Of a DNA stretch of 45,834 nt, positions 1 to 45,834 are shown piece after piece (within the stretch, counting starts at the first letter, position 1; each line of letters begins with the position of its first letter). Made by a program: the position numbers and the translations under genes. Origin of the DNA: a virus. Under the pieces are notes generated by a model. It was not told the DNA's origin, did not search any database, and worked only from the letters and a program-made list of their open reading frames with translations. The stretch lies in IMG/VR virus record IMGVR_UViG_3300045988_134072, positions 1 to 45,834 of that record; one strand, given 5' to 3'.

Positions 1-24
1 CAGAACTAAGATCAATACCAATTA
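1..24. repeat. 24-bp direct terminal repeat, left copy (identical to 45811..45834)
   Basis: cagaactaagatcaataccaatta is read at both window ends. Sequence alone cannot separate a physical terminal redundancy from a circular-assembly overlap. Confidence 0.9.
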
Positions 25-55
25 CGCCTTAAGACTTAAAGCAACGACAGAACTA
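18..55. repeat. 38-bp repeat copy identical to 45781..45818
   Basis: ccaattacgccttaagacttaaagcaacgacagaacta occurs at both places. It is part of a 47-bp-period repeat once the ends are joined. Confidence 0.9.
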
Positions 56-101
56 TAAGATAGAAACCATGATCTATAAGATAGAAACCATGATCTATAA
101 G
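53..101. repeat. 21-bp tandem repeat, about 2.3 copies (ctataagatagaaaccatgat)
   Basis: Perfect copies at 53-73 and 74-94, partial copy at 95-101. Confidence 0.9.
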
Positions 102-509
102 CCATAAGTCGTGAACTAGAGAACTTGAGATAGAGAGCTTTAAACATTAGGTTAAGACTTAAGATATATATTTATATATATACTTGCCCCCCTACCCCCC
201 AAGGGCTTTTACCCTCTCACTATATAGTCTCGTTCCGGCACCCCGCTCACTGTTCACTTTTTTCAATAATGAGATGCATGTCACGCGCAGGCAGTCATGG
301 CATCACGTCCAAAACCGCAGAAACAAGCCAATCGCCCTAAATCGCCTTCCCTGAGGCTGGAGGCATGGGCTGCGACCGGGGTTGCGAGCCTGGGGAGGGG
401 CATGTTAGCATGGGCCGTCAAGCGGTGTGCGGCGTGGTGAATTGGTTGACATGGAAAGCTTGTGACCCGTCGCGGATATTTTTTGCTATGACCGTGTGGT
501 ATTCAGGCG

Positions 510-642
510 CAATTCTTTGGGGGTCATAGCCCCCTATTTAATTGCGCGGTAGAATTGATGTGAGTGCACTCGGATAATTGCGCGTGTGGTTATTTTCTCG
601 CATTTTGGGACAATTCTTTGTTGCTATTGACAACGATTCTTT
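510..642. repeat. short dispersed direct repeats
   Basis: caattcttt at 510 and 611, with variant cgattcttt at about 633. aattgcgcg at 540 and 576. The region has no credible ORF. Confidence 0.6.
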
Positions 643-653
643 AATGCTTTATC

Positions 654-674
654 GCGCGCGATGCGCGCGCTTTT
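654..674 (+). terminator. GC hairpin followed by TTTT (intrinsic-terminator-like)
   Basis: gcgcgcg-atg-cgcgcgc (7-bp stem) then tttt at 671-674. No upstream gene was identified. Confidence 0.3.
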
Positions 675-722
675 AGCGTCGCCGTCTCTCGGCTAATCGT
701 CGCTGCGCTAGCGTCGCCTAGT

Positions 723-774
723 GGGATGGGTGTAGGTGAGGGTGTGGGTAGGGCGCTAGGGACGTGTGTAGGGG
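723..774 (+). other. cluster of seven G3-G4 runs (G-quadruplex-capable)
   Basis: GGG at 723, 728, 740, 746, 751 and 759, and GGGG at 771, separated by short loops. Confidence 0.5.
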
Positions 775-823
775 TGCGCCTGGGGCGTTTTGACAGGTGT
801 GTGTACGCGTGTTATTTGCGGCG

Positions 824-853
824 TTCGTTTGCGAGCTTGCGCGCGTATATAAT
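824..853 (+). promoter_or_regulatory. candidate sigma70-type promoter (TTCGTT-N18-TATAAT)
   Basis: Perfect TATAAT at 848-853 with a weak -35. It points toward the + strand gene arm. A second weaker candidate is TTGACA at 790-795 with TATTTG at 813-818. Confidence 0.3.
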
Positions 854-1266
854 CCGCTTATCGCTGCGGTTTTCGGGGTGGTCGGCGTTGGCGCGTGGGT
901 GGTTGCGTCTTGGAATGTGGTTACTGTACATCTCAGTATGTGGTTGCGTTTGGGTGTCGGGCTTGCATTGGGTAGGCGTCGGGTCTAGACTGATGTCATC
1001 GCCCCTGAGGGAGCGTCCGAGAGACCGGTTGGGTCTCGGAGGCGTTTGCCTGGGTGTGCGCGGGATGTTTGCCCCCTGTGGGGTTTGTGAATTAAATCGT
1101 GGTTGATTTATTGCCTCTTTGGCGCGCGCTTTGCCTAGCGCGGTCACTCAGCTGCTTCAAGTCGCGGCCCTGCGTAGGGCAGGGCGGCGCGCGGCTCACA
1201 CCGTCGCTAGGGCTGGCCTTGAGTTCCCGGCTGGCTTAATCGGGGGCGCGCGTCGTTATTGGACTA

Positions 1267-1341
1267 GGGCGGCTTTGGTGAGCTCCGCGGGCCTCGTTAG
1301 CAGCGGGGGCGCGGGGGCAGGTTCAATCCCTGTACCGCCTA
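1267..1341 (+). ncRNA. tRNA-like element TLE1 (75 nt, near tRNA-sized, degenerate)
   Basis: Acceptor gggcggc/accgcct (6 of 7 pairs). T arm gcagg-ttcaatc-cctgt. Anticodon-position hairpin cctcg-ttagcag-cgggg. No convincing D stem. Followed by hairpin 1375-1393. Confidence 0.5.
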
Positions 1342-1419
1342 CGGGCGCGCCTAATGGTGGGCGGCGCTAACTACGGTCCCCACGGTGGGGGCCTATCTGG
1401 AAATGTGAGAGGTAAGATC

Positions 1420-1746
1420 ATGGCTATTTCTGAGATGATTCGGGGCCTTATGGACTTCGATGTGGAGCCTGGATTTAGCGTCGGTGCGAGGCTTTGCGTC
1501 GTGCTCGATTCGTCGGGTACTGGGTACCTGCTTATCCGTGAGGATAGGACGATTGTGCTCGAATGGGGCGCGGGCGGGGGCATGGTTGGCGTGACCGTGT
1601 CCGATCTGTCGCCGTCTGAAAAGCGCGCAGTTACGCGCGTGGTTCGGGCGATTCGCCCGACGTTTACGCCCGACTGGGGGGTGTGGGAGGGCATGCGTCG
1701 CCGGGTGTCTGGCTATCGCACGATGCTTGCCATGCGTCCCCTGTGA
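1420..1746 (+). CDS. hypothetical protein (cassette gene 1)
   Basis: ATG 1420 follows the conserved leader gaaatgtgagagg, in frame with ORF 1354..1746. No recognisable domain. Confidence 0.6.
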   Translation: MAISEMIRGLMDFDVEPGFSVGARLCVVLDSSGTGYLLIREDRTIVLEWGAGGGMVGVTVSDLSPSEKRAVTRVVRAIRPTFTPDWGVWEGMRRRVSGYRTMLAMRPL

Positions 1747-1773
1747 GGCTTGGGGGCTGATTAGTCCCTGGTT

Positions 1774-1823
1774 TCCCGGCCCTAGTGGTGGGTGTGAGCT
1801 GGGTTCGATTCCCAGGTCGGGAG
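1774..1823 (+). ncRNA. tRNA-like top-half element TLE2 (50 nt, no anticodon arm)
   Basis: Acceptor tcccggc/gtcggga, linker cctagtggtgggtgtgag, T arm ctggg-ttcgatt-cccag, then g c. Hairpin 1826-1844 follows. Confidence 0.7.
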
Positions 1824-1871
1824 CTGACAACCATGGTGGTTGTCTCTTGAAAGAGAGTGAGAGGTTTAACC

Positions 1872-2393
1872 ATGACTTTGGTATGGCATCCCGAGGATTG
1901 GCATCCGGCATTGCAGTGTGCTTGCCAGGCGGTTCGCTGGTCGCTACAGGTGGGCATTTCGTTCCCTGAGATTGTGGACTGGTTCTACTCGGATGGGACG
2001 TTCCCGTGTTCGGATGACTGGGATGAGTGCGTGTTGCGTGCGCGTTGGGAGACGCACACGTGGCGCGACGTTTTCCAGATGTGGGATGAGTGCGGACGTC
2101 CCGAGTACGATCCGAGCTGTTGGGGCTGGGATGAGTGTGATCCTGAGTCCCGGCGCGATGCGCAGGGTAACGCGCGACTCGATGCGGTGGGGGAAATGGT
2201 GTATGACCGCTTCCCCGAGGCTCTGGAATGGGCGGCGCGTGAGCTGGGCTGGGAGATGCGCTGGGGGACTGATTTCCCTGATGGCGTGTTCCCGGCGGGC
2301 GCGATTGCCCTTGATGAGGGTGGTTTGGAAGCGGCGGCGGGGGATGAATGGATTGTGGTTCTGGTTCCCCCGGCTGCGGTTGTGGCAGCTTAG
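1872..2393 (+). CDS. hypothetical Trp/Asp/Glu/Cys-rich protein with three WDEC motifs
   Basis: ATG 1872 is 7 nt after gagagg. DDWDECV, MWDECG and GWDECD are present in the translation. Confidence 0.6.
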   Translation: MTLVWHPEDWHPALQCACQAVRWSLQVGISFPEIVDWFYSDGTFPCSDDWDECVLRARWETHTWRDVFQMWDECGRPEYDPSCWGWDECDPESRRDAQGNARLDAVGEMVYDRFPEALEWAARELGWEMRWGTDFPDGVFPAGAIALDEGGLEAAAGDEWIVVLVPPAAVVAA

Positions 2394-2405
2394 GCTGCTT
2401 GGTTT

Positions 2406-2456
2406 TCGCGGGCTTAGTGGTGAGTGTAGAGCCGGGTTCGATTCCCGGCCCGCGAG
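2406..2456 (+). ncRNA. tRNA-like top-half element TLE3 (51 nt)
   Basis: Acceptor tcgcggg/cccgcga, linker cttagtggtgagtgtagag, T arm ccggg-ttcgatt-cccgg, then g c. Hairpin 2462-2478 follows. Confidence 0.7.
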
Positions 2457-2518
2457 CGGGGGCGCGCGTGGCGTGCGCGTGTCCTATCACAGAGCAATTG
2501 AGAATTGAGGACAAGACG

Positions 2519-2851
2519 ATGGGTTTCATGGCTGAGGTCACGGGCGATGCGTTCGATGCGATGGTGGATGCGTGGGGCGACGTGGATTCGTTCACGCGTG
2601 CGGAGCTTGGCGGCGCGCCCGAATGGGCTGAATATGTCGATGATAGTGGAGAGCTTTTCAATCAGGGTGAGCTTGAATATGCTTTCGAGAACGATTTGAA
2701 CGAGTGCTACGACACGGTTTCCGTGTGTGGGTATGAGTTTGACGCGGGGCGCGCGCTGAGAGAGCTTGACCCTATCGCGTTCCGCTGCGACTTCAATGAC
2801 TGGATTGACGGGCGCATTAGCGACGGCGAACTGCGCCGTATTGAGGACTGA
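2519..2851 (+). CDS. hypothetical protein, GAPxWA family member 1 of 4
   Basis: ELGGAPEWAEYVDDSGELF near the middle and SDGELRRIED at the C-terminus, shared with 3443, 5102 and 5563. Confidence 0.7.
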   Translation: MGFMAEVTGDAFDAMVDAWGDVDSFTRAELGGAPEWAEYVDDSGELFNQGELEYAFENDLNECYDTVSVCGYEFDAGRALRELDPIAFRCDFNDWIDGRISDGELRRIED

Positions 2852-2862
2852 CATGGTTCTCG

Positions 2863-2923
2863 CCCTTGGCAAGTCGGTTGCGCCCCCGTGTGGGGGTCCT
2901 GGGTTCGATTCCTGGGCTTGGGG
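2863..2923 (+). ncRNA. tRNA-like element TLE4 (61 nt, weakened variant)
   Basis: T arm ctggg-ttcgatt-cctgg (two wobble pairs). Outer stem cccttggc/gcttgggg with one U-U mismatch. Internal hairpin ccccc-gtgt-ggggg. Hairpin 2926-2946 follows. Confidence 0.4.
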
Positions 2924-2977
2924 CTGGGCTACCAAGGCGGTGGCCCTACTTGGAATTGTGAGAAAGAGGTTTCTGTC

Positions 2978-3331
2978 ATGACTGTTCTGCATGATATTGA
3001 TTCGGCGGCGTACGCTGTTCGGCACGGGTTCGCGGGTGACATTATCCCGGTCGCAATCAACTTCAACGTTGTTCGTATCCCGCGCCCCGAGGGTGGCGAC
3101 GAATACCGCGTCTATTCGTATCGGACGCTGGTTGCGATTGTGACGCGGGCGGTGGGCACTATTGGCGTGCGTGTTGACATGTGTGCCGACGCGCTGAATC
3201 ACTCGGTTACAACTTCCCGGCATGTGTCGCGTTTCCTGAGTGGCGTGGCGGATGGGCGCGTGGATTGGGACCGGCTTAAGGCGCTGTGTGCGTCGGCTGT
3301 TGGTTCTACGGTCGTTGTTCCCACGGTTTAA
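2978..3331 (+). CDS. hypothetical protein
   Basis: ATG 2978 follows the leader ggaattgtgagaaagagg. Contains YSYRTLVA and NHSVTTSRHV motifs. Function not recognised. Confidence 0.65.
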   Translation: MTVLHDIDSAAYAVRHGFAGDIIPVAINFNVVRIPRPEGGDEYRVYSYRTLVAIVTRAVGTIGVRVDMCADALNHSVTTSRHVSRFLSGVADGRVDWDRLKALCASAVGSTVVVPTV

Positions 3332-3339
3332 CGCGGGTT

Positions 3340-3389
3340 TCCCTAGCCTGTTGGTAGGTGCAATGCAGGTTCGACCCCTGCCTAGGGAG
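3340..3389 (+). ncRNA. tRNA-like top-half element TLE5 (50 nt)
   Basis: Acceptor tccctag/ctaggga (perfect), linker cctgttggtaggtgcaat, T arm gcagg-ttcgacc-cctgc, then g c. Hairpin 3393-3411 follows. Confidence 0.7.
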
Positions 3390-3442
3390 CTGGGCAACCA
3401 TGGTGGTTGCCTATTCTGAGAATGTGAGACGAGGTTTTTACG

Positions 3443-3799
3443 ATGGCGATTCGAATCATGCTCCCTAGCGACGGATATTCGCCCGCGTGGGAGTGGATGA
3501 ATGCGTGGCAGCATGACGCTTTGCGAGAATGGTGGGGCAATAGCTCTCGCCTGGTTCGCGAGAGTGTGGGCGCGCCCGCGTGGGCTGAATACGTGGATAG
3601 GGACGGCGCGGCTTGGTCCCGTGAGGGGCTGCTAACGCGGCTGGTCTTTGATGCTATCGATACGTTTGGCGAGGCGCATGTTGATGCGACGATTAAGGAA
3701 CTCGGCAATGATGGCATGATTGAAATGCTTGACGGGTGGCTTGAGGCCCGCGTGTTCGCGGGTGAGCTGGTTCGCCTCGTTAGCGAGAGTGAGGCGTGA
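3443..3799 (+). CDS. hypothetical protein, GAPxWA family member 2 of 4
   Basis: VGAPAWAEYVDRDGAAW and C-terminal FAGELVRLVSE. Confidence 0.7.
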   Translation: MAIRIMLPSDGYSPAWEWMNAWQHDALREWWGNSSRLVRESVGAPAWAEYVDRDGAAWSREGLLTRLVFDAIDTFGEAHVDATIKELGNDGMIEMLDGWLEARVFAGELVRLVSESEA

Positions 3800-3800
3800 G

Positions 3801-4130
3801 ATGAATCGGGATGAGCTGAAAGCCCTGGTTGAGCGGGCGCGTGAGGATGCGGACTTCCCCGGCTACTTCCTGTACTGCCAGGTGGGCATTAGCGGCGTGC
3901 GTTCGTCGTTTGGGTGGGTTGATTCTGACGGGTTCCTGCGCACGCGCGCTGACTTGGCGGATGAGTGTGAGGCTGAGTTGGATTACTTGTGCGCGGCGGC
4001 GGGCGGTAGTGGCTTGCTGGGGGATGATATGCGTTTGTTTAATCCCGCTGGGTTCGATGAGTGCGTGACTACGTATATTGAACACTTGGTTGCGCAGGGC
4101 GTGCTGATTCCCTTGTATTACGCGGACTAG
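3801..4130 (+). CDS. hypothetical protein
   Basis: ATG 3801 lies one nt after the TGA of the previous gene. It is the only early cassette gene without its own tRNA-like leader. Confidence 0.6.
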   Translation: MNRDELKALVERAREDADFPGYFLYCQVGISGVRSSFGWVDSDGFLRTRADLADECEAELDYLCAAAGGSGLLGDDMRLFNPAGFDECVTTYIEHLVAQGVLIPLYYAD

Positions 4131-4182
4131 CGGGGGGTGGATACTTGGTATTCTGGTTGCGTGACGTGTGACACGCAGGTTA

Positions 4183-4232
4183 TCGCGGGCTTAATGGTGA
4201 GTGCAAGGCTGGTTCGATTCCAGTCCCGCGAG
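4183..4232 (+). ncRNA. tRNA-like top-half element TLE6 (50 nt)
   Basis: Acceptor tcgcggg/cccgcga, linker cttaatggtgagtgcaag, T arm gctgg-ttcgatt-ccagt, then g c. Hairpin 4242-4258 follows. Confidence 0.7.
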
Positions 4233-4290
4233 CGACGGGCAGGTGCCACGGTGGCATCGCCTCGGATACATGGAATAGGAGACAGAGGAA

Positions 4291-4968
4291 ATGAGCGGTG
4301 ACAAGACAATTCGCGTGACGGGCCAGGCCGGGCTGGATGAGGCGCTGGCTAACCCCCCGTCTGATGATGTGGTGATCGTGATCGACTCGCACCCCGGCGA
4401 TTTCATCCCGAACTACGTTTTCGTGATGGATTCGCGCGGGCATGCGGTTGAAGCGTGTGGTGAGTCGCGTGTGGTTGTGTCGGGCCACGCACAGTTGACG
4501 GCGCGGGGGCATAGCATGGTTGAAGCGCAGGATGACGCGGTTGTGCGCGCGACGGACTTCGCGCAGGTTAACTGGCGTGACAGTTCTAGCGGCACGTGCG
4601 GGTACTATGCGCGCGGCCAGGCATGGGACACGGCTAAGGTGGAAACGCGCGCACTGTGTCCGCTGTTCGCGTTCGACAATGCCGAGGTGACGGCGCGCAG
4701 CGCTTCCCGCGTGGTGGCACAGGGCAACGCGTCCGTGTACGCCTACAATCAGGCGGTTGTCGAAATGAGCGGCGACGTTGACGTGACGGCCTACGATCAA
4801 TCGGTTGTCTACTGTGAGGGCGGCGAGGTGTACGCCCGTTGTTGTGCGACAGTGTACGTGATGGGAGACGCGGACAGGCCGAGCGTTGAGGGCGTGCCAA
4901 CCGTGGTTGTGCATGACCTTGCGGGTGACACGCCCGTGACGGGTGGGCCGGTTGTTCTCACCGCGTGA
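4291..4968 (+). CDS. hypothetical protein with periodic V-x-A/beta-strand repeats (beta-helix-like)
   Basis: Recurring segments of about 18-20 aa such as GESRVVVSGHAQLTARGHSMVEAQDDAVVRA and ASRVVAQGNASVYAYNQAVVEMSGDVDVTAYDQSVVY. Confidence 0.65.
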   Translation: MSGDKTIRVTGQAGLDEALANPPSDDVVIVIDSHPGDFIPNYVFVMDSRGHAVEACGESRVVVSGHAQLTARGHSMVEAQDDAVVRATDFAQVNWRDSSSGTCGYYARGQAWDTAKVETRALCPLFAFDNAEVTARSASRVVAQGNASVYAYNQAVVEMSGDVDVTAYDQSVVYCEGGEVYARCCATVYVMGDADRPSVEGVPTVVVHDLAGDTPVTGGPVVLTA

Positions 4969-4988
4969 CAGGGGTGTTGGCCCTTGGT

Positions 4989-5039
4989 TCCCAGGCTTAG
5001 GGGTGAGTGTTTAGGCGGGTTCGATTCCCGCCCTGGGAG
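4989..5039 (+). ncRNA. tRNA-like top-half element TLE7 (51 nt)
   Basis: Acceptor tcccagg/cctggga, linker cttaggggtgagtgtttag, T arm gcggg-ttcgatt-cccgc, then g c. Only small hairpins follow. Confidence 0.7.
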
Positions 5040-5101
5040 CGGGTTCGCGCCCAACAGGGCTGCGGACTGCATTGAAAGCCGAGTGTGAAGGTGGTGACCC
5101 C

Positions 5102-5443
5102 GTGAGGGATATCAGCAAGTGTAAGACGATGGCGGCGGGCGAGTACATGACGCCCAAGCAGGCGTATGACCTCAAAGTGACGTGGGGTGAGGCCGAGTAC
5201 GTGCTGCGTGACGCGATGAACGCGCCCGACTGGGCGCACTTCATTGACTATGAAGGTACCGCGTATTCGGTTGAGTACCTGGCGGAGGAATGGATACAAA
5301 GTGGTGCGGTAGAAGGCGAGCGAGAGCTTATGATCATGCTCTCCCCGGAGCTGACGTCCCAAATCATCTTCAAGTCCATCAGGGAGCTCGTTAAGGCGGG
5401 CGAGCTGTGCGCGATCGTGGACTCACCCGACGATTGGAAGTAA
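5102..5443 (+). CDS. hypothetical protein, GAPxWA family member 3 of 4
   Basis: NAPDWAHFIDYEGTAY and C-terminal KAGELCAIVDS. The start is uncertain: GTG 5102 after gaaggtgg, with alternatives TTG 5072 and ATG 5129. Confidence 0.6.
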   Translation: MRDISKCKTMAAGEYMTPKQAYDLKVTWGEAEYVLRDAMNAPDWAHFIDYEGTAYSVEYLAEEWIQSGAVEGERELMIMLSPELTSQIIFKSIRELVKAGELCAIVDSPDDWK

Positions 5444-5457
5444 CCCCAAGGGGGGTT

Positions 5458-5510
5458 TCCCTGGCGCTCGATGGGTGAGCGTCGTGCCGGTTCGAGTCCG
5501 GGCCAGGGGG
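5458..5510 (+). ncRNA. tRNA-like element TLE8 (53 nt, retains D-arm-like hairpin)
   Basis: Acceptor tccctgg/ccagggg. D-like hairpin cgctc-gatgggt-gagcg. T arm gccgg-ttcgagt-ccggg (4 bp plus one mismatch), then g c. Hairpin 5516-5536 follows. Confidence 0.65.
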
Positions 5511-5562
5511 CGATAGACAAACCACCCTGGTTTGTCTTGACATGAAACGAGAGTGATGCAAA

Positions 5563-5928
5563 ATGAATACTTTCCCCCTGTCAACCGTCAAATCCGGCTC
5601 CCAGGTCAAGGAAGATGCGCTCCCCGAAATGGTGGGCCTGTGGGATGGGCGCACGCAGTTCACGCGCAAAGAGCTGGGAGGCGCGCCCGACTGGGCGCGA
5701 TGGGTTAACCGTGACGGATACCTGTTCGACATGACTGACGTATTCGACGCGTTCAACGAAATGCTCGACTCAACACGCCCGCCCATCCAGATTGTGGGGG
5801 TGCAAATCTCCCCCCACATGGCGCTTTGGGCGCAGCCCAGCGACTACAAGCACAAGTGTTGGTGCTGGCTGGGCGACCTGATTGCTGCAGGCGAACTACG
5901 AGAGGTGGTTGACGATGCTCGCGCATGA
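5563..5928 (+). CDS. hypothetical protein, GAPxWA family member 4 of 4
   Basis: ELGGAPDWARWVNRDGYLF and C-terminal AAGELREVVDD. Confidence 0.7.
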   Translation: MNTFPLSTVKSGSQVKEDALPEMVGLWDGRTQFTRKELGGAPDWARWVNRDGYLFDMTDVFDAFNEMLDSTRPPIQIVGVQISPHMALWAQPSDYKHKCWCWLGDLIAAGELREVVDDARA

Positions 5929-6148
5929 CAGCTGGGTTCCCCCGGCCCCTTACCAGCCGTGCATCCCCCTGCGGGACGGCGTGTGGGCCGACGCCGGGGA
6001 CTGGATGACCGGCCCCGACGCAGACACGCACGGACGATGGACGCGCCTTGAGGGCGTGCCAGTGACGCGTGAGGGCTTCAAGACAGCCGCCCGCCGCGTC
6101 CTGGCGTTGGCGGTGTGCGACGGTGGCCTGTGGGGCCTCGCCGCGTGA
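5915..6148 (+). CDS. hypothetical protein
   Basis: ATG 5915 follows gaggtgg and overlaps the end of the previous gene. In frame with ORF 5882..6148. Confidence 0.5.
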   Translation: MLAHDSWVPPAPYQPCIPLRDGVWADAGDWMTGPDADTHGRWTRLEGVPVTREGFKTAARRVLALAVCDGGLWGLAA

Positions 6149-6171
6149 CCAAGACAAACGGAAGGAATGCG

Positions 6172-6519
6172 ATGGCAAAACTGGACGGCGGCACTGAACA
6201 CATCACAGCGTTGCGTGACTTTTGCGAGTTTCTTTGGGGACTATCAGATACGATTCAAGCCCGCGCAGAAATCGTGGGCTTGAGTGGATTCCCCGAGGCG
6301 TGCAAGGGCTTAGGCGATTCGCCCGACGCTGACCGCGCTTGCGAGGCGTACGGCGACCTGCAAATTGCGCTGACAGACTGCGCTCTCATGGTGGATGTCC
6401 TGACCGACCATCTTGAGCTGGTGAATGACCCTGTTGTGCGTGACTGGCAGGGGCGGCGGGACATGCTGAGCACAGAATTGCCTACGTCGCGTGACATGTG
6501 GCAGAACGATCAACAGTAA
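6172..6519 (+). CDS. hypothetical protein, GDSP pair member 1
   Basis: ATG 6172 follows ggaagg. Its KGLGDSPDADRA motif is shared with the next gene. Confidence 0.6.
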   Translation: MAKLDGGTEHITALRDFCEFLWGLSDTIQARAEIVGLSGFPEACKGLGDSPDADRACEAYGDLQIALTDCALMVDVLTDHLELVNDPVVRDWQGRRDMLSTELPTSRDMWQNDQQ

Positions 6520-6535
6520 AACTTGGAAGGCAATC

Positions 6536-6808
6536 ATGATGGAAAGCAGCAACCCCAACAAGGCGTGGATGTTGGCCGCGAAATGGGCAGCCCTCGCCGG
6601 GGAGGTTGATTACATGCGAGAACGGCTCGACCTCAATCTGCTCATGGCAGGCGTACGTCACAGGCATGACGTGCCGGGCGACAAGCTGGGAGATTCCCCC
6701 GAGGCGAGCATGGTTCGCGCGCATGCGCGCGCTGCCCTCGGAGCGCTGGAACACCTGTCCGACTCGCTCAAAACCGTGGCAATCAAGCTCGACGCGCAAG
6801 CGAGCTAA
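6536..6808 (+). CDS. hypothetical protein, GDSP pair member 2
   Basis: ATG 6536 follows ggaagg. Carries a DKLGDSPEASMVRAHA motif. Confidence 0.6.
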   Translation: MMESSNPNKAWMLAAKWAALAGEVDYMRERLDLNLLMAGVRHRHDVPGDKLGDSPEASMVRAHARAALGALEHLSDSLKTVAIKLDAQAS

Positions 6809-6841
6809 CAAGCAAGAATAACTGGAAGGCAGTGTGAACTA

Positions 6842-7345
6842 ATGGTCTGGTATGACGAAAGCGACGTTGCGGCGGTAGCCGTGCGCGTCATGGAGGACTG
6901 GGAACAGTACTACAACAACATGCTCAGCAGCGCGGCTAAGGTTGCGGGGTGGAGCGTCGTCTATGATGCCCCCACTAAGCATCACAGGTGGCACGCAATG
7001 CGCCTGGTCCGCACACAAGGCGACGAACTGCAGAGTACGTGGTGCGTGGGCGAGTACGTGCTGCTGCATGCTGATAAGCCCCTGGCCCTCGCCCGCGAAA
7101 TGCGAGTGTCGGGCAAGTGGGAGCTTGCGCGTGAGTGGCCCGTGCCTGTGGGGACGCGGCTGGGGGCGCTCATGTGGCTGAACCGGCGCGACCCTGCGAC
7201 GTCGCACGAATTGCCCGACATGACGCGCCCCAACTGGCGTGCTCACCTGTGCGGCACTCCTGGCGGCGACTGGGGGCTGACGCTCGATATTCTCTGGCAA
7301 AACAGGGCGTGCGCGCCAGAGTTCGCACTGACGCCCGCTGCCTGA
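6842..7345 (+). CDS. hypothetical protein
   Basis: ATG 6842 follows ggaagg. 167 aa with no recognisable domain. Confidence 0.6.
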   Translation: MVWYDESDVAAVAVRVMEDWEQYYNNMLSSAAKVAGWSVVYDAPTKHHRWHAMRLVRTQGDELQSTWCVGEYVLLHADKPLALAREMRVSGKWELAREWPVPVGTRLGALMWLNRRDPATSHELPDMTRPNWRAHLCGTPGGDWGLTLDILWQNRACAPEFALTPAA

Positions 7346-7558
7346 TCACTCGCCGCATGGTTTGGTGGGGTGAGCATTCTCGCCGGGGTGACGGCTAGGG
7401 GGGTTCTCTACCTCTCTCCCTCCCTGGTTTCCGCCCTGGCGGGTGCGCTCACCTCCCTAAACCAAACGCGGCGCACAGAACATTCAACCCGAGGCCCCCT
7501 GACCCTGCATGACGCGGGCGCGAGGGGCCTTGTTGTAACCGGAAGGAAGGGTGCCCTA

Positions 7559-7870
7559 ATGATGAGTTCCAACGGCAAGCTGAGCATGCGCACGGTCGCA
7601 TGGCTCATGACTCTAGTGGCGTTAGCCGCTGGACTATGGGTGGGTAGGGGCATTATGCCTGACAGGCCCGCATATTTCCTGGCAGAAATGCAACAGGGGC
7701 GCGTGGTCCTCGTGGAGGGCACGCGGTGGAGGACGGACGATTGTCACAAAATTACCAGGAGGTTTGTGACGGATCTACTGTCTGAGCCGACCGATGTTGT
7801 GGAGGCTGTTACACCTGAGGGTGTCCATCGCGGTTGGGCGAGGTTGGAGCCCCGAGACTGCGCGGCCTAA
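7559..7870 (+). CDS. hypothetical membrane-anchored protein
   Basis: ATG 7559 follows ggaaggaagg. N-terminal hydrophobic helix VAWLMTLVALAAGLWVG. Confidence 0.6.
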   Translation: MMSSNGKLSMRTVAWLMTLVALAAGLWVGRGIMPDRPAYFLAEMQQGRVVLVEGTRWRTDDCHKITRRFVTDLLSEPTDVVEAVTPEGVHRGWARLEPRDCAA

Positions 7871-7981
7871 CGCCTGGTCAAGTGGCGAAAAACACGTTCT
7901 GCCGCTACAGTTTTTCATGTTGTCAGACAACCATTACCGACAACGCACACACGCAGAAAACGTTCAGGAAGCAGTACCAAA

Positions 7982-8395
7982 ATGACACAGGAGCCAACCC
8001 CCTACACAATCACCGCACACACAAGCGACCCCGCCGCCGCGAATCTAATCCTCGCCGCAGTGATCGACGAGGCCCGCCGCACAGGCGCACAAGTCAGCAT
8101 CGGCGGGCAGGTTCCCGCCCCAAACGGGAGCATCGTCAACGTCAAGGCCGCGCAGGGCGACCAACTGGCCGAGGCTTCAAGCCTGTTCCTCACGTGGGCG
8201 GAAGCCGCCGAAAAACCCCGACTCATGCACTCGCCCGCCGACGTCGCAACCATGCTAGGCGTATCCGCCCGCACGCTGGGGGAGTGGAGGTTCACCGGCG
8301 TAGGCCCCGCATTCGTGAAAGTCGGGGGCATCGTTCGTTACCCGCACGATGCGCTCACGGACTGGATGCAGGCGAATCAGCAGACGGTCGCCTAA
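7982..8395 (+). CDS. helix-turn-helix DNA-binding protein (excisionase/MerR-like C-terminal domain)
   Basis: ADVATMLGVSARTLGEWRFTGVGPAFVKVGGIVRYPHDALTDWM matches the Xis/MerR-type winged HTH pattern. Confidence 0.7.
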   Translation: MTQEPTPYTITAHTSDPAAANLILAAVIDEARRTGAQVSIGGQVPAPNGSIVNVKAAQGDQLAEASSLFLTWAEAAEKPRLMHSPADVATMLGVSARTLGEWRFTGVGPAFVKVGGIVRYPHDALTDWMQANQQTVA

Positions 8396-8688
8396 ACACA
8401 AGGAAGCCCGCCCCGGACTGGCCTAAGCGCTTTGCGGCGAGTGTGAGAGACCGTCTAACGGCCTGCCTGGCGGGGCAAACCTGTCAGATGCGCTTGTAAT
8501 GGCTGTCCGGTGCGGGCTTCCCACACAGAACGTTCAACAGAGAAAACAGACAAACCTAGGGCGTGTCAGTACCTTGTTGTAACAGGGTTGAGTGTAGCAC
8601 TCTGCGCAGCTCAAGCGCAATACCCCAAAAGTTGGAACAAGTACCGACCAGCCCCAACAGTCCCAGAATAGGAAGGAAAATCACCAAC

Positions 8689-9042
8689 ATGGGAACTGCA
8701 TCACTCACCCGCGAACAGCTCAACGAGGCTATCGAACAGTTCGCAGACAAGATCATGGAAGCCCTCGGGGCCACCGTCACAGACGAGGAACCGGGCGAGT
8801 CGAAACTGACCGGCACCCACTTCAAGGTGATCGACATTGACGGCGTGGAATGCGTAATGGATGCCGAGGATATTGACTCGGGCACGCTTATCATGGATGG
8901 CCCGTTTGAAATCTTCCGCTGCGGCACGAGATTTGGCAGCAAACCGTGGATGCGCTACAGCGGCAGGTGGTTCACCCATGAAGAGTTTGCGCAAGAAATG
9001 CGCGACGCCGACACATTGCCCCGCATCGTCCGCCGGGGCTGA
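8689..9042 (+). CDS. small paralog family, member 1 of 12
   Basis: N-terminal helix REQLNEAIEQFADKIMEAL. Core GTLIMDG...WMRYSGRWFTHEEFAQEM. ATG follows ggaagg. Confidence 0.65.
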   Translation: MGTASLTREQLNEAIEQFADKIMEALGATVTDEEPGESKLTGTHFKVIDIDGVECVMDAEDIDSGTLIMDGPFEIFRCGTRFGSKPWMRYSGRWFTHEEFAQEMRDADTLPRIVRRG

Positions 9043-9053
9043 TCGGGGGGGCG

Positions 9054-9380
9054 ATGACAAAGCCAATCACCCTCGATGAGGCCGTGGACTTCATCAGCCG
9101 ACTATGCGCCCAATCGAACGCGCCCACGACACCGCCGAACGCGGTCTCTCTCAACGCTGTGGGCATCCCCCTGACGATGGACCTGTCCACCCTCCCGCCC
9201 GGCACACTCATTGACAGCTACGTGACGGGAGAGTTTTTCAAGGTCACGCACGACCATTGGGTAACCACGCGGACACCTAACGGACGATATACGGACGCGG
9301 ACGTCGCCACACAGGTACGCCTCGGATGGGACGCCGACCTTGAGCGGACGGACTTCAACCTCATCCACATGGGCGAATAG
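9054..9380 (+). CDS. small paralog family, member 2 of 12 (divergent)
   Basis: LSTLPPGTLIDS...FFKVTHDHWVTT...YTDADVA. Confidence 0.6.
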   Translation: MTKPITLDEAVDFISRLCAQSNAPTTPPNAVSLNAVGIPLTMDLSTLPPGTLIDSYVTGEFFKVTHDHWVTTRTPNGRYTDADVATQVRLGWDADLERTDFNLIHMGE

Positions 9381-9457
9381 CCCCCACTGCGCACGGTTTC
9401 TGGCGGAACCAAAGCGCACAACACACACAGATTAGTTCAACAAGGAAGGACAAACAC

Positions 9458-9661
9458 ATGGCATGGATGCTACTCGGCGTCGGCCTCGCAATCCTCATTA
9501 CGGGACTGACGACCGCCCTCATTGTCAAGGAAATCGACGAATGGATCGACACTAGATGCGCGCTTTCGGTCGGCAACCTGTTCAACATCATCGTCCTGGC
9601 CCTCGTCGGCTACCCCGGCGCATGGCTCACGTTCACCCACATCACGGGGGTGGGACTGTGA
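9458..9661 (+). CDS. small membrane protein (two hydrophobic helices)
   Basis: MAWMLLGVGLAILITGLTTALIV and NIIVLALVGYPGAWLTF. Confidence 0.55.
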   Translation: MAWMLLGVGLAILITGLTTALIVKEIDEWIDTRCALSVGNLFNIIVLALVGYPGAWLTFTHITGVGL

Positions 9662-9873
9662 TCGAACGAGTCACCCCCAACAACATCATCCTCCTGGCAA
9701 ACAAGTATGGAGGGGATGTCGTTAACCAGGTCACGCCCGGAGGGGTCGTGCCCCGAATCGTTTTCGGACGTCGGGATAACACGGTCAGCATCGGAGACCT
9801 GATCGGAAATACGGACGAGGGTGGAGTCATCGTGCGCCGTGAGGGTGCCCGCGAGTGGGAGGTGGTCGCATGA
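9658..9873 (+). CDS. hypothetical protein
   Basis: GTG 9658 overlaps the upstream TGA (GTGA). In frame with ORF 9556..9873. Confidence 0.45.
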   Translation: MIERVTPNNIILLANKYGGDVVNQVTPGGVVPRIVFGRRDNTVSIGDLIGNTDEGGVIVRREGAREWEVVA

Positions 9874-10175
9874 CCGTTCACGGACTGCTCGCGGCGGCGG
9901 CATCCGCCCCCGTCACTCGCACAATCCGCAACCGCGCAATGGACACCGTGCTACAGCGTGAAGGCGACGATCCAGTGTGGACGGTCAAGACTAAGAATCT
10001 TGACCTGATCCGCGCCCTAGACGAGGCGTGCTCATGCGAGCGTGGCGTGGCAATCGTGCGCTCGCACGAGATGGGCATTGTGAAGGCCGCAGAATACGAG
10101 GTCGAAGATGCGCTGCTCGCATCCCTCGTGAGTGGACTCGACGCTGATCCGTCCGACCCCCCAGCTGCGGCCTGA
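9870..10175 (+). CDS. hypothetical protein
   Basis: ATG 9870 overlaps the upstream stop (ATGA). Confidence 0.5.
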   Translation: MTVHGLLAAAASAPVTRTIRNRAMDTVLQREGDDPVWTVKTKNLDLIRALDEACSCERGVAIVRSHEMGIVKAAEYEVEDALLASLVSGLDADPSDPPAAA

Positions 10176-10255
10176 CAGGCCGTTAGGGGTGCGTCTAGGG
10201 GCCTTAACGGGCTTGCCTTGGGCGCGCCCCTAGTCTATTGGAAGGAACGCAAGCA

Positions 10256-10519
10256 ATGACCGTAGCACTCCGGCGCGCGTACACAATCGACGCCGACCCG
10301 CCGAACGTCTGCCATCCCATCATCTTCACTGACCTCATGAACCTGCCCGTAGCATACGGGACAGTCATTGTCGTGGACGGCATGGAACACATGCGCGTCC
10401 CCGAGGGGTGGATTGACGCAATGGGGAATTGGTGTACGAACGAGGAAATGCGGGAAGCCCTCACCAAAAACCCGCACGCGGCCCGAGTGGTATACAACAC
10501 CCACCGGACATCCTGCTAA
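10256..10519 (+). CDS. small paralog family, member 3 of 12
   Basis: LMNLPVAYGTVIVVDGMEHMRVPEGW...WCTNEEMREAL. ATG follows ggaagg. Confidence 0.7.
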   Translation: MTVALRRAYTIDADPPNVCHPIIFTDLMNLPVAYGTVIVVDGMEHMRVPEGWIDAMGNWCTNEEMREALTKNPHAARVVYNTHRTSC

Positions 10520-10539
10520 TCAGAAAGCGACACAAAACA

Positions 10540-10887
10540 ATGAGTCACGACAACTACCTGAACGCAATCAGCGAGGCAAAGAAACTTCTCACAGAACTAC
10601 TCAACGACCCTGAGCGCGGCAAGCTCACATTCGAGGGCATCAACGGCCTTAACGACCTGAATGTCACCGGCCCGAACAGTCTGGACGGCCTCACAACCGG
10701 GGCAGTAGTCGTGATCGACGGCGATGAATGGATGAGTCTTACCACATGCGTCGCCAGTTCGCGACAGTGGCAGTGTTTTAGGGGCGAGCTGCGAGTAACA
10801 AGCGAGGAATTGTACCTCATCGCCCTCAAAAATGCGGACGACCTGCACTACGCCCACACGGGTGACTGTTCGGGCGCGAACTTCTGA
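10540..10887 (+). CDS. small paralog family, member 4 of 12
   Basis: N-terminal helix NYLNAISEAKKLLTELL. Core GLTTGAVVVIDGDEWMSL...VTSEELY. Confidence 0.65.
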   Translation: MSHDNYLNAISEAKKLLTELLNDPERGKLTFEGINGLNDLNVTGPNSLDGLTTGAVVVIDGDEWMSLTTCVASSRQWQCFRGELRVTSEELYLIALKNADDLHYAHTGDCSGANF

Positions 10888-10908
10888 GAAAAGGAAGGAT
10901 GAACACTT

Positions 10909-11247
10909 ATGACAAGCATCGAAACCTACCAGGAACGCATCGATGCCATTAAAGCGAGCATCGAACGTCTCAAAGGCGACGGGGCGTTTGTTATCCAGAA
11001 CCTGCCCGGAAGGGCACCTCTCATAGTGCGCGAAGAAGGCGACCTATGCCTCCCGTTCGGGACGGTCATCGCCGGAAACGAGGACCACGTATACCTGCGA
11101 GCTCCACACGGGCGCATCTACTGGGAGTCGTCTAGCCGCAGCAGTGCTGAGCCGCGCGGATACAACCTCGAACGATTCTACGAATTCCTGAGCAGGCGCA
11201 CGATGATGGGCGAGCGGTTCGGCATCGTCTACCAGCCGACCGGGTAA
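10909..11247 (+). CDS. small paralog family, member 5 of 12
   Basis: YQERIDAIKASIERLK, then LCLPFGTVIAGNEDHVYLRAPHG. Confidence 0.65.
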   Translation: MTSIETYQERIDAIKASIERLKGDGAFVIQNLPGRAPLIVREEGDLCLPFGTVIAGNEDHVYLRAPHGRIYWESSSRSSAEPRGYNLERFYEFLSRRTMMGERFGIVYQPTG

Positions 11248-11259
11248 CGGGGGCTTAGC

Positions 11260-11625
11260 GTGAACAAGGACAATCCCCAGGCAACCGAGTACGAAAAAAT
11301 CCTCAAAAATATCGACGAGGCCCGCAAGGCTCTGCGCAACGCAGCAAACCCCCCAGCGGGCACAATCAACATCACAATCCCCGGCCTCGATGACCCGATC
11401 ACGGGAGAGCGCAGCCTGTGGTTCCTCCCGCCCGGCACAACAATCCACATTTCCGAGGGCGGGGCGGGAGCCGTGTACGTCCAGTCATCCGCCGCCCGCA
11501 CGCAACGGTGGGTGCGGCACGACGGGCGGCAACTGTCCGGCGAGGACATGTTCGCCGCAATCCTCAGTGCGACCGAGTTTGGCGACACGATCACCCTCCT
11601 GTCGTACGGGCTGGACCCCCTGTAA
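11260..11625 (+). CDS. small paralog family, member 6 of 12
   Basis: EYEKILKNIDEARKALRNA, then LWFLPPGTTIHISEGG...LSGEDMFAAIL. GTG start. Confidence 0.6.
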   Translation: MNKDNPQATEYEKILKNIDEARKALRNAANPPAGTINITIPGLDDPITGERSLWFLPPGTTIHISEGGAGAVYVQSSAARTQRWVRHDGRQLSGEDMFAAILSATEFGDTITLLSYGLDPL

Positions 11626-11647
11626 AAACGCCAGAAAGACAACCGAA

Positions 11648-11953
11648 ATGGACATCACGAAAGAAACCCTGATCGAACACATTGAAAACCTGTTCGACAA
11701 CATTGAAGCAGGCGAGCCAGCAGAAACCGTAGTCGAAGTCACCGCCCTTGGCGCGGAAGTCAAGCTCGACCTCTCATGCCTGGCGTACGGCGCGATCATC
11801 CTCCTTAACGGCACGCTATGGTTTAAGGAAGGCGAGGACATGTGGACCGAGAACGGCGCGGGCGGGCTTAGTTGCCTAGAGCTTGCGCAGAGCATCCGCG
11901 CAGTCGGCCCCCGCAATGCGGTGTTCCTATACAACGGCGAGGCGTATAGGTGA
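11648..11953 (+). CDS. small paralog family, member 7 of 12
   Basis: ETLIEHIENLFDNIEAGE, then LSCLAYGAIILLNGTLWFKEGEDMW. Confidence 0.6.
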   Translation: MDITKETLIEHIENLFDNIEAGEPAETVVEVTALGAEVKLDLSCLAYGAIILLNGTLWFKEGEDMWTENGAGGLSCLELAQSIRAVGPRNAVFLYNGEAYR

Positions 11954-12216
11954 CCGACGCGATCCAACTCGACATCCACTACGACTGCACGGCCAGTCAT
12001 CGCATCACAGCGCTGGAAGGCCCTGAACACCTCGCCAGCCTCATGCCCGGCACGATCATCCTCGTGAGCGGCTGGGAATACATGCGCCTAGTGGATCACG
12101 TGGGATGGGCGCACATCGACGGCAAAGTCCTAACCCACCAGGAAATGTGGAACCTGATCGTCGCCCACAAACAGGACGGGTGGCCTATCAGCCTCATCCA
12201 CGTTGGCGCAGCATAA
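11950..12216 (+). CDS. small paralog family, member 8 of 12
   Basis: LASLMPGTIILVSGWEYMRLVDHVGWAHIDGKVLTHQEMWNLI. GTG overlaps the upstream stop. Confidence 0.7.
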   Translation: MTDAIQLDIHYDCTASHRITALEGPEHLASLMPGTIILVSGWEYMRLVDHVGWAHIDGKVLTHQEMWNLIVAHKQDGWPISLIHVGAA

Positions 12217-12236
12217 ACACGCAGGAAGGAAAAAGC

Positions 12237-12593
12237 ATGCAAACCCTAATCGAAACCCTCAACCTCTACAACAACGCATTCGACGCGCTATGCGAGGCGC
12301 AAAAACTGGTCGAACAACTCGAAACAGAAACCAGCCACATCCTCGACAACAACACGGAACCAATCATAGCATCCACAGGCGAGGGCGCGACCCACATCTT
12401 CACAACACCCGCCTACCTTGAACGCCTACCCCTCGGGACCGTAATCAGCGTGGATGGCGTTGAGTACATGCGGACAGGTTACTCGCATGGCCCGTGGACA
12501 GGCTGCCTCGGGCACGAATACTCGCACCACAGGATGTTCCTCCAGATGCTTGAAGATGCAGACAAGTGCGAGATCGCCCACAAGGTCAACTAG
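12237..12593 (+). CDS. small paralog family, member 9 of 12
   Basis: LERLPLGTVISVDGVEYMRTGYSHGPW...SHHRMFLQML. ATG follows ggaaggaaa. Confidence 0.7.
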   Translation: MQTLIETLNLYNNAFDALCEAQKLVEQLETETSHILDNNTEPIIASTGEGATHIFTTPAYLERLPLGTVISVDGVEYMRTGYSHGPWTGCLGHEYSHHRMFLQMLEDADKCEIAHKVN

Positions 12594-12607
12594 ACGGATG
12601 AGAAACC

Positions 12608-12979
12608 ATGGAACCATATATTACAGAAACCGACGCTGAGAAAGCCGCGCACGAAACAGCTAAAGCAGCATACGAAACCATCCGCACAGCGCGCCGTGCC
12701 CTGCGCATGGCGCATATAGACTGTTGCGCACCCGTCCCCATCCCCACAAAGGAAGGCGGCCACCTGCAGGTGTCCAAGGCTGACGACCTGGCATGCCTGC
12801 TTAACGACACCCTGCTCTACACGTCGGATGGCCTGTATGTAAAGCATTGGAAACGGTGGCGAGGCGCATACGAGAAAATCTCCCACGAGGAAATGTGGGA
12901 GCGCATCCTCAAAGCCTACACAGATGGCTCCCTCGACGGCGAGTTTCTTCTAACCTCGCGCGAGGCGGTGGCACCGTGA
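12608..12979 (+). CDS. small paralog family, member 10 of 12
   Basis: LACLLNDTLLYTSDGLYVKHWKRW...ISHEEMWERIL. Confidence 0.65.
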   Translation: MEPYITETDAEKAAHETAKAAYETIRTARRALRMAHIDCCAPVPIPTKEGGHLQVSKADDLACLLNDTLLYTSDGLYVKHWKRWRGAYEKISHEEMWERILKAYTDGSLDGEFLLTSREAVAP

Positions 12980-13335
12980 ATCTGCAACAGCAAGCCCAGC
13001 ACATGAACAGGATCATCAAGCTGCACCAAAACCTCCTGCGCGAGGTCAGGTATGGGGAGCACATCGTCATTCCCCTCTCGCGAGACGACGGCGGCGAGGA
13101 TGTGTTGATCCGCAGCCCGCACGATCTTGCAACTCTCCCCATTGGGACACGCGTCGGCGTGTATGGAAACGAGTTTCAAGTTACGCCGGACGGCATGGCC
13201 TTCCTTGCGCGCAAGGAAATCGCGTACACGTTTGACGACTTCTGGGATGAAATGGTCGCGTATTCTGCGTACCCTCCCCGACGCCCGGAGGCCATGCCCC
13301 GCATCACGCACATGCCCGACACAGAACACAACTAA
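12976..13335 (+). CDS. small paralog family, member 11 of 12
   Basis: LATLPIGTRVGVYGNEFQVTPDG...YTFDDFWDEMV. GTG 12976 overlaps the upstream TGA. Alternative start ATG 13003. Confidence 0.6.
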   Translation: MNLQQQAQHMNRIIKLHQNLLREVRYGEHIVIPLSRDDGGEDVLIRSPHDLATLPIGTRVGVYGNEFQVTPDGMAFLARKEIAYTFDDFWDEMVAYSAYPPRRPEAMPRITHMPDTEHN

Positions 13336-13353
13336 CCCCCAATAGGAGGAAAC

Positions 13354-13701
13354 ATGATAGAAATCAACACGACGCTCGCCGAGGCTATTGCCAAGTGTGA
13401 CGAAATCAAGGACCAGCTGGAAGTCCTACGGGACATGCTCAAGCCTAAGCCTGTCCTGCGGCTTGAGTCCATCACCCGCCCAGGCGACTACTGGGAGCTG
13501 CGCTCGGAGGACGGCCTGATCAACTGCATGCACGGGACGGTCATCATCATGTCAAACGGCTGTCGATTCTTCCGCGTTGCCGACTCGCTTAAACCCTGGA
13601 TTACCAGCGGAGGGCTAGGCTTATCGTCGCTAGCCCTGTGGGGTAATCTCAATAATGTAGTCAGTCAAGGCGTCACACTCAAGTACCTTGCAGCCAACTA
13701 G
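13354..13701 (+). CDS. small paralog family, member 12 of 12
   Basis: LAEAIAKCDEIKDQLEVLRDML, then LINCMHGTVIIMSNGCRFFRVADSLKPW. Confidence 0.6.
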   Translation: MIEINTTLAEAIAKCDEIKDQLEVLRDMLKPKPVLRLESITRPGDYWELRSEDGLINCMHGTVIIMSNGCRFFRVADSLKPWITSGGLGLSSLALWGNLNNVVSQGVTLKYLAAN

Positions 13702-13714
13702 ACCGCACTCACAA

Positions 13715-13805
13715 GCGGCCCCCTCGTAAGGGAGACCAGCACTCAACCCGCCCCACACGGGGGTGGTGAGAGTAACGGTTCTCTCCTGCGAGGGGGCCGC
13801 TTTTT
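13715..13805 (+). terminator. long compound hairpin closed by a 12-bp GC stem and followed by TTTTT
   Basis: gcggccccctcg (13715-13726) pairs with cgagggggccgc (13789-13800), then ttttt. The interior carries further pairings. It sits between the paralog array and int. Confidence 0.5.
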
Positions 13806-13876
13806 GCTACCCTCAAAACGGGCAACGCGTGTTACGATACTGGCAACCAAGCCCCCGCGCAGGAAGGTTCACGATC

Positions 13877-15046
13877 ATGGCAAGGCGAGCGCTCCAACCA
13901 GGCGAACTAGGCAACATCACCACCACCAAAGTCTCTAAACAAGGCAAAGCATGGACCGTTAGTGCGGACGGCACGCACTGGCGAGCGAGCGTCCTTATCG
14001 GCCAACGCGGCAACACCCCCAAACGCATCCGCACCATCGCAACCAGCAAACGCCAAGCCATCCGGCAATGCGAGGAACAAGCTAAACAGTACATTGACGA
14101 CGCCAAACGCGCATCCGGCGTCATCACCCCACAAAGCACGCCCACGGAAGTCTGGGACACATACGTGCGATCCCGTCGCCACCAAGCCCTCGCACCGGCC
14201 ACCAGACGCAACTACGAGACCGCCGTGGCCGATAGTCAACGCGAAAACCCGCACTGGTGGAACCTCCCCCTTAACGAGGCAGTCACCGTGTCAGCCCTCA
14301 CCACACTCTACGACGGGTATGTTGCCAGGCATGGGAGCGGGCGCGCTAAGAATAGCCTGCGGGCCGCACTAGGCGTCGCCCTCAAGCTCGCATCCGACGC
14401 CGTCAACCTCTCATCATTCCGCTCCACATGGCCCACAGAGTCCCCCATCACAAACCCCGTACGCGCAAGGCTAGACGGCGACCGCATCCTCACCCCCGCC
14501 GAAATGCGCACCCTCATAGCCACACTCGAACAGTACGACGCCAAGCGAATCCCCGAACAGGACGCGATAGACGCCCTCATCCTCCAAACCCACCTAGGCG
14601 TGCGCGCGGGGGAGCTGTTCTCTCTCACATGGGGGAACATCGACCTCAACGATGGCATAGTGCGCGGCGTTGAGTCCCGCAAGACTCACCGCACGTACCC
14701 GGACAAGACCCTGCCCGAATGGCAAGCCGACAGGCTACGCGCCAGAGCGGGGAAAGCCCGACACCTGACCCCGGATACTCGCCTGTTCGACCGTGCGCAA
14801 GCAACCATGTACAGAGAGTGTCGGCTGCTTCTCAACAAGCTCAACCTACAAGACATGTCAATCCACGGCATCCGCAAATCTGTGGGCAGTATCGTGTTTG
14901 ACACTTACGGGGCAAGGGCGGCGGCAGCATGGCTCGCACACTCGAACGTGCAAACCACTATCGCCTACTACGTGAAGCTAGACGGCGCGATGCCGGAAGG
15001 CCCTGTTGACCTGCTCAATTACGGCGAACAGGAAAACGGGCAATAA
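13877..15046 (+). CDS. int: tyrosine integrase / site-specific recombinase
   Basis: LGVRAGELFSLTWGNIDL (Arg box), HGIRKS and LAHSNVQTTIAYYV (His-x-x-Arg and Tyr boxes). ATG 13877 is 9 nt after aggaagg. Confidence 0.9.
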   Translation: MARRALQPGELGNITTTKVSKQGKAWTVSADGTHWRASVLIGQRGNTPKRIRTIATSKRQAIRQCEEQAKQYIDDAKRASGVITPQSTPTEVWDTYVRSRRHQALAPATRRNYETAVADSQRENPHWWNLPLNEAVTVSALTTLYDGYVARHGSGRAKNSLRAALGVALKLASDAVNLSSFRSTWPTESPITNPVRARLDGDRILTPAEMRTLIATLEQYDAKRIPEQDAIDALILQTHLGVRAGELFSLTWGNIDLNDGIVRGVESRKTHRTYPDKTLPEWQADRLRARAGKARHLTPDTRLFDRAQATMYRECRLLLNKLNLQDMSIHGIRKSVGSIVFDTYGARAAAAWLAHSNVQTTIAYYVKLDGAMPEGPVDLLNYGEQENGQ

Positions 15047-15198
15047 GTGGGCAACCCGCCGTCTGGCAGGTAGGCCATATTGTTGGAATCATGCGGGAAA
15101 CCGGCCTACAAATCATAGTACATCTGGTACTCGATAGGCAAGGTTACAAGCGTTGCGCAAACTCCCTGACCATAGGCCGTTTCACCAATGATGGCAAC

Positions 15199-15249
15199 AA
15201 AAAATCCCCCCGCCCATAGCCGCCGGTCAAGCAGCTGGGAGCGGGGGGA
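15199..15249 (-). terminator. intrinsic terminator ending the - strand arm
   Basis: On the - strand: tccccccgc, a loop of about 27 nt, gcgggggga, then tttttt. It lies 47 nt downstream of the last - strand gene. Confidence 0.55.
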
Positions 15250-15295
15250 AGCATATGGGCGCGAGATAAAGGGGCACCATTGGAGGCAACGGGGC

Positions 15296-15562
15296 CTAAT
15301 CCGCACACCCCATTCGACTTGCGTAAACCCGAGAATGTGCTAGAAGCCCAAGCGCTGTTAGCGCCTGCAATTTACAGGCCCCCAGCTCGCCGCGCAGGCG
15401 ACGCAAGCAGTCCATCGTACCGTCAACCGCGCCGCAACCGGACATGCGAGCCGACACGACAAGCAGCAGATCAACCGCCGCAATCGCCTCCCTGTATTCC
15501 TCGACCTCGGCGCGCAGGCCGCGCTCAATCACGTTGAGACGATCACCAACCGGGTCACTCAC
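15296..15562 (-). CDS. hypothetical protein
   Basis: GTG start overlaps the upstream TGA (GTGA). Last gene of the - strand arm. Confidence 0.55.
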   Translation of the reverse strand: MSDPVGDRLNVIERGLRAEVEEYREAIAAVDLLLVVSARMSGCGAVDGTMDCLRRLRGELGACKLQALTALGLLAHSRVYASRMGCAD

Positions 15563-15945
15563 AGAACCACCTCCAAAGACTCATCATCGTCCAGCCCATC
15601 GTTAAGCGGGCGTCCGTTTAGGAACTCGCACATCTCACGCACGATGCGGAACTCGTGACGCCACACAGTAACGACAGCCATCCCAAACACTCGCGCCACG
15701 CGCTCCTGCTCAACATCCAGAATCAGTCGATTCCCGATCAGGTTCCGGTCCTCCTGGGACAAGTGCCAGTAGGCGCGCTGGGCGTCCGCACACAGGGCCA
15801 TCATGTCACCGCCCTCAGACGGGTCACGCTTGCCCTTAGGCATGCCAGCCTCAACATGGGTTTCTGCGAGACTCACGCCCCACCCGCGCTGCTTGTCGAA
15901 CGCGAGGGGGAGCAGCTTCACCATCATTCCAGGTTCGTACTTCAC
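15559..15945 (-). CDS. sigma-70 region-4-like HTH DNA-binding protein
   Basis: LSQEDRNLIGNRLILDVEQERVARVFGMAVVTVWRHEFRIVREM resembles a sigma region 4 HTH. Confidence 0.55.
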   Translation of the reverse strand: MKYEPGMMVKLLPLAFDKQRGWGVSLAETHVEAGMPKGKRDPSEGGDMMALCADAQRAYWHLSQEDRNLIGNRLILDVEQERVARVFGMAVVTVWRHEFRIVREMCEFLNGRPLNDGLDDDESLEVVL

Positions 15946-16340
15946 ACATCCCCCGTTCCAAACTCGTCAGGGAGCACATCGAAATCCCAGGGCACCTCAT
16001 GTTCGTGATGCCTGTAATCCGGGTAGTTCTCAAACAGCATTTGAGAGAACAGGTTTACGAGAGCGGCCTCCCCAGCCGTGTTCCACTTGTCCGCAACGTA
16101 ATGGGCGCGGTCGAACGCCTTAATGTACAGCCACCCCATCACCTCAGACCGGGGCACGCGAGAACGACGACAAAACCAGTCCATGCCCTTACGGAAAGCC
16201 CGCCACAACATAGCGGCCTGGCCCGGCATATCATCCGAAATGACCTCAAGGTCAGGAGGCTCCACCGCAAGCAGTTCCCGCACGTGCTCAGCCGTCATAG
16301 GCCCCTCAACGTTCAGCGAGGGATCAAACCAGTCACGCAT
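15942..16340 (-). CDS. hypothetical protein
   Basis: 132-aa ORF with ordinary composition. ATG 16340 overlaps the end of the primase. Confidence 0.6.
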   Translation of the reverse strand: MRDWFDPSLNVEGPMTAEHVRELLAVEPPDLEVISDDMPGQAAMLWRAFRKGMDWFCRRSRVPRSEVMGWLYIKAFDRAHYVADKWNTAGEAALVNLFSQMLFENYPDYRHHEHEVPWDFDVLPDEFGTGDV

Positions 16341-16942
16341 GCTGCACCCCCTCCCGTGAGCAGACTGTTCACATCTTCACCACGGGGCACCGTCACTCGC
16401 ACTGCCTGTTGCAGGCTATCTGTCACAGCGTCGGCCAGTCGGTCGCCAGCCTCGTCACCGTCCGCCCACACGAACACTTGCTCGCACCCGGCGAACGCGA
16501 GGCTCATCCAGGGCTTCCAGTAGGATGCGCCGGGCATTCCGCACGCAGACAGGCCGCACTCGACCAGGCTCAGCGTGTCCAGCTCGCCCTCAGCAATGTG
16601 GGCGACCCTCGCCCCCTTCACACCATTCAGGTTGTAGATGTTGAACCGCTCGCCGTGGCGGCTCGTGTACTTTGGTTTCCCGCCATCCAAGCGTCGGAAC
16701 CTGATCCCCGTCGTTACCCCATCCAGGTTCACGTGGGGGATAACGAGGCACCCCTGGTATTGTTCGTCACCTGGATACGGGTCACCAGCGTAGCCGAGTC
16801 GCGCGGCTTCGCATGTTGCGACGCTGAGACCCCGGCCTTGCAGGTACGTTCTGGCCCCATCGGCCTGCTGCTGGTAGTGCGCGGCCCTCGCCGCTAGTTC
16901 CGCCACCATCGAGTCCGGTAGCGGCTGCATAACGTTTGGCAT
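16313..16942 (-). CDS. DNA primase, TOPRIM-domain part
   Basis: YLQGRGLS...LGYA, AHIAEGELDTLSL and VFVWADGDEAGD motifs. ATG 16942 is 11 nt after aggagg. The frame stays open upstream to 17170. Confidence 0.75.
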   Translation of the reverse strand: MPNVMQPLPDSMVAELAARAAHYQQQADGARTYLQGRGLSVATCEAARLGYAGDPYPGDEQYQGCLVIPHVNLDGVTTGIRFRRLDGGKPKYTSRHGERFNIYNLNGVKGARVAHIAEGELDTLSLVECGLSACGMPGASYWKPWMSLAFAGCEQVFVWADGDEAGDRLADAVTDSLQQAVRVTVPRGEDVNSLLTGGGAACVTGLIPR

Positions 16943-17174
16943 CTTTGAAAGACCCTCCTGTTTCCTCCATGATCCAAGAAAGCCAATCCCCGCCACGCCC
17001 GCAGCCGAAACAGTGCCATAGGCCCTTGCCCCAGTCGATGCTGAGGGAGGCGTTAACGTCCCCGTGGAACGGGCAGACGATCTTTCTTGAACCGTGGGGG
17101 GCGTCCACATTGAAGTGGTCCAGCACGGCTTTGAGGCGACCGCCATCGCCTGTCCTCGTGTTCCATTCACTCAT
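16782..17174 (-). CDS. DNA primase, CHC2 zinc-finger part (separate frame)
   Basis: CPFHGDVNASLSID...WHCFGCGRGGDWLSWIMEETGGSFKDAKRYAAATGL. The last ~40 codons are Arg/Gly-rich and look non-native. Confidence 0.7.
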   Translation of the reverse strand: MSEWNTRTGDGGRLKAVLDHFNVDAPHGSRKIVCPFHGDVNASLSIDWGKGLWHCFGCGRGGDWLSWIMEETGGSFKDAKRYAAATGLDGGGTSGEGRALPAAGRWGQNVPARPGSQRRNMRSRATRLRW

Positions 17175-17222
17175 GTGGACACCCCCGTTTGTGTGTTGAT
17201 CTGGTTCTGTGTGTTGCGCCCC

Positions 17223-17606
17223 TTAGAGGCGCTTCATGAGGCGCGCGAAATCCTCCAACGTGAGGACCGCATAGGCTTGCCCGGTCGGCCTCTGACGTGC
17301 CTTCACGATGGCTACGCCGAACGCGTCAGCCTGGGGGATGCCCCGGTTATAGGCGTACAGTGCGGACTCATCCGCCGCCTCGCGCAGGAATTGGGGGAGG
17401 CTCACCTGCCCCCGGTTTTTCGCTTCTAGCACCATGCGGGCGTCAGTGTTCGGGGTGCGCACAACCAGATCACCCTCGTCTACCGTGCCGAGTTGTCTGA
17501 GGGGTTCGACGTCAAGTCCCTGTTCGCGCAGGTACTTGCGGACGTCGGTTTCCCAGGCAGTCCCCTTAGCCTTGTTACGGTTCGTCACTGATTGCCCCAC
17601 TTCCAT
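17223..17606 (-). CDS. PD-(D/E)XK endonuclease, Holliday-junction-resolvase-like
   Basis: KGTAWETDVRKYLREQG...DEGDLVV...LEAKN pattern. Confidence 0.65.
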   Translation of the reverse strand: MEVGQSVTNRNKAKGTAWETDVRKYLREQGLDVEPLRQLGTVDEGDLVVRTPNTDARMVLEAKNRGQVSLPQFLREAADESALYAYNRGIPQADAFGVAIVKARQRPTGQAYAVLTLEDFARLMKRL

Positions 17607-17692
17607 TCGTCCCAGAGTCCTCGGCCCATCCAGCCGACGATCAGGCCGATAATCGCGTACTCTGCGATGAGGATCATTGTTGATACTGGCAT
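17585..17692 (-). CDS. tiny hydrophobic protein (35 aa)
   Basis: MPVSTMILIAEYAIIGLIVGWMGRGLWDEWKWGNQ, read by hand. Its ATG overlaps the upstream TGA. It falls below the ORF-track cutoff. Confidence 0.3.
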   Translation of the reverse strand: MPVSTMILIAEYAIIGLIVGWMGRGLWDEWKWGNQ

Positions 17693-18021
17693 CAGCTGCA
17701 GTCCCCCCTCATGCACGCAGAGCAGCCGAGGCAACGCGCCTCATGGTCGTCATCGCTACCCGGATACTTCCCGTCGTTCAGCTCCTGCACGTCGCGGTCA
17801 ATCATGCCGACTGTGCGAGACAGTTCACGCACACCGGCCTGCATTTCTCGCAGGCGCTTCTCAACGACAGTCAGTCGCAGCCCGTAATCAAGGGCAGACA
17901 GTTCCGTCTTGGACCACGCTTTACGCACGTCTCGCACTTGCGCTTGTACCCATACGAGAACAAGCATTGTTGCGATATTGCAGACGACGCACGCTGCGAT
18001 GCATGTTTCGATCACACTCAT
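17692..18021 (-). CDS. membrane-anchored coiled-coil protein with Cys-rich C-terminus
   Basis: ATG 18021 follows ggaagggaag. Helix CIAACVVCNIATMLVLVWV and C-terminal CLGCSACMRGDC. Confidence 0.55.
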   Translation of the reverse strand: MSVIETCIAACVVCNIATMLVLVWVQAQVRDVRKAWSKTELSALDYGLRLTVVEKRLREMQAGVRELSRTVGMIDRDVQELNDGKYPGSDDDHEARCLGCSACMRGDCS

Positions 18022-18036
18022 TTTCTTCCCTTCCAA

Positions 18037-18198
18037 TTAAAACCAGCCGCGTTTCTGGCAGAATCTTTCCGCAGCTGCCTCTAGGCGATCAAACAGGTTC
18101 TCCCACCAGGCCATTACCACATCAAGGAAAATGAACAGAAAAGGCAGTACAACAAGACCCGCTAGACTCGCAAGAATCACCAGCAGCCAATGAATCAT
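18037..18198 (-). CDS. tiny membrane protein (53 aa)
   Basis: MIHWLLVILASLAGLVVLPFLFIFLDVVMAWWENLF..., read by hand from the - strand. It fills the gap between neighbouring genes. Confidence 0.35.
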   Translation of the reverse strand: MIHWLLVILASLAGLVVLPFLFIFLDVVMAWWENLFDRLEAAAERFCQKRGWF

Positions 18199-18225
18199 CA
18201 CAGACTCACACTTCCTTCCATCGTG

Positions 18226-19029
18226 TCACCCGCGCGCCCCAAACCAGGTCCGCGACGGGTCACACGCCAAGCCGACATACCATGAAGCGGACGGGTCACA
18301 AAACCCGTCACGTTGTTTCACGCACGCGACATAGAACTCTTTGTTGATTGGGTCCAGTGCGACTGTCAGAGTCAGCTCAGGCTTCTCTGACAGGCCATTC
18401 TTGATCTGGTCCCTCGATGGGGGCTTCCAAGGATTCGACTTCGCATCCAGCGTCTTATCCGACGCATGGTGCAACACGATCACCGTCGCCCCCGTAGTAC
18501 GCGCAAACGCAATCACGTCCTGCATGACTCCCATTTGCGCTTCGTAATCCGACTCGCACCCAGCAAAGTCCATCAAGTTATCGAACACCACGACTTTAGG
18601 GAACGCGTTGTGGAGCATTACGTAAGCGTTAAGCTCATCCTCCACCTGCTCCCAGGTGATCGGGGAGCCAAACGACAGTTCGATGGGCAACGATGCTGCT
18701 GCTTGTTCGATCTGTGCCCTACCGTTCGTTGTGCCCATCATGGCTTCGACTTCCTTAGACGACATGCCAGTAGCGATACTTGCTAGCCGTACGCCCGCCG
18801 TAAAGGGGGCCATATCCGCCGAAAAATACAATGTCGGCAGCCCCATGCTCGCAACCCAATACAGGGCAAACCCTGATTTCTGCGAGCCCGACCGGCCAGC
18901 AACCATCACCACCTGCCCCTGCCTTGGGGTCACGCCCGCCTCATACAAGTCCTTGAAAGCAGGAACGTGGGGGAGTGGTTGCTGGTCGGAAACGCCCTTA
19001 CGGAGGGACTGGAATACATTCAGTCCCAC
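18226..19029 (-). CDS. DnaB-like / RecA-fold replicative ATPase
   Basis: Walker A VMVAGRSGSQKSGFAL and Walker B-like VVVFDNLMDF, plus VIVLHHASDK. Confidence 0.75.
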   Translation of the reverse strand: MGLNVFQSLRKGVSDQQPLPHVPAFKDLYEAGVTPRQGQVVMVAGRSGSQKSGFALYWVASMGLPTLYFSADMAPFTAGVRLASIATGMSSKEVEAMMGTTNGRAQIEQAAASLPIELSFGSPITWEQVEDELNAYVMLHNAFPKVVVFDNLMDFAGCESDYEAQMGVMQDVIAFARTTGATVIVLHHASDKTLDAKSNPWKPPSRDQIKNGLSEKPELTLTVALDPINKEFYVACVKQRDGFCDPSASWYVGLACDPSRTWFGARG

Positions 19030-19037
19030 AGGCTAGG

Positions 19038-19508
19038 TCAGGCCCCGAAGTCCGGCATCAGGGGTTCGTCATTAAACGACGGCGCGTCAGGGGTGGCACT
19101 CATCTTTGCACACAGGGCGTCCGCGAAGTCGTTCACCGGCTTCCACGCAGGCTCGCCCTCGCCCAGGTCAACGGTCGTCCAGAACGACTTGCCGTTATTG
19201 CTTTCCTTCACGATGCGGAACGGTCCGACGAGGTTGCCGATCTGGCCGTTCAGTGCGCGGGCGATACCCTTGTTCGCACCCCAAATCACGCCGAGCATTT
19301 CCTCGGGCGTACCGTTCTCGACGTCGGCCTGCGTGTGGAACACCCACGCATCCATCTCAACCTCGTGGCGAATGCCTTCCTTGCCCTGGAAGTTTGTGGG
19401 CACGTCAAACTCAACCTTGTGAGGGACGACGAGGATAGCCCTCGCGTTTTCAACGTCCTTGGTGCGGAAGTAGGACGAGGTATTCGGCATCTTGACGACA
19501 CGCTGCAT
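19038..19508 (-). CDS. putative single-stranded DNA-binding protein
   Basis: Position next to the helicase and an acidic C-terminal tail (SFNDEPLMPDFGA). The fold cannot be verified from sequence alone. Confidence 0.35.
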   Translation of the reverse strand: MQRVVKMPNTSSYFRTKDVENARAILVVPHKVEFDVPTNFQGKEGIRHEVEMDAWVFHTQADVENGTPEEMLGVIWGANKGIARALNGQIGNLVGPFRIVKESNNGKSFWTTVDLGEGEPAWKPVNDFADALCAKMSATPDAPSFNDEPLMPDFGA

Positions 19509-19644
19509 AACGTGTTCTCCTAGTTCTCACCCCGCGATGGGGGGTGCTCATGTTTTCTTGTTGTCTTGTTCTGTGTGACCCCACAATGGGGGCCAGGATC
19601 AGCGCAACTAACCGTGTTAGAAACGCCTGTAACAGCCTCGCAGA

Positions 19645-19818
19645 CTAGCCGCGAGGATTCATGCGGGCCTTCAACTGGACGCGCCGCCACGCGTCCGCCT
19701 CGACCATCACCTCACTACCATCCGGCAACGCCATAGCAAGGTCGTATAGTTCCTCCACGCTCATGGGGAACTCCACCGGAAGCGTGGACCAGTGTTCAGT
19801 CAGCTCATCGTAAGCCAC
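19645..19818 (-). CDS. small hypothetical protein (57 aa)
   Basis: VAYDELTEHWSTLPVEFPMSVEELYDLAMALPDGSEVMVEADAWRRVQLKARMNPRG, read by hand. It fills an otherwise empty gap. Confidence 0.35.
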   Translation of the reverse strand: MAYDELTEHWSTLPVEFPMSVEELYDLAMALPDGSEVMVEADAWRRVQLKARMNPRG

Positions 19819-19824
19819 CGTCCG

Positions 19825-20376
19825 TCACGCCCCCTTCTTCTTCGCAGAGGCCGCAAGCTCACGACCGCGAGCCTTCCACGCCTCCACCAGAACCGGCTGA
19901 TTATTCATCGCCGTACCGTAGCGACGCCACAGCTCCTGCAACGTCGGCACATCCTGCGCGTCAGCAACCAGGTTGTAGATATTCTTCTCATTGTCTGAGA
20001 GCGCGCTCAGCGGGTCCGTCGTGGGGGCCTTCGGACGATCCGCGTCGCCCTCATGCAAGCCCAGGTCCACCGGAACATCATCCACAATCACCCTTGCGGC
20101 CAGCTGGTCCACGACGTTCCACTTACCATTCAGGGCCTTCGCCAGAGACAGAACCGCATCCGACATAGGCACCTTCTCGTGGTCCCAATTCTGCCAGCCG
20201 AACGCATCCTCCAGGGCGCGCTCAACCGACGCCACCGAGCCTCGGAAAACCATCCACGGCGCGTCATACCCGCCCCCAGCCTTCATCGTCACCGTCACCT
20301 CAGCCGGAGTATCAACAGCCAAAGCCGTAGCGCGACCCACATCATCCCGCCATGGGGACTGCTCAGGAACCGCCAT
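19825..20376 (-). CDS. hypothetical protein (recombination-module position)
   Basis: 183-aa ORF whose start abuts the nuclease stop. No motif recognised. Confidence 0.6.
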   Translation of the reverse strand: MAVPEQSPWRDDVGRATALAVDTPAEVTVTMKAGGGYDAPWMVFRGSVASVERALEDAFGWQNWDHEKVPMSDAVLSLAKALNGKWNVVDQLAARVIVDDVPVDLGLHEGDADRPKAPTTDPLSALSDNEKNIYNLVADAQDVPTLQELWRRYGTAMNNQPVLVEAWKARGRELAASAKKKGA

Positions 20377-21279
20377 TTATGCCACCTCCAAAAACTCCAC
20401 AGGGCCAGTAATCGGCGGAATCTCACCCGCACGCTCACCGCCAGTAGCAGCACAGTACTCACGCACGGGGCACGCCTTACACATCATGCCCGGCGACGCA
20501 GGAAACACGCCCGCCTCCAAACCGCGCCCCACATTATTCAGCCACGTCTCCACGTAAGCATCATTCCGCGTAGTCATCGGCACCCAATCCAGCACGTCGC
20601 CATCCATGCCCATCCAGTACGCGGCCTTCACAACCGGCACGCCAGCCGCGCGCAACTGCGCCGCATACGCCTTCAACTGCGTCGTAGACTGCGGCGGATT
20701 CCCCGTCTTAAGGTCCACCACAAGCAGCTCACCATTCCCATCAACGAGAATCCGGTCAATGTAGCCGACATACGGGTAACCACCCAACGGGTGCGACACC
20801 TTCAATTCGATACCGGGGACTATCTTGCCGTCCGCACTGTCGAACAGGGCAATCTTGTAGTTGTTCGCCTTCCGCCAGTCCAGCCAATTCTGAACCATAA
20901 TCGGCCCGTAATGACGCGCCCACTCTTCGTCCTTCTTGTTCGGGCCACCGCCCTTACCGAGGCCCGTCTTGAGAACGCGACCGGACGCATTGATCGTCGT
21001 GCCCGCCTCCAAGCGGCGAGCCTTCTCCCGGTCGAACGCGAACGTGAACGCCTTCGCCACATCCTCGTCCAGCAGCGGCGCATGCTTATCCGTGGCGAGG
21101 CTAACCTCGCCAAGGTCACGCGCCTCCGTGACCTCATGCACCGCCGTGCCCATCAACGTCACCCAGTACGTTGCCTTGTCCAGACCGTACACGCGAGACA
21201 ACCGCCAACGCTCCGCACAATCACTGTACTGTGCGGCGCTGGAATACGACAGCCTGCGAATGGTCCGCTTCTCGTCCAT
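20377..21279 (-). CDS. PD-(D/E)XK exonuclease, Cas4/RecB-like
   Basis: GYIDRILVDGNGELLVVDLKTG...TQLKAY core plus C-terminal cysteines CKACPVREYC. ATG 21279 follows ggaagggagaagg. Confidence 0.75.
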   Translation of the reverse strand: MDEKRTIRRLSYSSAAQYSDCAERWRLSRVYGLDKATYWVTLMGTAVHEVTEARDLGEVSLATDKHAPLLDEDVAKAFTFAFDREKARRLEAGTTINASGRVLKTGLGKGGGPNKKDEEWARHYGPIMVQNWLDWRKANNYKIALFDSADGKIVPGIELKVSHPLGGYPYVGYIDRILVDGNGELLVVDLKTGNPPQSTTQLKAYAAQLRAAGVPVVKAAYWMGMDGDVLDWVPMTTRNDAYVETWLNNVGRGLEAGVFPASPGMMCKACPVREYCAATGGERAGEIPPITGPVEFLEVA

Positions 21280-21444
21280 GCGAGCCTTCTCCCTTCCAGT
21301 AGAAAGTGTGTTGAAAGTGTCCGACTCGGATCGGTCGAACAAACGCAAGCATAACGCAAGCCCGACACCTGGCGCAACTCGAACACGCAAAAACGGGGGC
21401 CGTGACCTACGCCACGACCCCCGCAAAGACAGTCAAACCAACAT

Positions 21445-21948
21445 CTACAAGCCGAAATACGCGCCCACAGCCGCCGCACTCACGCGAGAAAAATCCGCCA
21501 CAGGATTACCCGCATCATCTAGGAACGGGTCACGAATCCACCACTTATCCACCCCAGGACGACGAGGGACAAACACCATCGCATCAGCATCCCCGTCATA
21601 ATCAACAACCTTGTCCGCCCCAAGCGCACGACGCAGACGAATCGCAATCTTGCGCCCCTCATCCGACACAGGCTTCCCCTGCTCAATCGCAGCCAGCGCC
21701 CGCAGGCCAGTACGATAATGCCCATTCTGAGGATCCTTCGCCCGCATCACCCACGGCGTAGCAAGCGGGAAGCGCTCAGGCGCGCGACGATCACCCACAC
21801 GCCTAACAAAACGACTCCACATACTAATAGACGTTTCAACCCCGTACTTCTCACGGTACAGGTCCACCATCTGAGGATACGTCCATCCCTCATCGACTAG
21901 TAGACGACGAGCCTCATCCTCGTCAACGATCTTAGTCCGCCGCGACAT
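21445..21948 (-). CDS. HTH-containing hypothetical protein
   Basis: N-terminal EARRLLVDEGWTYPQMVDLYREKYGVETSISMWSRFVRR. First gene after terminator 22067-22110. Confidence 0.55.
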   Translation of the reverse strand: MSRRTKIVDEDEARRLLVDEGWTYPQMVDLYREKYGVETSISMWSRFVRRVGDRRAPERFPLATPWVMRAKDPQNGHYRTGLRALAAIEQGKPVSDEGRKIAIRLRRALGADKVVDYDGDADAMVFVPRRPGVDKWWIRDPFLDDAGNPVADFSRVSAAAVGAYFGL

Positions 21949-22066
21949 CTTGCATCACTCTCCATGGGTATTGGTAATTACTGTCGCACGCCAAACGTTA
22001 CCACACTGCAAGCCTAACGCAAAACCCAACCCCATCACAACCCCTGCCACACGATAGGCATAACAT

Positions 22067-22110
22067 GCAGAAAACGGCGGGAGCACAACCAAAAACGGTT
22101 ACACCCCCGC
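22067..22110 (-). terminator. strong intrinsic terminator inside the - strand arm
   Basis: On the - strand: 15-bp stem ggcgggggtgtaacc / ggttgtgctcccgcc with loop gttttt, followed by gttttct. Confidence 0.65.
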
Positions 22111-22130
22111 CAACCTACCGCGCGTTAGAA

Positions 22131-22952
22131 TCACGCCACCCGGCGAGACAACACGCGCCGCACAGCACGCGACCCACGAAACACGCCACCACACGACGAA
22201 CAACGGAAACACTCAAACACACTCACAGCAGTCACCGCCTCACCGCACGACACATACTCGGTACCGCCACACGACGGACACGACAACCCCTCGCCCTCAG
22301 TCCACACGCCCAGGTGGACAGCCGACGACAACCACGGACGCAACCTGTCGAACAGGGCCTCGGTCAACTCGACGTCGCCACGGTTATACGTCTCCATCCG
22401 CTGCCACGCATCCCGGTCACCCTCCATGCAGGCAACCCATAGCGCGTGCCCCTCGTGTGCAACCTTATGCCCCAAGCCCAGGCGAGACGCCACGTAATCC
22501 AGCTTGTTCGACGGGAACTTAAACTCCCGGCGCACCACCGGCAACAGGTCAACATTCCTGTACGGGCGAGGCTTACCCAAACCAGCCAACACAAACTCAC
22601 GGTTCAAATGCTTCACGTCATACTTCACGCCATTAAACGACACCAGGACGTCACACTCATCCAGCAGCCTCCACGCTGCCTCAACCATCGCCTCGTGCCC
22701 ATCCTTCTCATCCGAGAAAAACAGAGTCTGACTGTCCCCATACCACTTAGCCGCAAAACAAATCATCCGGCCATCCTCAACGATCTGAGGCAAACCCACG
22801 TTCTGATCCCACAAGCCCCACACGTGCGCCACAGTCGGACTGCATTCAATATCCAACGTCAAAATGCGAGCACCATTACCCGCATCAACCCTCGCGCCCT
22901 CAGCTGCAACCGGCGCATTCACACGCTCATGCATATCTCTAAGAAATCCCAT
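22131..22952 (-). CDS. DnaQ/RNase-H-fold 3'-5' exonuclease with C-terminal zinc ribbons
   Basis: ILTLDIECSP exo motif and NGVKYDVKHL. C-terminal CPSCGG...CFRCSSCGG. Confidence 0.7.
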   Translation of the reverse strand: MGFLRDMHERVNAPVAAEGARVDAGNGARILTLDIECSPTVAHVWGLWDQNVGLPQIVEDGRMICFAAKWYGDSQTLFFSDEKDGHEAMVEAAWRLLDECDVLVSFNGVKYDVKHLNREFVLAGLGKPRPYRNVDLLPVVRREFKFPSNKLDYVASRLGLGHKVAHEGHALWVACMEGDRDAWQRMETYNRGDVELTEALFDRLRPWLSSAVHLGVWTEGEGLSCPSCGGTEYVSCGEAVTAVSVFECFRCSSCGGVFRGSRAVRRVLSRRVA

Positions 22953-23196
22953 AACAGCAACACTCCCCCCTGCGATGCGCCGACAAACTCGACCGAGCTA
23001 CCTCAAAACCAGCCGCACGCAACGTCCGACGCAAACCAGCCGACGACTCGCTAGGATCATCCAACGCCCCAGAAAGCCACTCAGCATCCTCCGAATCCAG
23101 AGAACGGATAAACGCCCCCACCTTGCACGAACGCCGCTCCACACGCCCCACAGGCCCCCCTGCAGCCCCGTGTAGCTCACTCAACCTTGCCGCCAC
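22939..23196 (-). CDS. small hypothetical protein (possible DNA-binding)
   Basis: 85-aa ORF that overlaps the start of the next gene. Confidence 0.45.
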   Translation of the reverse strand: MAARLSELHGAAGGPVGRVERRSCKVGAFIRSLDSEDAEWLSGALDDPSESSAGLRRTLRAAGFEVARSSLSAHRRGECCCYGIS

Positions 23197-23284
23197 AACA
23201 CATCACACTCCAAAAAACAAACAACACACACAACAAGGGGGCGCAGCCGGCCAACCCAGCCACGCCCCCCAGGAGAACCAGCCC

Positions 23285-23617
23285 CTAGAACTCGTCCTCC
23301 AACGCGTGCGGAACCTCAGGCACAGGAGGCACATCCACCCCATCAGGAAGCAACTCCATCAAAGCGTGACCCCAACGCCACACCTTATGCGCCCAATCCA
23401 ACGTCGCCCGCAACCGGCGACCCAACGCGTCACGCTCCACCTCAAGCGACGCGACACGCTGCGACAGACCATCAACCTCATGCTCAAGCCTGTCCACGAG
23501 AACCTTCAAGGCATCAAGGTTATGATCCGCACGCTTAGTCACCAACGTGACCAAAACACCGCCAAGACCACCCAACGCCGCCCACAACGCAGGCTGCGCA
23601 AGAAACTCGATCACCAT
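23285..23617 (-). CDS. membrane-anchored coiled-coil protein (lysis-module accessory)
   Basis: N-terminal helix ALWAALGGLGGVLVTLV followed by heptad-like LEHEVDGLSQRVASLEVERDAL. Confidence 0.5.
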   Translation of the reverse strand: MVIEFLAQPALWAALGGLGGVLVTLVTKRADHNLDALKVLVDRLEHEVDGLSQRVASLEVERDALGRRLRATLDWAHKVWRWGHALMELLPDGVDVPPVPEVPHALEDEF

Positions 23618-23892
23618 CAGCCCTCCCCAGCATCAACCTCCGGGCCATGAGCCGCCAACCACGGGACCCACACGCGCAAAAACGCCTCAACCTCAGGCAT
23701 CGCCATCACCCTAGTGACCGTCGCACACACGCCCAGCACCACAGCAGCCCAACCCGACGCCTCAGCCGCCGACACGCCAGCCTGCGCAAACACCAACGGC
23801 AACAACGCCGCCAACGCAACCGCAACCTGAAACACCGTACGCGCCACCGTACGCCACGGAAACACCGTCTGCGATGACAAACCATTCATCAC
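23617..23892 (-). CDS. holin-like membrane protein
   Basis: Two hydrophobic helices (VFQVAVALAALLPLVFA and WAAVVLGVCATV). Lies immediately downstream of the endolysin. Confidence 0.6.
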   Translation of the reverse strand: MMNGLSSQTVFPWRTVARTVFQVAVALAALLPLVFAQAGVSAAEASGWAAVVLGVCATVTRVMAMPEVEAFLRVWVPWLAAHGPEVDAGEG

Positions 23893-24914
23893 GCTACCTC
23901 CTTCACAACCTGCAAAACACCCTGCGCGTCCTGCTCCAATACCACGCGCCCAACAACCAGGTGTCCCTGATCATCAAACACGCTACAAGCACCATCAAGG
24001 CGAGTGCGAACAACGCCCGTACACATCGCCCCTTGATCGTCCATAAAGTAATGGTGGCCGCCCTCCGACAGCCACCCAGTACGCATCACGCCGTTAGGCT
24101 CAAGGTAATACCACTTGTCCTTCACCAGGGTCCAGCCGGTGCACATCTTGCCGTCATCGCCAAGATAGAACCAGCTCTCACCATCCTTGACCCAGCCAGT
24201 CTCCATCACACCAAAACGAGTGTCATGCGTGGGATGCAGGTAATACCAGGTGCCGTTCTCGATCACCCAGCCAGACTTGAGCCAGCCCTTCTCATCCGCC
24301 AGGAACCAGTCGCCATTCACCTGGAACCAGCCCGTCTCCCAGCCGCCGTCCGACTTGCGGTACCACCAGCCGTTACCTTCCTTCACCCAGCCAGGGCCCT
24401 CGCTCTCACCCAAGTGGTCATACCAATATTGGGCGCGAGAAATATACTGGTCCGCCAGCTCATCACGCAACGCCGCAGGACAAGCCGTACTAAAGAAATC
24501 CGAATGAGGGAACACGTTCACACGCCATTCAGGAATACCCAGCCCGTACGACGCGCAAATAGCCGCCGTCAAATGCGCGCCAGCCTCAACCGTCTCATCC
24601 GAAATAGCCCAACCAGTAGACGGGCCACCAATATTCGCGTGCTCAATGCCAATTGAGCGACAATTAGTCGCCCAATCCCCCGCATGATAAGCCGTATCCC
24701 AATCATGCACATACTGACACACAGACCCGTCAGCATCCACATTGTAATGCGCTGACGTCCCATTTGACACAAACGCGCCATTCACCGCAGAATGACTCAA
24801 CCTCACGCCCGCATTATGATGCAACACCACACGATCCAACGCGTAGCCGCCACGCCCAGACGTGCAATTATCCGACCAAATATCGTAGTCCGCACTCAAG
24901 TTAACGTAATCCAT
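23889..24914 (-). CDS. endolysin: N-acetylmuramoyl-L-alanine amidase (Amidase_2/PGRP type) plus cell-wall-binding repeats
   Basis: LHHNAGV...AHYNVD...AYHAGDWATNCRSIGIEHAN, then repeated GW-x-x-x-x-x-WYY units (GWVKDGESWFYL, GWTLVKDKWYYL, GWLSEGGHHYFM). Confidence 0.9.
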   Translation of the reverse strand: MDYVNLSADYDIWSDNCTSGRGGYALDRVVLHHNAGVRLSHSAVNGAFVSNGTSAHYNVDADGSVCQYVHDWDTAYHAGDWATNCRSIGIEHANIGGPSTGWAISDETVEAGAHLTAAICASYGLGIPEWRVNVFPHSDFFSTACPAALRDELADQYISRAQYWYDHLGESEGPGWVKEGNGWWYRKSDGGWETGWFQVNGDWFLADEKGWLKSGWVIENGTWYYLHPTHDTRFGVMETGWVKDGESWFYLGDDGKMCTGWTLVKDKWYYLEPNGVMRTGWLSEGGHHYFMDDQGAMCTGVVRTRLDGACSVFDDQGHLVVGRVVLEQDAQGVLQVVKEVA

Positions 24915-24934
24915 AACAATCCCTTCACACTCAA

Positions 24935-25429
24935 TCAGTCAATCGCCTGCCACAACGCCGGGGCCTTATCCGGCGCAAGCTCCACCGTCGAATCATGCTC
25001 ACTCAAACAACGCCACACGCGCCCCACATGCTGACACTGATCCCCCTCAGACACATGCATGCCAGCCGCCCACGGCTTATGCTCGCCAACAATAACCTTG
25101 CCGTCAGAATCACACTTCATCCAGCCGCGCCAAAAATCCTTCGGCCCCTGCGTAAACGGCGACAACCACTGGACACCCACATTCTTCCACATCACACCAT
25201 CAACAAGAATGCGCTCACCAGGACCAATCGTCGCCGCAGCATCCAACTTACCCACATCCTTAGCGGGTTCATCCTGCACCGCCGCAGCATAATCCTGCGC
25301 CGCCTTCACAGCCGCCTCCTGTGCCAACCTCAACGCATCACGACGAGCAAACTCGCCCAACACTCGCTGATACAACGCATCAAGCTCAACCGCAGACAAC
25401 ACAGTCAACTCAACATCCGACGCCCTCAC
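24935..25429 (-). CDS. tail-associated protein with carbohydrate-binding (CBM5/12-like) C-terminus
   Basis: WAAGMHVSEGDQCQHVGRVWRCLSEHDSTVELAPDKAPALWQAI fits the W..G..Y..GD.V...G..W.C...H.S......LW pattern. Confidence 0.55.
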   Translation of the reverse strand: MRASDVELTVLSAVELDALYQRVLGEFARRDALRLAQEAAVKAAQDYAAAVQDEPAKDVGKLDAAATIGPGERILVDGVMWKNVGVQWLSPFTQGPKDFWRGWMKCDSDGKVIVGEHKPWAAGMHVSEGDQCQHVGRVWRCLSEHDSTVELAPDKAPALWQAID

Positions 25430-25446
25430 AAAACCCCCTCACCACA

Positions 25447-26130
25447 TCACATCGACAACGGGAACGCCACCGTCATAAAACGGTTATACGACCCGTCATG
25501 AGTAAACCGCGCAGACCCGCCATTAGACCCGCGCCCATAAATACCCCACTCAATCTGCGGAGCCTCATTCGCTTCAATCGTCCCAAAATTAACCAGCACA
25601 TTCGACTGATTATCCGAACTATCAGGATTAAAAGACGACCTCACCGTACCCGACGATTTAATCCACAAATACATATCAACCTCGCCCGTAACAGCAGCCC
25701 AGCCAGTCACAAACGACAACACCGCGCGCTTATACGGACGCACCGGAAGATTCGCACCGTAATACTTGTAATACTGTCCGCCGCCAACCGGATACGACAC
25801 AGCAGACGCGTTGTACACCTGATAGTCCATCTCAGCCTCATTCATGGCCTTCAACAACCACGAACCATCCCCAGCCTTACTACCATCAACCTTATACAAC
25901 TGCGAACCAATATCCATGTAAGCCGGATTAGAAACAGTCGGCGCAGCCCCATGCTTCACCATGTCATCCACAGCACCCTTAGCCGCCGCAACCGACGTCG
26001 CCACCTGAATCAGGCCCGCGCTGTCAAAAGCTGTCCGCAGACCAGGCAACAACGGCTCATCAATACGCGGCAACTTAACGCCCTTAACACTATTCTCAGG
26101 CACAACAAACCCCCTCACCGCCACCGTCAC
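25447..26130 (-). CDS. minor tail / fibre protein
   Basis: Position in the tail-tip block. GTGA start coupling. Confidence 0.55.
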   Translation of the reverse strand: MTVAVRGFVVPENSVKGVKLPRIDEPLLPGLRTAFDSAGLIQVATSVAAAKGAVDDMVKHGAAPTVSNPAYMDIGSQLYKVDGSKAGDGSWLLKAMNEAEMDYQVYNASAVSYPVGGGQYYKYYGANLPVRPYKRAVLSFVTGWAAVTGEVDMYLWIKSSGTVRSSFNPDSSDNQSNVLVNFGTIEANEAPQIEWGIYGRGSNGGSARFTHDGSYNRFMTVAFPLSM

Positions 26131-27605
26131 AGCGGCGTAATAAACTCCAACTCCAAACGATAATCGTTCAACTCGGCCGCAGCCGTCGAATTAACACCAA
26201 GCGCAATACGCTCACCATTCTGGAAATCAACCAGGCCAGAAAAAGATGGCGTAGCATAACGCGTATCCGGCGCAGTCGCATACGAATACAAATCACCCCA
26301 CGCGGCATCAATAGCATTACCACGCAACAACGCCACCTCAACCACCGTATCCCACGCGTGAACAGCCGCACACGCCCAGCCAGTCACCCTATACCGGCCC
26401 GCGCGAGGAACAATCAAACTATTCCCGCCAACAACACGCACCTGCTTACCGCGCGCAGACGTGTCAGCCCTCAACGCAACTTTCTCCAACGTCCGCTTGA
26501 GCGCAATATTCACCTGCCCGGACGCATACCTGTAATACGGGGCCGCCCCCATATCCAACCACGACATAAACGTCGGCCTCTCACCTGGAAGCCCTGCAAA
26601 CACATTCATGCCGTTAACGCCCATCACAACCTTGTCGCGCCACTCATCACCCTTAGCCTTCGAGCTAAAAACAATCAGTGGGTCAGCAGTATTAGATGAG
26701 GGTTCCAACGACAGGCGATGCTCCCCAACAGCGTTTGACGTGTTTACCGTGAGACGCCCGCCCTCAATACTCTTACCAACCAGCTTATCCGCAATTAGGT
26801 CACCCGTAATCACAGCCTTCTCAGCCCGCAATTTCGACACCACAGACTCATCAAACTTCGCAACCTTCGCAGACAATTCCTTCGACGCAACAACCTTATC
26901 CGCCGTCACCGACCCGCCCGCAATCAGGTTGCCAGTGATCGTCCCGTCCCCCGCAACCTGCAACACGCGAGTCCACAAATCCGACTCCACATGAACACTC
27001 GATGACGACAACGCGAACTGCACCCAATCCCGGCCATCCCACCGGAACCTATACTCGACCAGCCCGTCCGCCCCCCGCTGCTCATACACAGCATTCAACG
27101 GCGGCTCAACGCCAATATCGCGGAAGTACGACTTCGGGTCCTTCTCCGACGACGAGAACATCAACCGGGCGCGATGTACGTCCGCCTGCGACGTCTGTAA
27201 CGTCGAACGCAACGACTGCAAATCCTGCGCCGTCTGCCCGCGAGCTTCCTCCAACTCGCGCATCGCACGCGTAGCCTGATCGTGCGCAACCTGCGCCGTA
27301 TTAGCCACCTCACGCACCCTGCGCCCCTCAGCACCCGCATACACCAAGCCACCCTCAGTCACAGCGGGGCCAGCATCCAACAAGCCAGTCGGCGCGCCCG
27401 ACGCGTCAACCTGCACACGCACCTCGGAACCATGCGCAAACACGCCGCCACCAGACGGCACATTCACCACATTCCCCTCGCCGCCCACAGCAACCCTGAC
27501 CGTCCCATTCTCGCCAGCACCCACAACAGTGCCAGGCATCGAACCAGACTCCACACCCCCACGAGCCGGAGCATCCAACCAAAACGACTTCTTCACACCA
27601 CTCAC
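26127..27605 (-). CDS. minor tail protein (receptor-binding candidate)
   Basis: 492 aa, tail-tip position, with a coiled segment. GTGA coupling. Confidence 0.6.
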   Translation of the reverse strand: MSGVKKSFWLDAPARGGVESGSMPGTVVGAGENGTVRVAVGGEGNVVNVPSGGGVFAHGSEVRVQVDASGAPTGLLDAGPAVTEGGLVYAGAEGRRVREVANTAQVAHDQATRAMRELEEARGQTAQDLQSLRSTLQTSQADVHRARLMFSSSEKDPKSYFRDIGVEPPLNAVYEQRGADGLVEYRFRWDGRDWVQFALSSSSVHVESDLWTRVLQVAGDGTITGNLIAGGSVTADKVVASKELSAKVAKFDESVVSKLRAEKAVITGDLIADKLVGKSIEGGRLTVNTSNAVGEHRLSLEPSSNTADPLIVFSSKAKGDEWRDKVVMGVNGMNVFAGLPGERPTFMSWLDMGAAPYYRYASGQVNIALKRTLEKVALRADTSARGKQVRVVGGNSLIVPRAGRYRVTGWACAAVHAWDTVVEVALLRGNAIDAAWGDLYSYATAPDTRYATPSFSGLVDFQNGERIALGVNSTAAAELNDYRLELEFITPL

Positions 27606-28669
27606 AACACCACCCGATTCTTCACATCAACACGCATCGCAGCAGCGTCCCCGGCAAGACTCATCACCATGCCGGTCACCGGCCCCGTCACCGGCTCCCC
27701 ACTCTCAGGGGTCACCGTCACCACGTCACCCAAGTCCAAACGGTAATCAGGGACGATCTTGAAACTATGCTGGTCAGCGCCGCTAGTCGCTTCACGCATC
27801 GCCCTGTCAGCAGCCGCCACAACCGCGTCCTGAGAGCCGTCCTGAACCTGCAACACCTTATGTACAACCCCATACAGGCTCACCGTGCGAGGCCCCGCAT
27901 TCACCTCAACCGTGTGCGAATAACGTTCACCACCGTGCGACTTGCCGCCACCCGTCTTATCCGCGACAGCCGTCCACCTGTTCGGCACCGCGTGCGACGC
28001 CTTCCTGGCCTCCGACAACAACAAATCCTCGCCCGAATACGAGGCCACCACGCGAACATTGTGAGCGTCCACCAAATGCAACATGTCATCCGCGCCGACA
28101 TAGAATCGCAAGTCAAACATGTCAGCTAGTTTCCCCAGCGCCTCCACGCGGCGGTTGCCCCAGGACAAGCCGCCAGGAAGTGTACGTTCTCCACAGTCAA
28201 GGGAGGGAACCAGGTGCGGGGCGCACAACCGCTCAACCTCCCTGCGCAACGACGACCCGTCCGGCGACGTCGGGAACGGGAAATCATCATCCACGAGACG
28301 CTGCAACAGTGAATACGCGGTCACCTTCACCGCCGTCTCATCGCCCGCATCCCACGTCACCTCATGCAACAGGAAAGACCCCCTGTCCACCGTGAACGAC
28401 TCGCCACCATCCGGCTCCACATGCACCATCAAGCGAACCACCTGGCCGTACGGGGCGAACGGACTCCACTCATTAACCGGCGTCCAATCAGGAGACAACG
28501 TGAACGACAAGCGCTCCTGCGTCGTCTGCCCCGACGACACTTCCAACTGGCCCGACTGGACTTCCACGTCAGCGGCCAACACCGTCGCCCCCCTGCGTGA
28601 CGTCACCGTGCTCCACACGCGACACGGCCTCGTCAACACCTCAACATCAAGACCCTCAGGACTTCTCAC
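27602..28669 (-). CDS. tail-tip (Tal-like) minor tail protein
   Basis: Follows the Dit-position gene. GTG 28669 overlaps the upstream TGA and follows gaagggcgtgggg. The ORF is open to 28720. Confidence 0.6.
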   Translation of the reverse strand: MRSPEGLDVEVLTRPCRVWSTVTSRRGATVLAADVEVQSGQLEVSSGQTTQERLSFTLSPDWTPVNEWSPFAPYGQVVRLMVHVEPDGGESFTVDRGSFLLHEVTWDAGDETAVKVTAYSLLQRLVDDDFPFPTSPDGSSLRREVERLCAPHLVPSLDCGERTLPGGLSWGNRRVEALGKLADMFDLRFYVGADDMLHLVDAHNVRVVASYSGEDLLLSEARKASHAVPNRWTAVADKTGGGKSHGGERYSHTVEVNAGPRTVSLYGVVHKVLQVQDGSQDAVVAAADRAMREATSGADQHSFKIVPDYRLDLGDVVTVTPESGEPVTGPVTGMVMSLAGDAAAMRVDVKNRVVL

Positions 28670-29517
28670 GGTATATACCCCACGCCCTTCATCACGTCCA
28701 GCACGGTCCAGTTCCCCCACTTGCGGCCCTGAGCGATAGCATCACCCCACGTCACGCCGGGGACAACCGCACCATCCAGGCCGCCCTCGCCCGCAGGTCC
28801 AATGAATGGTTTCGCAACCCACTCGACGTCAATCTGACGATCCCCCTCAGGAGACAGTCGGTCATACCTGGCCGACTTAACCAGGACGCACCTCACGCCC
28901 TCCACGCCCTTCGCCGGTTGCCCGAGCGAGATCAACGTCAGCCCCGGCGCTTCCAACACGGCGCGCACATCACGCACACGCTCCGGCGTATCCACCACAA
29001 ACCGAGAAGACCCTGACAACGTGCCCCGCTTAAACCGGACCACGCCGTTCTCGAACTCATTCACTTGATTCTCCCACTGCAGCGGGTCGCCCGTGTCCTC
29101 ATACAAGTCCACGAACACCCCCCGCCCAGACTGGGTTGCAACCATCGCGCCACCATCCGGGCAACCATTCGCCGTCCGCGTCAACCACACCGGACCATAC
29201 GTGTGCCCGTCATCCCCCTCAAGCGTGTAACTGACAGCCTCGCCCACCGGGGCCAGCACGTAAGAAAACACCCACGGGTCAAAAAACGAATCCTTCCACC
29301 GCTGCGTCACCACACACACCCGCTTGCCGTCCGCCTTCAACACGCCACCCACATCAACCACGAACGTCGGCAACCCCGTCACGCGGTGAATGAAACCACT
29401 GAACGCCTGCCTCTGAACCATGCTCAAAACACCTCCACCAAGGCCCCCAGGAAGGCGGCCACGCCCCAACCAGACCACGCCGGTAGGGGAGTAGCCGCCG
29501 ACCCTAACAAGGGCCAC
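28666..29517 (-). CDS. distal tail protein (Dit-position)
   Basis: Immediately downstream of the tape measure. GTG overlaps the TMP stop. Confidence 0.65.
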   Translation of the reverse strand: MALVRVGGYSPTGVVWLGRGRLPGGLGGGVLSMVQRQAFSGFIHRVTGLPTFVVDVGGVLKADGKRVCVVTQRWKDSFFDPWVFSYVLAPVGEAVSYTLEGDDGHTYGPVWLTRTANGCPDGGAMVATQSGRGVFVDLYEDTGDPLQWENQVNEFENGVVRFKRGTLSGSSRFVVDTPERVRDVRAVLEAPGLTLISLGQPAKGVEGVRCVLVKSARYDRLSPEGDRQIDVEWVAKPFIGPAGEGGLDGAVVPGVTWGDAIAQGRKWGNWTVLDVMKGVGYIP

Positions 29518-32500
29518 TACGCGCCCATACGCGCATACTCAATGACACGCCCATCAGCAACGTCACTGACGAACGTTTCCAGCTCCGTCTCGTCAGACAA
29601 CCTCAGGCCGAAACGCGCGCCACGCAACGAATCAGGATCAACCCGCACCGTCAACCGAGAATCAGACGACACATCCAAACGGCCACCATCAAACACGCGC
29701 ATCCGCACGCCAGACCCAGCCTCAATCACACGATCAGCCATCGCCTCAACCTCGCGCGCAGCCAAGCCAGCCGACCCGCGAATACCCTCAGCAAACCCCT
29801 CAGGCACATACCCGCCCAAACGACGGAACACCTTCGACGGGCTGTTAATATCCAACACGCCACGAGCCGCATCAACAGTAGACATCGCCATCGCCTGCGA
29901 CGCCCCCGTAGACAAGCCGGACGACCTGTCAATGCCCTGAGCAAAACCCTCAGGCACCGCGTCACCGATTTCCCGGAACACCTTCGACGGGCTGTTGACG
30001 TCCAACGCGCCACGAGCCGCAGCCACCGCAGCCTGCGCCATAGCCGACGCCGCAGCAACAGCAGAAGCAACCCTCGACCTCACGGCCTGAGCGAACGCAT
30101 CACCCGCCGCAGCACCAAGGCTAGCCAAACGCGGGCCAGCCGACGACGCGCCAGACACCGCCGAGTTAGCCAACGCCGCGCCAGCACCATACGCCGCGCC
30201 ACTACTAGCCCCCACACTTGACGCGTAACCCGCGCCAGCCGCAGACCCATGCCCCGGCAAATCAGCGCCAGCCGCACCCGAACGAGCAGCCCAACCAACC
30301 TGCGCGCCAGCCGCCGCCGCCGCACCAGACTGAGACTGGACACCAGCCACATACTGTCCGCCGTCATCCGAACCGAACCCGAAAAACGCGGGACCATGCG
30401 ACCCCCACTCGGCCATCAACGCGCCAGACGCGTCAACCGACTGCATGCCAGACAAGAAACCCGACATGAACCCAGTACCATGCTGAATACCCAACTGGCT
30501 CGGATCAATGCCGCCACCCCACAACTGGCTACTCAAATCAAACGACGGCGCGCCAGACGCGCCCTGCTGAACCCCCTGCTTAACGCCCTGACCATACGAT
30601 GCCCCATGCTCAAAGCCCTGCTGATTCCACCACCACGACGTCTGCGTTACCTTATTCGGATCAATCGGGGACGGCGGCAAGCCATTCTTGAAACCATTCG
30701 CGTACGCCTGACCAGCCGCCTGACCAGCCGCATTAAACGAGGCCGTCTTACCATTCAACGACAACGCCCAACCATCAGCTGTCTTAGTAATCTGCACGCC
30801 CGCATCCGACAGAGCCTTCACAAGCTCATCAGCCGTCTTAGCGCCAGCCACCGCAGCCTTCACCGACGCGTCAACACCAAGGGAGTCCAGAGCCGCAACG
30901 ACGTCGCCCTTCGTCTGATCAAACGCTCCAACCACGGCATCATGGAACGCCTTCAATGACGCAGACGCATCCCACGCCATGCCCGACAACGCCGGGCCGA
31001 CACGGTTTGTCGCATCAATCAGCTCCTGCAGCTTAGCCTTGCCAGCCTCGGATGTATCCGCCAACGCATCCTTCAACTGCTGCAAATACTGCACACCCTG
31101 AGGCAACTGCGCCAACTGCTCCAACACCTGCGTGTTAAAACCAGCCTGCGCCAAGTCCAGCATGTTCTGTGCAACCTGAGCCTGCGCGTCCACCTGCGCC
31201 TGCAAGTTCGCCAACACCGTCTCCACAGAATCAACGACCTCACCATTAGCGTCCCTGGCCGCCGCACCGACGTCAATCATCGACCGGCCCACACGCTCCA
31301 TCGCAGCATGCAAACCCTCAGCCTTCGCAGCACCAAGCCCCCACTTATCGAACTGACTATCCAAAGCCTGCCCAAACAAGCGAGCATTCTGAGCCAACCG
31401 CTCCTGATCAGCCTGCATCTTCTGCCAAACCGCGTCCGTCTGCTCAGCAACAAAACGATGTAGCGACTGCGCATCCGTCGCATAACCCAACGAGGCAGCA
31501 TACTGCGATACGCCATCCTTCAACCCATCGACCGACTCCAAAGCCGAATCAAGAGTCTTATCCCAAGATTCCGTAGATGCGCCATTATGCAACATCTCAC
31601 TACGCAACTGCGCCAACGCCTGCACCGCGCCAGAGATGTTCCCGGACTTAGCGACGTCGCCGATACGCTCAAACGCATCAGCCAGATTCACCGCCGCGCC
31701 ACTAGACTTATAGTCCAGCGGCGTCGCGTTACCGCCCAAAAATGGCATAGCCGAAATACCCGTGAGACCCTTCGACCCATTAGCGATCCAGTTCTGCCAA
31801 CGAGCATTATCGCGATACTTACGCATCGCCGCATCCAGGTTCCCGCCAACAGTAGCGCCAATACCCGACGACACGCTAGACGTCATCTTCGACACAGCCC
31901 GCGTCACCTTATCCGCCGCGCCATCAACGCCATCAGCAGACTTCGCCAACGCGTCCGCCAAATCACGCCCAAGGGCATCCGACGCCGCATTCCCAGCGGA
32001 CACCAACGCACTCAGCGCCGTCGTGCCAGCCGCGATAGCTACACCCCATGGCCCGGCCATAAACGACGCAACACCTGCAGCCTTCGACGCCAAACCGCGC
32101 ATTGCGCCCGACGCTTTAGCGGCCACACCACTAAAACGGCCAGCCGCGCCACCCGCCGCCGCCGCAGCAGCACCACCATCAGCCGCAGCGAGCCTGACCA
32201 TCGCGTCCTTAGCTGACACCAAGTCCTCACGCAAGCCAGACACGGCACCACGCAACGCGCCAAACAGAGACACCGCAGACGAGATACCACGGAACGCCAT
32301 GAACCCTGTAGCCACAGCCTCAACCGCGCCAGGAATACGAACCAACACCTCAAGCAGCTTCGCCAACGCCTCAGCAACCGGCGTCGCCACCTTACCCCAA
32401 GTCTCAATAGCCCTACCCAACGCCGGGCCGCCATGCTCCACAGCCCTCGACAGTGCCGGGCCAAGCTTCTGCGCCGCATTCGCCAACGCCTCCAACGTTG

Positions 32501-34730
32501 AACCAATCACCGGCGACAAGCCCTTGCCGAGCGACCCCATAAACGACAGGAGAGAACCCAGCCCCTGCGAGACCTTCGGCCACACGCCCTCAATGCGAGA
32601 CAAGCCATCAGCCAAGCCATCGAAAAACTGGCGGAACCCCTTATTGAAGTCCCGGCCACTAAACGACGTCAACAATGCCTTCGTGAACTTGCCACCCACG
32701 CGACCCATCGCATCGCCAGCCTCAGCAGCCAAGTCCGCCCACGACGTACCAAAGTCAGCCCACACGCCCTTCGTCTCAGCCTTAAACGACGTCCACGCCT
32801 GCGTCATGCCCCAGAAAAACTTCTTCAAGCCCTTCTGAAAACCCGCACCATTCACAACCGTATTCACAGCGGCAAGCCCATCCGCAAATCGCTCCATCGA
32901 CACGCCGCCCTCAGCCTCAGCAGCCTTAAAGAATCCCTTCAAGATGCCGCCCGCATTCAACACGGCGCGACCAAAATCCTTCAACGTATCAATGCCGCGA
33001 TCAATAATCTCCTGCAAGTGCCCGGACTGTTCGGCCTTCACAAGCCAGTCTGCATACTTGTCCGTCGCCTGACCGAGCCACCCCAAGAAACGTTCCATCG
33101 TCTTGGACCCGTGCTTGCCGAGAACACTCAGAATCGCCATCAGCGAATCAGTGTGCTTGCCCAACACGTCAATACCAGCCGCCGAGTGCTCAAACATCTC
33201 GGCAATGTGAGGCTTCAACACTCGCTCAAACGAGTCCACCAGGTTACCGAAATGACCGCCCATCGCCTTCGACAACCTGTCAAAACCAGACGCCATCTCG
33301 GGGAAAAACGAGTCCGTAATCCGAGCAATCTGGTCCTTGGACACCGCGCCCCAGAACCCGTGCTGGATAGAGTCATTCATCTTGTTAAATGCGACTTGAA
33401 TCTCGGGAACCATTTCCTTAGCGATCTTCGCCGCTTGCACCGCCGTGTAACCAATGAACCCAGCAGAGATAGCTAGCGTTGGCCCCAACAATGCTGCAGC
33501 CTGCAACACGTGACCAACCGCGCCGCCCAACGTGAACGTGTGCTTCAACAGCTGAGTCACGCCAGACCCAGCAACCGCGAACCCGGCACCAACAGAGCCG
33601 ATCAACGGCACCATCTTGTCCAGATTCTTCACCAAGTCCCACACGTTATGCGTCAAGTCCGACGCCAGACGCCAGCCCGACATTGCGGCCAGCGTCTCCC
33701 TGGCGATCACCATCGCCTTGTGATCAATCACCGGACGGAACTTCACCCAACGGTCGCGCGCCAAAATCGCCAACCGGGCCGCCGCCACATAACGCGCCGA
33801 ATGATCCAACCCGATCTTAAAGTCAAGCTCAGTGTCATCCCACTTGCGCTTGAAGTGCTTGAGCTTACGCCCAGCCTCGCGCAGCTCATGGTCACTCATG
33901 TGAGGCTTAATATCCAGATGGAACGCCTCATGCTTGCCGAACGCCCGCTCGCGCATCTCATGGCGCAGCTTGTCCAACGCCGCATCCACACGGCCAGACT
34001 TCACGTCAACGTCAGGATCAACCACATACTTCCAGCCCTGCGAGAACTCGCGCTCCATGCGAGAACGCAACCGGCGCAACGCGCCCACATCATTCAAGTC
34101 CTCATCAACACGCCACTTAACCTTGCCGACGTATTCCTTATCAAAGAAACCATCCAGCACGCCACGCACGCGCTCCTGCCACTGAGCGTCAGGCCGCATC
34201 TCAAACTCAACCGGCCCCAAATCGCGGAACGCCCGACGCATCGCCTCGCCACGACGCCCATACCACGCGCGGAACGCCGACTCCGTATGACCACGCCAAT
34301 ACGTGTCATCGTCCCCGCGTGGGCCCGTAAACTTCAACTTCTTCGCCGCGTCCCGCTTCATCGCATCCAATGCCGCCGACCAATGCTGACGAATCGTATC
34401 CATGTCACCGTCGTACACCTTCGACAGTGCCCCGGACTGGCGCTCCATCGCGTCATCCAGCCTGTCGGCCATCGCGTTAATCTTCGAGAACTCGCGCTCA
34501 TCGAAATGGACGCCCATCTGGACGTCCTTCACTGCAGCCTGCGCCCGCTCAGACATCACCCTCACGCGCTCGCGCAGCGCATTCTCGTCCAGCTCAACGC
34601 CGACCTCTAGCGGCTGCAGTCGCCTCTCAATCGCGTCCAAACGCCGCGACAAGTCGCCCCAGAAATCCTTCGTATCCGGAGTCACCTTCACCGCGAGACG
34701 CGCAACAACATTCCCGGCCTCAGCGCCCAT
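29517..34730 (-). CDS. tape measure protein
   Basis: 1737 aa and helical/Ala-rich. Duplicated NSPSKVF(R)..G..VPEGFA.GI motif near the C-terminus. Lies downstream of the G/T chaperones. Confidence 0.95.
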   Translation of the reverse strand: MGAEAGNVVARLAVKVTPDTKDFWGDLSRRLDAIERRLQPLEVGVELDENALRERVRVMSERAQAAVKDVQMGVHFDEREFSKINAMADRLDDAMERQSGALSKVYDGDMDTIRQHWSAALDAMKRDAAKKLKFTGPRGDDDTYWRGHTESAFRAWYGRRGEAMRRAFRDLGPVEFEMRPDAQWQERVRGVLDGFFDKEYVGKVKWRVDEDLNDVGALRRLRSRMEREFSQGWKYVVDPDVDVKSGRVDAALDKLRHEMRERAFGKHEAFHLDIKPHMSDHELREAGRKLKHFKRKWDDTELDFKIGLDHSARYVAAARLAILARDRWVKFRPVIDHKAMVIARETLAAMSGWRLASDLTHNVWDLVKNLDKMVPLIGSVGAGFAVAGSGVTQLLKHTFTLGGAVGHVLQAAALLGPTLAISAGFIGYTAVQAAKIAKEMVPEIQVAFNKMNDSIQHGFWGAVSKDQIARITDSFFPEMASGFDRLSKAMGGHFGNLVDSFERVLKPHIAEMFEHSAAGIDVLGKHTDSLMAILSVLGKHGSKTMERFLGWLGQATDKYADWLVKAEQSGHLQEIIDRGIDTLKDFGRAVLNAGGILKGFFKAAEAEGGVSMERFADGLAAVNTVVNGAGFQKGLKKFFWGMTQAWTSFKAETKGVWADFGTSWADLAAEAGDAMGRVGGKFTKALLTSFSGRDFNKGFRQFFDGLADGLSRIEGVWPKVSQGLGSLLSFMGSLGKGLSPVIGSTLEALANAAQKLGPALSRAVEHGGPALGRAIETWGKVATPVAEALAKLLEVLVRIPGAVEAVATGFMAFRGISSAVSLFGALRGAVSGLREDLVSAKDAMVRLAAADGGAAAAAAGGAAGRFSGVAAKASGAMRGLASKAAGVASFMAGPWGVAIAAGTTALSALVSAGNAASDALGRDLADALAKSADGVDGAADKVTRAVSKMTSSVSSGIGATVGGNLDAAMRKYRDNARWQNWIANGSKGLTGISAMPFLGGNATPLDYKSSGAAVNLADAFERIGDVAKSGNISGAVQALAQLRSEMLHNGASTESWDKTLDSALESVDGLKDGVSQYAASLGYATDAQSLHRFVAEQTDAVWQKMQADQERLAQNARLFGQALDSQFDKWGLGAAKAEGLHAAMERVGRSMIDVGAAARDANGEVVDSVETVLANLQAQVDAQAQVAQNMLDLAQAGFNTQVLEQLAQLPQGVQYLQQLKDALADTSEAGKAKLQELIDATNRVGPALSGMAWDASASLKAFHDAVVGAFDQTKGDVVAALDSLGVDASVKAAVAGAKTADELVKALSDAGVQITKTADGWALSLNGKTASFNAAGQAAGQAYANGFKNGLPPSPIDPNKVTQTSWWWNQQGFEHGASYGQGVKQGVQQGASGAPSFDLSSQLWGGGIDPSQLGIQHGTGFMSGFLSGMQSVDASGALMAEWGSHGPAFFGFGSDDGGQYVAGVQSQSGAAAAAGAQVGWAARSGAAGADLPGHGSAAGAGYASSVGASSGAAYGAGAALANSAVSGASSAGPRLASLGAAAGDAFAQAVRSRVASAVAAASAMAQAAVAAARGALDVNSPSKVFREIGDAVPEGFAQGIDRSSGLSTGASQAMAMSTVDAARGVLDINSPSKVFRRLGGYVPEGFAEGIRGSAGLAAREVEAMADRVIEAGSGVRMRVFDGGRLDVSSDSRLTVRVDPDSLRGARFGLRLSDETELETFVSDVADGRVIEYARMGA

Positions 34731-34780
34731 AAACCCCCCTCAACAACAACACCCGCGAGGGGGCGAGGCAAACCATCCGA

Positions 34781-35152
34781 TCACCCCGCAACGAGGTCAA
34801 CGAACATCTGCCTCACGCCCTTCACAGAAACCTTCTCCGCCGCAAACGTTTGCTTAGCACCAGGACGCCCCGGCCACAACGCCGGGCGTCGAGACTTCCC
34901 AAAACCGGTCGCCACCGTATTGACCGAAATATTGTCAAACACGTCAGCCAACAAGGACATCTCCCGCGTCCACCCACGCAACTCAGGAATCTCAGCCAAC
35001 AACGCCTGACTCCAACAGCCGTCAGGTAGCCCGCGAATCAGCGCAAGCAAAAAACGCGGGGACGGGGTACCGCTCTCAATTGCCTCAACCAGGTCAATCC
35101 CATAGTGAAGTCGAAAATCAACGTACAACCCCGTCCCCGCTTTATCCAGCAA
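34781..35152 (-). CDS. tail assembly chaperone, downstream (-1 frame) segment of the G-T fusion
   Basis: The frame is open back across the G stop with no in-frame stop. No convincing independent RBS. Confidence 0.6.
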   Translation of the reverse strand: MLDKAGTGLYVDFRLHYGIDLVEAIESGTPSPRFLLALIRGLPDGCWSQALLAEIPELRGWTREMSLLADVFDNISVNTVATGFGKSRRPALWPGRPGAKQTFAAEKVSVKGVRQMFVDLVAG

Positions 35153-35163
35153 GCCTGCGACGG

Positions 35164-35180
35164 CTACGCTTCCCCCGCCT
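35164..35180 (-). other. putative -1 programmed frameshift site (G5 run, gcgggggaagcgtag on the - strand)
   Basis: A GGGGG run lies 2 codons before the G stop, and the -1 frame continues into 34781..35152. Confidence 0.4.
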
Positions 35181-35499
35181 GGGTGCGCTCAAAGTAGAGC
35201 GACACAAGCGTGTCCAGCACAGCCGCATCATCACCGACCTGATCCAGTAGGCCGGTAGCCGCGTCCTTGTCCTCAGCGACAAGCGTCAGAATGCCGCGAT
35301 AAAACTCGGTAACGTCTGACACCTCGCCCTCAGCCTCACGACGCTCCGACAGGAGACGCACAAAGTCCGCGCGCTCATCCTTCGACAGGCGCATCGGACC
35401 ACGGAACACAACGCCCTGCACAACCAGATTCTTGTGCTTGCCGTCCGCCTCGGCGCGCAGCGCATCAAGGTCAATGTGCTCAAAATCAATGCTAGACAT
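35164..35499 (-). CDS. tail assembly chaperone (G)
   Basis: 111 aa, between the major tail protein and the TMP. ATG follows ggagg. Confidence 0.75.
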   Translation of the reverse strand: MSSIDFEHIDLDALRAEADGKHKNLVVQGVVFRGPMRLSKDERADFVRLLSERREAEGEVSDVTEFYRGILTLVAEDKDAATGLLDQVGDDAAVLDTLVSLYFERTQAGEA

Positions 35500-35607
35500 A
35501 ATTCAATCCTCCAAAAGTGCCACAGTGGTATGCCAGGAAAAGTAAAGGGGGCGACCCGTATGGCCACCCTGGCACCCGCCCCACGCGGGCCACCCCCTAA
35601 GGCTCAA

Positions 35608-36171
35608 TCAGCCAGCCAACGACATGACCTCGCCAATACCGAGCGTGTTCCCGTTCGCGTCCTCAAGAATCTCGAACTTGACCGGCAACGCCGCAAGGTC
35701 CTCGACCGAGTTAACGTCGAAGTCGCCATTCGCAACCAGGTCCGCCTTACCCGCATGGATAAAGCAGACATTCCCTTCGTCCTCTACGACGATCAGCAGA
35801 GCGCAATGCTCTGCCGTGGGCTTGCTTTTTGCGTACGTGATGCCGTCCACGGTCGCAGCGTTCGCGCCGAGGTAGCGCTTAATCGACGCCGCGTCGAACT
35901 GCTCAAGAGAAATCTCAATCGAATACGACACATCCGAGATGGACGTGCGCAGCTTCTTCTTCTGCAACGAACCCTTTGTCGTCACGTCGCCGCCAGAGCG
36001 CGCCGCCTTGAACGGGTTCTCCTGAGACGTGTGACCAATGTTCGTCCACCCCGTAAGGGCAGTCGCCTTGTTCGTCTTATACGCCGTAACCGTCGGCGGC
36101 TTGGTGCCGACAGCCGCCGTGTAAATCTGGGCAGTCGCCACAATCAAAGTCTTGTTATCATCCATCGCCAT
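35608..36171 (-). CDS. major tail protein
   Basis: 187 aa, canonical position. Beta-rich sequence (IVATAQIYTAAVGTKPP...). Confidence 0.8.
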   Translation of the reverse strand: MAMDDNKTLIVATAQIYTAAVGTKPPTVTAYKTNKATALTGWTNIGHTSQENPFKAARSGGDVTTKGSLQKKKLRTSISDVSYSIEISLEQFDAASIKRYLGANAATVDGITYAKSKPTAEHCALLIVVEDEGNVCFIHAGKADLVANGDFDVNSVEDLAALPVKFEILEDANGNTLGIGEVMSLAG

Positions 36172-36195
36172 AACAACCTCACATCTTCCGCACCA

Positions 36196-36681
36196 TCATC
36201 GGTGCAACACAACCAGTCGGGCCTGGAACACGAAACGCTCCATGCCGACTGGCAAATCCTGATACTGGACTGGGCCAGTAGAGTCCGCCCAGTCCTCACG
36301 ACGACGAGGCCGCTCCAACAACTCGAAAGCCTTCACGAAAGACTCCCTGCCAGGAACCCGCCTACCCCGCGTTGCATACTCACGCAACAACTTGATAATC
36401 GACCAGCTGATCCGCCACGCCACGTCCTCGGCGTCCAGCCCGGATGTGAACGTGTGAACCTCAAACTCCAACACGTCCACCTGATCATCCGACCGGATGA
36501 ACTGGCCTCCCGTCGTGGGCTGCACCTCCACAACCATCACGTACGGAACGGCGTCCCCCTCTTCGATGCGAGACCTGCACGTCACACCGTCAGGCAGGTC
36601 CGCCTCCAACCACTCAGGCAGGAACGCCTCAACCGTCACATGCTTACCGAAATCCAGCTTCGACGCGTCAAACACGGCCAC
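36196..36681 (-). CDS. tail terminator / tail completion protein
   Basis: Position upstream of the major tail protein. GTG 36681 is the chosen start; the ORF is open to 36768. Confidence 0.55.
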   Translation of the reverse strand: MAVFDASKLDFGKHVTVEAFLPEWLEADLPDGVTCRSRIEEGDAVPYVMVVEVQPTTGGQFIRSDDQVDVLEFEVHTFTSGLDAEDVAWRISWSIIKLLREYATRGRRVPGRESFVKAFELLERPRRREDWADSTGPVQYQDLPVGMERFVFQARLVVLHR

Positions 36682-37027
36682 CAGCTGCAGCTGCAGCCAA
36701 CGCCCCCACGCCGCGAGACGGGCCAATATGCACGACCCTCCGGCCAACAATCCGCCCCGCATCGTCAAACACCGGCTTAGACCTCACCTCGCCGCGACGC
36801 CCATACTCGATAGCAGCCGCCGCACCGTAGCCATCCTCATCCGAGAGAACGATGTAGCCGTCAACCCAGGCGACGTACGCCTCGATTTTGGCGTGCCCCT
36901 GGTAGCGGTGGGCCGCGAGCTTAGCCTTAGCTATCGCCGCCCGCTTGTTCGTCTGCCCCCGCACCTCACGCCGCACCTGCGGCATGTGCGAGACGATCTT
37001 ATTCAACCGCTCCTTACTCACGAGCAT
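36668..37027 (-). CDS. head-tail joining protein (HK97 gp10-like position)
   Basis: ATG 37027 is the chosen start; the ORF is open to 37090. Confidence 0.5.
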   Translation of the reverse strand: MLVSKERLNKIVSHMPQVRREVRGQTNKRAAIAKAKLAAHRYQGHAKIEAYVAWVDGYIVLSDEDGYGAAAAIEYGRRGEVRSKPVFDDAGRIVGRRVVHIGPSRGVGALAAAAAGGRV

Positions 37028-37421
37028 GGTCGCCAACCGCACCACCACCAATCCCAGCCAAGTTCGACGGCGGGCGCGGCCTGCACTCAAACTCCCAGTG
37101 AGTCGTGCGCCGAGTACCCCGCTTCAACGCGGGCGGCGCAGCAGCATCCCACTGCTTCCCGTCGAACTCGATCAGCGTCCACGCGCCGACGTCCGTCAAC
37201 AGTTCCCCGTCAACCGTGCGAGGCTCCACCATGATTAACGCGACCTCGTTCGTCAACTGGCCCTTCGCCGCGCCACGATTCGACCTCACCTGCTTCATCG
37301 ACATGCGACACTTATACGGGCGCTCCAAGTCGGGAACAGTCACCAGGTTCCCCCTGGCGTCCCGCGCCCGCTTACGCCCATACAGGACACCCGTCAATCC
37401 TCTGTGCCTACCAACAGCCAC
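37014..37421 (-). CDS. head closure protein
   Basis: GTG 37421 overlaps the upstream TAG and follows ggagcgaggggga. The ORF is open to 37484. Confidence 0.5.
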   Translation of the reverse strand: MAVGRHRGLTGVLYGRKRARDARGNLVTVPDLERPYKCRMSMKQVRSNRGAAKGQLTNEVALIMVEPRTVDGELLTDVGAWTLIEFDGKQWDAAAPPALKRGTRRTTHWEFECRPRPPSNLAGIGGGAVGDHARE

Positions 37422-37945
37422 TACAAGTCCCCCTCGCTCCACTTGAAGCGGGCACCCGGCATCCACCAGTCGCAACGATGCCAACCACGGTCAACATCCC
37501 TCGACGCCGGGGCGGTAGGGGAGTGGACGAACGTGTGAACAACCGACAAGGTTGAATCCAGGCCCGCCGCCTGACGCAACGTCCGCACCTCATCCGGCGT
37601 ATAAAACACTGTGCCAGTGCGTAGCGCGAGGTCCGTGTACGCCTCCGTCTCGTCGCCAGCCCTCGACTGGACCACGGACTCAGACAAGTCCATATACCGC
37701 ACACACGCGTTACGAACAATCGTCTTAACGACCGGGGGCACGGCGTCCGCCATCCACGTCGGCCTGCCATGCAGCCTCGCCAAGTTCGACGCGTCCCAAA
37801 TCACCGCCGCCGCCGTATCCTTCTCGTCAGGCGACAACGCATACTTGAGGCGAGCCTCCAACTCGGCAACGCTAATCAGCATCTCCCGACGCCGAACAGC
37901 CTCAGCTTCCGACACGGGCGGGGACGCTTCCTCAACTTCACTCAC
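37421..37945 (-). CDS. head-tail connector (gp6-like) protein
   Basis: LSPDEKDTAAAVIWDASNLARLHG pattern. GTG 37945 follows gaaggggg. Confidence 0.55.
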   Translation of the reverse strand: MSEVEEASPPVSEAEAVRRREMLISVAELEARLKYALSPDEKDTAAAVIWDASNLARLHGRPTWMADAVPPVVKTIVRNACVRYMDLSESVVQSRAGDETEAYTDLALRTGTVFYTPDEVRTLRQAAGLDSTLSVVHTFVHSPTAPASRDVDRGWHRCDWWMPGARFKWSEGDL

Positions 37946-38015
37946 GCAAACACCCCCTTCAAGGCATGGCGGGGGCAAGGAACAATGCCCTCACCCCCGC
38001 ACGTCACCTCGACCG

Positions 38016-39104
38016 TCAGGCCGGGTCAGGCAGGTAAGTAACGCCGGGCGGCGTCTTGGTCAAACCAAGGCCCTTAGCGACCTTCGCCTTATCCGAACCC
38101 TCCGGGAAGTACTTCGTCGTAATCGCGACAGTATCAAGCTTGAGCTTCACCGAGCGAATGTTGTACTCCTCATCCGACACGGTTTCCTGACCCTGGTCAT
38201 TCAGGTAAATAACCGGGTCCAGCACCTGCTGGTAGCCGTACCAAGTGTTAACGGTGGAACGCTCCACCTGATACTGCGGGTCGTAATCACGCAGCCAACG
38301 CATTGCGATGCCATCCTGAGACAGCATCGACGCGCCAGCCACAGCCGACTCAGGGATACCGGGGGCAGCATTCAGGAACACGAACGAATCACCGGTCAGG
38401 GCATACGCCTCATCCGGCGCAATATCCTCCGACACAATGACGTCGAAACCCTTCACCTTGCCGAGCAGAGCATCGACAAAGGCCGACTCGGCAACACTGT
38501 CGCCAACAGCCGCCGCCTGCAACGCCTTACTGCCCTGCAAGATCGTGTCCCAGTCACTGCCAATAACCAGCGTGCGCTTCACCTTCGACGCGCCCATACG
38601 GTTCAGCGCGTGACGAGCCTCAACGATAGCGTTCAACGCATTCTCTGCAATGTGCGCATTATTGGGGGCCTTACCCGCGCCAATGGTCACAGAGTACTTA
38701 CCCGCCTGCAGGGCCTTAATAGCACCGTACTCCAACTTACGCGCAACCGCGCGCGACTGAGCCGGAAGAATATCCTGAGTCCAACCCAGGAAATCCATCT
38801 CACGCTGCTCATCCGTCAACATCGTCGCAGAATACGCATTGCCGCCAAAACGAACCGCCAACTTACGTTCACGGTACTCATCAAACGACAACGGCTGCGC
38901 ACGATTATTACGCCACTCATAATCGCGCGCCGGAAGAATACCCGGAACACGAACATTAATCGTGTCATCCTTCGCACCCTTGAACTCATCAATGCCCTTA
39001 CGGGCAAAGAGCTTAGGAACAACGAGCTCGCGCTCCATCAGCTCAACGGCGGTCGCAGCCAGCTTTTCCGGCTTGACCTTCACATGGTTCAGACTATTTG
39101 TCAT
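38016..39104 (-). CDS. major capsid protein
   Basis: About 362 aa, downstream of the scaffold. ATG 39104 is 5 nt after aggag. Confidence 0.85.
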   Translation of the reverse strand: MTNSLNHVKVKPEKLAATAVELMERELVVPKLFARKGIDEFKGAKDDTINVRVPGILPARDYEWRNNRAQPLSFDEYRERKLAVRFGGNAYSATMLTDEQREMDFLGWTQDILPAQSRAVARKLEYGAIKALQAGKYSVTIGAGKAPNNAHIAENALNAIVEARHALNRMGASKVKRTLVIGSDWDTILQGSKALQAAAVGDSVAESAFVDALLGKVKGFDVIVSEDIAPDEAYALTGDSFVFLNAAPGIPESAVAGASMLSQDGIAMRWLRDYDPQYQVERSTVNTWYGYQQVLDPVIYLNDQGQETVSDEEYNIRSVKLKLDTVAITTKYFPEGSDKAKVAKGLGLTKTPPGVTYLPDPA

Positions 39105-39124
39105 ATCCACTCCTTCTCAAAAAG

Positions 39125-39700
39125 TCAACGTCGCGGAAGACTACGCACGAACTCGCGCGCGTTAAACTCGCCTTCCGCCTCATCAGCGGGAGCCAAGCCC
39201 CCACCCTTGCGAGGCAAACCGGCCGCACCCGAGGCCGCGCCCACCAGGGACGTCAACTCTTCGCACGCGGCACGCATTTCCTCAACCGTGCCGTCCAGAA
39301 CGAACTCAAATGCCTTAGCGGGCAGGCCCGGGAACTCATCACGCACCTGCTGACGCACGCGCAGACGGTCAAGCTCCGCCTCAACCTGACGAGTCTTCTC
39401 ATCAGCCGCCGACAGGGCAGCCTCAAACTCGTCAACCGTCTTAAGGCCCTTCATTGACTCCTGCACGTCACGCAACTGAGTCCGATAACGCGCCGCCTCA
39501 TCGCGCGCACCCTTCAACTCTCGCTGCGCCCAGTCAGGCAGGTCGTCAACCTTGCGAGCAGCGCCATCCTGGCCCTCACCCGCGTCAACTTCCACCTGCG
39601 CCGACTGTTCCGCCTCAACCTGCGCATCCTGACCCTGCGCACCCGGCGCACCGCCCTCAACCGCATCAGCTTCACCGGAAACATTCTTCTCGTCCGCCAT
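39125..39700 (-). CDS. scaffolding protein
   Basis: Acidic, Ala/Glu/Gln-rich coiled-coil protein between the MuF-like protein and the capsid gene. ATG 39700. Confidence 0.75.
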   Translation of the reverse strand: MADEKNVSGEADAVEGGAPGAQGQDAQVEAEQSAQVEVDAGEGQDGAARKVDDLPDWAQRELKGARDEAARYRTQLRDVQESMKGLKTVDEFEAALSAADEKTRQVEAELDRLRVRQQVRDEFPGLPAKAFEFVLDGTVEEMRAACEELTSLVGAASGAAGLPRKGGGLAPADEAEGEFNAREFVRSLPRR

Positions 39701-39787
39701 AACACACTCCCAGAAAACAAAACCCGCGCCAGCCGCCAGGACCAGCACGGGAACCAATTGAGGCCGCCAGGACCTCCACCAACACGC

Positions 39788-40648
39788 CTACCGCTTGAAC
39801 TTGCGGTAGTAGTAACTTCGCCAGCCGGACTTGCCCTTCAAGCCCTTGCCCTTGAAGTCATGCTTCCACAAGTCCTCCATCTCACGATTCACCGCGAAAC
39901 GAGAACCCTCAATACTCGCCCCCGCAAACAGGGGCAACGCATAACAATGACAATTCGGGTGATACCCATGCGTCCCATTAGCGTGCGCCACGTCATGACG
40001 CAACGCCTCATGCTTGCCCGAATACACCGCGCCGCGAGACAGCAACATCGCACAGAACGCGCACGGCGTGCCCGTCCCAGACACCCTGATCCACGCCTGC
40101 CTTGCCGGGTCACGATCACCCATGTCACGCACCACAGACCGGACGCCGCCCGCCGCCGCCTGCTGACCAACCCCAGCCACCACGCCAGACGACACCTCGC
40201 CACCCTCAAGGCGGGCACGCAGCAAATCCTGCGCCGCCTTTACATCCGCATCACGCAACGTTGCAAGGTCCGGCGTCGCCTGCTTATCCACCTGCACTCG
40301 CACACCAGCCAGAGACGAGGCAGACAAAGCGTTCACCCCCGCCGCCTCATTAAACTCACGCACCAAGTCACCCAATGTCACCTCGCCGCCCTGCGCATGA
40401 CCGCGAATAGGAGAGGGGACCGTGCGGCCCGTCTGCAACGCCCTCAACAACCTGTAGAACGCCACACCCAGCACCGCGCCACGATCCCACGGCTCAACAA
40501 GCACCTCACCAAACCGGGCCGCAACATCGCCACCCTTATCCACCTGCTCCCACCAGCGGGACACATCCTGCACCGTCCCCAAACTCAACCTGCCAAGCGA
40601 CGCCTCAAACGCCTTGAGCAAGACCTCCACACGAGCATCAGACGCCAT
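39788..40648 (-). CDS. MuF-like head morphogenesis (minor capsid) protein
   Basis: C-terminal GTPCAFCAMLLSRGAVY...HPNCHCYALP motif. Lies downstream of the portal. Confidence 0.75.
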   Translation of the reverse strand: MASDARVEVLLKAFEASLGRLSLGTVQDVSRWWEQVDKGGDVAARFGEVLVEPWDRGAVLGVAFYRLLRALQTGRTVPSPIRGHAQGGEVTLGDLVREFNEAAGVNALSASSLAGVRVQVDKQATPDLATLRDADVKAAQDLLRARLEGGEVSSGVVAGVGQQAAAGGVRSVVRDMGDRDPARQAWIRVSGTGTPCAFCAMLLSRGAVYSGKHEALRHDVAHANGTHGYHPNCHCYALPLFAGASIEGSRFAVNREMEDLWKHDFKGKGLKGKSGWRSYYYRKFKR

Positions 40649-40850
40649 CAGTAACTTCAACCAGACGATACTTAGCGACGCGCCAATGTGACGGACCGTA
40701 CGAGCCGATCCGCCTCACGCCCAACCACGCCGCACGCGCTGTCTCATAAGCATGAACAGACGCGGGCGTGGACGATCCGCCGCCCGTCTTAATGCTCCCC
40801 GTCTCCTTGTCTACGATAACGAAAATCGTCTCAGGAACCTCACCAGACAT
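40638..40850 (-). CDS. small hypothetical protein
   Basis: ATG 40850 is 9 nt after ggagg. Confidence 0.5.
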   Translation of the reverse strand: MSGEVPETIFVIVDKETGSIKTGGGSSTPASVHAYETARAAWLGVRRIGSYGPSHWRVAKYRLVEVTDGV

Positions 40851-40880
40851 AATCCACAACCTCCACAACGGAACAGCACA

Positions 40881-42374
40881 TTAAAGAGTAGACAAATCAT
40901 CAGGCTCACCCTCAACGGGCGTCACAGGCCCATCTAGAGCATCCCGCGCGCCCATCACGCTAAACCCCTGAACAGCCGCACCAAAATCAGAACCCAACCG
41001 CTCCGACGTCGCCAACTCATCCCACCGATCCAACTGAACCGGCGACACGCCAGGCACCATCTCCCACAAACCACGAGACGGCACCCCAATCTCCCGCAAT
41101 TTTGACAACGCATCCGCCGTCTGAGACAAAGCAGCCGACTCCAAATCACGCCACAACACCTCGTTATGCTCCCACTGGTCGCGCTCCGCGCGACCCTCTA
41201 GCACCATACCAACACGCAGCGTCCGCTCCCACGACTCGCCAAACTGAGTCCGGTACAACTCCAACTTACGGCGGAACGACTTCTCCGCCGCATTCAACGC
41301 ATCCGCCGACAAGTTAGCCATCTGACCCAACAGGAAGTTAGGAGGCGTCTGCGAAATCGCACTGAAATCCTTAATCAGCGCATCCATGGCTGCGATATAC
41401 CCCGACTGGTCGCCAACCGGGAGGGAACCGAACTTGCCATCCGGCGATGAGTTGACTAGGAAGTCACCAGGCCCCGCCGCAATCGGCTGCCTCACAACCC
41501 CACCATCCGCACCAACAACCGGCATCCCCTTCTCATCCACCGCGACCGCAGGCTCCAAACCCGTCGCCCACAGAACACGATGCGCACCGTGCGACTGCTC
41601 CAACAACAGGTTAAACAGCATCTGATTGAACGAGTCCTGCCAGTGCTTCAACGGGAGGACCGCGCCCTGCACGCGCCCCTCATCATCCATCTGCGACACG
41701 AACCGCGTCACCGGGCAATGACCGTTCCCACCATGCGCAACCCCGGCACCAATAACCGGGTCGTCACCACCGTTAGGCAGAACGACGTCGTAACGGTTGT
41801 AACGATCCCACGCCACAGCCAAACCCGACTTAGAGCGCCCATCCGGCCCAAAGCCCGGATACCGCATAACCGACAACGCCAACACCGCATTATCGTCCGA
41901 CAGAGCATCCTCAAACAGACAAACGGTGCGCAATGCCGACAGGACACGCACATACGCCCGATCACCCTCGCCGCGCTCCACCACCGTGAACGCCTGACCG
42001 TACGCCACCGCCGACCGGTGCACCTGCGCCTGCTTAGCATCAAGATTCGACCGCTGCCACAAGTCCCACTCGGGAGTCTCAGACGAACGCTCGCCACCTG
42101 CTCTCTGATCCCCCGAGCGGAACCCATCAACCGCCAACGCCTGCGTCGCAGCATTCACCGGAATCTCACACCAATTCTGACGAGCACGCCTCATCATCGC
42201 CTTATGCTCAGGCAACATGCCCTTGGGCGAGTACGGGTCATCGAAATCACCGCGCAAATACGCGTCGGCAACCTGCAGGCCACCCTCCCAGTCACGACGC
42301 AACACCCGCAAGCCCTCACCCACGAGAGCTTCCAGAGAATCGCTAGCATCAATAATCGCCGCCAAACACATCAC
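40881..42374 (-). CDS. portal protein
   Basis: 497 aa, immediately downstream of the large terminase. Confidence 0.9.
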   Translation of the reverse strand: MMCLAAIIDASDSLEALVGEGLRVLRRDWEGGLQVADAYLRGDFDDPYSPKGMLPEHKAMMRRARQNWCEIPVNAATQALAVDGFRSGDQRAGGERSSETPEWDLWQRSNLDAKQAQVHRSAVAYGQAFTVVERGEGDRAYVRVLSALRTVCLFEDALSDDNAVLALSVMRYPGFGPDGRSKSGLAVAWDRYNRYDVVLPNGGDDPVIGAGVAHGGNGHCPVTRFVSQMDDEGRVQGAVLPLKHWQDSFNQMLFNLLLEQSHGAHRVLWATGLEPAVAVDEKGMPVVGADGGVVRQPIAAGPGDFLVNSSPDGKFGSLPVGDQSGYIAAMDALIKDFSAISQTPPNFLLGQMANLSADALNAAEKSFRRKLELYRTQFGESWERTLRVGMVLEGRAERDQWEHNEVLWRDLESAALSQTADALSKLREIGVPSRGLWEMVPGVSPVQLDRWDELATSERLGSDFGAAVQGFSVMGARDALDGPVTPVEGEPDDLSTL

Positions 42375-42379
42375 CCCTA

Positions 42380-44104
42380 CTAGAACCGGAAGAACGACCC
42401 CCCGGCCTTCGCAACCGGCCTCGACGCCATCTCCGTCTGATAGTCCCTATAAGCCCCAAACGCGAGCATTGCCGCCGCGTACATGTCGATCTTCTTTTTC
42501 GATTCACGACCGGCCTTCATAAACGACACGCCATACGGCGTATCCTTACGCAACACATTCAACACATGACGACGGAACGACGCCGCCAACTCGCGCGAAC
42601 CACCATGCGACACCTTACCGTCAAGAATCGCCGCCATAAACGCCTCATGCAAGTTCACCGTCCGCTTACGAGAACCACGCATATCCCACGCAATCGGACC
42701 CCGGTCCGACGCGCGAGCCACAAGCCGCTCACCATAATCCAGCGTCCACTCATGAATGTACGACTCCCACAACGCAACGTCCGCATAGAACCCAACGACG
42801 TCGTAATCACGGAAGCAACGGTGGACCATCGAGTCCACGCGTTCACGGTCAACCTCCCAGTCGCCCGCAAGGTCCAGAGGCTTCTCATCCAACAACAGGG
42901 GAACCATCAAACCATCCGACACGCGAATAGCCACCAGCGCCGTAGAGTCATCAGACTTACCGCCGTCGAACCCGAGCACGATCCTGTCACCCGGCTCCAA
43001 CGTCGCCTTACGCTCAATACGCTTCCACTCAGCCGACGAGAACAAATTACCCTCAGGCTGCCACACCTGATTCAAGTACATGCGACGCGACTCCGACGTC
43101 GGACGCGACGGATTCAACACCGACCGCCACGCCTCATCAGCATCACACCACACCGAATCCCCACGCACAGCGTTATACAAAACCTTGAACACGCGCTCAT
43201 CCAACGGCGTATCATCCGGGGCCTCCAACGAGTCATAGAAAACATCGTTATCCGTCGTCAGCCCCTCCAACGTCCTCATGTACGCCTCGCGGTCATTCTC
43301 AGCAACACTACCCTCGCCAGGCTTGTAGGCGTTAGTGATAGCGAGGTAACGGGCCTTCATCTTCGTCGTATTGCCCTCAACCGTATTCTTCAACTGCTGC
43401 CCATTATTCTGAGGCAACCAGTGTTGCGTCTCGTTTAGCAGTGCAAAAGTACAACGGTTGCCCTCCGTCGAACGGAACGATGACGTCTTAACCTCAATAC
43501 GCGCCGTGTTGTTACAACCACGCACAATCTGCAAACGCACATCCACGCCATACTTCGCACGCAACCGGTCACCAACAAGCACATGGAACATATCGAACGT
43601 ATTGCTCGTTTGCTCCTGCTTCAACGCGAAAATCTGCACCAACGCCTGCGGACACCTACGCCCAACAGGCTCACCATCCGAACCCCAACCAGCAAACCTC
43701 GACGGACCAAACGCCTCCACCAAACACAGAACAGCAAGCAACGGGTCCTTACCCCAACCCTTAATCCGCTGCAAAACACCACGACGTCGGTAAATGAACT
43801 TACCCTCATCATCAACCGCATACCACCACAACACGATACGCAACTGCTCAAGCGTAAACTCAAAAACATCCTGGTCCGCGCCCAACGGCTCCAAGTAATC
43901 CGAACACCACCGGGCAATCTCCCAACCCAACGTATGCTCAGGCAACACAAACCGGCCATCCTCGCCACGCTCCCACGTCGGCCCATAATGCACCGGCGCG
44001 AAACGCTCAAGAATCTCCGCGTCAGACAAACCATCATAGGGACCCGCAGGGGGTGTCCCAGCCTTATCAACATCGACCAAAACCAGGACACCCCCCAACC
44101 CCAT
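42380..44104 (-). CDS. terL: terminase large subunit
   Basis: 575 aa from ATG 44104. The ORF-track N-terminal extension to 44509 runs through a tRNA gene and was trimmed. Confidence 0.9.
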   Translation of the reverse strand: MGLGGVLVLVDVDKAGTPPAGPYDGLSDAEILERFAPVHYGPTWERGEDGRFVLPEHTLGWEIARWCSDYLEPLGADQDVFEFTLEQLRIVLWWYAVDDEGKFIYRRRGVLQRIKGWGKDPLLAVLCLVEAFGPSRFAGWGSDGEPVGRRCPQALVQIFALKQEQTSNTFDMFHVLVGDRLRAKYGVDVRLQIVRGCNNTARIEVKTSSFRSTEGNRCTFALLNETQHWLPQNNGQQLKNTVEGNTTKMKARYLAITNAYKPGEGSVAENDREAYMRTLEGLTTDNDVFYDSLEAPDDTPLDERVFKVLYNAVRGDSVWCDADEAWRSVLNPSRPTSESRRMYLNQVWQPEGNLFSSAEWKRIERKATLEPGDRIVLGFDGGKSDDSTALVAIRVSDGLMVPLLLDEKPLDLAGDWEVDRERVDSMVHRCFRDYDVVGFYADVALWESYIHEWTLDYGERLVARASDRGPIAWDMRGSRKRTVNLHEAFMAAILDGKVSHGGSRELAASFRRHVLNVLRKDTPYGVSFMKAGRESKKKIDMYAAAMLAFGAYRDYQTEMASRPVAKAGGSFFRF

Positions 44105-44114
44105 CAACACACAG

Positions 44115-44200
44115 TACCCGTGGCGGGACTCGAACCCGCACGCCCCCCTGGGGCGCCACATTTTGAGTGTGGTGTGTCTACCTAATTCCACCACACGGGC
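44115..44200 (-). tRNA. tRNA-Leu(CAA), class II, no encoded CCA
   Basis: Hand fold: acceptor gcccgtg/cacgggt (G1-U72), 3-bp D stem with a GG loop, anticodon arm ccaca-cuCAAaa-tgtgg (anticodon at 44163-44165), long variable arm cgcccc/ggggcg, T arm gcggg-ttcgagt-cccgc. Confidence 0.85.
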
Positions 44201-44488
44201 CAAAGATGAACCCCCCAGCGCAAACCGCCAGGGGGGTGGCCGCGAGGCGAACCCCGCTACCACTACCAAGAAAATGCCCCCGCCGTATAGCCGTCGTGCT
44301 CGCGCGCCACGCCGCGACCCAAGGCCGCGACTCGCCGTTTCAGCGTACGGGGGCCACCAAAATCCCAACCAACCCCACACAGGGGCGGAAAGGAACAAAG
44401 AATCTCCAACCCACTCCACGCAAACGCGCGGGCGGGTTGAAAACAGCCCCGCCACCCCACACGAGGCAACGAGGGAATACCAGAACTC

Positions 44489-44525
44489 CGGCCCGAACCC
44501 ACACCCCATTGTGTAGGCCGGGCCG
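44489..44525 (-). other. long imperfect hairpin downstream of the redoxin gene
   Basis: About 15 bp of pairing on the - strand (cggcccggcctacac...gtgtgggttcgggccg). No clear U-run follows. Confidence 0.3.
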
Positions 44526-44547
44526 AATTAGCCACCGGGAACAACCT

Positions 44548-44793
44548 CTAAGCGGCTGCCTCAGCGGCAATAACCTCACGCAACCGCGTGAAATTAAAAC
44601 CACCAAACCACGACCCCACATCACCCGTAGGAGCCACAACCGGCATCGCACCAAACCCATACTCGACCAACATGTCACGAGCCTCAGAATCAACACTCAC
44701 GTCAACCGTCTCATACGAGACACCCGCCTTATCCAACGCCCGCTTAGTCGCAACACAAGCACCACAACCAGGCTTAGAATAAACAACAACCAC
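44548..44793 (-). CDS. NrdH/glutaredoxin-like redoxin
   Basis: VYSKPGCGACVATKRALDKAGVSYETVDV (CxxC thioredoxin fold). GTG 44793 is the chosen start; the ORF is open to TTG 44811. Confidence 0.7.
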   Translation of the reverse strand: MVVVYSKPGCGACVATKRALDKAGVSYETVDVSVDSEARDMLVEYGFGAMPVVAPTGDVGSWFGGFNFTRLREVIAAEAAA

Positions 44794-44811
44794 AACAACC
44801 CCACAAATCAA

Positions 44812-45351
44812 CTACACCGACCGCAAACGCTCACGGTAACTATCAATCACACTCACCGACGCCGGAACCACATCAGACTCATCAGGCCGCAACTCAATAC
44901 CAGCCCTACGACGCTCCGACTCCGACATCCCCAACTTACCCAACTCCATGTAAATCGTCGCCAAACGCTGCGACGACGGATCACGTAACAACGGCGGACG
45001 ATCACGCGTAAACCCACGCGCCTCACGCTCCGCAGGCTTCAACGACGCCGCCTCAGCATCCCAACCCGCACGCAACGCACGAGCACGCACAGCCTCATCC
45101 TGCTGACGCTTATACGCCGACAAATCCTCACACAACGAATAAGCCATCTCCCAGTCCGTCTGCTGGAACCAGAAAGACTGACCAGACAACTCAATAGCCT
45201 CATACATGCGCTTAGCAGTCGGATGCCACTTACGATCCGCCTTACGAGGCGACACCGACATCAACACGCCACCAGTCACATGCTGCGTCCGCGACGGACG
45301 CTGATCCACCAACTCATCCCGACGCGCAGGCACAGGACCACTACGAGCCAT
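44812..45351 (-). CDS. terS: terminase small subunit
   Basis: N-terminal GPVPARRDELVDQRP and the WHPTAKRMYEAI...W pattern. Lies upstream of terL. Confidence 0.75.
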   Translation of the reverse strand: MARSGPVPARRDELVDQRPSRTQHVTGGVLMSVSPRKADRKWHPTAKRMYEAIELSGQSFWFQQTDWEMAYSLCEDLSAYKRQQDEAVRARALRAGWDAEAASLKPAEREARGFTRDRPPLLRDPSSQRLATIYMELGKLGMSESERRRAGIELRPDESDVVPASVSVIDSYRERLRSV

Positions 45352-45676
45352 TCACACCACCCCCACGCAAACCAGGATGCGGCTCCACCCTACGGAACCG
45401 ACCAGCAACCTCACGACGCATACGCGCCAACGCCACATGCCCCTCACGCGCCGACTTCAACGCATGATGCTCACGACACAACGCCCGCAAATTACCAAAC
45501 GAATCATCATCACCCGGAACAATATGATCAACATCCGTAGCCGGAGCCCCACACACCGACACAGCGTCAACCTTCCACTGACAACAACCGCCATCGCGAG
45601 CCAACACCGCACGCCGCCTAGACGCCCAATCAGACGGCAACCGACGCCGCCGAACTGAATCACGCGCCCAAGCCAC
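45341..45676 (-). CDS. HNH endonuclease (packaging-associated)
   Basis: LPSDWASRRRAVLARDGGCCQ...DVDHIVP...NLRALCREHHALKS. The start is uncertain: GTG 45676 or 45685, with the ORF open to TTG 45784. Confidence 0.8.
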   Translation of the reverse strand: MAWARDSVRRRRLPSDWASRRRAVLARDGGCCQWKVDAVSVCGAPATDVDHIVPGDDDSFGNLRALCREHHALKSAREGHVALARMRREVAGRFRRVEPHPGLRGGGVNGS

Positions 45677-45780
45677 AACAACCACCAACCAACAACGATT
45701 AAGCCCCGACCGAGGTCCGACCCAGATCCACCAAGCCGCTAATATACTCGACGCCGAGGCAACGACAACAAAAACAATAA

Positions 45781-45834
45781 CCAATTACGCCTTAAGACTT
45801 AAAGCAACGACAGAACTAAGATCAATACCAATTA
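45781..45834. repeat. right-end repeat block (45781..45818 = 18..55; 45811..45834 = 1..24)
   Basis: Joining the ends and collapsing the 24-bp overlap gives about 1.8 tandem copies of the 47-bp unit ccaattacgccttaagacttaaagcaacgacagaactaagatcaata. Confidence 0.85.

Follow-up and report, generated by a model that had tools for sequence, protein, structure and literature searches.

tRNA-like elements alternate with the early gene cassettes of an actinobacterial phage and may mark sites of transcript processing

Eight tRNA-like elements among the first nine genes

The first genes of an uncultured actinobacterial phage are separated by sequences that resemble parts of tRNAs, raising the question of what these sequences are and what they do between protein-coding genes. 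The stretch analyzed (the window) is 45,834 nucleotides in length. Eight intergenic elements, TLE1–TLE8, are located on the + strand among the first nine genes; they contain a canonical tRNA T arm and an acceptor stem of 6–7 bp, and six of the eight are 50–53 nt in size and lack the anticodon arm. A first-pass annotation had reported the coordinates and strand of all eight, the missing anticodon arm of the 50–53 nt copies, and their acceptor and T-stem sequences; all were correct on re-reading, with one amendment for TLE8, which has G-G as its first T-stem pair and U-G at 1-72. The elements, genes and flanking hairpins are as follows (bit scores are those of model R1):

1267-1341, +, TLE1, precedes the first gene; 6-bp acceptor (G1-U72), no D stem (UUUGGUGAG), long central arm; T arm GCAGG/UUCAAUC/CCUGU; A73; C74 at 1342; 18.1 bits
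1344-1368 and 1375-1393, +, two hairpin folds 3' of TLE1, then GGAAAUGUGAGAGG, then the g1 start
1420-1746, +, g1, ORF of 108 aa; cassette not common to most relatives
1752-1769, +, upstream hairpin fold of module 2, then GGUU
1774-1823, +, TLE2, anticodon-arm-less, with covariation; acceptor UCCCGGC/GUCGGGA; D-like hairpin CCUA-GUGG-UGGG; T arm present; G73; 71.9 bits
1826-1844, +, 8-bp hairpin downstream of TLE2, GACAACCA-UGG-UGGUUGUC, beginning 2 nt past C74
1872-2393, +, g2, ORF of 173 aa
2384-2399, +, upstream hairpin of module 3, overlapping the stop codon of g2, then UGGUUU
2406-2456, +, TLE3, anticodon-arm-less; acceptor UCGCGGG/CCCGCGA; 75.8 bits
2459-2485, +, 11-bp hairpin fold downstream of TLE3
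2519-2851, +, g3, 110 aa
2843-2861, +, upstream hairpin fold of module 4, overlapping the end of g3
2863-2923, +, TLE4, mini-cloverleaf with D-like arm, 6-bp central arm with 4-nt GUGU loop, and T arm; only 14.5 bits
2926-2946, +, hairpin downstream of TLE4, GGGCUACC-AAGGC-GGUGGCCC
2978-3331, +, g4, 117 aa
3320-3337, +, weak upstream hairpin fold of module 5, then GGGUU
3340-3389, +, TLE5, anticodon-arm-less; acceptor UCCCUAG/CUAGGGA; T loop UUCGACC; 67.6 bits
3391-3413, +, 10-bp hairpin downstream of TLE5, apex CCAUGGUGG
3443-3799, +, g5, ORF; abuts g6 (UGAgAUG)
3801-4130, +, g6, ORF; missing from several relatives
4155-4180, +, upstream hairpin fold of module 6, then AGGUUA
4183-4232, +, TLE6, anticodon-arm-less; acceptor UCGCGGG/CCCGCGA; 74.4 bits
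4236-4264, +, hairpin fold downstream of TLE6
4291-4968, +, g7, 225 aa; matches phrog_15773 (unknown function)
4969-4986, +, upstream hairpin fold of module 7, then GGU
4989-5039, +, TLE7, anticodon-arm-less; acceptor UCCCAGG/CCUGGGA; 74.8 bits
5042-5068, +, hairpin fold downstream of TLE7
5129-5443, +, g8, 104 aa; start uncertain, alternative at 5102 (GTG; GVG)
5442-5457, +, upstream hairpin fold of module 8, CCCCAAGGGG
5458-5510, +, TLE8, anticodon-arm-less; U1-G72; T loop UUCGAGU; D-like arm with 5-bp stem and 7-nt loop (CGCUC-GAUGGGU-GAGCG); 54.9 bits
5515-5537, +, 10-bp hairpin fold downstream of TLE8
5563-5928, +, g9, 121 aa; last gene with an element upstream
44114-44200, -, genuine tRNA-Leu(CAA)

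The T-loop motif GGTTCRANYCC occurs nine times in the window, in the eight elements and in tRNA-Leu(CAA), versus a chance expectation of 0.35; nine matches were reached in 0 of 100 shuffles. As had been predicted for tRNA finders, ARAGORN called none of the eight elements in the window, and Rfam called none at the gathering threshold or, over 1000-7000, at E ≤ 10. With filters off, model R1 identified no copies outside the early cassette region in 45.8 kb; in the window the elements are confined to this region.

Among the genes, g3, g5, g8 and g9 form one paralogous family with the motif ELGGAPxWAxYVD, and the weak homologues of g7 are hypothetical proteins of Mycobacterium phages. Pfam and PHROG gave no match to g1, blastn over 1426-1750 found no similarity in most relatives, and g4 has DNA similarity in none of the 18 relatives compared. 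The elements start 9–53 nt past the preceding stop codon, the same range as noted before; from element end to next start we measured 49–90 nt with re-called gene starts, in place of the earlier 53–79 nt, this distance depending on gene starts, of which those of g2 and g8 are ambiguous. No element lies between g5 and g6 or between g9 and g10, pairs that abut or overlap; the genes past g9 overlap or abut, and no elements are found there.

Fold and covariation of the elements

When the six short copies were aligned with MAFFT, 96.9% of the stem cells paired and both sides changed in 8 of 16 pairs; slid controls paired at 29–59%. Stem pairing is 96.7–97.6% in sets of 51 and 100 distinct copies (97.6% in the 100 metagenome copies), with compensatory changes in 12–13 of 16 pairs (13 in the 100) and slid controls at 30–56%. 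In the stems of the 100 distinct copies, G-U outnumbers A-C by 114 to 11, which indicates that the sense strand is the folded strand. Within the same copies, U54, U55, C56, R57 and A58 and the pair G53-C61 are 100% conserved. The GG of the D-loop-like motif is conserved at 97–99%, and the acceptor/T stack is of 7 + 5 bp. The acceptor pairs U1-A72 (91%), C2-G71 (97%) and C4-G69 (99%) are conserved far above the other stem pairs, and C74 is conserved at 99%. Nucleases that read shape should not need so much acceptor conservation, which may point to a further partner or to concerted evolution.

The first-pass annotation had proposed, from compensatory changes between copies, a selected fold mimicking the acceptor/T-arm/elbow half of a tRNA. 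Covariation in the six and the 100 copies, together with the invariant T loop and G53-C61 and the excess of G-U over A-C, supports this proposal. Its 18–21 nt "linker", however, folds into a D-like hairpin of 4 bp that covaries, has an NNGG loop and adjoins the acceptor stem; the hairpin pairs exchange as UA/CG, UG/UA and AU/GU. Folded singly, the elements reach energies only slightly better than those of shuffles (z -0.15 to -2.1), thus the case for structure rests on covariation and not on thermodynamics. In TLE2, TLE5 and TLE8 the MFE fold lacks the T arm.

The two longer elements are of different architecture. RNAalifold analysis of 10 TLE1 orthologues gave 28 pairs, seven of them compensatory. 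At the apex of the TLE1 central arm a loop of 7 nt (UUAGCAG) is possible, and in several relatives, L004, L045 and L036 among them, ARAGORN called the orthologue "tRNA-Ala(AGC)"; for the orthologues of these three, the ones run, Rfam tRNA was below threshold, and G3-U70 is absent. The acceptor of TLE4 is weakened in the window by two U-U mismatches, which the relatives do not have.

Using a covariance model from the six short copies, we identified about 250 further copies, which form arrays of up to eight on roughly 80 contigs of uncultured phages. The same module is present in phage lineages of about 60% GC and of about 50% GC, and the host of the phages carrying the elements is probably Actinomyces.

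Organization of the modules

Each module follows one fixed order: stop codon, hairpin, GGUUA, element, R73-C74, hairpin of 8–12 bp, ribosome-binding site and start codon. An ORF on the same strand ends 5–53 nt upstream in 152 of the 157 distinct modules, and a start codon with ribosome-binding site follows downstream in 146 (median 50 nt), in line with the operon punctuation proposed earlier; independent gene calls of L207 agree with this order. Elements occur singly, one to an intergenic gap and on the strand of the genes, in strict one-to-one alternation with ORFs and never in tandem. In most of 60 folded modules, the downstream hairpin begins 2–4 nt past the discriminator; its mean energy is -14.6 kcal/mol versus -8.4 kcal/mol for shuffles, and it covaries, with 125 of 130 cells paired and 3–6 pair types per position. 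It lies 25–35 nt from the start codon. An upstream hairpin is also common; covarying hairpins adjoin the elements both 5' and 3'.

Like the elements, the genuine CCA-less tRNA genes of the same phages (tRNA-Gln in L154 and tRNA-Leu of the window were compared) possess the R73-C74-nonC 3' context and the GGUUUA leader. Among the co-resident real tRNAs, model R1 matches tRNA-Gln(UUG) only, at 34.3 bits in L154 and L206. The acceptor of this tRNA is UCCCAGA...UCUGGGA-G-C, and it carries the same GGUUUA leader.

Proposed processing of the early transcript

We consider it somewhat better than an even chance that the elements are cis-acting tRNA mimics, at which host tRNA-maturation enzymes would divide the polycistronic early transcript into mRNAs of one cassette each. 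The element appears to retain just the parts that such enzymes read: the 7-bp acceptor on a 5-bp T arm, the canonical T loop and the small D-like hairpin, whose GG would contribute to a putative elbow. RNase P would cleave 5' of U1, leaving the upstream mRNA with its own hairpin and GGUUA as the 3' end, which may shield it from 3' exonucleases. The 3' pathway of CCA-less tRNAs (RNase Z or equivalent) would then cleave past R73; the downstream mRNA would begin 1–3 nt ahead of the 8–12 bp hairpin, a possible shield from 5'-end-dependent RNase E/J, with ribosome-binding site and start codon about 25–35 nt beyond. A free minihelix of about 51 nt would be the by-product, and the resulting mRNAs would carry a protective hairpin at either end.

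RNase P, RNase Z and the CCA-adding enzyme read the tRNA elbow (PMC4810234), and the features read by these enzymes are the most conserved ones in the elements. The actinobacterium M. smegmatis has a tRNA-like module, its acceptor 7 bp long, that RNase P cleaves in vitro; in vivo this module is cleaved and receives a CCA tail (PMC4201824). Other known RNase P substrates are mRNAs of operons and the C4 and M3 RNAs of phages (PMC11143913). Of the first-pass reading, the selected tRNA-half fold and the operon punctuation stand, and its processing idea is strengthened by the covarying 5' and 3' hairpins, the trailer of CCA-less tRNAs, the one-per-gap layout and the absence of elements between translationally coupled genes. 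Against processing count the folding energies close to those of shuffles, an acceptor conservation beyond what cutting should need, the persistence in the window of TLE4 with its damaged acceptor, and the lack of an 8-9 linker between acceptor and D-like hairpin, a true L-shaped elbow being putative. The conserved C74 and the hairpin 1–3 nt past it might also be an obstacle to RNase Z.

The last point would fit a cis-acting cap, in which RNase P alone cuts and the tRNA-like fold stays on the downstream mRNA with its 5'-monophosphate base-paired, stabilizing the message or aiding ribosome loading together with the next hairpin. The constant distance to the start codon also agrees with a cap; however, the adjoining second hairpin would then be redundant, and the same C74 trailer is found on the phages' real tRNA genes, which must be 3'-processed, so we regard a cap as quite unlikely. 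It is possible, though unlikely, that the excised minihelix is the main product, eight per transcript, and mRNA cutting secondary: resembling the top half of tRNA-Gln and perhaps carrying a CCA tail, the minihelix would titrate some host factor that reads tRNA acceptor ends or elbows. Examples would be an abortive-infection toxin directed at tRNAs, or the GatCAB/ND-GluRS machinery, which recognizes U1-A72. Defences that target tRNAs are known, and so are tRNA countermeasures of phages. The conserved acceptor identity positions (R73 included), the match to tRNA-Gln(UUG) and the presumably high dose and early expression would suit such decoys, an idea that the first-pass annotation had also raised, and GatCAB is likewise among the elbow-reading enzymes (PMC4810234). 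Yet the alternation with ORFs differs from tandem tRNA arrays, and a pure small-RNA gene needs no hairpin/ribosome-binding-site grammar. Lacking the anticodon arm, decoys could neither be charged by anticodon-reading synthetases nor cut by anticodon nucleases, and the acceptor conservation may simply stem from a single ancestral tRNA gene, together with gene conversion between the repeats.

At the DNA level, comparison with 18 relatives gave 144 similarity breakpoints, of which 117 fall in elements or flanks (32% of the region) and only 13 inside ORFs (66% of the region); the presence of cassettes g1, g4, g6 and "gene X" varies, with limits exactly at the elements, and L125 carries a chimeric element (6528-6580) whose acceptor halves do not match. 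Gene content thus varies at the element borders, which the first-pass annotation had named as a possible sign of DNA recombination sites instead; a DNA-level role would give the same breakpoints. That the elements are chiefly homology or recombinase sites shuffling cassettes, integron-like, with an incidental RNA fold, is nevertheless very unlikely: homology does not require an RNA tertiary motif such as the invariant T-loop bases and GG loop, homology-driven recombination predicts the reverse of stems that vary yet stay paired, and the wobble asymmetry indicates a strand-specific fold. The sole recombinase found is an ordinary phage integrase (PF00589 match), blastn alignment ends partly produce breakpoints at conserved islands between divergent genes, and metagenome assemblers can generate chimeras at repeats. 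In our reading recombination comes on top of the RNA role, as a further consequence or a second function, and does not replace it. Most improbable is that each cassette is a separate transcription unit, with the upstream hairpin and U-rich stretch as terminator, its own promoter, and the elements as small RNA genes or decaying tRNA pseudogenes. A hairpin followed by UGGUUU does resemble a weak terminator (a scan picked up two), and actinobacterial promoters are hard to recognize; but the 25–35 nt between downstream hairpin and start codon are too short for promoter and leader, and pseudogenes would lose the 97% compensatory pairing kept in about 250 copies. Promoter-like matches between cassettes number one versus 2.7 in shuffles, in a simple scan that may miss weak actinobacterial-type promoters.

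Gene punctuation by tRNAs is a mitochondrial trait; our literature search found no description of a phage operon punctuated by tRNA mimics. Since the modules are repeated, they would also provide homology joints for the gain, loss and swapping of cassettes among related phages.

Detection and comparative support of the elements

The eight tRNA-like elements claimed by the first-pass annotation, TLE1–TLE8, are borne out by a motif search: GGTTCRANYCC occurs at nine sites in the window, against a chance expectation of 0.35, and of these sites eight are the elements and one is the genuine tRNA-Leu(CAA) at 44114-44200 (minus strand). As that annotation had anticipated, the elements escape the tRNA finders; within the window, ARAGORN and Rfam call only the tRNA-Leu. 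Rfam searches at the gathering threshold and at E<=10 over positions 1000-7000 returned no tRNA, tmRNA, Y RNA, ribozyme or other family at the elements, and at neither threshold was there a match to a known self-cleaving ribozyme family (hammerhead, twister, pistol, HDV-like and others). The Rfam tRNA model (RF00005) also misses orthologues of the TLE1 and TLE4 types.

The six short copies could be aligned straightforwardly with MAFFT. The structure tested on them has an acceptor of 7 bp and a 4-bp hairpin, from which a linker of 6-7 nt leads to a T arm of 5 bp; 96.9% of the stem cells are paired and 8 of the 16 pairs show two-sided changes, whereas pairing is 29-59% in controls in which the 3' partners were slid. 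Single-sequence folding energies are unimpressive (z of -0.15 to -2.1) and the MFE structure misses the T arm in three copies; the case for the fold therefore rests on comparative evidence.

The covariance-model search suggested by the first-pass annotation was carried out with R1, a model built on the six short elements, and it finds further copies. In IMG/VR, a pattern scan and then R1 gave arrays of 3-8 copies in viral contigs related to the window; a scan of metagenomes gave at least 120 loci, and R1 added at least 194 copies there. The family totals at least about 250 copies in at least about 80 contigs. Pairing is 96.7% among 51 distinct sequences and 97.6% among 100, with compensatory changes in 12/16 and 13/16 pairs, respectively; both alignments were fitted to R1 and are biased towards it, and the MAFFT alignment and slid controls are concordant. 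The covariation score of these two sets is 0.57-0.61, compared to 0.19 in shuffles, and their slid controls pair at 30-56%.

Among the 100 distinct copies, the acceptor is 99% and the T stem 98% paired. The T loop UUCRANY (U54 U55 C56 R57 A58; tRNA numbering) and the G53-C61 pair are 100% conserved, the GG of the small hairpin loop is 97-99% conserved, and C74 is 99% conserved. Three acceptor pairs are nearly fixed (U1-A72, 91%; C2-G71, 97%; C4-G69, 99%), and pairs 3, 5, 6 and 7 vary freely. There are 114 G-U/U-G cells versus 11 A-C/C-A cells, an excess which indicates that the sense strand folds and excludes a double-stranded DNA palindrome. Protein-binding palindromes in double-stranded DNA were rejected on this asymmetry, and decayed tRNA pseudogenes on the compensatory evolution seen across at least about 250 copies.

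Structural classes and relation to genuine tRNAs

The elements fall into three classes. The majority form, of 45-58 nt, has no anticodon arm; in the six window elements of this class the D-like hairpin is followed by a 6-7 nt linker and then directly by the T stem, with no anticodon stem or loop. Of the D arm of a canonical tRNA (U8, A14, G18-G19, A21 and a 2-nt 8-9 linker), the elements keep only the GG; a 4-bp hairpin with a 4-nt loop adjoins the acceptor, and the 8-9 linker is missing. The second class, the TLE4 type, is a mini-cloverleaf with a central 6-bp arm and a 4-6 nt loop, and is kept in eight relatives; TLE4 itself has a 4-nt loop and two U-U mismatches in the acceptor. The third class, the TLE1 type, always opens the array. 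It lacks a D stem, and its long central arm contains seven compensatory pairs and ends in an apex that does not vary.

TLE1 can be drawn with a 7-nt loop and an 'anticodon' AGC, and ARAGORN labels its orthologues tRNA-Ala(AGC). An A34 anticodon of this kind is, to our knowledge, not natural in bacteria. The Rfam tRNA model stays below threshold on the three contigs with TLE1 orthologues on which it was run (L004, L045 and L036). A genuine tRNA-Ala was ruled out for TLE1 on its lack of G3-U70 and of a D stem, the A34 anticodon it would have and the sub-threshold Rfam score.

Like the elements, the genuine tRNA genes of these phages mostly lack an encoded CCA and end in N73-C74-nonC; examples are the tRNA-Leu of the window and the tRNA-Gln, tRNA-Pro and tRNA-Leu(AAG) of the related contig L154. 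The tRNA-Gln(UUG) of L154 and of a second relative, L206, reads UCCCAGA...UCUGGGA-G-C with the leader GGGUUUA, and it is the only co-resident tRNA matched by R1 (34.3 bits). With acceptor, leader and trailer shared, the elements look like a tRNA-Gln-type gene that has lost its anticodon arm and kept its flanks. In these relatives of ~50% GC, the real tRNAs form a cluster on the late-gene strand, at L154 449-1075 (minus strand; Leu-AAG, Gln-UUG, Pro-UGG, Leu-CAA) and L206 2458-2920 (minus strand; Gln-UUG, Pro-UGG, Leu-CAA).

Three tRNA-like elements of 65-68 nt were also seen on three scaffolds of a cultured actinomycete, Catelliglobosispora koreensis DSM 44566 (L066 1844-1908, L068 5400-5464 and L084 7270-7337). 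They read UCCCGCA...GGGUUCGAAUCCCUGUGCGGGA-G-C-G, have a hairpin on each side and conserved downstream sequence, and receive no ARAGORN call. They may be relatives of the element in another setting, perhaps a mobile one.

The intergenic module

Sixty copies lined up with their flanks share one order of parts: stop codon, hairpin, (U)GGUU(A/U), element, R73-C74-K, a hairpin of 8-12 bp, ribosome-binding site and start codon. The downstream hairpin begins 2-4 nt past the discriminator, and the ribosome-binding site is purine-rich, often AUGUGAGA...GAGG. In most of the 60 folded modules the downstream hairpin is present, with a mean of -14.6 kcal/mol compared to -8.4 kcal/mol for shuffles; the upstream hairpin is weaker (mean -9.8 versus -6.9). 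In downstream hairpins with a CCANGGYGG apex, 125/130 stem cells are paired, with 3-6 pair types per position.

This CCA-N-GG-Y-GG apex is common to many downstream hairpins (window 1826-1844, 3391-3413 and 2926-2946, and many relatives; e.g. ACCAUGGUGGU) and is also present in the 50% GC lineage. Its AUGGUG resembles the loop of the D-like hairpin of the element (A-AUGG-UGAG) as well as the 3' part of the Shine-Dalgarno sequence.

A same-strand ORF ends 5-53 nt (median 14) upstream in 152/157 distinct modules, and a start codon with a ribosome-binding site follows at a median of 50 nt downstream in 146/157. In the relative L207, for which there are independent gene calls, seven elements lie 8-43 nt beyond called stops. 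Each gap between the small early genes (g1–g9) holds one element, and the pairs g5/g6 and g9/g10, whose genes abut or overlap, are not separated by one; no elements were found elsewhere in the 45.8-kb genome. The ~50% GC phage contigs and the smaller forms of 45-48 nt follow the identical grammar. Versions of 45-51 nt in the same hairpin, ribosome-binding site and start arrangement were seen in other metagenomic phage contigs (L112 4562-4606 and 5307-5354; L156; L016 4718-4765; L097 1303-1353), which suggests that the family is broader than R1 can detect.

Genome and relatives

The window looks like the complete genome, of ~45.8 kb, of an uncultured temperate phage of siphovirus type infecting an actinobacterium. 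Its end and start are contiguous in relatives, and contigs carrying homologous proteins are 45-46 kb in size. The main features are as follows.

Small and large terminase, portal, capsid, tape measure and endolysin genes: minus strand
Exonuclease, DnaB-like helicase and primase genes (replication): minus strand
Integrase gene: plus strand, generic PF00589 match
45785-45834 plus 1-1266: non-coding region of ~1.3 kb that separates the divergent late and early arms
50-105: AT-rich 21-nt direct repeats within this region
~1165-1188: covarying hairpin, within ~170 nt upstream of TLE1 that are 84% conserved across relatives
5537-5564, plus strand: sigma-70-like match (TTGACA, 16 nt, CAAAAT)

The inter-arm region may hold cos, an origin or operators; the conserved stretch of ~170 nt on the 5' side of TLE1 contains no convincing promoter. 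The sigma-70-like match, the only one in positions 1-7000, overlaps the downstream hairpin of TLE8 and ends at the start codon of g9; because such matches are fewer than in shuffles, it is probably due to chance. The genuine tRNA-Leu(CAA) has no encoded CCA (..CACGGGU-A-C-ug) and is located just upstream of the large-terminase ORF (42380-44509), or within the 5' extension of that ORF; its position is kept in the relatives L058, L125, L036 and L207.

The portal protein is ~41% identical to those of Streptomyces phages. Searches of the GenBank phage collection with the element region gave no DNA match, near or distant, and no cultured relative. Among bacterial-genome records, only one has an element array, a 21.8-kb contig from the bin 'uncultured Actinomyces sp. 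MGYG-HGUT-01273'; as it rests on this single binned contig, the assignment of Actinomyces as host is tentative.

Cassette exchange and cassette proteins

The window was compared with 18 related loci by blastn. Among 144 similarity breakpoints, 117 lie in element cores or module flanks (32% of the region) and 13 inside ORFs (66% of the region), figures to be read with the knowledge that the contigs are interrelated, that blastn tends to stop at conserved islands and that assemblers can build chimeras at repeats. Neither g1 nor g4 is shared, g6 is present in some relatives and missing from others, and an extra gene between two elements is seen in some. The concentration of breakpoints at the repeats suggests that the repeats are the joints of a mosaic cassette array. 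One chimeric element, L125 6528-6580, combines the 5' acceptor strand UCCCUGA with the 3' strand CCCGCGA; the two strands stem from two element types and are not complementary, and ARAGORN mistakes the chimera plus its upstream hairpin for a tRNA-Gly(CCC). Either true recombination or faulty assembly would account for it.

Some of the cassettes are related to each other. Four paralogues form the g3 family, small acidic proteins with ELGGAPxWAxYVD in common.

2519-2851, plus strand: g3-family gene
3443-3799, plus strand: g3-family gene
5129-5443, plus strand: g3-family gene
5563-5928, plus strand: g3-family gene
1872-2393, plus strand: g2

Homologues of the g3 family were found in metagenomic phage contigs only, and the family has no sequence match in the PDB. 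The AlphaFold model is confident (pLDDT 92) and has no fold match in the PDB (best Foldseek E 3.2), so the family possibly represents a new fold. In the g2 protein, Trp, Asp, Glu and Cys are abundant and WDEC-like motifs recur (DWDEC, WDECG, WDECD); it gave no family match. A tblastn search with g7 returned only hypothetical proteins of Mycobacterium phages.

Proposed processing of the early transcript and alternatives

Recognition by RNase P, RNase Z and the CCA-adding enzyme involves the acceptor/T stack and the elbow, and precursors without CCA pass via RNase Z (PMC4810234). One tRNA-like module of M. smegmatis has an acceptor of 7 bp; RNase P cuts it in vitro, and in vivo it is cleaved and receives a CCA tail (PMC4201824). 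Known targets of RNase P also include operon mRNAs and phage RNAs (PMC11143913). Given these precedents, and because the parts retained in the elements are those that the enzymes recognise, we propose two cuts in the early transcript at each element, one per side; the upstream hairpin would then serve as a protective 3' end and the downstream hairpin as a protective 5' end. The enzymes involved would be those of the host, since searches of 40 ORFs with Pfam and PHROGs turned up no phage gene for RNase P, RNase Z, a CCA-adding enzyme, a ligase or Ro60.

Such processing in cis is favoured by the strict one-to-one alternation of elements and genes and by the two flanking hairpins. The hairpins, the M. 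smegmatis module and the CCA-less trailer, which resembles that of the real tRNAs, support the predicted cleavage indirectly. A decoy role of the predicted released minihelices is kept alive, with the near-invariant acceptor identity in its favour. Competing with both is a scheme in which RNase P would act alone and leave the element as a 5' cap. The small genes could also be separate transcription units; promoter- or terminator-like sites are not above shuffles in a scan that does not cover actinobacterial promoters, and the space between the downstream hairpin and the start codon appears too small for promoters.

The repeats could further act as joints at the DNA level, and the elements may fold as plus-strand single-stranded DNA. 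According to the first-pass annotation, gene content varying exactly at element borders could point to DNA recombination sites instead of a processed RNA. Such variation was in part seen (the 117/144 breakpoints); however, a reading of DNA recombination only leaves the invariant T-loop and elbow bases and the wobble asymmetry unexplained. The two roles can be joined with the decoy in a composite that we consider rather improbable. The early arm would be an 'RNA-punctuated cassette array', in which tRNA-mimic modules give each accessory gene a processed, hairpin-capped mRNA and also serve as joints for cassette exchange, a phage counterpart of the integron built on tRNA mimicry. In addition, the excised tRNA-Gln-like top halves, eight per transcript with nearly invariant U1-A72, C2-G71, C4-G69, R73 and C74, would be effectors that sequester a host factor reading tRNA acceptor ends, e.g. 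a tRNA-directed defence toxin or the GatCAB transamidation machinery.

Comparison with known systems

In mitochondrial tRNA punctuation and in plant t-elements, tRNA or tRNA-like folds stand beside the coding regions of a polycistron, and their excision by RNase P and RNase Z defines mRNA ends. Placement of this type, a tRNA-like fold between coding regions on the coding strand, is found for the elements in the 152/157 and 146/157 modules. Plant mitochondrial t-elements are, like the elements, non-decoding mimics of the acceptor and T arm. Different from the elements, the mitochondrial systems are organellar, the punctuating units of animals are mostly working tRNAs, and neither a fixed pair of flanking protective hairpins nor a cassette array is present. 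Cleavage has been shown for mitochondrial punctuation and is predicted for the modules described here.

In phage T7, a host enzyme of RNA processing cleaves the early polycistron at structured signals between genes, and the resulting stable mRNAs end in hairpins. Those RNase III sites are long double-stranded hairpins; here, 4-12 bp stems accompany a tRNA mimic and the predicted enzymes are those of tRNA maturation. The longest helices of the modules are 8-12 bp, short of an RNase III-type hairpin of ~20 bp or more.

Recruitment of RNase P and RNase Z purely for end formation is the logic by which synthetic polycistronic tRNA-gRNA arrays free many units from one transcript. The same use of tRNA mimicry is made by MALAT1 mascRNA and the MEN-beta tRNA-like 3' end (PMC4810234). 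All of these are eukaryotic or man-made full cloverleaves, and the elements would be a natural version from a bacterial virus with a minimised fold. Non-tRNA substrates of RNase P include his and other operon mRNAs, the P1/P7 C4 antisense RNA, phi80 M3 RNA, pre-tmRNA and pre-4.5S RNA; like the elements, these lie outside tRNA genes, some of them in polycistronic mRNAs or phage RNAs, and have a tRNA- or acceptor-like structure (PMC11143913). Unlike the elements, they are single idiosyncratic sites without a canonical T loop or elbow; no repeat family with dozens to hundreds of intergenic copies is among them.

YrlA, a bacterial Y RNA, also belongs to the bacterial and phage RNA domains that mimic the acceptor, T arm and D arm (PMC4201824). 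It is a stand-alone RNA beside Ro60 (rsr) with a Ro-binding stem, whereas the elements lie inside mRNA. The rsr neighbour and the GNCGAAN0-1G Ro-binding stem of YrlA are absent here: Rfam gave no Y RNA match, and the scanned ORFs contain no Ro60 or other RNA-binding enzyme. The tRNA-like domain of tmRNA resembles the elements in its acceptor and T arm, reduced D region and lack of an anticodon arm, and differs in its G3-U70 alanine identity, pseudoknots, tag reading frame and single gene. Nearly every copy of the element has CG or GC at pair 3-70, and ARAGORN finds no tmRNA in the window.

Like the elements, the attC sites of integrons are structured repeats that each follow a small gene cassette, promoter-less in integrons and apparently so here; their structure is conserved more than their sequence, and cassette content varies there. 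However, attC is an imperfect palindrome of folded single-strand DNA with R/L boxes, used by the IntI integrase, whereas in the elements the T-loop and elbow bases of a tRNA do not vary. The only integrase identified among the ORFs is the generic PF00589 one, with none of the IntI type.

Implications

The concept of tRNA mimicry recruiting RNase P and RNase Z is already known. In the full-text literature, with subscription journals thinly covered, we found no description of tRNA-like punctuation of a phage operon or of this RNA family. As the family is absent from Rfam and invisible to tRNA finders, it is missed in phage annotation or miscalled as odd tRNAs. If cut as proposed, the modules would be the first natural example known to us of a bacterial-virus operon punctuated in tRNA style. 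So far, the strategy has been associated with organelles, with a few long non-coding RNAs of eukaryotes and with synthetic tRNA-guide arrays. The elements would then constitute a minimal natural substrate for bacterial RNase P and RNase Z, of ~51 nt with a 4-bp D-like hairpin, and the combination of 3' hairpin, tRNA mimic, 5' hairpin and ribosome-binding site would offer an insulator module for actinobacterial synthetic biology. The tRNA-Gln-like identity of the predicted released minihelices is a testable lead towards RNA decoys in phage-host conflict. For the phages themselves, such processing would account for the individual expression of their fast-changing small early genes.

Follow-up and report, generated by a model that had tools for sequence, protein, structure and literature searches.

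The window analyzed here is a stretch of 45,834 nucleotides from a virus, and Table 1 gives an overview of the features in one of its arms, a region of small function-unassigned genes between an excisionase-like gene (xis) and a tyrosine integrase (int). Within this arm lies an array of twelve genes of a single family, all on the + strand and encoding proteins of 87 to 123 amino acids. An earlier note, made from the sequence alone, had described twelve tandem paralogs of this size, and an ORF check found every one of the frames at the start it had listed. The array spans 5,013 bp, including 4,008 bp of family coding sequence, or 10.9% of the window, in agreement with the note's figure of about 5 kb and a tenth of the genome. 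When family HMMs were run against the ORFs of the window, no further members were found.

Table 1. Features of the xis-int arm, with positions in the window; scores are from the leave-one-out test described in the text.
Feature	Position	Strand	Description
Excisionase-like HTH gene	7982..8395	+	Pfam HTH_17 (5.6e-8) and PHROG 66, "excisionase and transcriptional regulator"; 81-89% identical in related phages
Non-coding leader	8396..8688	+	conserved and structured; between xis and first family gene
Member 1	8689..9042	+	117 aa; pI 4.6; rank 1, 20.2 bits; orthologs 53-65% identical
Member 2	9054..9380	+	108 aa; rank 1, 19.8 bits; slot absent from L001
Three small genes	9458..10175	+	9458-9661, about 9658-9873 and about 9870-10175; inside array, not family
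Member 3	10256..10519	+	87 aa, as are its orthologs; without long N-terminal helix; rank 1, 27.7 bits; slot missing in L008, L013, L015
Member 4	10540..10887	+	115 aa; rank 1, 20.1 bits
Member 5 (g10909)	10909..11247	+	112 aa; weakest member; rank 1, 13.6 bits vs 10.5 for best decoy
Member 6	11260..11625	+	121 aa; GTG start; rank 1, 28.8 bits
Member 7	11648..11953	+	101 aa; pI 4.2; rank 1, 25.3 bits
Member 8	11950..12216	+	88 aa; core domain only; start overlaps preceding stop; rank 1, 43.1 bits
Member 9 (g12237)	12237..12593	+	118 aa; reference copy; rank 1, 38.4 bits
Member 10	12608..12979	+	123 aa; rank 1, 19.3 bits; slot absent from L001, L006, L015
Member 11 (g12976)	12976..13335	+	119 aa; GTG start overlapping preceding stop; rank 1, 15.6 bits vs 11.0 for best decoy
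Member 12	13354..13701	+	115 aa; rank 1, 25.8 bits
Large hairpin, then T-run	13713..13812	+	23-nt arms 13713-13735 and 13780-13802; closes array before int
Tyrosine integrase	13877..15046	+	PF00589 at 8e-11; 81-87% identical in relatives
attP core, approximate	15090..15138		homology break of integrated copies vs window

The array forms one discrete unit between two conserved, structured non-coding elements. The upstream leader contains a 17-nt inverted repeat (8402-8418 and 8505-8521), folds with a minimum free energy of -110 kcal/mol (z = -3.84) and has a mean column identity of 89% over seven phages, above that of the flanking coding sequence. Neither an Rfam match nor a sigma-70-like promoter was found in the leader, and covariation was not found because the region is too conserved. 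The leader may serve as a promoter, operator, terminator or RNA element. The closing hairpin, 80-89% conserved in all relatives, is terminator-like and could function as such, and the array may be transcribed as a single unit. The three small genes that interrupt the array lie at the same position in relatives and are unrelated to the family, as the note had held, with no match to the family HMM and no Pfam or PHROG hit. The first is hydrophobic with apparently two membrane-spanning stretches, and the middle one is 82-92% conserved with a dN/dS of 0.12.

The note had also placed the array beside the integrase of a temperate phage. With its PF00589 integrase, its HTH_17/PHROG 66 excisionase-like gene and integrated copies whose host junction falls at about 15138, the window phage is a temperate Actinomyces phage. 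Homology of the window with the integrated copies L001, L003 and L015 stops at that position, and homology with the free phage forms L002 and L006 continues past it. The host gene glnA flanks int in L001 and L003, prophage copies abut host glnA in Actinomyces assemblies, and the attP region of the phage carries the 3' end of the gene (...EYQMYYDL*). The integrase probably starts at the ATG at 13877, because a longer ORF from the GTG at 13763 would take in the hairpin.

Since the paralogs are only 17-28% identical to the reference copy g12237, their common ancestry was examined by a leave-one-out test in which each member in turn was scored with an HMM of the other eleven, against a background of 367 other window ORFs (six frames) and 2,400 shuffled family sequences. 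Each member ranked first among approximately 2,770 sequences with 13.6 to 43.1 bits, while no decoy exceeded 11.0 bits; the weakest scores were those of g10909 and g12976. Orthologs of g10909 occupy the same slot in all relatives and are also detected by the family HMM. The twelve genes are ancient paralogs of common descent, and a MAFFT alignment reproduces the core motif that the note had read from the sequence, in the form DL..LP.GT.I...G.E(Y/W).R...W....G...T.EE. The proteins are acidic (pI 4.2-6.1), have no long hydrophobic stretch apparent by eye and seem soluble and cytoplasmic in character.

The absence of a known domain, another point of the note, holds across the databases searched. 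Pfam-A 2025 gave no significant match (best E 0.12, single member), whether to ArdA, Ocr, DUF2829 and like anti-defence families or to a MuF or toxin domain. PHROGs v4 gave none either (best E 0.023, a single member to a function-unassigned family), NCBIfam 20 and the PDB had no match, and PADLOC-DB 2.0 had no defence match, only a chance-level one to an MTase model (E 0.045, single member). From these comparisons, the family domain appears to be a previously undescribed phage domain. Modeling with AlphaFold suggests a domain of approximately 75 amino acids comprising a small beta core and a C-terminal helix. The model of member 9 (pLDDT 94.4) has a helix at residues 4-37 followed by the beta core, consistent with the helix-plus-core architecture proposed earlier, and the model of member 8, which is core only, has a pLDDT of 89.8. 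The paralog-specific N-terminal helix is present in ten of the twelve copies, and the fold-defining residues (L, G and W) are nearly invariant. Foldseek comparison of the models with the PDB gave no significant match; the top hits of the core-only model were SH3-like small beta-barrels (MscS beta domain, SAND domain, EF-P/eIF5A domain I), all non-significant with E of at least 0.7 and TM of at most 0.47.

In related Actinomyces phages each family gene occupies a syntenic slot, and member 9 has more than 50 orthologs in metagenomes. The copy-number comparison that the note had proposed gives 9, 11, 12 or 13-14 copies per relative, with slots gained and lost between close relatives. Identity is 40-90% among orthologs within a slot vs about 20% between paralogs, and the duplications are old and kept in synteny; they do not represent a recent expansion. 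Over many phages, the frame in each slot has stayed open, at constant length and with its own start. The dN/dS of family genes is 0.27-0.53, against 0.12-0.17 for int and xis (dN 0.17-0.49 against 0.06-0.08), so that by dN/dS the family evolves 2-4 times faster. In this dN/dS test, which the note had suggested, the ratio is below 1 throughout the family, with no gene-wide positive selection. Selection is purifying but relaxed, and the conserved slots together with these ratios therefore indicate functional but fast-evolving genes. Within slots, the core surface varies more than the N-terminal helix in seven of ten cases.

These observations bear on whether the array consists of decaying remnants of a fragmented multi-repeat gene, or of neutral selfish duplications with no present function. 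The stop-to-start overlaps at 11950/11953 and 12976/12979 are compatible with fission of a longer gene, and the domain is common to arrays and tandem-repeat proteins. However, the persistence of same-length frames with their own starts, the dN/dS values, the conservation within slots of such divergent paralogs, and the fact that conservation is highest in the slot-specific N-terminal helices make this explanation, already disfavoured, very improbable.

An exhaustive profile search, as the note had advised, recovered 86 cluster representatives, and the domain is widespread in phages. Twenty-five of these are multi-repeat proteins of about 200-3,700 amino acids with 2-16 domain copies each (5-16 in the giants). 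Encoded by head-module genes beside portal or MuF genes, the giants contain as many as 10-12 copies in a row, each of about 75-85 amino acids and arranged as beads on a string, and carry ADP-ribosyltransferase (ART), NUDIX or UvrD domains. P0126 has NUDIX, UvrD and ADPrib_exo_Tox domains with family copies in between, P0177 combines ART and NUDIX, and P0123 is flanked by Portal_Mu and a Mu-like protease. Six copies occur in P0139, which ends in an ART; its gene directly follows a Phage_Mu_F gene and is itself followed by a small ORF and then an ADP-ribosylglycohydrolase. No Pfam match was found over the repeat regions of the giants. Comparison of the window paralogs with the giant-protein repeats by hhalign gave 97% probability (E 8e-11), and a reciprocal HMM from those repeats recovered nine of the twelve members above all decoys; both results are partly circular because the giant-protein segments were picked with the window profile. 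The domain also occurs as gene arrays of 4-8 members in phage contigs of 47-51% GC, one of them an 86-kb contig with RecA, RuvC and dCMP deaminase. Tandem gene arrays of the domain thus occur in unrelated phages, and because they occur in these contigs the array type is not tied to lysogeny.

The contiguous repeats in head-module genes would suit a domain that lacks a host target and has a structural or assembly role, for example as spacer, chaperone or packaging adaptor; its stand-alone copies would serve virion assembly or DNA ejection. The window array, however, lies at least approximately 7 kb from the morphogenesis genes, in the xis-int arm, and no giant repeat protein that the copies could serve occurs in the window phage. 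Among close relatives, structural genes also seldom differ in copy number, and they rarely show the 2-4 times faster evolution relative to int that is seen here. A purely structural role is thus quite unlikely.

The reading preferred here, at a probability of roughly 40%, is that the array is a repertoire of cytoplasmic binding proteins at the phage-host interface. The domain would be a protein-binding module that phages use against the host cell in two formats: as tandem repeats in giant effectors with ART, NUDIX or UvrD domains, which are probably packaged in the virion, and, in the window phage, as a set of single-domain proteins that are translated separately inside the infected or induced cell. 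Each paralog may bind a target of its own, in the host or in a rival phage, and serve host takeover or counter-defence, with expression early in lytic growth or induction. The note had proposed an arms-race interface, and the faster evolution, the slot turnover (9-14 copies) and the occurrence of the domain in giant ART, NUDIX and UvrD proteins give that hypothesis a better, though partial, footing. Against it stand the dN/dS below 1, the ancient duplications and the finding of no defence or anti-defence homology in the databases searched. The evidence does not discriminate among host takeover, anti-defence and exclusion. Against a binding role, no functional homology of any kind was found in the databases searched; small tandem domains in giants can be inert spacers, and guilt by association is a weak argument.

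The place beside int with its own flanking elements suits a lysogeny-expressed moron equally well. Under this alternative, the genes would protect or benefit the lysogen, for example by defending it against other phages or through superinfection exclusion; a possible mechanism is binding to the homologous repeats of giant proteins that incoming phages inject. In its favour, the array lies at the very end of the prophage, next to int and attR, is preceded by a conserved element of its own and closed by a hairpin, embeds a small, apparently membrane-spanning protein and shows slot turnover like that of known defence hotspots. A moron block is nevertheless unlikely, given that PADLOC has no match, that the array is co-oriented with xis, normally an induction-time gene, that family arrays also accompany RecA, RuvC and nucleotide-metabolism genes in the 86-kb contig and occur in other non-integrase contexts, and that the domain is found in offensive head-module phage proteins. 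A bolder form of the binding-repertoire reading, which is doubtful as it stands, treats the domain as a new and widespread target-recognition module of counter-defence or host takeover, in which gene arrays and injected giant effectors with many repeats could convert into each other through gene fission and fusion. On this view the twelve paralogs would form a heritable binder repertoire addressed by the slot-specific N-terminal helix, possibly as hetero-oligomers that mimic the giants.

What is new here is that the core of the array is a widespread phage domain, found both in tandem gene arrays and in giant repeat proteins. If the binding-repertoire reading is true, the result is a large uncharacterised phage domain family with a confidently predicted fold and no solved relative, an evolutionary signature of ancient tandem paralogs, slot turnover and surface diversification, and a direct tie to the poorly understood giant effectors that phages deliver with the virion. 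The module is otherwise enclosed in proteins as long as about 3,700 residues; the window phage supplies twelve small, soluble versions that can be expressed one by one, which opens the search for binding partners to experiment. As a variable accessory locus with clear limits, beside int and between conserved boundary elements, the array also joins the small number of hotspots known from temperate phages of oral and gut Actinobacteria.

Among known systems, phage small-gene clusters include the λ b/ea region beside int-xis, the SPO1 host-takeover module and anti-CRISPR operons. Like the array, they consist of small, non-essential-looking, fast-evolving genes, and those of λ also lie beside int and xis. 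Their genes are unrelated to one another, whereas the array is a single family, with no match to the anti-defence families covered by Pfam and no aca-like HTH regulator downstream, the next gene being int. Large DNA viruses also carry tandem multigene families, such as the poxvirus "genomic accordions" and ASFV MGF360/505. In these, as in the array, one fold is tandemly duplicated, strains differ in copy number and evolution outpaces that of the core genes; what sets the array apart is that its duplications are ancient and have stayed syntenic, with no recent amplification, and that it belongs to a 46-kb phage.

The MuF polymorphic toxins of temperate phages have an N-terminal Phage_Mu_F domain, a variable C-terminal toxin and a downstream immunity ORF (Jamet et al. 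2017, PMC5576092). The relative P0139 resembles them in its position after a Phage_Mu_F gene, its ART toxin end and the genes that follow; the window family corresponds to the repeat region and not to the MuF, toxin or immunity parts, and the window lacks a MuF-toxin fusion with this domain. Polyvalent proteins of phages and conjugative elements combine multiple effector domains in a single polypeptide (Iyer et al. 2017, PMC5512222). The giants share the architecture and setting by which this class is defined, with many core-domain copies accompanied by NUDIX, UvrD-helicase and ADP-ribosyltransferase domains and with genes next to portal or MuF genes, whereas the window genes are single-domain and stand alone in a small-gene arm, and the family domain matches no Pfam model, the "large polyvalent protein-associated domain" models included. 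Only the distant relatives P0126, P0139 and P0177 have polyvalent status. Giant phage proteins with such effector domains beside portal or MuF genes form a class described as injected conflict weaponry (PMC5512222, PMC5576092). The domain itself, as distinct from the window genes, recurs beside NUDIX, UvrD and ART in segments chosen with the window profile, and is a polyvalent-protein-associated domain.

All twelve open reading frames that the earlier note had grouped as one tandem family of diverged paralogs are found on the + strand and encode proteins of 87-123 aa, named here by their start positions. Alignment with MAFFT recovers the common core that had been read by eye, in the form DL..LP.GT.I...G.E(Y/W).R...W....G...T.EE, with L, G and W nearly invariant. 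Since the members share only 17-28% identity with the reference copy, g12237, a leave-one-out test was run in which an HMM built from eleven members was searched against a set made up of the twelfth, 2,400 shuffled family sequences and the window's 367 other six-frame ORFs. In all twelve cases the top rank went to the omitted member, with 13.6-43.1 bits, while no decoy scored above 11.0 bits, which lends statistical support to shared ancestry. Scores were lowest for g10909 and g12976, whose syntenic orthologs in other phages are still matched by the family HMM. The same HMM found no further members among the six-frame ORFs of the window. Extra diverged members among the upstream small genes were considered and rejected (E >=0.009 in a 35-sequence set), and the three genes that interrupt the array at 9458-10175 are unrelated to it, as had been noted. 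The first of these encodes a hydrophobic protein of 67 aa with two apparent membrane-spanning stretches, 55-94% conserved, and the third exists as two very different alleles, with ~80% or ~30% identity between relatives. Four dispersed paralogs (~105-120 aa; phmmer E down to 1e-15) form another, unrelated family, which carries the motif ELGGAPDWAEYVD..G...GEL and has no match in Pfam; with it, the small-gene arm of the genome has at least two multi-copy families.

Features of the window, related arrays and giant multi-repeat proteins
Feature	Position	Strand	Remark
Spacer, xis to first member	8396-8688		~294 bp
Twelve-member array	8689-13701	+	
67-aa hydrophobic protein gene	9458-9661		within array
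Third interrupting gene	9870-10175		within array
3' hairpin and T-run	13713-13812		23-nt arms
Second-family paralog	2348-2851	+	
Second-family paralog	3443-3799	+	
Second-family paralog	5072-5443	+	
Second-family paralog	5563-5928	+	
Small terminase		-	PF25673
Probable tape-measure ORF		-	1,737 aa
Replication genes		-	Toprim, AAA_25, RNase_H-like
tRNA-Leu(CAA)	44114-44200	-	
L019, L020 arrays			six to seven members in 2.7-3.4 kb
L024 array			four members
L025 array	7670-10682		eight contiguous members at end of 86-kb contig, 51% GC
P0126			order: NUDIX, repeats, UvrD helicase, repeats, ADP-ribosyltransferase
P0139			six repeats and C-terminal ADP-ribosyltransferase; gene between Phage_Mu_F (directly 5') and ADP-ribosylglycohydrolase
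P0123			flanked by Portal_Mu and Mu-like protease
P0177			ART and NUDIX; adjoins NAD-salvage genes
P0134			nearly all repeats; early region with SSB

The genome in the window, roughly complete and temperate, is siphovirus-like; its long + strand arm, made up of small genes of unknown function, closes with xis, array and int in that order. An HTH_17/excisionase-like protein gene precedes the array. The gene that follows it encodes a tyrosine integrase, the neighbor already named in the earlier note. Elements of the same architecture occur both as free phage contigs of ~45 kb and as prophages adjoining the host genes glnA-uvrC-rapZ-yvcK-whiA, and a close relative of the integrase is present in two species-representative genomes, each bearing the title 'uncultured Actinomyces sp.'. 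Phage and integrated forms stay homologous up to ~15138, a point within a phage-borne copy of the glnA 3' end. Collectively, these prophages, genome titles and junction establish Actinomyces as the host and the phage as temperate. The attP site (~15090-15138; 12476-12540 in the related locus L001) overlaps the phage copy of the last codons of the host glutamine synthetase gene glnA (...EYQMYYDL*), so that integration would replace and restore the glnA 3' end. A phage repressor or lysis-lysogeny switch was not located in the window. Elsewhere in the genome, positions 1-1000 are AT-rich (50.5% GC versus ~60%), and the tRNA-Leu gene sits within a 709-aa ORF (42380-44509) that lacks a Pfam match and probably has its real start downstream of the tRNA. 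Cumulative GC skew reaches its maximum near 7-8 kb, which places the array and int on the C-rich strand, in contrast to the remaining + strand genes at 1-7 kb.

Both ends of the array are marked by conserved non-coding DNA. Over seven phages, the spacer that separates xis from the first member is 89% identical, above the flanking coding DNA; it is predicted to fold at -110 kcal/mol (z = -3.84 versus shuffled sequence) and holds a 17-nt inverted repeat with arms 86 nt apart. It has no match in Rfam, and a promoter scan of this leader gave no convincing sigma-70-type promoter. Since RNAalifold returns a stable fold in which covariation is absent, an RNA element cannot be claimed; candidate roles for the spacer are promoter or operator region, U-less terminator and RNA element. 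Following the last member, a hairpin and T-run are 80-89% conserved in all relatives. This structure falls inside the longest integrase ORF, and its position suggests that int probably starts at ATG 13877 (389 aa) and not at GTG 13763 (427 aa). The array looks like a discrete cassette between these two elements, which may act as promoter, operator or terminator. Within it, a recurring RBS-like motif, AAGGAAGGA, precedes several genes (8669-8684, 9442-9457 and 10891-10906), and stop-to-start overlaps in two gene pairs (11950/11953 and 12976/12979) suggest translational coupling.

A comparison of copy number across relatives, as the earlier note had proposed, places the array at the same position in all thirteen related loci, with 9, 11, 12 or 13-14 members in syntenic slots. 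The slots of g9054, g10256, g11260, g11648, g12608 and g12976 are absent from some phages, and additional g8689-like and g11950-like copies are present in some. Slot orthologs are 38-91% identical to the copies in the window, compared with 81-87% for int and 81-89% for xis. By the Nei-Gojobori method the family has a median dN/dS of 0.27-0.53 and a dN of 0.17-0.49, while int, xis and three other neighbors have a dN/dS of 0.12-0.17 and a dN of 0.06-0.08. The members are therefore functional and under purifying selection, yet evolve 2-4x faster than the neighboring core genes. That the copies are non-functional remnants is contradicted by these ratios and by the conservation of slots, making this explanation very improbable. 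Recent gene amplification was likewise rejected, since DNA similarity between copies is restricted to the motif, at 73-79% identity; judged from their sequences, the duplications are ancient. Within slots, the paralog-specific N-terminal helix is at least as conserved as the shared core in seven of the ten helix-bearing slots, and the most variable parts are the beta1-beta2 hairpin and the loops.

The twelve proteins are all acidic (pI 4.2-6.1), with no long hydrophobic stretches apparent by eye. In the AlphaFold2 model of g12237 (pLDDT 94.4; 132-sequence alignment), residues 4-37 form a helix; a beta hairpin follows, then a short helix and three further strands, and the chain ends with a C-terminal helix and one last strand. 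The 88-aa g11950 is modeled with the same core without the long helix (pLDDT 89.8). Foldseek found nothing significant in the PDB with either the full-length or the core-only model, the best weak and non-significant matches to the core being SH3-like barrels; in BFVD it returned only uncharacterized proteins of uncultured Siphoviridae, several per phage. Scans of the members with Pfam, PHROGs, NCBIfam and PADLOC gave no family, and PDB sequence profiles with three different alignments gave chance-level matches only, so the earlier remark that no known domain could be recognized was right.

None of 50,697 GenBank phages was matched by megablast, whether the query was the array or 20 kb of the late region, and tblastn of one member, two distant relatives and a repeat consensus against GenBank phages gave nothing significant (best match E 0.3, Arthrobacter phage hypothetical proteins). 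A word-indexed search recovered 226 small homologs, every one on metagenomic contigs of the window's phage clade, and 86 matches came from an exhaustive profile search covering 1.84 billion representatives. Divergent small members are found on contigs of other composition (47-51% GC), again in tandem arrays, indicating that the array habit is a property of the family and independent of integrases. One such contig, L025, also encodes RecA, RuvC, dCMP deaminase and a MazG-like pyrophosphohydrolase; a cultured relative was not found. These non-integrase contexts, together with the lack of defense homology, make it unlikely that the array is a lysogeny-expressed moron or exclusion block, even though its position beside int and attR, its private boundary elements and its embedded hydrophobic, apparently membrane-spanning protein favor that reading.

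The remaining matches of interest are multi-repeat proteins, which make up 25 of the 86 and range from ~200 to 3,700 aa. In these, the ~75-85-aa core occurs 2-16x (5-16x in the giants), often copy after copy without a break, and the motif LD.LP.GT.I....G..Y.K...G.W....G is plain in the raw giant-protein sequences. Alignment of the window paralogs with the giant-protein repeats by hhalign gives 97% probability (E 8e-11), and with an HMM from the giant-protein repeats alone, nine of the twelve members in the window outscore every one of the 2,767 decoys; both results are partly circular because the repeat segments were first chosen with the window profile. A homolog search with the giant-repeat alignment returned nothing at E <=1e-3. 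Three further features stand out in the phages with giant repeat proteins (L021 2038-4677 and 9860-10780; L022 926-3331): a portal gene carries a fused NUDIX domain, the ADP-ribosylglycohydrolase gene 3' of the ART-bearing giant gene is possibly an antidote, and another giant gene adjoins NAMPT/NAPRTase and phosphoribosyltransferase genes (NAD-salvage-like). An array of immunity proteins against a toxin is unlikely, as the family corresponds to the repeat region and not to the ORF downstream of the toxin (L021).

The best-supported reading, to which we give a probability of roughly 0.4, is that the domain may be a protein-binding module at the phage-host interface, deployed here as a twelve-protein battery for host takeover or counter-defense. 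On this view the phage would make twelve cytoplasmic proteins, translated one by one, each of which has an N-terminal helix of its own and a core surface that is diversifying; they would act in takeover or counter-defense, probably soon after infection or induction. That these proteins serve in structure or assembly is improbable. The interpretation in the earlier note is in part borne out. Common ancestry and the lack of a known domain hold, and the proposed arms-race interface gains some ground from fast evolution, slot turnover and the link to giant effectors; the PADLOC scan speaks against it in showing no defense homology.

Phages commonly carry small uncharacterized genes, and an accessory cluster next to int is of a known kind. 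Three aspects are unusual here: a single family, with 9-14 ancient syntenic paralogs, takes up 11% of a 46-kb genome, unrelated phages again have the family in tandem arrays, and the same domain is multiplied within giant effector proteins. The latter agree with what has been published on polyvalent proteins and on MuF-associated toxins, both presumed to travel packaged in the head and to be injected together with the DNA (PMC5512222, PMC5576092).
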